Source of the DNA: an uncultured Clostridia bacterium
Lineage (GTDB): Bacteria > Bacillota > Clostridia > TANB77 > CAG-508
Assembly: GCA_934130935.1 (NCBI GenBank)
Contig: CAKOYQ010000001.1
Location: 168,003-232,002 of the forward strand
Length of the DNA: 64,000 nt
Direction of reading: 5' to 3'
The translations under genes and the position numbers were made by a program. Numbering within the stretch: position 1 is the stretch's first letter; each line of letters starts with the position of its first letter. This document shows, piece by piece, positions 1-64,000 of the stretch. Below the pieces are notes generated by a model that saw only the letters and a program-made list of their open reading frames with translations, searched no databases and was not told the origin of the DNA.

Positions 1-20041: not shown

Positions 20042-21040
20042 CTAACTCCTCATATTTTTTAGCTTGGGTAAAATAAACAAAAATCTATACATCTTTAATT
20101 TTAATAAAATATATTCAAATGTGTATTTTTTTGATCTTTTCATCATTTTTATAAAATTATATTTTTTAAAATCAAATTTTATATTTTTTAATATCTCTTT
20201 TTTCTCTTTATATTGTTTGTTAAATTGTTTTGAATTAAATTGTATTATAATCGCATTAAGAAAATCTCTTATTTGTACTAAATTATATTTTTCATTTTCT
20301 AAACAATTTTTATTATAACATAAAATTTTAAATTCATCTAACAGTTTTATTGTATTATTAATTCTTTCTTCATTATATTTTGTAGAAGTACTAAATCCAT
20401 CACGTATATAATGATTATAATACACTTTATCACTTATAACCAATTTAGTTATTTTATTTATTACTTTATAGTTGAAATCTATATCTTCTCCACCTTTTTT
20501 AAATTCACTATCAAAAAAAGGTACAATATTTTTTTTATAAATTCCATCCCATACGCAAACTAATATTTTATCATATATTAAATCCAATACATTATTTTTT
20601 ATTTTATTTCCATCTAGTATTTGAAATTCATAATTTTTAACATCAGTCTTTAATATATTTTCATCATTCAAATATAATGTCTTTCTTCCAAATTTAAGCA
20701 TGTCAGCATCATGTTTTTTTATCATCTCATAACATTCTTGTAACATATTTTCTTCTATAATATCATCATTATCTGCAAACATAATATACTCGCCTTTGGC
20801 TACTTCAATCCCTTTATTTCTTGTTTTACAAATTCCTTCATTTTTTTTGTGTATAACTTTTATTCTTTTGTCTTTTTGTGCGATTTCATCACAAATTTCA
20901 CCGCTATGATCTGTTGAACCATCATTGATCAATATTAATTCAAAATTTTCAAATGTTTGATTCAATATACTATCTATTGTCTCTTTAAGATACTTTTCCG
21001 AATTATATACTGGTACAATTATACTTATAGCTCTATCCAT
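20042..21040 (-). CDS. family 2 glycosyltransferase
   Basis: ISIIVPVYNSEKYLKETIDSILNQTFENFELILINDGSTD. Confidence 0.85.
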   Translation of the reverse strand: MDRAISIIVPVYNSEKYLKETIDSILNQTFENFELILINDGSTDHSGEICDEIAQKDKRIKVIHKKNEGICKTRNKGIEVAKGEYIMFADNDDIIEENMLQECYEMIKKHDADMLKFGRKTLYLNDENILKTDVKNYEFQILDGNKIKNNVLDLIYDKILVCVWDGIYKKNIVPFFDSEFKKGGEDIDFNYKVINKITKLVISDKVYYNHYIRDGFSTSTKYNEERINNTIKLLDEFKILCYNKNCLENEKYNLVQIRDFLNAIIIQFNSKQFNKQYKEKKEILKNIKFDFKKYNFIKMMKRSKKYTFEYILLKLKMYRFLFILPKLKNMRS

Positions 21041-22209
21041 TATCTCACCTTATTCTTTATTTTTTCAAAAACGCCAATTTTATACAAACAATTTTTCAAT
21101 TTCCCTTTAAATATAGTTTTATTTAAATTGTTTCTAAAATTCTTACGGATTTTCATTTTATCAATTTTATTATAAAATTTTATTTTGTTTTCATGTTTTT
21201 TTATTGGTTTCATTAACAACTTATTGTTTTCTATAGCTCTATTCTTGTCAACATTTTCAATCATAACAGTATCATTTATTTTTTCTAGTATTTCTTTTCC
21301 TTTTTCTGTATTAATAATAACTAAAGATATACCTTTATTTTTAGATTTTTCTTTTTGTTCTTTAGTTGCTCCCCATAAATCTCCAATTATAATATCAGCA
21401 TTATGACCATTTCCTTTATACTGACAATTATAACACGACTCTCTATACATTAATCCCTCTAGAAATGCAACAACATATTCATCACTATTAAATGACATAT
21501 TTTTAGATTTTTTTCCATTTTCAAATTCATAAACTGCCAATGGTGACTCCCAAGATATTTCTTTATTTCTAAAATTTGCTTTTATCATTTTTGAATTATA
21601 TTTTTTTTCGATATCATTTTTATATTTCTGCCACACTCGATTTGATGGCACTCCCTCACAGATTAGAGCACAAGTATATAAGTTTTCATTATTACCCACA
21701 TATCCTTTTACAGCTGCAATTTGACATGGAGTACCAGTAAATAATATTTTTGTATATTTCGTTTTTTCTTTTACAATTTTTACAACATCTTTTAAATCAC
21801 TTTGAACATATTTTGATCCTCTCATTTTATCTACTACTTCTTTGGAACTAGCACATATATGAATTGGTTCCATATTATTTGACCATATACAACCAACAAT
21901 CTCTCCACCCACTTCAATAAACCCATTTGAAATTGCGGGGAATATAGCACCAGAACTACTTTTTAAACATTCATCAATTTTCTTATTGTACATTCCATAC
22001 CATTCTTTAATTAAAAGATCATTTTTTTCTTCAAAATTCAAATATGGACAAGCCTTGTCACATCTTCCACAATTAATACATTTATTCTTATCTATACTGG
22101 GTACCAAAAAACCCTCTTCATTTTCAATCATTTTAATAGCTTGAACAGGACAAATATTCTCACAATTTCTACAACCATAACAATTTTTATAAAAATCAAA
22201 GTTTATCAT
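21040..22209 (-). CDS. FrhB-like (coenzyme F420 hydrogenase/dehydrogenase beta-like) Fe-S protein
   Basis: Two N-terminal CxxCxxCxxxCP ferredoxin motifs. This is the classic partner of polysaccharide pyruvyl transferases. Confidence 0.6.
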   Translation of the reverse strand: MINFDFYKNCYGCRNCENICPVQAIKMIENEEGFLVPSIDKNKCINCGRCDKACPYLNFEEKNDLLIKEWYGMYNKKIDECLKSSSGAIFPAISNGFIEVGGEIVGCIWSNNMEPIHICASSKEVVDKMRGSKYVQSDLKDVVKIVKEKTKYTKILFTGTPCQIAAVKGYVGNNENLYTCALICEGVPSNRVWQKYKNDIEKKYNSKMIKANFRNKEISWESPLAVYEFENGKKSKNMSFNSDEYVVAFLEGLMYRESCYNCQYKGNGHNADIIIGDLWGATKEQKEKSKNKGISLVIINTEKGKEILEKINDTVMIENVDKNRAIENNKLLMKPIKKHENKIKFYNKIDKMKIRKNFRNNLNKTIFKGKLKNCLYKIGVFEKIKNKVR

Positions 22210-23317
22210 AATTTACCGCTTTCTTTAAGAAATCAAATGATTTATTTCTCTCATTTTCAATTATTTTATTAACTTTTCGATAATCAATTTTTTTATCTAT
22301 TAAATTTAATTCATCAAAATCCACAACTTTTCTTTCCTGTAAGTTAGTTAAGTCCAATATACTTTGAAGTCTAGTACTAAATTTATCAGGAAAAATACAA
22401 ACAAATTTCTTGTTGAAATTTATTGCAAATGCAGTTGCATGAAATGAATCAGTGACTATATATTTCGCATTTATAAAATAGCTTAAAAATTCTTCTATTG
22501 AAGGGCAATTAATAAATTTTCCATATTTTAATCTCTGATACCCAACATTAGAAACTCTTATTGCAGGTATTTTCTTTTTCTTCGACAAATCCTTTACATA
22601 TTTATCAAATTTAGGATTATTGGTATTTAATTGATATACTAAAATATATTTTTCTTTTTCCTTTATATTTACTTTTAATTTTTCCCATTCTTTCATATTT
22701 AGCATTAAAGTTGGATCTAATACATGTTCAACCTGCTCTATTCCTAAATCATTAATTATTTTCTTTGCTGATTCTTCCCTTACAGACAAATATTTATATT
22801 TGCTTAGTAATTCTTTGGTTATTTCTTTTTCGTTTTCATCTAATTGAGTTTTCCCAAATGATGATGCATATGATATTCTAGTCTTATTTTCTGGAACAAA
22901 ATCCAAATAAAATGCTTTTTCTATTCCTTTATTCCACTCACTATTCCAAACTTGATCTGAACCAGTACAATAAATGTCAGCTTCAGGTAAATTTTCTTTC
23001 AGTTCTTCATTCGAATAATATTTTAAAGCTGTTAAATTTATATTTTTTTGTAAAAAATCATTAAATTTATTGCACTGTTTTTTTATTGAATCAGCCAACA
23101 ACATTCTCCCAATAAATTTTGTAAAAATATTTTTAGAAAATATCTTTGATGAGTTTATTCTATTATCTATTAAATTAGCTTCTATTTGATCTTTTCTATA
23201 ATAATCTATTGCTTCTACTTCACAATTTAACTTTTCCAATATCATTTGAGTTGCATATGTTTGTAAAACTGATCCATAGTTTTTTACATTATGCATAGTT
23301 ATAACATCAATTTTCAT
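22196..23317 (-). CDS. polysaccharide pyruvyl transferase family protein
   Basis: N-terminal ITMHNVKNYGSVLQTYA and C-terminal VTDSFHATAFAI motifs. Confidence 0.7.
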   Translation of the reverse strand: MKIDVITMHNVKNYGSVLQTYATQMILEKLNCEVEAIDYYRKDQIEANLIDNRINSSKIFSKNIFTKFIGRMLLADSIKKQCNKFNDFLQKNINLTALKYYSNEELKENLPEADIYCTGSDQVWNSEWNKGIEKAFYLDFVPENKTRISYASSFGKTQLDENEKEITKELLSKYKYLSVREESAKKIINDLGIEQVEHVLDPTLMLNMKEWEKLKVNIKEKEKYILVYQLNTNNPKFDKYVKDLSKKKKIPAIRVSNVGYQRLKYGKFINCPSIEEFLSYFINAKYIVTDSFHATAFAINFNKKFVCIFPDKFSTRLQSILDLTNLQERKVVDFDELNLIDKKIDYRKVNKIIENERNKSFDFLKKAVNYDKL

Positions 23318-24131
23318 CTTTTTTCTCCATATCTTTATATCTAATCTTATTTATTTTTTTTAATAATTTCTTAGGCATAATACCAGATAATATTGGTTTG
23401 AATATATATATATATCCCTTTGGCATAAGTTTTAATTCTTTAAAATCTTCTAACCTTAACCAAAATTCATCTATCCTATATCTAAATTTTCTTTTGCTAT
23501 ATCCATACATATCTTCATTATACTGGTATAAATTTTCTTGTATATTATAGCCTATATACCCTTTGGCATATAATCTCATAAACAAGTCATAATCTTCTGT
23601 TCTTCTTGTTTTTTTCTCAGATCTGTACCCATTTACTTCATCCATACATTTTTTTGTTAGAATCATAGCTGGATGTGGAAATTGATTTCCACATAAAAAA
23701 TCCTCTTTTTGTGGTTTTTCTTTATGTTTTCTGCATCCCCAAACACCATCTTTATCAAATAATTCAATGTTACAACCAACAAAATCATATTCTTTATTCT
23801 TTTTTAAGAATTCTATTTCTTTTTCAAATCTATCCTTTTTAGAAATATCATCATCATCTTGTCTTGCAATATATTTTCCAGTTGCTTTTCCCAAACAATT
23901 ATTTAATGATGCAGCAAGTCCCATATTTTTAGTATTTCTAATTACCATAATCCTTTTGTCTTTTTCTTTATATTCTAACAATATTTTTTGAATTTCTAAA
24001 TTTGAAAAATCATCACAAATAATAAACTCAAAGTTCTCATAAGATTGAGTTAATATTGATTCTATTGATTTCTTTAACATTTCAATATCTCTAGGATTAT
24101 AAACTCCCATTATAACTGATATTTTATCCAT
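23307..24131 (-). CDS. family 2 glycosyltransferase
   Basis: ISVIMGVYNPRD...SYENFEFIICDDFS and a QDDDD acceptor/DxD region. Confidence 0.8.
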   Translation of the reverse strand: MDKISVIMGVYNPRDIEMLKKSIESILTQSYENFEFIICDDFSNLEIQKILLEYKEKDKRIMVIRNTKNMGLAASLNNCLGKATGKYIARQDDDDISKKDRFEKEIEFLKKNKEYDFVGCNIELFDKDGVWGCRKHKEKPQKEDFLCGNQFPHPAMILTKKCMDEVNGYRSEKKTRRTEDYDLFMRLYAKGYIGYNIQENLYQYNEDMYGYSKRKFRYRIDEFWLRLEDFKELKLMPKGYIYIFKPILSGIMPKKLLKKINKIRYKDMEKKDEN

Positions 24132-24961
24132 TTTCTTGTATATATTTCCCTTTTATATTATTCTTATAATCTTTAATTCCTTTATGAAAGGCTTTAAAAT
24201 GATTTTTTTTATTTTCAAATAGTAATAATATTTTTAAATATTTTACCAAAACAATAATTAATGCTCTAATACTTTTATAGTCACGAACAATGTACATTAG
24301 GTTTCTCACTTGATAATACATTCTTTGTTCACTCATAAATCCATATTTATATTTTAATCCTAATATATTTTTTTCTTTTGTTATTCCAGGATTGTGTATA
24401 AGTAATGCATTATTGCACTGTAAAATTTTAAATTTTTTTCTTCTTGCTCTTAAACAATATTCATAATCTACAGCATCTATAAAAAATTCTTCTTTAAATT
24501 TTCCAACTTTTTGATGCAGTTCTAAATTCAATAAATTTCCACTTGTCATTGTCCAATACATTTCTATTGCATCTTTTTTATATTTTTTTTCTTTTTTTCT
24601 CTCTATAAGGTATTTAGGAGAATAAATTATAACATCATCTCTTTCATTATATATATATATATCTATTATATTGTTTGCACATTTACTATCTTGATCCATT
24701 GTTAATACATATTTATACCCGTAATTTTATTGCACATTTTATTCCTTCATTCAATCCTTTCCCAATTCCTTGATTTCCATTTAAGCTAATATATTCTATT
24801 TTCTCATCTTTTAATTGGAATAAATCGTTTTTAATATCAGAATTATCAACAATTATAACTTTGTCTACATATTCTATATAACTGTTAAAATTCTTTATCA
24901 ATTCATTTTTTTTTATATTATATGTTACTATAATCGCAGCTATATTATTTTTTTTTATCAT
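24124..24961 (-). pseudogene. rhamnosyltransferase-like GT2 gene broken by a 1-nt frameshift
   Basis: The 82-aa ORF (IIVTYN...NQGIGKGLNEGIKCAIKL) and the 191-aa ORF (MDQDS...DYEYCLRARR) are the two halves of one GT2. The frame-B reading NYGYKYVLTMDQDS continues directly from AIK. Confidence 0.75.
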
Positions 24962-24981
24962 TTTCAGCTATATGATGATTA

Positions 24982-26070
24982 TCATATTCTCCTTTCGTTA
25001 TATATGTTTGAATATTTTTTTACCATTTTCTCTATATTGAACCTATTTTTTATGTCATTTTTAGCATTTCTTAGTATTTCTTCATTATTTTTAGTTTTAA
25101 AAACAATATTATTTATAATTTTTATATTTTCATTCAAATCCTTTGCAATATAACCATTCTCTCCGTTTTTTATAACATCTCTATTGCCGATGCAGTCACT
25201 AACAATGCAAATTTTCTTAAGATACATAGCCTCAAGTAAAGATATAGGTAAGCCTTCCCATAAAGAACAAAGAATAAAAACATCTTGTTCATTAAGAATT
25301 CTTAAAACCTCATTTCTTGTTTTCCACCCAGTTATTTCAATATTAGAACTTGTTAATTTGTCTCTCAATTCTCCGTCACCAATCCAAGTAAAATGAACAT
25401 CTGGAAAACATTCTGCAACCTTGTTAAACATATCAGGATTTTTTTGATATCCAATTCTACCAACAGTACAAACTTTAAGTTTTTTTAAATCTATCTCTTT
25501 TTCTTTAAATTCTGCTATTTCCTCTTCTAATTTTTTAACATCAATTCCATTATTTATATGAACAGAGTTCTTATTTAACTTTCTTGCCTCCTCATATTCT
25601 CCTTTTGAACAACCTACAATCGTACATCTTTTGTTAAATGTAGCCATTGCCTTTTCAATTAACCAATATATAGTTCTTTTAGTTTTTGAGTCATCTTGTT
25701 TCAAAAAAGAAAAACCATGTGGGTTATAAAACATTTTTACTCTATTTCCATTTGCAGCCAATCTCCCTAATACCCCTGCTTTAGAAGAATGTAAATGCAC
25801 TATGTCTGGTTTTTCCTTTTTTATTATATTTTTTATTTCTTTTAATGCTTTAAAATCTTTTTGTGGACTTATGTTCCTTGTAAAATTTTTAACTTCAACG
25901 AATTTTACTCTATTACTAAAATAAGCCTGAAAATTTTTTTCTGTTTCCTCTCTGACTCCATATGCTACTGTAATTTCAAAATCGCTATCTGTTCTGTTAA
26001 TCAAATCAACTAAAAAACTAAAAACTCCACTTCCAAAGGATTCTACTACATGTAATACCTTCTTTTTCAA
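24982..26070 (-). CDS. GT-B fold glycosyltransferase (family 4/1)
   Basis: C-terminal SLWEGLPISLLEAM motif (EX7E type). Confidence 0.8.
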   Translation of the reverse strand: MKKKVLHVVESFGSGVFSFLVDLINRTDSDFEITVAYGVREETEKNFQAYFSNRVKFVEVKNFTRNISPQKDFKALKEIKNIIKKEKPDIVHLHSSKAGVLGRLAANGNRVKMFYNPHGFSFLKQDDSKTKRTIYWLIEKAMATFNKRCTIVGCSKGEYEEARKLNKNSVHINNGIDVKKLEEEIAEFKEKEIDLKKLKVCTVGRIGYQKNPDMFNKVAECFPDVHFTWIGDGELRDKLTSSNIEITGWKTRNEVLRILNEQDVFILCSLWEGLPISLLEAMYLKKICIVSDCIGNRDVIKNGENGYIAKDLNENIKIINNIVFKTKNNEEILRNAKNDIKNRFNIEKMVKKYSNIYNERRI

Positions 26071-26769
26071 TCACACTGCTCCTCTTCTATTTAAAACTGC
26101 TCCAATAGTCTTAAAAAAAACTTTAACATCCAATTTAAAAGATAAATTATCTATGTAAAACAACTCCATCTGCATACGTTGCTCATAACTTGTACAACTT
26201 CTTCCATTAGCTGCCCAATATCCTGTAAGACCAGGAGTAACGCTCAAAAACTTTCTTATGTTAGTTCCGTATTTTTTCAACTCATTTGCAACAACAGGTC
26301 TTGGTCCAACAATAGCCAAATCACCTTTTAATATATTAATTAGCTGTGGTAATTCATCTAGGCTTGTCTTTCTTAAAAACTTTCCTACTTTAGTAATTCG
26401 AGGATCATTTGATAATTTATAGTTTTCCTCGTATTCTTTCATTTGCTCTGGAGTAAATCTTTTTATTAAATCTTCTGCATTTTCAACCATTGTTCTAAAT
26501 TTATATATTTTAATAATTTTTCCATCTTTACCAATTCTAGTATGTTTAAAAAATACTGGTCCTTTTGAGTCTAACTTTATTGCTAAAGCTATTATTGCAA
26601 AAAAAGGCAATAACCCAACTAATGAAGTTAAAGATAATATTATATCAGTTGTTCTTTTTACAATTCTATAGGGTATCTTTGGGTCTAAAATTTCTTTATA
26701 TCTTTTTGTGGGTAATTTCAAAATTGAAACATTACCAACCATTTTCTCACTTGTTATATCAACATTCAC
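26071..26769 (-). CDS. undecaprenyl-phosphate sugar phosphotransferase (priming 'bacterial sugar transferase')
   Basis: One TM, then KFRTM...DELPQLINILKGDLAIVGPRP. Confidence 0.85.
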   Translation of the reverse strand: MNVDITSEKMVGNVSILKLPTKRYKEILDPKIPYRIVKRTTDIILSLTSLVGLLPFFAIIALAIKLDSKGPVFFKHTRIGKDGKIIKIYKFRTMVENAEDLIKRFTPEQMKEYEENYKLSNDPRITKVGKFLRKTSLDELPQLINILKGDLAIVGPRPVVANELKKYGTNIRKFLSVTPGLTGYWAANGRSCTSYEQRMQMELFYIDNLSFKLDVKVFFKTIGAVLNRRGAV

Positions 26770-26810
26770 TTTTGTTTCTCCCCTTCAAATTAGCTCTTGT
26801 ATTTTGTCAA

Positions 26811-27284
26811 CTACTGTTTAATCTCTATTGCTTTTCTCATAATTAAATATATCCCAATCCCTGTAACAATCCCCAATGCATCTATGCACACATCAAAAAT
26901 CCTTGCACTTCTTCCTGCCACAAAAAATTGGTGTAACTCATCTGTAACAGCATAGCCAATTCCAAAAGCTGTACTATAAAATACTTTTTCTTTTGTTTTT
27001 CGGTTAGTTGTATATGCATAGTTCATTATTAAAAAGCCACCAACCGCATAAATAGTATAATGAGCCAATTTTCTTATAATCTTTTCTATGTTCTCAAGTA
27101 AAGGCTCATCCTCCTCTATTGTTCTATCTGATACTACTTGTACAACTGCAACTGTGACTTTTCTACTTGTATTACTTGATTTTGTTCCTCCTTGGTTAGA
27201 AAAACAAAATACTATTACCATCCATACTATAATTAATGTTATTTTTATTATTCTAATTTGTATTTTCTTGTCGAATTTTTTCAT
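26811..27284 (-). CDS. VanZ-like membrane protein
   Basis: 157 aa with 4 TM segments and a KLAHYTIYAVGGFL motif. Confidence 0.55.
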   Translation of the reverse strand: MKKFDKKIQIRIIKITLIIVWMVIVFCFSNQGGTKSSNTSRKVTVAVVQVVSDRTIEEDEPLLENIEKIIRKLAHYTIYAVGGFLIMNYAYTTNRKTKEKVFYSTAFGIGYAVTDELHQFFVAGRSARIFDVCIDALGIVTGIGIYLIMRKAIEIKQ

Positions 27285-27370
27285 ATCAAATTTAATATAC
27301 CATTACAAGAAAAAATTTTCAATACTTTATACAAAAAACTTTTTTACTTTATCAATGTAATTTTTCCCAT

Positions 27371-27409
27371 AAAAAAAGAAGCTACATTAAAACATTTTTG
27401 TTTAATGTA
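27371..27409 (-). terminator. rho-independent terminator of hpf
   Basis: On the minus strand, the ACATTAAACA/TGTTTTAATGT hairpin is followed by a T-run (A7 on the plus strand at 27371-27377). Confidence 0.6.
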
Positions 27410-27425
27410 ACATCTTTTTTTATCT

Positions 27426-27950
27426 TTAAGCCTCTGGCTCAATTAATCCAAAATTTTTACCATCTTTTAATTTATGAATAACATTTACCTTATTAGTTTC
27501 AACATTAACAAATGTAAAAAACATTTGAGAAGCTCTTTCTTGTAACTTTAGTTTTGCATCTTCTGGAGTCATAGGTTTGATTTCATAATATTCCGTCTTT
27601 AAAATTTCATCAGTAACTTCATGAACTTTTTCTTCAACTCCTAATGCTTTTAAACTAGAATCCTTCATCATTTTTTCTTTTTTAGTTTTAGCTTTTCTAA
27701 TTTGTCCTTCTAATATATCTATATCTTTATCTATAGATGCATATAGGTCTTTATCTTCTGTAACTGCTCTAAACATTTCACCATTTGCTGATATTTTCAT
27801 TTCTGCTATTTGTGCTGTTTTTTCTACTCTGATAGTAATATCTGCATCTGCATCTTCAAAGTATTTGGCAATTCTCTCCATTTTTCTTTCTACATAGTCG
27901 TTTATTGCTTCTGTTACCTTTAGTTCCTTTCCTGTTATTTTTATTTGCAT
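27426..27950 (-). CDS. hpf: ribosome hibernation promoting factor (long form)
   Basis: MQIKITGKELKVTEAINDYVERK N-terminal domain plus a C-terminal dimerisation domain. Confidence 0.9.
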   Translation of the reverse strand: MQIKITGKELKVTEAINDYVERKMERIAKYFEDADADITIRVEKTAQIAEMKISANGEMFRAVTEDKDLYASIDKDIDILEGQIRKAKTKKEKMMKDSSLKALGVEEKVHEVTDEILKTEYYEIKPMTPEDAKLKLQERASQMFFTFVNVETNKVNVIHKLKDGKNFGLIEPEA

Positions 27951-27992
27951 AAAAATCGCTCCTTTCTTTTTAGTATATTTACATTATATCTT

Positions 27993-29753
27993 CTATTTAC
28001 TTTTTTGGCAAGAGTTTAATAAAAATTTTGCACAGTTCAATTTTAACGGAAGCCTCCGGCCACCTCCGCCACCTCCGAAGGAGCCTCCTCCTCCGCCACC
28101 TGAAGAAAATCCTCCTCCTCCAGACGAATAACTTTCTGCTCTAATCCTAGCTGATTGTGCTACAGCTATCCCTCTATGAGAACTTGTATTTATAAACATA
28201 ATATAATCATAAGATGTAAAGTTTGATTGTTCAATTACATCTGGATATATATCTTTAAATTGTTTAGCAACTTTTCGTGCTATTCCCATAATTTGAGCAA
28301 AAATCATGTATTCTTCAAATAATTGTACTTCAACCGCTTCTCTTTCTCTTATGAGTGTATACTCATTCAAATATCTTTTTAATCCCGCAAGTTCAAGTGC
28401 TTCTTGTTTTAACTCATGTGTCGCTATATATTTTTTATTTTTAAATATCCTTAATATTGATGTTTCATCTTTTTCTTCAATTAATCCTTCTTTTACAAGT
28501 TTTGCTCTCTCATCATCTATTATTTCATCAAACCAAGAAAGAATTTCTGAATAGCTATCTTGGCACCACTTTTCAAATTCTTTACTCTCTAAATATCCAT
28601 CTTTACTTGCTTCATATAACATATTGAATAATTCTTTTTCCCTTGGTTCTGAAAACATTTCTGATTTAGTTTCTGTTAAAACAATAACTGTATTCTCTTT
28701 TTTAAATATTACACCTGTCTCTTTTTCTTCGATCCTGATTATACCGTCTTTTATCCATTTTAAAATTATTGCACCTAATATGTCCGTCTTTCCTTTGATT
28801 ATATTGTATTGATACCCTATATAATAGGCTCTATATATATCTTTTTTGCATGGTATATCTCTAAAATATGGTACATCTTTTGGAATTTTTTTACCTTCTG
28901 TTCCGTAATTTAGTCCCTTTGCAAAATTTGATAAACCTCTTAATCCACAAAAAAGCACAGTCCATATAGCAAAAAAAATCACACCTATCAAAACAGCAAC
29001 TACATCTTCTGAATTTGAGTTCTTATATTTATTTGCCCCTTCTTCGGCCATATTATAATAATGTTCAAAATCATAGTCCAATTTATTTGTTGTATTAAAT
29101 GTTTCTAATGGAAATTTAACTAAAATCGTCATATACTCTTTAGTTGATAATTTTCCATCTGATTGCATTTCAATATATCCATCATATACATATGCTGTTC
29201 CGCCATAATTTCCATATCCCCAAACATCAGTTGTATCTGCAATATCAAAATTAGTATGAATCTTGACATATGCATTTCCTATCGGATTTGAAAATTCATA
29301 TGGTATTAAAGTCCAGTATATCATTTGTGCATCTGATGTTTCAGAAACAAAATTTGTAATTGTATATTTTGCAGTATAAGTATGTGAACCATATTCACTC
29401 ATTCCCCAACAAAGCTCGACTCCATTAAAAAGTTTATTTATTCCACTTTTATATGCCTTCTCTTCAAATGTTCCAGAAGAATCCCAATATGATAATTGTT
29501 CATATTCAGTATTTTCATCTGTTACCATTAAATCTTTTATTACTGAATTTTCCAAATTATAATATGGATGATATACTTCTGTTCCTTGTGTTACATCACA
29601 TTTCCAAATTTCTGTAACATGAGCATCTCCATAATCATCAACAAATATGTCCATAGCTATACTTTGTATTGAATTTGCTTCTACTTTATTTCCTATAGAA
29701 AATAGAACTAGAGCAAATAACAAAATTAATAATATTTTAAGTGTCTTTTTCAT
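27993..29753 (-). CDS. DUF2207-type membrane protein with Gly-rich C-terminus
   Basis: Signal peptide MKKTLKILLILLFALVL, central TM segments and an SSGGGGFSSGGGGGGSFGGGGGG tail. I place the start at ATG 29753 behind AAGGGGGA. Confidence 0.7.
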   Translation of the reverse strand: MKKTLKILLILLFALVLFSIGNKVEANSIQSIAMDIFVDDYGDAHVTEIWKCDVTQGTEVYHPYYNLENSVIKDLMVTDENTEYEQLSYWDSSGTFEEKAYKSGINKLFNGVELCWGMSEYGSHTYTAKYTITNFVSETSDAQMIYWTLIPYEFSNPIGNAYVKIHTNFDIADTTDVWGYGNYGGTAYVYDGYIEMQSDGKLSTKEYMTILVKFPLETFNTTNKLDYDFEHYYNMAEEGANKYKNSNSEDVVAVLIGVIFFAIWTVLFCGLRGLSNFAKGLNYGTEGKKIPKDVPYFRDIPCKKDIYRAYYIGYQYNIIKGKTDILGAIILKWIKDGIIRIEEKETGVIFKKENTVIVLTETKSEMFSEPREKELFNMLYEASKDGYLESKEFEKWCQDSYSEILSWFDEIIDDERAKLVKEGLIEEKDETSILRIFKNKKYIATHELKQEALELAGLKRYLNEYTLIREREAVEVQLFEEYMIFAQIMGIARKVAKQFKDIYPDVIEQSNFTSYDYIMFINTSSHRGIAVAQSARIRAESYSSGGGGFSSGGGGGGSFGGGGGGRRLPLKLNCAKFLLNSCQKSK

Positions 29754-29885
29754 AAGCATCCCCCTTTTTTTCAATTCGATTATCTCACACTGTTCAAACA
29801 ATATCAATACAATTTTTTATTTATTGATATTTCTCCAATTTTATGGGATAATATAGTCATTCAAAGGTTAGAAAGGATAAAAAAA

Positions 29886-32267
29886 ATGAATAACAGTTTA
29901 AAAAAATTGGAATTTGACAAAATATTAGAAAATGTATCAAATTACTGCAAAACATATATAGGAAAAAATCATGTATCAGAATTACGCCCATTGCAAGATA
30001 AAAAAGGAATTCAGAAAATGTTAGATGAAACTTCACAAGGAGTGGTATTAATCCAAAGAAATAGTACACCTCCACTTGGCGAAATTGCTGATATAAAAGT
30101 TTATTTAAAATCTTTAGATAGTTATGGAACTCTTAGCATAAAAGCTTTACTAGAGATCCAAAACATTTTACAAATGTCTTCAAACTTAAAAAATTACTTT
30201 GAAAAAGATTATCTTGAAACATCAAATTTTTCTGCAGTAGAACAATACTTTTTTGATTTATATGTAAATCCAAGTATTGTATCAACTTTTGCAAAGTCAA
30301 TTATAGATGAAGATACTATTGCAGATACTGCATCCTCAAAATTACAAGATATTCGTAGAAAAGAACGCAAGATTGAACAAGATATTCGTTCAAAACTTAA
30401 TGGAATTTTACATTCTTCCACATATTCAAAATATATGAGAGAAAACATCGTAACCATCCGTAATGGTCGTTTTGTAATACCTGTAAAAGAAGAGTATCGT
30501 AGTGTTGTTAAAGGATTTGTTCATGATATGTCAAGTAGTGGTTCAACAGTATTTATAGAACCTATCGCTATATTTGACCTAAATAATGAACTTTCAAACC
30601 TGCATATCGAAGAAGAGCTTGAAATTGAAAAAATTTTGCAGAATTTAAGTGGGTTATTATATCCATATACAAAAGAACTTGAAAATAATGTCCAATTAAT
30701 TGGGAAACTTGATTTTATATTTGCAAAAGCTCATTACTCTTTAAATTTGCATTGTACAACACCTGAAATAAATGATGAAAAATTCATTGATTTTAAAAAT
30801 GCACGTCATCCTTTAATTGACCAAACCAATGTTGTTCCAATTTCTGTAGAATTAGGAAAAGATTTTTTAAGTTTAATTATAACAGGTCCGAACACAGGTG
30901 GAAAAACAGTAACTTTAAAAACAATAGGTCTTTTATCTGCAATGGTATGTAGTGGCTTAAATATCCCTGCAGATGAACATTCTAGTTTTTATGTATTTGA
31001 CCACATTTTTGCTGATATAGGAGATGAACAAAGTATTAGTGAATCCTTAAGTACATTTTCATCACATATGAGTAATATTGTAAAAATAACACAAAAAGCC
31101 ACTTCTAACAGTCTTATACTTGTTGATGAATTAGGTTCTGGAACAGATCCTCTTGAAGGTGCACATCTTGCAATAAGCATTTTACAATATTTTACTGAAA
31201 TGAAATGCCTTACTGTTGCAACATCACATTATCAAGAACTAAAAAAATACGCGCTTGTAACACCTGGGTTCAAAAATGCTAGTGTAGAATTTGATATAGA
31301 ACATTTAAAACCAACATATCGTTTATTAATTGGAATACCTGGAAAAAGTAATGCTTTTGCAATAAGTAGAAAACTTGGATTAGACGAAAATATTATAGAA
31401 CATGCCTCTTCTATGATAGACAAAGAAACTGTAAATTTAGAAGATTTATTAAAAAATATTTATGATAGTAAATCAAAAATTGAAGATGAAAAAATTCGCA
31501 CCTCTCTTGCTTTACAAGAAGCAGAAGATTTACGCAATTCATTAAAACATCAACATTCAAATGTATCTGATAAAGAAAAAGAATTAATTTCTAATGCAAA
31601 GCAAGAAGCAAAACAAATTTTACTTGATGCAAAAGAGACTGCAAATTCAATAATAAAAGACATGAATTCAGCTCAATCTGCCTCTAAAGCAAATAAACTT
31701 AGAAATACATTAAATGAAAAAATTTCTTCTATAAATACAAACGTAGAAGATGTGGAATTATCTGACAATTTACTCCCTACTATTGCACGAGAAAACATTA
31801 AACCAGGTTTAAATGTATATGTAAGTAATTTAAAAACAAATGGCATTGTAGTTTCTAACATATCAAAAGATGACACTGTTCAAGTTCAAATTGGTATAAT
31901 GAAGATGAAAGTTGATATAAAAAATTTACAACAAACATCAAATTCAAAATCCTCTACATCTGCAAATAATAAATCAGCCAGTTATTCTTATGTAGCACGT
32001 TCATCCTTAAAATCACAAAGTGTAAGCTCAGAACTCAACATTCTAGGTCTTACAGTTGATGAAGCAATTCCTATTGTAGATAAATACTTAGATGACTGTT
32101 ATATTGCAAAACTTTCTCCAGTTCGCATTGTTCATGGTAAAGGAACTGGTGCATTACGCAATGGTATTCATCATTATCTTAAGTCTAATAAAATTGTTGA
32201 TAGCTTTAGACTTGGCACTTTTGGTGAAGGTGAAATGGGTGTGACTATTGTTAATTTAAAATTGTAA
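29886..32267 (+). CDS. mutS2: endonuclease MutS2
   Basis: 793 aa, Walker A GPNTGGKT, and a C-terminal Smr domain (LNILGLTVDEA...VRIVHGKGTGALR). Confidence 0.95.
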   Translation: MNNSLKKLEFDKILENVSNYCKTYIGKNHVSELRPLQDKKGIQKMLDETSQGVVLIQRNSTPPLGEIADIKVYLKSLDSYGTLSIKALLEIQNILQMSSNLKNYFEKDYLETSNFSAVEQYFFDLYVNPSIVSTFAKSIIDEDTIADTASSKLQDIRRKERKIEQDIRSKLNGILHSSTYSKYMRENIVTIRNGRFVIPVKEEYRSVVKGFVHDMSSSGSTVFIEPIAIFDLNNELSNLHIEEELEIEKILQNLSGLLYPYTKELENNVQLIGKLDFIFAKAHYSLNLHCTTPEINDEKFIDFKNARHPLIDQTNVVPISVELGKDFLSLIITGPNTGGKTVTLKTIGLLSAMVCSGLNIPADEHSSFYVFDHIFADIGDEQSISESLSTFSSHMSNIVKITQKATSNSLILVDELGSGTDPLEGAHLAISILQYFTEMKCLTVATSHYQELKKYALVTPGFKNASVEFDIEHLKPTYRLLIGIPGKSNAFAISRKLGLDENIIEHASSMIDKETVNLEDLLKNIYDSKSKIEDEKIRTSLALQEAEDLRNSLKHQHSNVSDKEKELISNAKQEAKQILLDAKETANSIIKDMNSAQSASKANKLRNTLNEKISSINTNVEDVELSDNLLPTIARENIKPGLNVYVSNLKTNGIVVSNISKDDTVQVQIGIMKMKVDIKNLQQTSNSKSSTSANNKSASYSYVARSSLKSQSVSSELNILGLTVDEAIPIVDKYLDDCYIAKLSPVRIVHGKGTGALRNGIHHYLKSNKIVDSFRLGTFGEGEMGVTIVNLKL

Positions 32268-32272
32268 AAATT

Positions 32273-32535
32273 AGGCTGGGTACATTTTTTAGCTTTTTAT
32301 TGTATACTATTTTACAAATATTAAATATAAACTTTGCATTACATTCCTCGACTCATTGCAAAACTTAAGAAATTCTAACTCATTTTATGGCACCCTTCCA
32401 CTCTCGTGAACTCTTTCCATAAAATTTCGTAGAATTTCTAAAGTTTCTTCAATCATATTCGTCATTTCATTTAAATTTTATATTTAATATTTGTAATTAT
32501 TGGCTTGATAAAAAGTTAAAAAATGTACCCAACCT
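32273..32535. repeat. 263-bp composite palindrome between the convergent mutS2 and spoVT genes
   Basis: Outer arms are AGGCTGGGTACATTTTTTA (32273-32291) and TAAAAAATGTACCCAACCT (32517-32535). Inner flanks are partly inverted. The 175-bp core element lies in the middle. Confidence 0.85.
32317..32491 (+). mobile_element. MITE-like long-hairpin element, copy 1
   Basis: 19-bp terminal inverted repeats AATATTAAATATAAACTTT / AAA(T)TTTATATTTAATATT. The interior is an imperfect palindrome. About 95% identical by eye to the reverse complement of 55173-55348. Confidence 0.75.
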
Positions 32536-32549
32536 AAAATTTGCTATTT

Positions 32550-33104
32550 TTAAATTTCCATTTGACTTCCTAAGAAAGATGCAGCTGATTGAGCTACTTT
32601 TTTCTCTACTTCATTCATTTTTGTATTAGACTCTTTAGATAACAAAATTACTGTACCTATTGTATCCCCATTTGATATAATTGGATATACTACTTGTGCA
32701 TTATATTTTCTTTCATTATTATCATTTTTTGTTATTGGAACAGCAACATCACTATTCTCTTTACTTGTATATATTTCCTTGTCTTCCATTAATTGTTCTA
32801 GTTCATCACTTACGTTTTGCTCTAAAAATTCTTTTTTAGGCCCTCCTGAAATTGCTATTACTGTATCTTTATCTGTTATACATGCTATATGTCCTGTTGT
32901 TTTTGATAAAGTTTCTGCATAGCCTGTCGCAAATTCTGATAACTCACCAATCGGAGAATACTTTTTCAAAATCACTTGTCCTTCTCTATCTGTAAATATT
33001 TCTAAAGGTTCGCCCTCTTTTATACGCAAAGTTTTTCTTATTTCTTTTGGTATTACTACTCTACCTAAATCATCTATTCTTCTTACAACTCCTGTTGCTT
33101 TCAT
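32550..33104 (-). CDS. spoVT: stage V sporulation protein T (AbrB-family regulator)
   Basis: MKATGVVRRIDDLGRVVIPKEIRKTLRIKEGEPLEIF plus a GAF-like C-terminal domain. Confidence 0.9.
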   Translation of the reverse strand: MKATGVVRRIDDLGRVVIPKEIRKTLRIKEGEPLEIFTDREGQVILKKYSPIGELSEFATGYAETLSKTTGHIACITDKDTVIAISGGPKKEFLEQNVSDELEQLMEDKEIYTSKENSDVAVPITKNDNNERKYNAQVVYPIISNGDTIGTVILLSKESNTKMNEVEKKVAQSAASFLGSQMEI

Positions 33105-33208
33105 AATCTTCCTCCTTTTTGTTTTTAAGTATATTCTTATTATGACAAAAAAGGAAAAAAATATACATATTTATAACACAACATTTTTTGAATTTTATGT
33201 TGATTTTG

Positions 33209-33237
33209 TTGAATTTTTTTTTTGAATAGTTTATAAT
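33209..33237 (+). promoter_or_regulatory. sigma-A-type promoter of ssrA
   Basis: TTGAAT-17 nt-TATAAT, with the -10 ending 11 nt before the mature tmRNA 5' end. Confidence 0.5.
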
Positions 33238-33248
33238 AAATCATATAT

Positions 33249-33601
33249 GGGGATGTAATGGTTTCGACATTGCATTGGAAACATAAATAGCGAGTAGTGG
33301 ATTCTCGTTTGCCACTTTAAAAAACGAGAAATTAAATATAAACGCTGATAATACAGAATTAGCATATGCTGCCTAGTTGCAGCATCGCCTATTAAAATAT
33401 TCCCACATATTTTAATTTGGTGTCATTTTAGTGGGGAACAAAACTGTTTTTTCTACGAAAACAGCAGGTATTTTAGTAGATATATTTAATAATTGTTTGT
33501 TTATTAATGATTATTAAATGAATTTTAATAATAAACTGCACTCGGAGAAGTTTATGTGGATGGTGTTATGGACAGGGGTTCGACTCCCCTCATCTCCACC
33601 A
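33249..33601 (+). ncRNA. ssrA: tmRNA
   Basis: The 5' GGGGATGTAATGGTTTCGAC pairs with the 3' CATCTCCACCA (G3:U pair). T-arm GGGGTTCGACTCCCC. The tag reading frame GCT GAT AAT ACA GAA TTA GCA TAT GCT GCC TAG encodes ADNTELAYAA. Confidence 0.9.
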
Positions 33602-33620
33602 GAATATTAGTAAGTTATCT

Positions 33621-33785
33621 CTAAATTTCAAACTTATATAAGTATTTACCCAATTTTAATTTTTTTATAAAAACTGCTCCAAACTTTTCATAATAATTTT
33701 CTAAATCTGTTTTTAAATATAGTATTGAAAATCCTCTTTTTTTCGCTTCATTTAATATGCTAGAACTATTCCTTTCTATTCTACT
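33621..33785 (-). pseudogene. C-terminal remnant of a GNAT-type acetyltransferase
   Basis: 54-codon open frame with no start: ...ILNEAKKRGFSILYLKTDLENYYEKFGAVFIKKL...*. It resembles a GNAT C-terminus and begins right after an in-frame stop. Confidence 0.3.
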
Positions 33786-33935
33786 TTATATATTATCATT
33801 AATCCGTGAATTTATCAATAAGCTTTTGTAACTATAATTTATCAAATATTTTTAGCTTTTGCATTGTATTTTATTCTAAAAATGATATAATAAGGTATAA
33901 TAAATTTTTAATATTAATTATAGGGGTGTTGCAAT

Positions 33936-34751
33936 TTGGAAAATAATAATGAAGTAAATAATTTAGAAAAAAGGAATCTAAAAAAGGAACAAACTAATAT
34001 TAATAAAAACAATAAAAAAAAATTATGGATTATAATAGGAATTATTATTGTAATAGCTATAGCAAGTATTATTGTCTATGCTACATTTTCAGAAGATATT
34101 TGTCTAAACAGTATAAATCTTATACCTTTTAGAGATGGTTCAAGTTCTAATTCATCTAATAACATAGATAAACCTGCTACACCTAGTGATTTACATCCAA
34201 GCTACGACAAACCTATTATATATTTATATCCAGAAAAAGAAATACAATTATCTGTTAGATTAGGAAAAGAAAATAATATTACATGTTCATATCCAGAATA
34301 TAAAAACGGTTGGAATGTACTAGCAAAACCAGATGGTACATTAGTAGATATCGAAACTGGAAGAGGTCTATATGCTTTATACTGGGAAGGAATTCGAAGT
34401 GAAAAGTGTAATCTTAAAGAAGGTTTTGTTGTAAAAGGAAACCAAACAATTCAATTTTTAGAAGAAAAATTAGCAGTACTAGGTTTAAATGAAAGAGAGT
34501 CTGAAGAATTTATAGTATATTGGTTACCTAAATTACAAAAAAATGAATACAACTATATTAGATTTGCTACATTAGAGGAAATAAATAATAATATGCCATT
34601 AGAGCTTTCTGTTGATCCAGATACATTGATAAGAGTTCTAATGCAATATAAACCTTTAGATAAATATATGGAAGTTAAAGAGCAAGAATTAGTAACACCA
34701 GATAGAAATGGATTTACAGTTGTTGAATGGGGCGGAACAGAAATAAAATAA
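33936..34751 (+). CDS. membrane-anchored exported protein of unknown function
   Basis: TTG start behind AGGGGTG, Lys/Asn-rich N-terminus, one TM (LWIIIGIIIVIAIASIIVYA) and a 200-aa extracytoplasmic domain. Confidence 0.5.
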   Translation: MENNNEVNNLEKRNLKKEQTNINKNNKKKLWIIIGIIIVIAIASIIVYATFSEDICLNSINLIPFRDGSSSNSSNNIDKPATPSDLHPSYDKPIIYLYPEKEIQLSVRLGKENNITCSYPEYKNGWNVLAKPDGTLVDIETGRGLYALYWEGIRSEKCNLKEGFVVKGNQTIQFLEEKLAVLGLNERESEEFIVYWLPKLQKNEYNYIRFATLEEINNNMPLELSVDPDTLIRVLMQYKPLDKYMEVKEQELVTPDRNGFTVVEWGGTEIK

Positions 34752-34754
34752 AAT

Positions 34755-34783
34755 TTGCAATATTTGCAAAAATATGGTATACT
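34755..34783 (+). promoter_or_regulatory. sigma-A promoter with extended -10
   Basis: TTGCAA-17 nt-(TGG)TATACT, about 97 nt upstream of the 34881 ATG. Confidence 0.5.
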
Positions 34784-34880
34784 ATGTGCATATATAGTGG
34801 ATAAACTATGTATCTAAGCAAGCCTCGTGTTTGCATCAAAGCAATAACATTAAGATAAAAAATTTTGGAGGAGCTTAATA

Positions 34881-35219
34881 ATGAAGAATTGTTTTGTTAC
34901 CGATGTAAGAAATCAGGATTACTTCTTCGTCATTGGCAAATGCAAATATACTGGTCTATCAAATATTTGCATTTGCGAAAGAGAGGACGGTAGCTTCGTC
35001 TACCGCAGTGAATATATGCTTTCTCCTTCGAGAGAGACATTTCATGTACCACATCTCTGTGAAGGGAGTGTTGTAAGGGTAGTTGATCCTTACAACAAGA
35101 AGCTTTTTGGCAAAAAATTTCTCGTGTCCGAAATTGATAATGAAGTGGTTTCTATCATCAATCCTTGTAACCCCAGTCTTGTAGAGAGGATTGCTATCAC
35201 TTCTCTTCAGGTAATTTAA
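34881..35219 (+). CDS. small Cys-containing protein of unknown function, compositionally atypical
   Basis: 112 aa with a GGAGGAG SD. It is visibly richer in G+C and uses codons (CTC, CGC, CCG, GTC) that are rare elsewhere in the window. Confidence 0.55.
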   Translation: MKNCFVTDVRNQDYFFVIGKCKYTGLSNICICEREDGSFVYRSEYMLSPSRETFHVPHLCEGSVVRVVDPYNKKLFGKKFLVSEIDNEVVSIINPCNPSLVERIAITSLQVI

Positions 35220-35238
35220 TTTAAAAAAAATTCTTCAA

Positions 35239-35274
35239 AACCCCTTGTGCAATACACAAGGGGTTGCATTTTTT
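35239..35274 (+). terminator. rho-independent terminator
   Basis: AACCCCTTGTG-CAATA-CACAAGGGGTT followed by GCATTTTTT. Confidence 0.8.
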
Positions 35275-35286
35275 GTAGTAAGCAGA

Positions 35287-36870
35287 TTACAATTCTGTCC
35301 TATTTTTTGTCTCTTTATTTGCTATCTCATGATATTCCTTTTCCGTATTCACACTCCAAATATTAGACTTATCTTTTATATTATTTTTTATATTGTGAAC
35401 TGCTTCTAAAGCTGTTGCCATAGAATGATCCATATTATTATAACGGTGTTGACCATTTCTTCCTATACAATATAAATTGTCAAAGCTATCTAAATATTTT
35501 ACCAACTGATCCATTTTGTTATATGTATCAAAATATGCAGGATATGCCTTTTTAATTTTTTGTCTACATGCATCTAAAATATTTTCCTTATTAATTATTT
35601 CCATTTTAACTAATTCATCTATAGCAAAATTTATAAACTCCTGATCTGACATCTCCCAATATTTATCGCCTTCTTCACATGTATATTCAAGACCCAACCA
35701 TATTGTATTCTTAATATCCTTTACCATATATGGTGACCAATTATTAAAAATCTGAATTCGAAGAAGTTTAATATTCGGTTCATGAATATACAACCAACAA
35801 TCAGGAATTATATTATTAAAAGTTTTTATATTTGTTTCATTTTTCAAATTTAATTTATTAACTAATAACCCAACTGTCATAAAATCCCTATATGGTAGCC
35901 CTTTAGCTATTTCTAGCATATCTCCTGGTACTTCATCTCCATACATATTAACAACTAAGTCTTTTACTGGCATTGTAGAGATAAATATATCTCCTGTTAT
36001 TTCAACAGTTTCTCCATTAACTTGACATTCTACTGAGATTATCTTATTGTTTTTTATATTTATCCTTGTTACTTTATGCCCTTTTTTTATCTCTCCTCCT
36101 TTTTCTTGTATTCTGCTAGCTAATGTCTCCCAAAGTTGTCCAGGTCCATATTTAGGATATAAAAATTGCTCTATTAAAGATGTTTCTGTATTTTTCTCAT
36201 TCTTTTTTCCGATTAATTTATTCAAAATATCTTTTATTATAGTCTTTATTGATATGCCTTTAACTCTTTGAGCACCCCAATCAGCAGAAATCTCTGATGG
36301 CTTTCTTCCCCATAATCTCTCTGTATAACCTTTAAAGAACATATTATATAGTTCTTCTCCAAACCTATTAATATAAAAATCTTCTAATGATTTTTCATTC
36401 TTTTTAAATATCAAAACTTTCAAATAACTAAATACTACTTTAATTATCCTTACTATCCCCATATTTTTTATGGTACTCCACTTTAAACTTATTGGATAAT
36501 CAAAAAATTTTTTCATAAAAAATATTCTTGATACTCTTGTACGCACAAGCATCACTCTGTTCTCGTTATTAGGATTAGGTCCATTAGGTTTTAGTTGTTT
36601 TTCTCTTCCTAATTCTTCATCATCATAAGAATTAGTTCCTTGTATTGGCATAATTGATTCCCAATATTTCATAACTTCTTTATCTTTTGAGAAAAATCTA
36701 TGACCACCTATATCCATTCTATTTCCATTATAATTTACAGTCTTCGATATCCCACCAATATCTTGAGTTTCCTCCAACAATGTTACATTATATTCTTGTT
36801 TTTCATCTAACAGTTTATCTGCAGCAGTTAAGCCTGCTGGACCTGCCCCTATTATAATTACATTCTTCAT
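35287..36870 (-). CDS. NAD(P)/FAD-dependent oxidoreductase (amine-oxidase / UDP-galactopyranose-mutase-like fold)
   Basis: [17 protein letters not shown] dinucleotide-binding motif. I place the start at ATG 36870 behind GGGAGAAG. Confidence 0.7.
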
Positions 36871-36890
36871 TAAGCTTCTCCCTATATTTT

Positions 36891-38843
36891 CTATTCCCAA
36901 AAATCTACTACATATTTAAGTTTATAATAGTTTTTTGGCGAATTAATTTTAAAGTTTTCTTTTTCTGATACAATTCCAGCACAAAAATTTATTAAAATAA
37001 TATAAACAACCATAAATCCCAAAATTCTTTCCAGAATTTGTTTGGCCTCTACTGTTTCACAGTTATTCCAATTTGCCACAAAAGTCATTATTCCTGCTAT
37101 TATCAATATCCATGCATAATCTGCCAAATATCTAGGCGTGCTTCCAGCCATCATTATACTCACTATACATATTAATATTCCAACAAGTGTAAATATTAAA
37201 ATAGTTTTGTTTAAATCTTCATCTTTTTTCTCTTTATTGTATAACTTATATAGTCCAAAAATTGAAAAACATATTGGAACTAACATAAATAAGCCTCCAA
37301 CCATATTTTCAATATAATAATATCCATAAAATGTAGGAATTACATTACTGTTTTGTACAAATGGAAAACTATCTTTCAATATTGGAACATTAAACAGATT
37401 ACTCATTACACCAATTCCAATAGTCATAAATCTATTTCTTAACTTTGACATATCATTTAATGTTAATTGGTATGAAGCTCCAAATTCTAAAATATTATCA
37501 AATCTAATATAGTTATAATACATAAGAGCAGTTCCAACTATTATATATGGACATACTGCAAAAATAATCTTTCCTATATTTTTTTTATATTTAATATTTT
37601 CCAAAAATGTATTGAAAAATACAGGAAGAGCTATTAATGAAACCAAAAGCATTGTTGGTCTGCATGCAACAGCTAAACTTAAAAACAAACTTGTTAAAAA
37701 TATATATTTATAGTTTATTTCATCTGATTTAATTGCAATAAATAGAAAATTAATTCCTATAATTGCAAAAAATAATCCTGAAATAACAGCAAGTTCATAA
37801 AATCTAGGCGTTCCATTTAGTATTAAAATCTGGCTTCCAAAGAGCAATATCAAAAATGAGTATAGCATAACCTTAAATGATACATTTTTAAAATATCTAT
37901 TAAAAATATTATAAATCAACTCTTTTAATGATATTGCTGCCAAAATTGAAAACAATAATATGGCTGTGGCTGTCGATAAATACTGTCCTGTAATTATATG
38001 ATATGGTACAAGCATTATCAATGCTGGTAGCACTCCAAAATACACATAATATTTTCCATTATATAAAGCTATATCCCAAATATAATCATCATTTCTCCTT
38101 AGTCCTTTTTCATTTCTTTGAACATTATCATAAGGATTTTGCATTTCCACTAATTCTTTTTCAGGTTCTTTATCAATATAACTTTGTCCTTTTGCCAGGG
38201 CATCAACAAAGTCATAAGAATAGTAGTCATTTTTTTGTTCTTTTCTACTATTAATATTTATATAAAAAATTAGCATACAAAAAATTGCCAGCACTACTAA
38301 TAATATACATTCATGTTTATAATTAAAATTTGCAATAGTGCTCTTAAATATATCATATTCCCTTACAACGCATAAAAAAACTAAAAATAAATATACACAA
38401 ATAAATCTCACTAAACTAAAATTAAATGGTATCTTATCATTAATACAAATCTCTTCCACATTTATATTGGGTGCAAAAATCCTTATTGCTATTTTATTAC
38501 TTTTACCAGATAAGTATGTATCAATGTATTTACTATTCTCTATTCCTTGTACATACGTCTTTAAAGCAACTTCTCTAAATTCACTTGAAGTTTCATCTGT
38601 ATATAAAAGTTGATATTCTACCACTTTTTCATTGCTTATATTTATATAAAACGTTTTTATTTCATCATTAATATTATCAATTTCAATATATGTATATTTT
38701 TCGTTTGATTCATAACACGAAAATTCTTCTTCTTTAAACATTCTCTTGTTTGAAGAGTTCAAATTCCTATATGATTTATAATTAAAAATAACTACTTCCA
38801 ATATTATAACTAAAATCAACAATTTTATAAGTTTGCTTTTCAT
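36891..38843 (-). CDS. large polytopic membrane protein, possibly a GT-C-type glycosyltransferase
   Basis: 650 aa with one N-terminal TM, a 130-aa soluble domain, then 12 or more TM segments. Coupled to the FAD oxidoreductase. Function is inferred from architecture only. Confidence 0.4.
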
Positions 38844-39034
38844 AAATTCTCCTATCCATATATGGAATATATCATATTCTTAACCTTAATTCAATAATAT
38901 CCTAATATTTTTATATTCGTTTGCCAAAATGATTATCACATTTCTTCTTTTTTATCATATAATATTACAATTATTATAGCATTTTTGATGTATGTTTTTA
39001 ACATGTATCAAAAATGCTAAGAAATGAGGCTTTT

Positions 39035-39489
39035 ATGGATGATTTTAATTTCAGTTCAACTTTATTATATGAAAATTTAAATATTTTACAACAAACTTAT
39101 CCTTTTATACAAACTGGTTCTATCGGAAAAAGTATTATGGGAAAAGATATACCTTTTGTTAGAGTCGGACGTGGACAAAAAGAAGTTTTTTATTCTGCAA
39201 GCTATCATGCAAATGAATGGATTACATCTTTATTATTGTTAGAATTCTTATATGAATACTGCAGTGCTATTCAAAATAACACTATGATTTGGAATTTTAA
39301 CGCTAGACGTTTATTTAATTCAACTTCTATTTATATTGTACCTTTAGTTAATCCTGACGGGGTTGACTTAGTCACAGGTGCACTTCCAAAAACTTCGCCT
39401 TCGTACAAACAAGCCGAAAGAATCGCTTATGGCTTTGCAACGATTCCTTTTCCAGATGGTTGGAAAGCTAATATACGTGGTGTGGATTT
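39035..39489 (+). pseudogene. M14-family gamma-D-glutamyl-(L)-diamino-acid peptidase, 5' fragment (interrupted gene)
   Basis: Zn motif SYHANEW (HxxE), NPDGVD. Homology stops at ...ANIRGVD(F), and the remaining 24 ORF-track codons read into foreign DNA. Confidence 0.8.
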
Positions 39490-39553
39490 CAAAAAATACC
39501 AACCTCTCTGTATACCTTGTAAACGCAGCATTTACAAGGAGTTTATTTTTTAT

Positions 39554-39868
39554 TTATATTAATTTATCAAAATTTCTTCTACTGCATAAAATTCTTCTAA
39601 TTTCCATTACATTATCTTTTACGGTATAGAATACAGTATAGTTTTTTACATAAATTCGATAATATGTATTTTTTCTTTTTCTTGTAGAATTATATTTTTC
39701 AAAACTTTCAGGACATTCACTTCGCTTCTCTATTTCTTTAATTACTTCATCATAAAAATTTTCTGCTGCAATTTTATTTTGAAGTTTATATATAAAATAT
39801 TTTGAAATATCATTAAACTGTTTTATAAATGTATCTGTGTATTTTATTGCGTATTTATTTCTCGCCAT
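39554..39868 (-). CDS. RelE/ParE-family type II toxin
   Basis: 104 aa with C-terminal YYRIYVKNYTVFYTVKDNVMEIRRILCSRRNF. It overlaps the antitoxin gene by 14 nt. Confidence 0.7.
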   Translation of the reverse strand: MARNKYAIKYTDTFIKQFNDISKYFIYKLQNKIAAENFYDEVIKEIEKRSECPESFEKYNSTRKRKNTYYRIYVKNYTVFYTVKDNVMEIRRILCSRRNFDKLI

Positions 39869-40142
39869 CTAGTATCCTCCTAGCTATTTTTTTAAATTCT
39901 TCATGAGAATAATATTTAGTATTTGGATCTTCTGCTTCTCTGTCTGCTTCATCTAATGCATTTTCAATATATTCTTCATATTCTTTATCACCCATTAATT
40001 TAGCATATTTTTCTAAACTCAAAACAACCATTGAACCATAACCGTTTTTGGTTAAGTAAACAGCTTCGCCCTCCTTTAAAACTAATTCTTCAATCTCTGG
40101 ATATTTATTTCTTAAATCTGATACTGGTCGTATATTAATCAT
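39855..40142 (-). CDS. Phd/YefM-family antitoxin
   Basis: MINIRPVSDLRNKYPEIEELV...AVYLTKNGYGSMVVLSLEKY. Confidence 0.75.
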   Translation of the reverse strand: MINIRPVSDLRNKYPEIEELVLKEGEAVYLTKNGYGSMVVLSLEKYAKLMGDKEYEEYIENALDEADREAEDPNTKYYSHEEFKKIARRILDGEK

Positions 40143-40188
40143 ATTAAATTACCTCCCCGCTTTTAATTATCATTATTTTATCATTATT

Positions 40189-41844
40189 TTATGATTTTTT
40201 CAATAATTTATTCTTTTTTTTACCAGTTTCATAATTTTTTTTATTTAAAATTTCTTCAATTTTGATAAATTCCTCTAACTTTTGATTAATAGAATTTAAT
40301 TTTGAAAAATTAAAATATATGTAAATATTCTTATCTTTATCAATTTCAATTTTGTTAATTAATCTATATAAATATATTTTACCTATTTTCTCAAATTTCA
40401 AAAAATCCTCTATCAACTTGTCTAGTTCTTTTTCCTCTTCCTTTTGTTTCTTATTTTCAATTTTATCTTCTACTCCAATTAATTTCTGTTCTAATTCTTG
40501 TTTTTTCTCATTTAATTTTACTCTTTCTGAACCTAGTTTTTGTGCTACTCTAATATAATCTTCCTCTTGCAAAATTCCTTTTAATTTATCCATATACATC
40601 TTATCCAAATTGTTATTTATATCAGCTATTGTTTGATTAATTTTCTCTATTTTTCTCTTATATGCTTCTCTAATATCAAGTGTCTTATTTTGATACTTTT
40701 CATAAATTGAATAAAAAATTTCTTTATCCGCATATGTTTGACATATTTTTTTTACAATATAAACAATATGCTTTTCGAATTTTTCATAACTCATATTTAA
40801 TGGATAACACCCACGTTCTTTTGCATCACTACAAGTTATATATGGATGTGGTTTTGCTTTTCTTTTTGAATTTTTCTTTAAAACAATTTGCAATTTTCTT
40901 TTGCAATGATAACAATAAAGTAATCCTCTTAGTAAATAGTCATATTTTAGTTTGCTATTTGCTCCTCTTCTTTCAAATATACATTGCACTTTTTCAAAAG
41001 TTTCTTTATCAATAATCGCATCATGTGTATTGTTAACTCTTATATATTCATCTTTATTAACATTTCTGATTTTTTTAACCTTATATGATATAATAGACCT
41101 CTTATTTTGAACAGTATTTCCAATATATACTTCATTTTTTAGCATATTGCACACAGTTACTTCATTCCAGTTATAACCAACTTTATTTTCATCTCGTACA
41201 ATTTTGTTTTTTCTGTATCCTAATGGAGATAAATATTTATTTGAGTTCAAAAAATCAACTATCTCTGCACTCCCATGTCCTTCTGCATACATATCAAAAA
41301 TTTTTTCAACAACATTTTCTACTTTTTCATCAATCACCAATTTATTTTTAATGGTGGGATGCCTTTTATATCCATAAGCTGGAGTACTGCACATATACTC
41401 TCCATTTTTTTGTTTTTCCTTAAAAACACTTCTAATTTTTTTGGAGATATCTTTAGCATACATATCATTCATTATTGCTTTAAAAGGTGTTATATCGTTG
41501 TTAGTACTATCCAGATATGTATCAATTCCATCAAGTATTGATACATATCTAATATTGTTTTTAGGAAAAAAATCTTCAATATAATATCCTGTTTTGATAT
41601 AATCCCTTCCCAGTCTTGATAAGTCTTTTGTAATAACCATATTAATATTATTGTTTTCAATATCTTTTAACATTTCATTAAATGACGGTCTATCAAATGT
41701 TGTACCACTCACTCCATCATCAACATATTCTCTTATAAAATTTAAGTTATTCTCCTTTACATACCTTTGCAAAATATTTCTTTGATTATTAATACTTTCA
41801 CTTTCTTGCTTGTCTCCATCTTCTCTTGATAATCGTATATACAT
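40189..41844 (-). CDS. large serine recombinase
   Basis: YIRLSREDGD catalytic Ser region, DDGVSGTTFDRP, KDLSRLGRD, Cys-rich zinc-ribbon (CYHC...CSDAKERGC) and a C-terminal coiled coil. The 5' end is questionable (see findings). Confidence 0.85.
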   Translation of the reverse strand: MYIRLSREDGDKQESESINNQRNILQRYVKENNLNFIREYVDDGVSGTTFDRPSFNEMLKDIENNNINMVITKDLSRLGRDYIKTGYYIEDFFPKNNIRYVSILDGIDTYLDSTNNDITPFKAIMNDMYAKDISKKIRSVFKEKQKNGEYMCSTPAYGYKRHPTIKNKLVIDEKVENVVEKIFDMYAEGHGSAEIVDFLNSNKYLSPLGYRKNKIVRDENKVGYNWNEVTVCNMLKNEVYIGNTVQNKRSIISYKVKKIRNVNKDEYIRVNNTHDAIIDKETFEKVQCIFERRGANSKLKYDYLLRGLLYCYHCKRKLQIVLKKNSKRKAKPHPYITCSDAKERGCYPLNMSYEKFEKHIVYIVKKICQTYADKEIFYSIYEKYQNKTLDIREAYKRKIEKINQTIADINNNLDKMYMDKLKGILQEEDYIRVAQKLGSERVKLNEKKQELEQKLIGVEDKIENKKQKEEEKELDKLIEDFLKFEKIGKIYLYRLINKIEIDKDKNIYIYFNFSKLNSINQKLEEFIKIEEILNKKNYETGKKKNKLLKKS

Positions 41845-41899
41845 TCCGTACTTTAAAGTTTTGACTTCTTAAATCTAACATCTTACTCCTTCTAAATAA

Positions 41900-42037
41900 T
41901 TACTTTGTTAAGTTTTCTATATAATCTTTAAATATTAATCCTATTATTTCTTTTATATCTGGTGCTTCTTCTGTAAATATCCCATATGTATTAAATTCTA
42001 ATTTATTTTCATTTGTATCTTTCTTAACATTATTCAT
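41900..42037 (-). CDS. 45-codon ORF directly upstream of the recombinase
   Basis: Own translation MNNVKKDTNENKLEFNTYGIFTEEAPDIKEIIGLIFKDYIENLTK*. Weak SD, below the ORF-track cutoff. Confidence 0.25.
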   Translation of the reverse strand: MNNVKKDTNENKLEFNTYGIFTEEAPDIKEIIGLIFKDYIENLTK

Positions 42038-42197
42038 AATCTACCATCTTCTTTCTGTTTTTAAATCAATTTTTTCTATTAACAAAATATTAAAGAAAAT
42101 GGCTCAATATGACAAATCACACTAAAAAAGCTGGAACAGAAAACTTTATAAGTTTTCCACTCCAACTGTTAGTATATAGTTTATTATTTATATGTTT

Positions 42198-43004
42198 TTA
42201 ATTACATTTCTTGGCTACAATTCCATATAAAACTCTTTTTAGTATTATTCCCTTTTCTGTTTTATATCTTTTAACATATTCATCAAATAAATCTTTTTCA
42301 ATTATTGACTTTCCTTTCTTTATTTCTGAAAAATCTTCTAATATTGGTGTTTTTAAAAGAAGTGCCATTAAGTCATCTTCTGTTTCATAATACTCATTTT
42401 GTAATATTTCTACTTTTTTAATAATGTAAAATCCTGCTTCTTTTAAAGCTAAATAATCTTTTTCTGATATTGCAATTTCATCCTTGTAAGCTTGACCTCT
42501 TCCAAATATTTGTTTTATTTCCCAGCAATCCTTTTTATCTATTCCTTCTATAACAACAGTTCCATTTTTTGCCAAGCAATCATAAATCTGTTTTGCATCT
42601 ATTATTGTATGTCTTGCCGAAATCAAATCAAAAACTTCTTTTGGGAAAGTCATTTTCAAGTTATTCATTTTAGTAAATTTTACTTTTTTGTTTTCATATC
42701 TTTTTGCATTTTCTTTTGCTCTTTTTATCATTTCTTCTGAAAAATCTGTAGCAATTAGCATACCAACATTTGGATAATTCCTTAAAACATTTTCTCCTCC
42801 ACCTGTGCCTAAATCTAAACATAATGATTTTTCATTTGTGTTTTCTGTTATTTCTTCATAAAAATCCCAATTAGTCACATTCTCAGTCTTATATCTTATT
42901 TTACTAAAATCCCAATTTCCTATCCTTTCATAATAATTTAATTCACTTTTTTGCACTTTTGTTCTCTCCTTGTAATTTTGTTTTTTAACGTTTTTCATTC
43001 CCAT
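42198..43004 (-). CDS. class I SAM-dependent methyltransferase
   Basis: Motif I CLDLGTGGGENV, followed by an acidic loop ATDFSEEM. Confidence 0.75.
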   Translation of the reverse strand: MGMKNVKKQNYKERTKVQKSELNYYERIGNWDFSKIRYKTENVTNWDFYEEITENTNEKSLCLDLGTGGGENVLRNYPNVGMLIATDFSEEMIKRAKENAKRYENKKVKFTKMNNLKMTFPKEVFDLISARHTIIDAKQIYDCLAKNGTVVIEGIDKKDCWEIKQIFGRGQAYKDEIAISEKDYLALKEAGFYIIKKVEILQNEYYETEDDLMALLLKTPILEDFSEIKKGKSIIEKDLFDEYVKRYKTEKGIILKRVLYGIVAKKCN

Positions 43005-43006
43005 TT

Positions 43007-43330
43007 TTATCTTTCTTGCTCGTTTTCACATTCCTTTATTCTGGTGTTTACTCCTTCAATAATTTTGTATTCTCTTTTAGAATTTTTATAAACCTTTTTT
43101 TGTATCTCCTCTTCTAAATTTATACCTAATATTTCTGATAATCCTAATAAATATATAGCAACATCAGCTAGCTCTTCCCCTAAATCATCCTTCTTTTTTC
43201 TCCATGCTTCATACGCTTCTGAAACCTCTCCATAAGTTAAGCAAAACTCCTTATTAACATCTGTCACATTAAATCCTTTATCTATTTTGTTCTGATATAT
43301 TTCTTTTTGTATTTTCTTTAAATCTACCAT
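43007..43330 (-). CDS. MazG-like nucleotide pyrophosphohydrolase (small all-alpha NTP-PPase)
   Basis: GEVSEAYEAWRK...LGEELADVAIYLLGL, an EExxE/D-type motif. Its stop lies 2 nt before the methyltransferase start. Confidence 0.7.
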   Translation of the reverse strand: MVDLKKIQKEIYQNKIDKGFNVTDVNKEFCLTYGEVSEAYEAWRKKKDDLGEELADVAIYLLGLSEILGINLEEEIQKKVYKNSKREYKIIEGVNTRIKECENEQER

Positions 43331-43414
43331 ATAATCACCTCCATATTATAACTTTTTAATATTTATTTTTTATCATTTTGACACATATTTTATAATAAAT
43401 GTATGTCTTTTTAT

Positions 43415-44353
43415 TTATATTCTAGTATATATTTGTTTCAATATATATTTCACTTCATCTATGCTAACTTTATATTTATTATTTAAAACATATTTGTTTT
43501 GCATATTTTTAAATTCTTTTATCAGCTCATCACTAAATTCTAATTTAAAATAATTAAAATCTTTTATTTCAGTATTTTCATCAATACCACCAATTCTTAC
43601 TTTTTCTTCTTGTCTTTTATATTCTATTAATTTTGATAACTCTTTTTTATCTTCTAATAACTTTTTTATTTTATCATTATTAAATAACATTGATATATCA
43701 TATAAATGCTTTGATACATCCATATACATATCTCTAATATAATAAAACTCTGCAGCAAATATTTTATCTATAAACATTCTTTCTAATTTTATTATTTCAA
43801 TTTCTATTTTTGAAATATCAAATTTCTCTTCTAAAATTTTCTTTTCATCATCACTTGCTAATTTATATAATAAAGGTTCTATGTAATATTTTTCTGTTGG
43901 TTCACTTACAGTAAAAGATGTTGATTCTACTTGTATTTTACCCGCTCTTTGTAATGGCATTTCACTATCTGCATATACAGAAGTGTATTTATACATTCCT
44001 GTAACACTACCTTTATTGTCTATACACTCTTCTTTTATTAATTCCAATCCATCTATCTTATATCCTAAAGCAGATTCTTTTAGTCTTTTTTTATTTCTTG
44101 TATTAGATTCTTCTGATAAAACTTTTACTGTTAAATCTATATCTTCTGAAAATCTATTCATGTTTTCTAATATTTTATATACTGCTGTTCCACCTTTAAA
44201 ATAAGCCTTTAAATAATCTTGTTTTTTAGATAATTCTTTTAAAACAGCGGAGACATAATAGTCTTTTTCTATTATGTCTATAGCAACTCCCGTTCTTGTA
44301 TTTAATGTATCTATCATATCTCTAAATAATTCTTTATTTAAATGCAAATTCAT
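43415..44353 (-). CDS. AbiEii/AbiGii-family nucleotidyltransferase toxin
   Basis: IEKDYYVSAVLKEL...YFKGGTAVYKIL...RFSEDIDLTV. Confidence 0.8.
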   Translation of the reverse strand: MNLHLNKELFRDMIDTLNTRTGVAIDIIEKDYYVSAVLKELSKKQDYLKAYFKGGTAVYKILENMNRFSEDIDLTVKVLSEESNTRNKKRLKESALGYKIDGLELIKEECIDNKGSVTGMYKYTSVYADSEMPLQRAGKIQVESTSFTVSEPTEKYYIEPLLYKLASDDEKKILEEKFDISKIEIEIIKLERMFIDKIFAAEFYYIRDMYMDVSKHLYDISMLFNNDKIKKLLEDKKELSKLIEYKRQEEKVRIGGIDENTEIKDFNYFKLEFSDELIKEFKNMQNKYVLNNKYKVSIDEVKYILKQIYTRI

Positions 44354-44361
44354 ATATTCTC

Positions 44362-45018
44362 CTATCTTGCAAGTATAACCATTTTTTCTATTACTGCTTT
44401 GCTATTAGTTTCTCTTGCATATTTTAATATCTTCTCAAAATCCAAATCGTTTTCTTGAATAAAATTATGTATTATTTCATTCATATCATCTACTTCTACA
44501 TAAATCTTATCTTTATTTTCAATTAGATCAATTAGTTGCAAATATTTATAATTTTCATTATTTATTTCGATTTTTGGCTTTCGAATGGCTACATTTAAAT
44601 ATTTATTTGCATACTTGTTATTGTTTTTACATTCATTTGTAACAATATCAATAATATTTGGAACTTGTGTTGTTAATCCAACTTTATTAAATAGCTTTGC
44701 ACCTGTTATATATCCTTTTACATTTCCAAATTTATCAACTAAATATTTGTATTGAATTATTTTGCTATTTGCAAGTGGCAATTCTCCAAATATATTAGTT
44801 TTTGGAATATAATAAATGCCTTTATATGCTGTTTTTATAATGTTTTCTTTATTTAATCTATTTAATATTTCCTTTACGTTATTGAATATCTTTTCTTTTT
44901 CCTCTTCTTTATAAAATTGCATAATATATTCTTTTATATCTTCTATAAAGATAGGTTCATTTTTTTCGCAATTTTGTATATAATTTAAAACTATATTACG
45001 ACAATTCATTTTATTCAC
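44362..45018 (-). CDS. AbiEi-like antitoxin/transcriptional regulator
   Basis: 218 aa, located directly upstream of AbiEii with an 8-nt gap. The N-terminal region is wHTH-like. Called mostly from context. Confidence 0.55.
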   Translation of the reverse strand: MNKMNCRNIVLNYIQNCEKNEPIFIEDIKEYIMQFYKEEEKEKIFNNVKEILNRLNKENIIKTAYKGIYYIPKTNIFGELPLANSKIIQYKYLVDKFGNVKGYITGAKLFNKVGLTTQVPNIIDIVTNECKNNNKYANKYLNVAIRKPKIEINNENYKYLQLIDLIENKDKIYVEVDDMNEIIHNFIQENDLDFEKILKYARETNSKAVIEKMVILAR

Positions 45019-45211
45019 CTTCTTTGTTACTATTTTATGATTATTTTATATTTTTATTCACTTTATAGTAACATTTTAACATTTTTATTTGTTTTTGTCA
45101 AATTTTCGTTGTTTCATCTGTTCATTTTCTTTAAGATAATATTCTTTAATATTTAGATATATATTGAAAAATCCTAGAAATGGTAGTCTTTCCACTTTTC
45201 TTAAACCCACA

Positions 45212-45673
45212 GGTGTGGATTTAAATTTGCAATTTCCTGCAGAATGGGAAAGAGCTCGTGAAATAAAATATGCCCAAGGCTTTACTACTCCAGCCCCACG
45301 TGACTTTGTCGGATATGGTCCACTTACTGAACCAGAATCTCTAGCTGTTTATAATTTTACATTGCAACATAATTTTAGACTTATTATTGCTTTTCATTCA
45401 CAAGGTGAAGTAATCTATTGGCAATTTCAAAATTATAATCCTCCAAATTCATTGTTTATTGGAAGGCAATTTGCAAATGTTAGTGGATACTCTCTTGAAC
45501 CTACTCCTTATGACTCAAGCTTTGCAGGTTATAAAGATTGGTTTATTCAAAATTATAATAGACCTGGATATACAGTTGAAGTTGGCCTTGGCACAAATCC
45601 TCTGCCAGTCACTCAATTTCGAAAAATATATGAAGACAATCTAGGAATCTTGGTTTTGGGTGCTATTTTATAA
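45212..45673 (+). pseudogene. M14-family gamma-D-glutamyl-(L)-diamino-acid peptidase, 3' fragment
   Basis: GVDLNLQFP (the M14 GVDLNRNF-type motif), second Zn ligand AFHSQGEVIYW and catalytic GYTVEVG. The ORF-track N-terminus (TTG start, 16 codons) is element DNA. Confidence 0.8.
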
Positions 45674-45692
45674 TATAACTTAATTGTTCAAA

Positions 45693-45723
45693 AGGCACTA
45701 TATTCTTGTTTTGTATAGTGCCT
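45693..45723. terminator. bidirectional terminator hairpin between convergent genes
   Basis: AGGCACTATA-N11-TATAGTGCCT. Confidence 0.6.
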
Positions 45724-45805
45724 CGAACATATTTACTTTTATTTAAATACAAATTATGAACCAGTTGATTCATAGTGTTTAACCCCAATTTTCCAATGTT
45801 CTATA

Positions 45806-46480
45806 TTATTCTACTTTTTGATACCCTCCATCTTTATATAAAAACTTATCTCCTTTTTTAGACATTTGATACAAATCTTTAGGAAACTCTATTTCTTCAA
45901 ATTCCTCAATTCCTCCACCCTCAATATTATTTAAGTCATATAACCATATCCTACCATTATCTTTTTCTTCAACTTCATACATATGTCCATCTATTCTTTT
46001 ATCTTTGAGAAATTGATTTTGTTTTTTTATCTGCTCTTCTATCATTTCATTTATTCTCTTTCCTACAATTCGTGTTGCATTTGCATCTAAAATAAATTTA
46101 TCTCCTTGTTTACGCAAAACGCTCCCTAATTGAGTTCCTTTTGGTAATTCATCTATTGACAATGTAAGTATTTTGTGGTTTTTATCTGTTTTACTAATAT
46201 TATAAGAATTTTTTTCATTTTCGCTCACATTATAAATATAATACATTTCTCCCGCTTCTTTTGTGTTTTCAGCATAATCTTGCAATATATTAGCTCTTTC
46301 TTTTAGCATATTATCTTTGTATTTTGAAATTATTTTAGTATCATTAATGGTTAAATCATCTGCCAATAAATTATTCCATCCATTATTTTCAAGATAATCA
46401 GATAATTCATTCATAAAATCTATTGCTAATTTGTTTTCTTTTAAATTATTAAATAAATTGTTAATAAAATCTAAGTTCAA
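45806..46480 (-). CDS. cytoplasmic protein of unknown function, candidate partner/inhibitor of the upstream nuclease
   Basis: 224 aa with no signal peptide. TTG start 9 nt after an AGGAGA SD and 21 nt after the nuclease stop. Confidence 0.45.
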   Translation of the reverse strand: MNLDFINNLFNNLKENKLAIDFMNELSDYLENNGWNNLLADDLTINDTKIISKYKDNMLKERANILQDYAENTKEAGEMYYIYNVSENEKNSYNISKTDKNHKILTLSIDELPKGTQLGSVLRKQGDKFILDANATRIVGKRINEMIEEQIKKQNQFLKDKRIDGHMYEVEEKDNGRIWLYDLNNIEGGGIEEFEEIEFPKDLYQMSKKGDKFLYKDGGYQKVE

Positions 46481-46501
46481 TAAGCTTTCTCTCCTTTACC
46501 T

Positions 46502-47263
46502 TTATTTTTGTGCATGGCTTTCTCCTGTTAAGTAATCAATTACTATCCCTGGTTGTACATTATAACAATACACATTAAAACAAACTCCTTTTCCATTATC
46601 TTCTACTGACCACGCTTCCATCTCTACTCCACTTGCAAGAAGGTTTTCACCTTCATAAATAGGTGTCACTCTATATAAAACATGATTTTTTCCATGATTA
46701 TCAATATATTCAGCCACTTTATTTTCAAATGGTAACATTCCTTCTGTATTTAAATATCGTGTTCCTGTAATTAAATTTTGTTTATTTGCATTTTCTGCCG
46801 AAAGTTGCCAACCTATTAAATGACAACGGTTATATAAATATTTGTCTTTAATTAAATTGTCATATCTTTTTTGTACCCATCCTGAAAGATTTTTTACACT
46901 ACCAATGTCACCACGTTCTTCTCCTTTTTTAGGCATTGTTTCTTTACATACATTTGCAAATGCTACACCACTCCTCCCTAAATCATCCCACTCACTGTAT
47001 CTTTCAAAACTATTAGTAGTATAATCTTTATCAGTAAAATATGGGATATTATTGTTTATTTCAATGTAAGGACTTGATGTATATTCTGGGATTTTTGATA
47101 AATCAAATGTTTCTGCTTGATTTATGTTCTCTGTGTTATTATTTTGATTTGTTGTTACTTCGTTTTGGCTCATATAGCCTGATATCATAATACATGTCAG
47201 TATTGCTATTGATGCAATTATTTGCCATATATTTTGTTTTTTATTATTTTTTCTTTTGCTCAT
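46502..47263 (-). CDS. membrane-anchored/exported DNA/RNA non-specific endonuclease (EndA/NucA-like)
   Basis: N-terminal anchor IWQIIASIAILTCIMISGY. Active-site region NRCHLIGWQLSAENANKQNLITGTRYLN. Confidence 0.75.
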   Translation of the reverse strand: MSKRKNNKKQNIWQIIASIAILTCIMISGYMSQNEVTTNQNNNTENINQAETFDLSKIPEYTSSPYIEINNNIPYFTDKDYTTNSFERYSEWDDLGRSGVAFANVCKETMPKKGEERGDIGSVKNLSGWVQKRYDNLIKDKYLYNRCHLIGWQLSAENANKQNLITGTRYLNTEGMLPFENKVAEYIDNHGKNHVLYRVTPIYEGENLLASGVEMEAWSVEDNGKGVCFNVYCYNVQPGIVIDYLTGESHAQK

Positions 47264-47280
47264 AATTCCTCCATTTTAGT

Positions 47281-47308
47281 GAGGAGGGGCCTATTTTAGC
47301 CCCTCCTC
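47281..47308. other. GC-rich 10-bp perfect stem-loop between the yjjX-like gene and the nuclease gene
   Basis: GAGGAGGGGC-N8-GCCCCTCCTC. The T-run is on the plus-strand side only, so the orientation does not fit a simple terminator for the minus-strand genes. Confidence 0.6.
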
Positions 47309-47316
47309 CTATTTTT

Positions 47317-47805
47317 TTACCAATTTCTTATTCCAGATAGTGCCATAATCGTGGCCTCCCTTACGTGATCTTCTCTAGTTTCTAATCCCCGTGTAAGTTG
47401 TCTCACTCCACCTTTTCCATTAAAGACTTCATCTAATACTGATGCTAATCCAATTTCTTTAATTCTGGGAATTAATGAATTCGGAATAGGATATGCTTGG
47501 CTTAGGCCAAATTCTTTCTTTCCATTCTTTGCTTTTATGCAAACTACCTGCACATTGAACCAATTTCCACACATGGAAATTAATCCTCCCTCACAGGCTA
47601 CTGCATAATCATAACTCACATTGCTTTTCTCAAGTTCTTCTACCCTGTTTGCAGCTCCCTGCATTACCTCTTCATTTAATGGTTGTTCTGGAACTTTTGA
47701 TGTCACTTTCATCACTTCAACATCAACTATCCCAAAATATTCTTCAAATACTTTGGTAATAGGCCTTACTTTTGCCCGGTTTTCACTGCCTATTAATACT
47801 TTCAT
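47317..47805 (-). CDS. YjjX-family (DUF84) inosine/xanthosine triphosphatase
   Basis: MKVLIGSENRAKV, SKVPEQP, GAANRV, ACEGG and LTRG...ALS align with the E. coli YjjX pattern. Confidence 0.75.
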   Translation of the reverse strand: MKVLIGSENRAKVRPITKVFEEYFGIVDVEVMKVTSKVPEQPLNEEVMQGAANRVEELEKSNVSYDYAVACEGGLISMCGNWFNVQVVCIKAKNGKKEFGLSQAYPIPNSLIPRIKEIGLASVLDEVFNGKGGVRQLTRGLETREDHVREATIMALSGIRNW

Positions 47806-47905
47806 TCTACTATCTCCTTTTAGGTTGATGCTTTTATTATAACATTTTTTTTGAAATTTGTATATATTTTTCCATAATTTTTTATTTTTGTCACTTTATG
47901 CTAAT

Positions 47906-49171
47906 TTATCTTTTAACTCCATTTTGAAAAGTATCTTGCCTACTAATTTTTTCCACATTTTCTATAACTGTTTTTATTATCATTTTTGATATTGGGTTAG
48001 TTATAGATTTCGGACTATCACTATATTTTTCTAGGATTGGCAAACTCTCTTCATTTCTTTTAGACGTCTCTGATTCACTTCCAGCTAAATTTAATCCTGC
48101 ATTATTAGCAGAAATTATCGCTCTTGAAACTGCTCCTTCTACATCACTTTTATCTTTTACCCTATAACTTTTTGATTGTAAATATTCTATGTATTCTGCC
48201 CCTGATGAATGTAATGTATCAATAGCATGTTTATATAATTTATGTCCAGCATAATTCAATGGAGTTAATATATCAAATTCTGTTACATTAAATCTTTCAA
48301 TATCTTTTTTTTCGCCAACAGACACTTTATAATAATTTCTCCAATTATATTGTACTGCTCCTGAAATAATATCTTTAATTCCTATTAATCCTAAATCATG
48401 TTTTAACTCTTGCATAGTAGAACCAGTTCCAATATTATCATCCAATAATAAAATTGTTTTACCTTTTTGTAATATTCTATCACTTGATATTAAATCAACT
48501 ATTGATGCAGACTTTATATTTGTGGTTTCTTCTATATATTTACTTTTTAAAGTATTAGTAAAATTATATCCATACATTGCTTTTAAGAATGGTCCTATAT
48601 AAATACTTCCATATCCTGGTGTTAACACTTCTATTTCTTCTGGTTCTTTTTTCATCTTTAGTGACTGAAAGAAAATATATAACATAGCTTTATTATCCAT
48701 TTCTATTGCTCTCTTGGCACAATTTTCTAAGCCTACAGGTAATATATTTCTATAATCTAAATTAATAACACCTTTATTTGATAATAATACTAATATGTTT
48801 CTTACATCTTCCATTAGGCAATCTTCTGCCTGTTTTAATTGCATTTCTACAGTTTTGTTTTTCTTTTTGCCTTGTATGTATTCTTCAAATTTTTTAAAAT
48901 ACACCTTTGCAGAGCAATTTAGCATATTTTCTAATATAACAAAATTTCTCTTTGTCAACTCTCTTGTTAATTTTAATTTTAATTCTTCTCTGTCCATTGC
49001 CAACTCTGTCATACTTTTAACATTATAATATTCTTTTGAACGTGATAGATATGTCTGAATTTCTCCATTTTCTCCAATAACTGGTGTTACATACTTTTCT
49101 ATTCCATTAACATCATCTAAATTTATTATTCCTAATATATCAAACTCTTTTAGTTCTAATTTCTCACTCAT
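47906..49171 (-). CDS. atypical 421-aa protein with a type I phosphoribosyltransferase (PRTase) core
   Basis: PRPP-binding loop KTILLLDDNIGTGSTM flanked by about 170 aa N-terminal and 130 aa C-terminal regions that I cannot assign. Confidence 0.6.
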   Translation of the reverse strand: MSEKLELKEFDILGIINLDDVNGIEKYVTPVIGENGEIQTYLSRSKEYYNVKSMTELAMDREELKLKLTRELTKRNFVILENMLNCSAKVYFKKFEEYIQGKKKNKTVEMQLKQAEDCLMEDVRNILVLLSNKGVINLDYRNILPVGLENCAKRAIEMDNKAMLYIFFQSLKMKKEPEEIEVLTPGYGSIYIGPFLKAMYGYNFTNTLKSKYIEETTNIKSASIVDLISSDRILQKGKTILLLDDNIGTGSTMQELKHDLGLIGIKDIISGAVQYNWRNYYKVSVGEKKDIERFNVTEFDILTPLNYAGHKLYKHAIDTLHSSGAEYIEYLQSKSYRVKDKSDVEGAVSRAIISANNAGLNLAGSESETSKRNEESLPILEKYSDSPKSITNPISKMIIKTVIENVEKISRQDTFQNGVKR

Positions 49172-49786
49172 TTAATTTTCCACCTTTAAAAAATCTTTTA
49201 AACAATTTAACTGCTTTTCAAACTCATATCTTGTAAAAACAGTATCACTTTTTTCTTTTCCACCCATTGTATGTATTATGTTTCTTTCACAATCCTTCAA
49301 TACATTTCTATATAGTGGATTTTGAATCGCTGAAATATACATCTCATCTACTAAGTCATCAAATTCTTCACTATATCTATTTATTTTTTCACCTTGCCAG
49401 TACACTATTCCAGTTTCTTTCCAATCATATCCACTACACACTTTTACATAGTTAGAATTTAAAGCTGTATATTCAAATACCATATTTTGCATTGTTATAT
49501 CTTTAAATTTTATTCCCTGAAAAAATGCCTCAATACATTTCAATTTTTTTCCTCTAAATTCGAATTCATATGGAAATAAGTTTGATAATACTTTTGCATA
49601 CGGACCTGAATGCTTATACCCTACATTTATCCATTTTTCACAATCACCAATTTCTTTCCCTTCTTCATCTATCAATGGTTCTCCATCATAATATTCTTTT
49701 CCATCTATTTCTTCTACGTTTTTCATTTCATATTTATATTTCTCCTTAAATTCTTTGAATTTTTTTAATTCATCTATTTTATCCAT
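49172..49786 (-). CDS. NADAR/YbiA-like (DUF1768-like) protein
   Basis: VLSNLFPYEFEFRGKKLKCIEAFFQGIKF resembles the NADAR SNF...F...G..y.s.Ehy.QA.KF signature. Its stop abuts the PRTase ATG. Confidence 0.4.
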   Translation of the reverse strand: MDKIDELKKFKEFKEKYKYEMKNVEEIDGKEYYDGEPLIDEEGKEIGDCEKWINVGYKHSGPYAKVLSNLFPYEFEFRGKKLKCIEAFFQGIKFKDITMQNMVFEYTALNSNYVKVCSGYDWKETGIVYWQGEKINRYSEEFDDLVDEMYISAIQNPLYRNVLKDCERNIIHTMGGKEKSDTVFTRYEFEKQLNCLKDFLKVEN

Positions 49787-49831
49787 ATATTTTGTTCCTT
49801 TCCTTTTATTTATTTTGTATATAATAATACC

Positions 49832-49860
49832 ATTTTAACAGATTATCGTTATATTTTCAA
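49832..49860 (-). promoter_or_regulatory. sigma-A promoter of the NADAR-PRTase operon
   Basis: On the minus strand, TTGAAA-17 nt-(TGT)TAAAAT, about 45 nt upstream of ATG 49786. Confidence 0.45.
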
Positions 49861-49875
49861 GGCCAATTCCACCTT

Positions 49876-49908
49876 AAAAGAGAGAGCCTATTTAGAGACC
49901 CCCTCTTT
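49876..49908 (-). terminator. rho-independent terminator of clpB
   Basis: On the minus strand, AGAGGGGGTC-N8-GGCTCTCTCT (with G:U pairs) followed by TTTT. Confidence 0.55.
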
Positions 49909-49922
49909 GTTCACATTTATCA

Positions 49923-52520
49923 TTAATCATTTTTTATATATAATTCATCATTATTACAGTCAATTACCACTTTGCTATTAGGCAAAATTTCTTGAGTTAA
50001 AATCTTTTTAGCAATTAAAGTTTCAAGTTTCTTCTGCACAAATCTTTTTAAAGGTCTTGCACCATAAACTTCATCATATCCATTATCAATTAAATAATCT
50101 TTAGCAGGTTGAGTTAATTCTAATTTGATATGTTTATCATCAAGCCTTTTTTCCAAGTCTTTAATAAGAAGTTCCAATATTTTTGAAATTTCATTTTTCA
50201 TAAGTGGTTTGTAAAATACTATTTCATCCAAACGATTTAAAAATTCAGGTCTAAAGCTTCTTTTTAATAATTCTGATACTTTTTGTTTTGCTTCTTCTGA
50301 AATTTCGCCATTTTCTTGAATTCCTTCTAATATATAATCAGAACCCAAATTTGAAGTTAATATTATTATAGTATTCTTAAAGTCAACTGTTCTTCCTTGT
50401 GAATCTGTTATACGTCCATCATCTAATACTTGTAATAAAATGTTAAATACATCTGGATGTGCTTTTTCAATTTCATCAAATAAAACTACTGAATATGGTT
50501 TTCTTCTTACTGCCTCTGTTAATTGTCCACCCTCTTCATATCCTACATATCCTGGAGGTGCACCAATCAATCTTGAAACAGAATATTTTTCCATATATTC
50601 AGACATATCAATTCTTACTATATTGTGTTCATCATCAAATAAACTTTCTGCAAGAGATTTTGCAAGTTCAGTCTTACCAACACCTGTTGGACCTAAGAAC
50701 ATAAATGAACCTATAGGTCTACGTGGATCTCCAATTCCTGCTCTTGAACGCATTATTGCTTGTGAAACTTTTTCAACTGCTTCATCTTGACCAATTACTC
50801 TTTTATGAAGTATTTTATCAAGATTTAAGATTTTCTCTCTTTCTCCTTCCATCAATTTTGTAACAGGTATCCCTGTCCATCTTGATATGATTTTTGCGAT
50901 TTCCTCTTCTGTTACTTTATTTCTTAATAGTCCATCTTCTTTGCTTTTTTCTGATATTTCCTCTTCATGTTGTAGCTCTTTTTGTAATTCTGGTAACTTT
51001 CCATATCTTAATTCTGCAACCTTATTCAAATCATAGTTTCTTTCTGCTTGTTCAATTTGTGCATTTGTTTGTTCAATCTCTTCACGTAATTTTTGAACTT
51101 TTCCTATTGCAGCTTTTTCATTTTCCCATTTTGCTTTCATTCCATCAAATTTAGTTTTTAGTTCTGATTTCTCTTTTTGAATATCAGCTAAACGTTGTTT
51201 AGAAATCTCATCTTTTTCTTTGCTTAATGCTGTTTCTTCTATTTCTAATTGCATTATTTTTCTTGAAACCTCGTCAAGTTCTGTTGGCATTGATTCCATT
51301 TCTGTTTTTATCATAGCACAAGCTTCATCAATTAAATCTATTGCTTTATCTGGTAAAAATCTATCTGATATATATCTATGTGATAATGTTGCAGCAGAAA
51401 TTAAGGCATTATCTGCAATCTTAACACCATGATATACTTCATATCTTTCTTTTAAGCCTCTTAAAATTGATATTGTATCTTCTACTGACGGTTCATCAAC
51501 CATTACAGGTTGAAAACGTCTCTCAAGAGCTTGGTCTTTCTCTATATATTGTCTATACTCATTTAAGGTTGTTGCACCTATACAATGTAATTCTCCTCTT
51601 GCCAACATTGGTTTTAATAAATTACCTGCATCCATTGCTCCATCTGTCTTTCCAGCACCTACTATTGTGTGAATTTCATCTATAAACAATATAATTCTGC
51701 CTTCACTTTTCTTTACTTCTTGCAAAACTGCTTTAAGTCTTTCTTCGAACTCTCCTCTATATTTTGCACCAGCTACAAGTAAGCCCATATCAAGTGAAAA
51801 TATTGTACATTCCTTTAGACCTTCTGGCACATCTCCCCTAACTATTCTTAATGCTAACCCTTCTGCTATAGCTGTTTTACCTACACCAGGTTCACCAATC
51901 AAACATGGATTATTTTTAGTCTTTCTTGACAATATACGAATAACATTTCTTATTTCTGTATCTCTCCCTATTACTGGATCTAATTTTTGTTCTCTAGCCA
52001 TTTGTGTTAAATCTTGCCCATATTTCTTTAAAACATCATAAGTATCTTCAGGATTATCAGATGTTACTCTTGTATTTCCTCTAACATCAAATAAAGCCTT
52101 TAAAAACTCATTTTTTGTAATACTATATCTTCTAAAAATTTCTTTTATATTACTATTTGCATTATTAAAAATTGCAAGCATTATATGTTCAACAGAAACA
52201 TATTCATCTTTCATTTTTTTCGCAATCGATTCTGAATCAGCCAAAACTTTGTCAACGTCTTGTGCAACATAAATTCCATCACTTGGTCTTGCACCTCCTG
52301 TCATTTTGGGCTTATTTTCTATCTTATTTCTAATTTCATTTTCAATGCTTTCTTCGTCCCCTATTTTTTTGATTAGTTCTTTTATTAAACTATTTTCTTG
52401 TTCTAATAATGCTAATAATAAATGTTCTTGCTCTACTTGTGCATTTTGGTTTTCCATTGCTAGTGTTTGTGCATTTTGTATTGCTTCTAATGATTTTTGA
52501 GTAAATTTTTGAATATTCAT
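49923..52520 (-). CDS. clpB: ATP-dependent chaperone ClpB
   Basis: Two AAA+ modules ([16 protein letters not shown]) and a long middle coiled coil. Start [10 protein letters not shown] at ATG 52520 behind AGGAGGAG. Confidence 0.95.
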
Positions 52521-52537
52521 AATCACTCCTCCTTTTT

Positions 52538-52603
52538 GGGACATATGGGGTCGGTTCCATTTTTGCCCTTAGGGCAATTTGGGGTCGGTTCCGTTTTTTC
52601 CCT
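52538..52603 (+). repeat. two tandem REP-like 33-nt units in the clpB leader
   Basis: GGGACATATGGGGTCGGTTCCATTTTTGCCCT followed by AGGGCAATTTGGGGTCGGTTCCGTTTTTTCCCT. Confidence 0.85.
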
Positions 52604-52665
52604 TTGTCCTAACTTAAAAGCACAATCTTTTAATATAGAATGTGCCTCTTTTTATTACATTTATT

Positions 52666-52694
52666 ATTATATCACTTCGTTTTAGCACTGTCAA
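52666..52694 (-). promoter_or_regulatory. consensus sigma-A promoter of clpB
   Basis: On the minus strand, TTGACA (52694-52689)-17 nt-TATAAT (52671-52666). Confidence 0.7.
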
Positions 52695-52708
52695 TAGTAG
52701 AGTGCTAA
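52682..52708. promoter_or_regulatory. CIRCE operator (HrcA binding site)
   Basis: TTAGCACTG-N9-GAGTGCTAA versus the consensus TTAGCACTC-N9-GAGTGCTAA (1 mismatch). It overlaps the -35 box. Confidence 0.75.
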
Positions 52709-52722
52709 AATGATAAAAATTT

Positions 52723-54868
52723 TTATATTAATCTTAAACTATTGATTACAACCGTAAAACTACTTAATGTCATAGCTAAACTTGCAAACATTGGATTAAT
52801 ACTTAGTTGAAATAATCCAGTAGCAAGTGGAATCATACAAACATTGTAAAATAAAGCCCAAAATAGATTCTCTTTAATAATCTTGATTGTTTTGTTTCCT
52901 ATATTAAATAACTCACATACAGTTTCCATGTTTTCATTTAATAATATAACATCTGATGCATCATTACTAATATCTGTTCCATTTTGTACACTTACTCCAA
53001 CTGTTGCAGCTTTAAGTGCTGGACTATCATTTATACCATCACCAACCATTAAGCAATTTTTATTTTGATTGAGTTCTTTTATCTTTTCTAATTTTTCTTG
53101 TGGTGAAACATTACTCACAACCTCAGTTATTTGAAGTTTATCTGCAATAATTCTTGCAGTTTCATTATTATCACCTGTAAGCATAACAACCTTTTTTCCT
53201 TTTTTATGAAGATTATTTATAACTTCTTTCATATTCGGCTTTATCTCATCAGCCAACCCAACTATAGATAAAACCTTACTATCAGTAAATAGGTACACTA
53301 TACTTTCGCCTTTTTTGCTATATTCCTCTTCTTCTTTTTGAAAAATATTCTCAATATTTTTACTTTTTAAAAATTTATTATTTCCTGCAAAATAGTTTTT
53401 ACCATTTATTTGTCCTTTTATTCCCATTCCAGCAATTTCTTCAAAATCATATACGTCATATGTCTGACTTGCATTTGCAACTATACTTTTCGCAATCGGA
53501 TGGTTTGACTTTGCCTCTAAACTTTGTAAAATTTTAAAATTTTCTTCATCTCCAACCATATCAACAACTTGCAATTTTCCAAGTGTTAATGTCCCTGTTT
53601 TATCAAACACTATTGTATCTATTTTACTTATTGCTTCTAAAATTTCACTCGATTTTACTAGAATACCTTTTTTACTACATCTTCCTATTGATACAACCAT
53701 TGCTAATGGTGTTGCTAATCCCAATGCACATGGACATGCAACTACAAGAACACTTACTAATGCTAATATTGCTGTTGTTATATTCTGTTTAATTATAAAA
53801 TTTAATGCAAAAGATAATATTGCAATTATAAATATCGCTGGAACAAAATAGCCACTTATTTTATCTGCAAGTCTTGCAATAGGAGCTTTTGTATTCGTTG
53901 CTTCAACTACCATTTGTACTATATTAGAAATGCTTGAATCTTTACCTATTTTTTCAGCTTCATATTCTATATATCCATTATAATTTATACTTCCAGCAAT
54001 AACTTTATCTCCCATTTTTTTACTTACTGGATTACTTTCACCAGTTATAAAAGATTCGTCTGTATGTGTATTCCCCTTTATGATTACTCCATCAACAGCT
54101 ATTTTTTCTCCAGGTTTACAGATAACAATGTCGCCTTTTTTTATTTCATTTATCGTTACTCTTTTTTCTTTTCCATCTTTTAATATAACTCCATTTTGTG
54201 GTGTAATTGTTACTAAATTCTTTATTGTATCAACAGCTTTTGCTTTGTTTTTTGTATCAATATATCTCCCTATTTTTACAAATAGAATTATCATTGCAGA
54301 TGCCTCAAAATATAAATTATGAATTGCATGTAAATTCCCTCTAAATACTAGAATACTGTTATACAAACTATATCCATAATTTACAATCACTCCAATTCCT
54401 ACAAGTGAATCCATATTAGGCATTTTATGCCATATGTTTTTTATCCCATTTTGAATAATATCTCTTCCAAATATAAGAAATAATGTTGTTAAACCTAGAA
54501 GAACTATTGTATATGATTTAGGTGCTATGTCTATGTTCAAGCCTTCTGGAACAGGTATATTCAACATATGTCCCATTGAAATATACATTAATATAATTCC
54601 TAGTACTGTAAATATCATTATTAATTTAAAATCTTTTTTGCTTTCTTTTTCATTTCCTTTTTCGCCTAAACTTTTAAAACCTGCATCTTCCACAAATTTT
54701 TCTAAGTCTTTTACACTTAAATTGTCTTGATATTCTATAGATGCGGTTGCCATAACTAGATTTACAGATGCGTTTTCTATTCCGTTCTTGTTTGTTTAAA
54801 TATTTTTCTAATCCATTTGAGCAAGCACTACATGTCATCCCCTCAATATTTAAAATAATCTTATTCAT
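52723..54868 (-). pseudogene. copA: copper-translocating P1B-type ATPase CopA, frameshifted inside the N-terminal HMA domain
   Basis: MNKIILNIEGMTCSACSNGLEKYLNKQ (frame A) continues as NGIENASVNLVMATASIEY (frame B). Downstream motifs CPCALGLATP, DKTGTLT and GDGINDSPAL are present. Confidence 0.8.
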
Positions 54869-54880
54869 TTTTTGCCTCTC

Positions 54881-55087
54881 TTATTGTATTACTTCAAAAC
54901 CTAGGTTGCTTATTTTGTCTTTTATTTTGTCTACATCAGTACTATCTGTGGCAATTACTTTAACTGTTCCATTTTCGTGATTTGCCTTAACTTCTTCAAC
55001 TCCAGATATACTACTTACCGCATTTTGAATCCTTCTTTCACATCCTGTACATTCCATTCCCTCTATTTTAAAATTAATTTCTTTCAT
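54881..55087 (-). CDS. copZ: copper chaperone CopZ (HMA domain)
   Basis: 68 aa with the GMECTGCERR metal-binding motif. Confidence 0.85.
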   Translation of the reverse strand: MKEINFKIEGMECTGCERRIQNAVSSISGVEEVKANHENGTVKVIATDSTDVDKIKDKISNLGFEVIQ

Positions 55088-55114
55088 TTTAAACTATTAC
55101 CTCCTATTTTAATT

Positions 55115-55147
55115 AGGGCAATTTGGGGTCGGTTCCATTTTTGCCCT
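55115..55147 (+). repeat. REP-like 33-nt unit
   Basis: AGGGCAATTTGGGGTCGGTTCCATTTTTGCCCT, 28 nt upstream of the copZ start. Confidence 0.85.
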
Positions 55148-55172
55148 TTTTCTCTTAAATATGATAATTATT

Positions 55173-55348
55173 AATATTAAATATAAACTTTAAATGAAAT
55201 GACGAATATGATTGGAGAAACTTTAGAAATTCTACGAAATTTTATGGAAAGAGTTCACGAGAGTGGAAGGGTGCCATAAAATAAGTTAGAATTTCTTAAG
55301 TTTCGTAATGAATCGAGAGAATGTAATGCAAAGTTTATATTTAATATT
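55173..55348 (-). mobile_element. MITE-like long-hairpin element, copy 2 (inverted relative to copy 1)
   Basis: Perfect 19-bp TIRs AATATTAAATATAAACTTT / AAAGTTTATATTTAATATT. The central 58 nt are identical to copy 1. Confidence 0.75.
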
Positions 55349-55370
55349 AATAAATTAGCTATGTTATAAA

Positions 55371-55403
55371 AGGGCAAAAATGGAACCGACCCCAAATTGC
55401 CCT
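55371..55403 (-). repeat. REP-like 33-nt unit, inverted
   Basis: AGGGCAAAAATGGAACCGACCCCAAATTGCCCT, the exact reverse complement of 55115-55147. Confidence 0.85.
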
Positions 55404-55417
55404 CAAATGTTCCTTTT

Positions 55418-57136
55418 CTAGCCTAATATTTTTTTAATTTCTTCTTGTCTTTTAACCTTTTTTGTTGTAGTTTTTATAAGTTCTTCATCTGTCAAAATCA
55501 TATTTTTTATATATTTATAAGGTGGAAAAGTCTTATTAATCTCTTTTATCTTTTCCCAAATAACTTTTCTCAATTCATCCTCTGTAGCATTTGGGTACTT
55601 TTCTTTAGCAACATCTTTATTATAAACCACTTTAACAGACAATTTCAAATCATTTTTATCTTTTTCATCAGGCATTCCATAAACAATACATTCTTCTACT
55701 AAATCCAATCTATTTATTAATACTTCTAATTCCTCTGGAAAAACTTTTTTACCATTTTTCAAAACAATCATATCTTTTTGTCTTCCTGTTAAAAAGATAA
55801 AACCATCCTTATCAATATAGCCTAAATCTCCTGTATAAAACCAACCATCTCTTATTACTTTTCTTGTTTCTTCCTCATTATCATAATATCCAAGCATTAC
55901 ATTAGGTCCTTTTACACGAAGCTCGCCTATACCATTTTCATCCTTATCAACTATTTCTAATTCTATATTGTCCATAGGAAATCCGATTGAACCACTTCTC
56001 TTTTTATATGCATTTTCCGCTGCAATTACTGGTGATGTTTCTGTTAATCCATATCCTTGAGCTAATTCTATACCTAATTCATTAAAACCTTGAGCGACTC
56101 TTTTATCTAATGGTGCTCCTCCTGATATAATAAATCTCATGTGGCCACCAAGTGCATCTAACACTGGTTTAAATAATTTTTTTCTTATATCTATATGGAA
56201 TTTTAATAATATATTACTAATCTTTTTTGCCATATTGATTAATTTCGTTTTTCCTTGTTTTTCAATCTCTTTTTCTATATTTCTATAAATCGCCTCAACT
56301 AAAAGAGGAACTCCAACAAATAATGAAACTTTATATTCTTTCAAGTTCTGAGCTACATATCTTAGTCCATCTGGAAACGCTGTTGCTAATCCTGATGCAA
56401 GCATAACTATCATTTCTGTTGAACCAAATATATGATGAAATGGTAAAAATGCTAAATTTACATCTGTTGGTAAAAATCTTTCTACCAATAGCATTGCATA
56501 TACATTTGAAGCAATATTATGTTGTGACAACATAACAGCTTTTGACTTTGACGTTGTTCCTGATGTAAATAACAATATTGCCATTTTATCTTCATCAATT
56601 TTAACTTTAGTATATTCTTTTTCTCCTTGTTTTAATAGTTTCTTTCCTTTTTCTTTCAAATCCCAAAAATTAGAATATCCATCTTTTTCTGTCATACATA
56701 TATATTCTTGTAAATTTGTGTTTCCTCTTCTTTTTATTTCTTCTATATTTTCTATATACTTTTCATCAAAAATTACAACATCTGCTTTACTTCTTTCTAA
56801 ACAGCTCTCTAACTCATCAACTTGTAGTTCTTTATCTAATGGAACTGAAACTATACCACCTAATAAGTTTGCCAAATGTGCAACTCCCCATTCATATCTG
56901 TTTCTTCCTACTATTGCTATTCTTTTGTTCTTAAATCCCATTTCATATAGCTTTGTTCCAAATGCATTAATATCCTCTAATAATTTTTTATATGTTATGT
57001 TTTCATATGTTATCTCTTTGTCTTTTTTATGTTTTAATATAAATGCTATATTACTTGCATATTGTTTTGCTGAATTATAAATTATCCCTTTGATATCTTT
57101 AAATTCTATTGCTTTAAAATATCTTTCTCTTTCCAT
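55418..57136 (-). CDS. AMP-forming long-chain acyl-CoA ligase (FadD-like)
   Basis: AMP-binding motif LLFTSGTTSKSKAV, YGLTET, and GDLGYIDKDGFIFLTGRQKD. The start is probably MERERYF (ATG 57136). Confidence 0.8.
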   Translation of the reverse strand: MERERYFKAIEFKDIKGIIYNSAKQYASNIAFILKHKKDKEITYENITYKKLLEDINAFGTKLYEMGFKNKRIAIVGRNRYEWGVAHLANLLGGIVSVPLDKELQVDELESCLERSKADVVIFDEKYIENIEEIKRRGNTNLQEYICMTEKDGYSNFWDLKEKGKKLLKQGEKEYTKVKIDEDKMAILLFTSGTTSKSKAVMLSQHNIASNVYAMLLVERFLPTDVNLAFLPFHHIFGSTEMIVMLASGLATAFPDGLRYVAQNLKEYKVSLFVGVPLLVEAIYRNIEKEIEKQGKTKLINMAKKISNILLKFHIDIRKKLFKPVLDALGGHMRFIISGGAPLDKRVAQGFNELGIELAQGYGLTETSPVIAAENAYKKRSGSIGFPMDNIELEIVDKDENGIGELRVKGPNVMLGYYDNEEETRKVIRDGWFYTGDLGYIDKDGFIFLTGRQKDMIVLKNGKKVFPEELEVLINRLDLVEECIVYGMPDEKDKNDLKLSVKVVYNKDVAKEKYPNATEDELRKVIWEKIKEINKTFPPYKYIKNMILTDEELIKTTTKKVKRQEEIKKILG

Positions 57137-57291
57137 TCTGATTTCCTTTCTTTTGGTCTCTACCAACTTTATATTGAAAACCATCTATGTCTATCTAGTT
57201 TTCGATACTAGATTATCATATAAAAAGTATCTTGTCAATATACTGACCATACTTTCTAATCTGTAATGTTTTTATGCAATACATTTTATAT

Positions 57292-57492
57292 TTAACCAAA
57301 AAACAATATTAATCCCCCAATAATACTAATTATAGTTCCAAAAATCTTAAATCCACTTGTAGCTTCATTCTGATCTCCAAATCCAAAAAACTTTTTTTCA
57401 ATAACTCTAGCATCATAGACCAAAGTCACACCCATTAACAATATTATTATTCCAATTAATCTTAAAATTATTTGTCCCATAAAACTCAACAT
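57292..57492 (-). CDS. small two-TM membrane protein
   Basis: 66-aa ORF with two hydrophobic helices and no recognised family. Confidence 0.35.
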   Translation of the reverse strand: MLSFMGQIILRLIGIIILLMGVTLVYDARVIEKKFFGFGDQNEATSGFKIFGTIISIIGGLILFFG

Positions 57493-57538
57493 CCTTTTCT
57501 ATAAATTTTAATTTCAAATATAACTAAACTTTAAAAAT

Positions 57539-59587
57539 TTAAAGTTCTATCCTTGAATTAAATTTTTCTTTAACTATTTCATTTAATTTTTCATTTTTTT
57601 CTTTTTCAAGTAATGGATCATCTTCCATTATTTTTATTGCCAAACCTTGAACTCTTTTTAATATTCCTATATCTTCAAATAAATTAGCAATCTTAAATTC
57701 TGGAAGTCCATGTTGTTCTGTTCCAAAAAAGTCTCCTGAACCTCTAAGTTCTAAATCCTTTTCAGAAATCACAAATCCATCATTTGTATCACACATTACC
57801 TTCATTCTTTGTTTTATTGTATCCCCATTTCCTTCATATTTTAGAATACAATATGATTGATATTCTCCTCTTCCAACTCTTCCACGTAATTGATGTAATT
57901 GTGCCAACCCAAATCTTTCTGCATTTTCTACAACCATAATACTAGCATTTGGAACGTTTACACCAACTTCTATTACTGTTGTAGCAATCAAGATTTGAAT
58001 TTCTCCATCTTTGAACTTTAGCATGATTTCATCTTTTTCTTTTGGTTTCATTTTTCCATGCAAATATGCTACTTTATATTCACTAAATGTTTCTTTTTGA
58101 TATCTTTGAGCAAGTTCAATTACTGATTGCAAACCTTCCATATCTTCATTTTCTTCAACTAACGGACATACAATATAGGCTTGTCTTCCTTCTTTAATTT
58201 GTTTTCTTATAAAATTGTTTACTCGCTCTTCCATATTTTTTCTAACAGCATATGTTTCTATTTTCTTTCTGTTTGGTGGAAGTTCATCAATTATTGATAT
58301 GTCCAAATCTCCATACAATATTAATGCAAGTGTTCTTGGAATAGGTGTTGCAGACATTGCTATTATATCTGGATTTTGTCCTTTTGATGCTATTGTACCA
58401 CGTTGCTTTACTCCAAATCTATGTTGCTCATCTGTTACTACTAATCCTAAATTTTTAAATATTACATTTTCTTCTAATATTGCATGTGTTCCTATAAGTA
58501 TGTCTATTTCGCCATTTTGTAGTTTTTCTAATATTTCTGTTTTTTTCTTTTTAGTAATACTTGAAATTAATAATTCTGTTCTTATTCCTAATTCTTCTAA
58601 AATTCCTTGAAAACTTTCTAAGTGTTGACTTGCAAGTATTGCAGTTGGTGCCATTATTGTTGCTTGATATCCTGATTTTACAGCTTTATATGCTGCTATC
58701 ATTGCAACTACTGTTTTTCCTGAACCTACATCTCCTTGAAGAAGTCTATTCATTGGCTTGTCACTTTCCATATCACTATCAATTTCTTCTAATACTCTTA
58801 ATTGAGCTTTTGTTAACTTAAATGGCAACATATTTATTACATCTGACATCTTAGCATCTTTACTAAATTGAATTCCATTTATATCATTTTCATAATTATT
58901 CTTTAATTTTAATAAGGCTAACTGCATTGTTAATAATTCTTCAAATACTAATCTTTCGCGAGCTTTATTAAAATCCGAAAATTCTACTGGAAAATGAATT
59001 CTTTCTATTGTATTATTTATGTCCCATAAATTATTATCTTTTAATACATATTCTGGTAATGTTTCTGGTAACTGGCCTTTTACTTCCAAAAGTCCATTTT
59101 CTATAATCCTTCTTAGTGTATTTTGTTTTAATTCAAATGTTAATGGATATATCGGAATTATTTTTCCTGTATTTTTGCTTTGATCTATTTCATCATATAC
59201 AGGAGAATTCATTTCATATCTTGAACCTCTTATTGAAATTTTTCCAAAAAATCTATACATTCTACCAGGTTGAAATTTGTCTCTTAAATATCCTTGATTG
59301 AACCATGTTATATAACATGTTCCGGTTTGGTCTTTTACAATTAGTCTGCTTATTGTCATTCTGCCTTTGTGCATTTCGCTGATTCGCCCTGTTGGCATTG
59401 CTTCTATTAAAACTTCTTCTCCATCTGTACATTCATATAAGTTTTTTGGCTTGCTTCTGTCTTCATAGTCTCTTGGATAATATTCAATTAAATCTTTTAA
59501 TGTATATATATTTAATTTATTTAAAAGCTTTACTCTGTTCGGTCCTACTGTTTTTACGTATTTTACATCTTTGTTTAGGTCTAACAT
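57539..59587 (-). CDS. recG: ATP-dependent DNA helicase RecG
   Basis: Wedge domain plus helicase motifs GDVGSGKT, DEQHRFG and QLHQLRGRVGRG. Confidence 0.95.
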   Translation of the reverse strand: MLDLNKDVKYVKTVGPNRVKLLNKLNIYTLKDLIEYYPRDYEDRSKPKNLYECTDGEEVLIEAMPTGRISEMHKGRMTISRLIVKDQTGTCYITWFNQGYLRDKFQPGRMYRFFGKISIRGSRYEMNSPVYDEIDQSKNTGKIIPIYPLTFELKQNTLRRIIENGLLEVKGQLPETLPEYVLKDNNLWDINNTIERIHFPVEFSDFNKARERLVFEELLTMQLALLKLKNNYENDINGIQFSKDAKMSDVINMLPFKLTKAQLRVLEEIDSDMESDKPMNRLLQGDVGSGKTVVAMIAAYKAVKSGYQATIMAPTAILASQHLESFQGILEELGIRTELLISSITKKKKTEILEKLQNGEIDILIGTHAILEENVIFKNLGLVVTDEQHRFGVKQRGTIASKGQNPDIIAMSATPIPRTLALILYGDLDISIIDELPPNRKKIETYAVRKNMEERVNNFIRKQIKEGRQAYIVCPLVEENEDMEGLQSVIELAQRYQKETFSEYKVAYLHGKMKPKEKDEIMLKFKDGEIQILIATTVIEVGVNVPNASIMVVENAERFGLAQLHQLRGRVGRGEYQSYCILKYEGNGDTIKQRMKVMCDTNDGFVISEKDLELRGSGDFFGTEQHGLPEFKIANLFEDIGILKRVQGLAIKIMEDDPLLEKEKNEKLNEIVKEKFNSRIEL

Positions 59588-59600
59588 CTCTACTCCTCTT

Positions 59601-64000: not shown

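Follow-up and report, generated by a model that had tools for sequence, protein, structure and literature searches.

A predicted phage-type NADAR paired with an atypical phosphoribosyltransferase and a DUF84 NTPase in an accessory cassette of a small-genome gut Clostridia bacterium

What would an enzyme predicted to cut ribosyl-nitrogen bonds be doing directly in front of one that appears built to use PRPP? This question is raised by a three-gene, 2.65-kb cassette in the genome of a small-genome gut Clostridia bacterium, of which we analysed a 64,000-nt stretch (the window). The genes, all three on the minus strand, encode a NADAR protein, a phosphoribosyltransferase (PRTase) of 421 aa that we call PRT421, and an NTPase. 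The first-pass annotation had proposed that they resemble a writer/eraser or toxin/antidote pair with a nucleotide house-cleaning enzyme alongside. Its description of the arrangement is fully confirmed. None of the three tests that it named, for a NADAR fold in the first protein, for orthology of the PRTase to a known salvage enzyme and for co-conservation in other genomes, refuted this idea, and the writer/eraser logic is therefore reasonable.

The first gene (49172..49786, minus strand) encodes a 204-aa protein that we predict to be a phage-type (gp30.3/AdfN-like) NADAR N-glycohydrolase, based on its Pfam match, its fold and its catalytic residues. It matches PF08010 (Phage_30_3) with an E-value of 4.8e-25 and 88.4 bits (cut-off 36). 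Its AF2 model (pLDDT 86.5) has YbiA 2b3w (probability 1.0) and the G. lovleyi NADAR 8bat as its top two PDB matches in Foldseek, while the best BFVD phage gp30.3-like models align with TM 0.79-0.85 (rmsd 2.2-2.6 A) and are followed by many NADAR-named proteins, confirming the proposed alpha+beta NADAR fold. Residues E86 and K93 align with E36 and K43 of AdfN, and H172 aligns with the subtype-defining phage-type His of the last strand; all three are invariant among 31 homologous sequences. Judged by sequence, the catalytic residues are intact and the protein is of the phage gp30.3/AdfN subtype. NADAR/YbiA enzymes cut N-(5-phosphoribosyl)amino pyrimidines and N2-ADP-ribosyl-guanine (PMC9503650, PMC11125620), and T4 gp30.3 has been identified by experiment as AdfN, an orphan-antitoxin NADAR (10.1101/2024.07.11.602962; PMC11125620). 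The cassette protein shares with it PF08010, the catalytic Glu/Lys 7 residues apart and the last-strand His, at ~29-33% identity over 135-150 residues. Residues ~50-200 of the cassette NADAR also find matches in 1,450 phage records, with 23-33% identity among the matches listed. However, AdfN works alone in phage counter-defence, on DarT1-modified DNA, whereas the cassette NADAR is bacterial, carries an N-terminal extension of ~50 aa that is absent from T4-like gp30.3, and is fixed beside a PRTase. As first described, its ORF ends exactly where the next begins: the TAA stop (49174-49172) abuts the ATG of PRT421 at 49171, and the Shine-Dalgarno sequence of PRT421, AAGGTGGA, lies within the NADAR 3' end.

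PRT421 (47906..49171, minus strand) is an atypical type I phosphoribosyltransferase, recognised by its PRPP loop, PF00156 and the Rossmann-like core found by Foldseek. The first-pass annotation had seen in it a classical PRPP loop embedded between two large regions that it could not assign, and both parts of that description hold. The loop, ILLLDDNIGTGST at residues 240-252, is canonical type I, with a hydrophobic stretch and two acidic residues ahead of a T/S-G-x-T motif. All of 42 sequences keep D244, D245, N246, G248, T249, G250 and T252, together with many motifs in the N- and C-terminal regions. PF00156 matches only marginally, over residues 167-274, with 27.8 bits where the cut-off is 26.3. 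The AF2 model (pLDDT 87.8) gives a Foldseek probability of 1.0 to APRT/HPRT/OPRT cores, with only 120-150 residues aligned, and the family profile reaches PDB sequences with E-values of at least 0.019 and through the PRPP loop only. The PRT core spans about residues 165-290; the conserved N-terminal region (1-160), which is mainly helical in the model, and the conserved C-terminal region (290-421) have no match to anything known. Orthology to the salvage and biosynthetic PRTases (APRT, HPRT, XPRT, OPRT, UPRT, PurF, Prs) was rejected because the best NCBIfam equivalog reached 19.7 bits where 184 are required, the PDB matches go no further than the PRPP loop, and among 1.84 billion representatives the family profile finds only 130 clusters. 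Searches with PADLOC returned only matches of E ~1e-3 (PRTase_III-A models) over residues 196-257, the PRPP-loop region. No PRT421 match was found across 50,697 phage genomes, and in IMG/VR the PRTase occurs on one contig only, where the NADAR-PRTase pair, terminal on the contig, has a serine recombinase and a CI-like repressor as neighbours and may be host flank. Given this ambiguous contig and the lack of matches in phage genomes, a phage origin of the PRTase was rejected.

The third gene (47317..47805, minus strand), exactly 100 nt downstream of PRT421 as first reported, encodes a divergent DUF84/YjjX-family NTPase of 162 aa. The family assignment is secure (PF01931 NTPase_I-T, E = 6.9e-35, 120.7 bits against a cut-off of 25), but the more specific reading as an ITP/XTP pyrophosphatase does not follow from it, with scores below all NCBIfam equivalog cut-offs (82.7 vs 117.1 for TIGR00258 and 69.9 vs 175 for another). 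The protein is the sole DUF84 copy of its genome, falls outside a well-supported (99/100) clade of non-module copies from module-bearing genomes, and is nearest in identity (up to 48%) to module-adjacent copies. These relationships identify it as a module-specific paralogue and not the housekeeping copy, and its ITP/XTP specificity is therefore not assured.

The cassette is accessory. The closest sister species (G020), whose ClpB is 98% identical in amino acids and whose clpB is 93% identical in nucleotides, with 86-93% nucleotide identity in the flanks, is collinear with the window over 45807-47280 and 49930-52537. It lacks precisely the 2,649 bp of the clpB-to-nuclease-gene interval (47281..49929), by both blastn and tblastn, and its nuclease gene follows clpB at ~41 bp. 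Flanking direct or inverted repeats were sought at the cassette edges as insertion scars and none were found. The downstream edge is marked by a perfect 10-bp GC-rich hairpin (47281..47308), which begins at the first cassette-specific base, occurs only once in the window and has no U-tract on the coding (minus) strand; no terminator-like site was found between PRT421 and the NTPase gene. The earlier suggestion was that the pair, and possibly the NTPase gene, have their own promoters. A TTGAAA-17-TAAAAT site with the TG of an extended -10 (49832..49860, minus strand; 10/12 matches) does lie upstream of the NADAR gene, within cassette-specific DNA, and a TATACA-17-TATAAT site with TGn (47836..47864, minus strand) lies in the 100-nt gap ahead of the NTPase gene. 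However, such sites are no more frequent in this AT-rich DNA than in shuffled sequence (18 found vs 17.2 expected), and both are plausible by position only. A search of 45.5-53 kb with Rfam for a riboswitch or leader RNA, from which a ligand might be deduced, gave 0 matches. Nearby genes for AbiE, MazG and methyltransferase belong to a separate serine-recombinase element, and a defence-island setting for the cassette was rejected on that ground and on the mostly housekeeping flanks in other genomes. That element splits an M14 peptidase gene.

In other genomes, the NADAR gene adjoins the PRTase gene in 21/21 related loci (one NADAR copy being truncated by a contig end), in both gene orders, and the NTPase gene adjoins the module in 11 of the 21 and is absent from the other 10. 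Four distant relatives have the PRT-then-NADAR order, with the gene ends overlapping or nearly abutting. Pairwise identities of the NADAR and the PRTase correlate (r = 0.92, 136 pairs), and identities across loci span 33-79%, which argues against a sampling artefact from one clonal lineage; the NADAR, with a mean identity of 73%, shows higher conservation than either of the other two proteins. The linkage of NADAR and PRTase is far beyond chance, and the three genes form a real unit. The module is rare, found in 5/61 relatives and in 1/399 genomes sampled across the class, and its carriers all have small genomes (1.1-1.9 Mb). Its flanks elsewhere are mostly housekeeping genes (NrdD, thymidylate-kinase-like, DXS, aldolase); a PHP nucleotide phosphoesterase is a recurrent neighbour (6/21 loci), and at one related locus an ADP_ribosyl_GH gene lies 3 kb off. 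Decay of the module runs in one direction. At two loci (L013 and L015) the PRTase is frameshifted and the NADAR intact, and in three genomes (G007, G048 and G051) the 5 kb around NADAR pseudogenes or remnants contain no PRTase. Every locus with an intact PRTase also has a NADAR, and the order of loss, PRTase first, is never reversed, a pattern read from frameshifts and in-frame stops in metagenome-assembled genomes, where assembly error is possible.

What bond might PRT421 make? Distant members of its family are fused to HisA-like barrels or have such a barrel encoded after them, and a sister subfamily is found in kinase-PRT-HisA-HAD operons on archaeal and small-genome bacterial contigs. The partners in these fusions and operons include an APH/MTR-kinase-like kinase and a HAD phosphatase, and the operons look biosynthetic. 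The N-terminal extensions of the distant homologues (451-854 aa) have no Pfam, NCBIfam, PADLOC or PDB match. HisA carries out the Amadori rearrangement of an N-phosphoribosylamine. The HisA-like fusions therefore suggest an N-(5-phosphoribosyl)amine as the product of the family, the type of bond that NADARs cut, and by analogy PRT421 may make such a product.

The earlier remark that no described system with this architecture was known can no longer be upheld, as a NADAR-PRTase pair, DS-32, has been validated against phage (PMC13092281) and PRTase toxins such as ShosT are known (PMC11961720). DS-32, from DefensePredictor, consists of the PRTase DS-32A (WP_000097610.1) and the NADAR DS-32B (WP_032260665.1), protects E. 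coli from phage, and is viewed by its authors as toxin-antitoxin partner swapping relative to DarTG (PMC13092281, 10.1101/2025.01.08.631726). Our cassette shares with it a two-gene unit of a PRTase fold and a NADAR, encoded by overlapping or abutting genes, but the likeness is one of domain-level architecture only. There is no detectable sequence similarity, with hhalign probabilities of 0.1% and 0.2% for the two partners against single DS-32 sequences, a comparison that very remote PRT-core homology could escape; orthology to DS-32 was rejected on these negative results for both partners. DS-32A is a 343-aa, retron-type-III-like protein with a degenerate PRPP loop (VYIDDVSFSGEK), whereas the loop of PRT421 is canonical and its N- and C-terminal parts are unrelated. 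DS-32B, described as resembling the antitoxin DarG in structure, is annotated by PF08719 (NADAR), whereas the cassette NADAR is of the phage gp30.3/His type. Further, the gene order of DS-32 is opposite to that of the window, and DS-32 is without an NTPase partner.

Other systems resemble the cassette in single respects. In DarT1-NADAR and YarT-YbiA, a NADAR gene also lies beside a transferase, whose ribosyl-N adduct the NADAR removes enzymatically (PMC11125620), and NADARs characterised together with a linked enzyme partner have been antitoxins in every case so far (PMC11125620). In these systems, however, the writer is an NAD+-dependent ADP-ribosyltransferase, whereas the cassette's candidate writer is a type I PRTase of the PRPP kind; the ART domain that DarTG1/DarT-NADAR membership would entail was found neither in the cassette nor in the genes directly beside it. 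The PRTase toxin ShosT is close to PRT421 in size (~420 aa), must bind PRPP to be toxic and disturbs purine metabolism (PMC11961720, PMC12961424). However, its N-terminal domain is a pyrophosphatase-like Rossmann domain, and its antitoxin, ShosA, resembles DprA. ShosTA membership was rejected because PADLOC gave no ShosT/ShosA match, ShosT was neither among the PDB profile matches listed nor among the 50 Foldseek matches listed, the N-terminus of PRT421 is mainly helical and not Rossmann-like, and the cassette has no DprA-like gene. PRTase-like effectors also occur in type III-A retrons (PMC12746101), to whose models the weak PADLOC match belongs, and in E. coli the NADAR YbiA is encoded in an operon with YbiB, a PRTase-related protein of the TrpD2 family (PMC11125620). 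Retron type III-A membership was rejected because there is no RT ORF, no Rfam match across 45.5-53 kb, and the match is limited to the PRPP-loop region. YbiB has the TrpD (type III) fold and not type I, binds DNA and belongs to a LexA-regulated operon, and homology with PRT421 is not expected.

We read the cassette as a probable "write and erase" unit, of the toxin/antidote kind or for defence, similar to DS-32 in design and not in sequence. Its full assignment as a PRPP-dependent writer (toxin), with the NADAR as eraser and the NTPase for clean-up, is our leading but still tentative reading, to which we would give slightly less than even chances. We hypothesize a self-contained, horizontally acquired module built on PRPP chemistry, in which PRT421 would bind PRPP by its intact type I loop, hold an acceptor by its family-specific N- and C-terminal parts, and move 5-phosphoribose onto an acceptor amino nitrogen. 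This acceptor would most likely be either a purine nucleotide or a guanine or adenine in nucleic acid. The resulting N-(5-phosphoribosyl)amine would be either damaging or regulatory. As the antidote, the NADAR, of gp30.3/AdfN type and translationally coupled, would hydrolyse this ribosyl-N bond, and the module-specific NTPase would add a further clean-up step by removing the aberrant purine nucleotide as its triphosphate. DS-32, DarT1-NADAR and YarT-YbiA suggest by analogy that the unit is most likely toxin-antitoxin-like, possibly anti-phage.

Several observations are consistent with this write-and-erase reading. Loss of the PRTase before the NADAR is the order that a toxin/antidote pair should show; the two are tightly coupled and have co-diverged; and the precise indel and the rarity of the module are those of an accessory cassette. 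The NADAR active site is intact and the PRPP loop invariant, NADAR chemistry and the HisA-like fusions agree on an N-phosphoribosyl bond, DS-32 and ShosT provide precedents, and the NTPase is specific to the module. Against it, the flanks elsewhere are mostly housekeeping genes and not defence islands, PADLOC offers only its weak match to the PRPP-loop region, and the conservation is rather high for conflict genes. Further, the sister subfamily in biosynthetic-looking operons, the lack of detectable similarity to DS-32A and DS-32B, and possible assembly errors behind the decay pattern all count against it. The earlier writer/eraser idea is partly supported: its logic is reinforced by the HisA-like fusions, whereas its toxicity, substrate and defence components are conjectural and a metabolic alternative competes with it. 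In a wider form, which we consider rather unlikely, PRT421 would found a family of PRPP-dependent phosphoribosyl writers acting on a purine exocyclic amine (of a free NTP, or of guanine in DNA or RNA), erased by NADARs and backed by an NTPase. Such a family would be a counterpart of DarT-type ADP-ribosylation and would also explain DS-32 and the recurrent independent pairings of NADARs with PRTases.

The alternative that survives best, a possible one although less likely than the write-and-erase reading, is a small-molecule nucleotide or cofactor pathway, a niche metabolic add-on in genome-reduced gut bacteria. PRT421 would then make an N-phosphoribosyl intermediate of a metabolite or signalling nucleotide, the NADAR would be an overflow or damage-control hydrolase (cf. 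YbiA in riboflavin synthesis), and the DUF84 protein would trim a triphosphate in the manner of HisE. The HisG-HisE-HisA steps of histidine biosynthesis offer a parallel. Such a pathway would fit the fusions and operons with a HisA-like isomerase, a kinase and a HAD phosphatase, the archaeal and housekeeping contexts, the small genomes of all carriers, the recurrent PHP nucleotide phosphoesterase and the high sequence conservation. However, an operon that both made and cleaved one and the same bond would run a futile cycle unless one activity were only protective. Extreme rarity, a precise indel relative to the sister species, asymmetric decay and the lack of a riboswitch or known RNA regulator upstream (Rfam, 45.5-53 kb) also speak against a pathway, as does a NADAR of the phage AdfN subtype, which acts on DNA adducts (PMC11125620).

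It is improbable, but conceivable, that the NADAR is the centre of the cassette, kept by the host for AdfN-like reversal of DNA ADP-ribosylation by an unlinked or incoming ADP-ribosyltransferase, with the PRTase and the NTPase regenerating or sanitising the nucleotide pool, for instance by recycling the ribose phosphate or base set free. The intact AdfN-type catalytic residues, the NADAR's highest conservation among the three proteins, its persistence beyond the PRTase at two loci and the ADP_ribosyl_GH gene near one related locus are in line with such a role. However, orphan NADARs turn into pseudogenes once the PRTase is gone, suggesting that the NADAR depends on the PRTase and not on an external transferase, and the lack of an ART domain in the cassette, the translational coupling and the correlated identities point to a dedicated pair.

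Finally, that three unrelated housekeeping genes merely travel together is very improbable: each gene does have a plausible ribosome-binding site, the NTPase gene may have its own promoter and is missing from 10 of the 21 loci, but adjacency in 21/21 loci in two gene orders at identities down to 33%, a single indel that spans all three genes and a module-specific NTPase strongly disfavour it.

As a second, sequence-unrelated assembly of the two activities of DS-32, the cassette indicates that their pairing reflects a functional logic and not an accident. Its canonical PRPP site, dedicated NTPase and HisA-fused relatives turn the write-and-erase reading into a concrete chemical hypothesis, in which an N-phosphoribosylamine is written from PRPP and erased by a NADAR. 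If correct, this would represent a new nucleotide or nucleic-acid modification in bacterial conflict and would give the T4 gp30.3/AdfN family a cellular role beyond counter-defence. If instead the metabolic alternative is true, the cassette would mark a new nucleotide pathway in the abundant, uncultured, genome-reduced Clostridia of the gut.

Three genes, all on the minus strand, occupy window positions 47317-49786: a NADAR gene (49786..49172, 204 aa, PF08010), the gene for PRT421 (49171..47906, 421 aa), whose product has a type I phosphoribosyltransferase (PRTase) core, and a DUF84 (YjjX-family) NTPase gene (47805..47317, 162 aa, PF01931). The spacing is as the first-pass annotation described it, with the PRT421 ATG directly after the NADAR stop codon at zero gap and the DUF84 gene 100 nt downstream of PRT421; its promoter-like sites are present but statistically indistinguishable from background. 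The expected co-conservation was also seen, with NADAR beside PRTase across related loci in both gene orders. NADAR lies immediately upstream of PRTase in 16 loci of GTDB species, every one an uncultured gut member of the Clostridia with a small genome, and 11 of these loci also carry the NTPase upstream of NADAR (order NTPase-NADAR-PRT). Four remoter relatives (PRTase identity 33-42%) have the reversed order, PRT then NADAR, with ends overlapping or almost abutting. Three of these four loci (L024, L025 and L027) belong to the window's own genus, and their divergent PRTases carry unassignable N-terminal extensions (proteins of 451-854 aa), while a conserved 159-162-aa ORF of no known family follows NADAR and replaces the DUF84 gene. 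When ORFs from 21 loci were clustered, PRTase was found in 21, NADAR in 20 plus one copy cut by a contig end, the NTPase in 11 and a PHP-family phosphoesterase in 6, and every other ORF family recurred in three loci at most. The PRTase and NADAR pairwise identities are correlated at r = 0.92 (136 pairs), and the correlations with the NTPase are 0.72-0.84. The three genes are one unit.

The DUF84 protein matches PF01931 (E 6.9e-35) and misses all equivalog cut-offs. Several module-bearing genomes have a second DUF84 gene elsewhere, and these non-module copies form a separate clade (support 99/100); the window's sole DUF84 gene falls outside it and most resembles the module-adjacent copies. The PHP-family phosphoesterase lies a few kb from the module in variable orientation (L002, L003, L004, L010, L014 and L026; also L017-L019), and its best NCBIfam matches, all sub-cut-off, are RNase RNM, 3',5'-nucleoside bisphosphate phosphatase and phosphoribosyl cyclic phosphodiesterase. 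The downstream flank is variable: ~3 kb beyond the module, L017 (14492-15856) has an ADP_ribosyl_GH + DUF6508 gene where its sibling loci have a RelB/YafQ pair. The sole IMG/VR contig with the PRTase (L050, IMGVR_UViG_3300029720_000467, 1-7848) holds a NADAR-PRTase pair at its extreme end, directly adjoining a large serine recombinase and a CI-like S24/HTH repressor, leaving host flank and prophage-end cargo as the two readings of this pair.

That the 204-aa ORF has a NADAR fold was borne out by its match to Pfam PF08010 'Phage_30_3' (E 4.8e-25) and by its AlphaFold model (pLDDT 86.5), whose first PDB matches are E. coli YbiA and Geobacter NADAR; NCBIfam and PADLOC searches gave no match. Phage gp30.3-like models in BFVD match it at TM 0.79-0.85, and relatives of residues ~50-200 are encoded in 1,450 phage genomes, while T4-like gp30.3 has no equivalent of the N-terminal ~50 residues, which form an extension. 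T4 gene 30.3, now named adfN, encodes a DNA ADP-ribosylglycohydrolase of NADAR fold, which strips guanine adducts made by DarT1 and requires E36 and K43 (10.1101/2024.07.11.602962); a last-strand histidine is a hallmark of phage NADARs (PMC11125620). Aligned with T4-type gp30.3, E86, K93 and H172 of the window NADAR are the counterparts of these three residues and are invariant in 31 of 31 homologues.

The resemblance of PRT421 to known proteins is limited to residues ~165-290, the type I PRTase core, which barely passes the PF00156 threshold and in Foldseek matches APRT/HPRT/OPRT at probability 1.0 over 120-150 residues. Its PRPP loop, recognised in the first-pass annotation, is ILLLDDNIGTGST and is invariant in 42 sequences, as are many motifs of the unassigned N- and C-terminal regions, including RSKEYYNVK, NFVILENMLNCS, IEMDNKA, PGYGSxYIGP, GAVQYNWRNYY and NYAGHKLY. 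NCBIfam equivalog comparison ruled out orthology with a curated PRTase, and a search with the family profile yielded no more than 130 clusters in 1.84 billion representatives.

No described system of such architecture was known to the first-pass annotation, but the subsequently published DS-32 is a PRTase + NADAR system. DS-32, from the DefensePredictor study, guards E. coli against phage and was read by its authors as partner swapping relative to DarTG (PMC13092281). DS-32A and DS-32B, taken from Table S8 (supplement file 7) of that paper, showed no similarity to the cassette families when these single sequences were compared with our family profiles. Further, the DS-32 PRTase is retron-III-like with a degenerate loop whereas PRT421 has a canonical one, and the DS-32 NADAR is described as DarG-like/PF08719 whereas ours is of the gp30.3 His type. 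Given this lack of similarity and these differing PRTase types and NADAR subtypes, NADAR and PRTase have become paired on at least two occasions, with the ybiA-ybiB neighbourhood of E. coli as a possible third. Toxins built on a PRTase are well documented: ShosT, which disturbs purine metabolism, needs to bind PRPP in order to be toxic (PMC11961720, PMC12961424), and retron III-A effectors are PRTase-like (PMC12746101). PRT421 belongs to neither family, judged from PADLOC, PDB profile and Foldseek (50 matches listed) searches.

Several distant PRTase-family members are fused at the C-terminus to a HisA-like (beta-alpha)8 barrel (PF00977; best NCBIfam match TIGR00007 HisA), some with an N-terminal APH/RIO/MTR-kinase-like domain as well, and in unfused cases the kinase, barrel and HAD phosphatase are separate overlapping genes. 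These copies are located in archaeal and small-genome bacterial contigs, with no NADAR within the 6-8 kb flanks examined. In this sister branch of the PRTase family, operons or fusions of an APH/MTR-kinase-like kinase, PRTase, HisA-like isomerase and HAD phosphatase (P0272, P0270, P0305; L037-L042, L053, L054) look like an uncharacterised phosphoribosylamine pathway, and on the archaeal contigs exosome, proteasome and ribosomal-protein genes flank them. HisA and TrpF carry out the Amadori rearrangement of an N-(5-phosphoribosyl)amine. The HisA-like fusion implies that the PRTase family would attach phosphoribose to an amino nitrogen, and NADARs cut such bonds in riboflavin intermediates and N2-ADP-ribosyl-guanine (PMC9503650, PMC11125620). 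Judged from these domain pairings, the product would be handed to an isomerase in the sister branch, whereas in the window branch the PRTase is paired with a predicted hydrolase.

These biosynthetic-looking operons, together with housekeeping flanks and strong protein conservation, favour the main rival explanation, in which the genes form a small-molecule pathway and NADAR has an overflow or damage-control role. We hold it less likely than the writer-eraser mechanism given below; against it stand the futility of a cycle of writing and erasing, the rarity of the cassette and its status as an indel. Five of 61 close relatives have the PRTase, as does just 1 of 399 genomes sampled across the class, the window's own. 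In the closest sister species (G020), ClpB has 98% amino acid identity, the flanks have 86-93% nucleotide identity, and the same EndA-like nuclease gene begins ~41 bp after clpB; these collinear, cassette-free flanks place the window-specific segment at exactly 47281-49929, which spans the promoter, all three genes and the GC hairpin at its end. Since other nuclease-bearing genus members also lack the cassette there, acquisition of this accessory cassette in the window lineage is the simpler history. We found no flanking repeats. The perfect 10-bp hairpin (47281-47308), unique in the window, starts at the first cassette-specific base and has a T-tract on the non-coding strand only.

The EndA-like nuclease (30 of 41 genus genomes) and the acidic ORF downstream of it (four of four relatives examined), together at 45806-47263, are genus core, outside the cassette. 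A copZ/copA segment (52600-55400) is likewise missing from G020 (L046), where a counterpart of window ORF 55418-55975 directly precedes clpB, so both sides of clpB are insertion hot spots in the window genome. The AbiE, MazG and methyltransferase genes found 2-5 kb from the cassette are part of a different element, which has a serine recombinase and splits an M14 peptidase gene that is unbroken in G020.

One-sided decay also speaks against a small-molecule pathway. The PRTase is frameshifted beside an intact NADAR at L013 and L015, and orphan gp30.3-type NADAR pseudogenes have five in-frame stops at L044 (G007:C24 ~5.5-6.2 kb) and one at L043 (G048:C7 ~59.1-59.7 kb), although metagenome assembly errors could be a source of such frameshifts and stops. 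A NADAR remnant lies beside copA at L045 (G051:C1 ~46.3-46.5 kb). We detected no PRTase traces within 5 kb of these last three copies, and no locus has an intact PRTase without NADAR. A PRTase that does harm in the absence of NADAR, and a NADAR with no further role, would be expected to leave this pattern.

The best-supported mechanism, which we hold tentatively and at somewhat less than even odds, is that PRT421 would act as a PRPP-dependent writer making an N-phosphoribosyl product, the coupled NADAR would erase that product, and the DUF84 paralogue would clear the corresponding non-canonical purine NTP, so that the cassette may serve as a toxin-antidote, possibly defence, unit.
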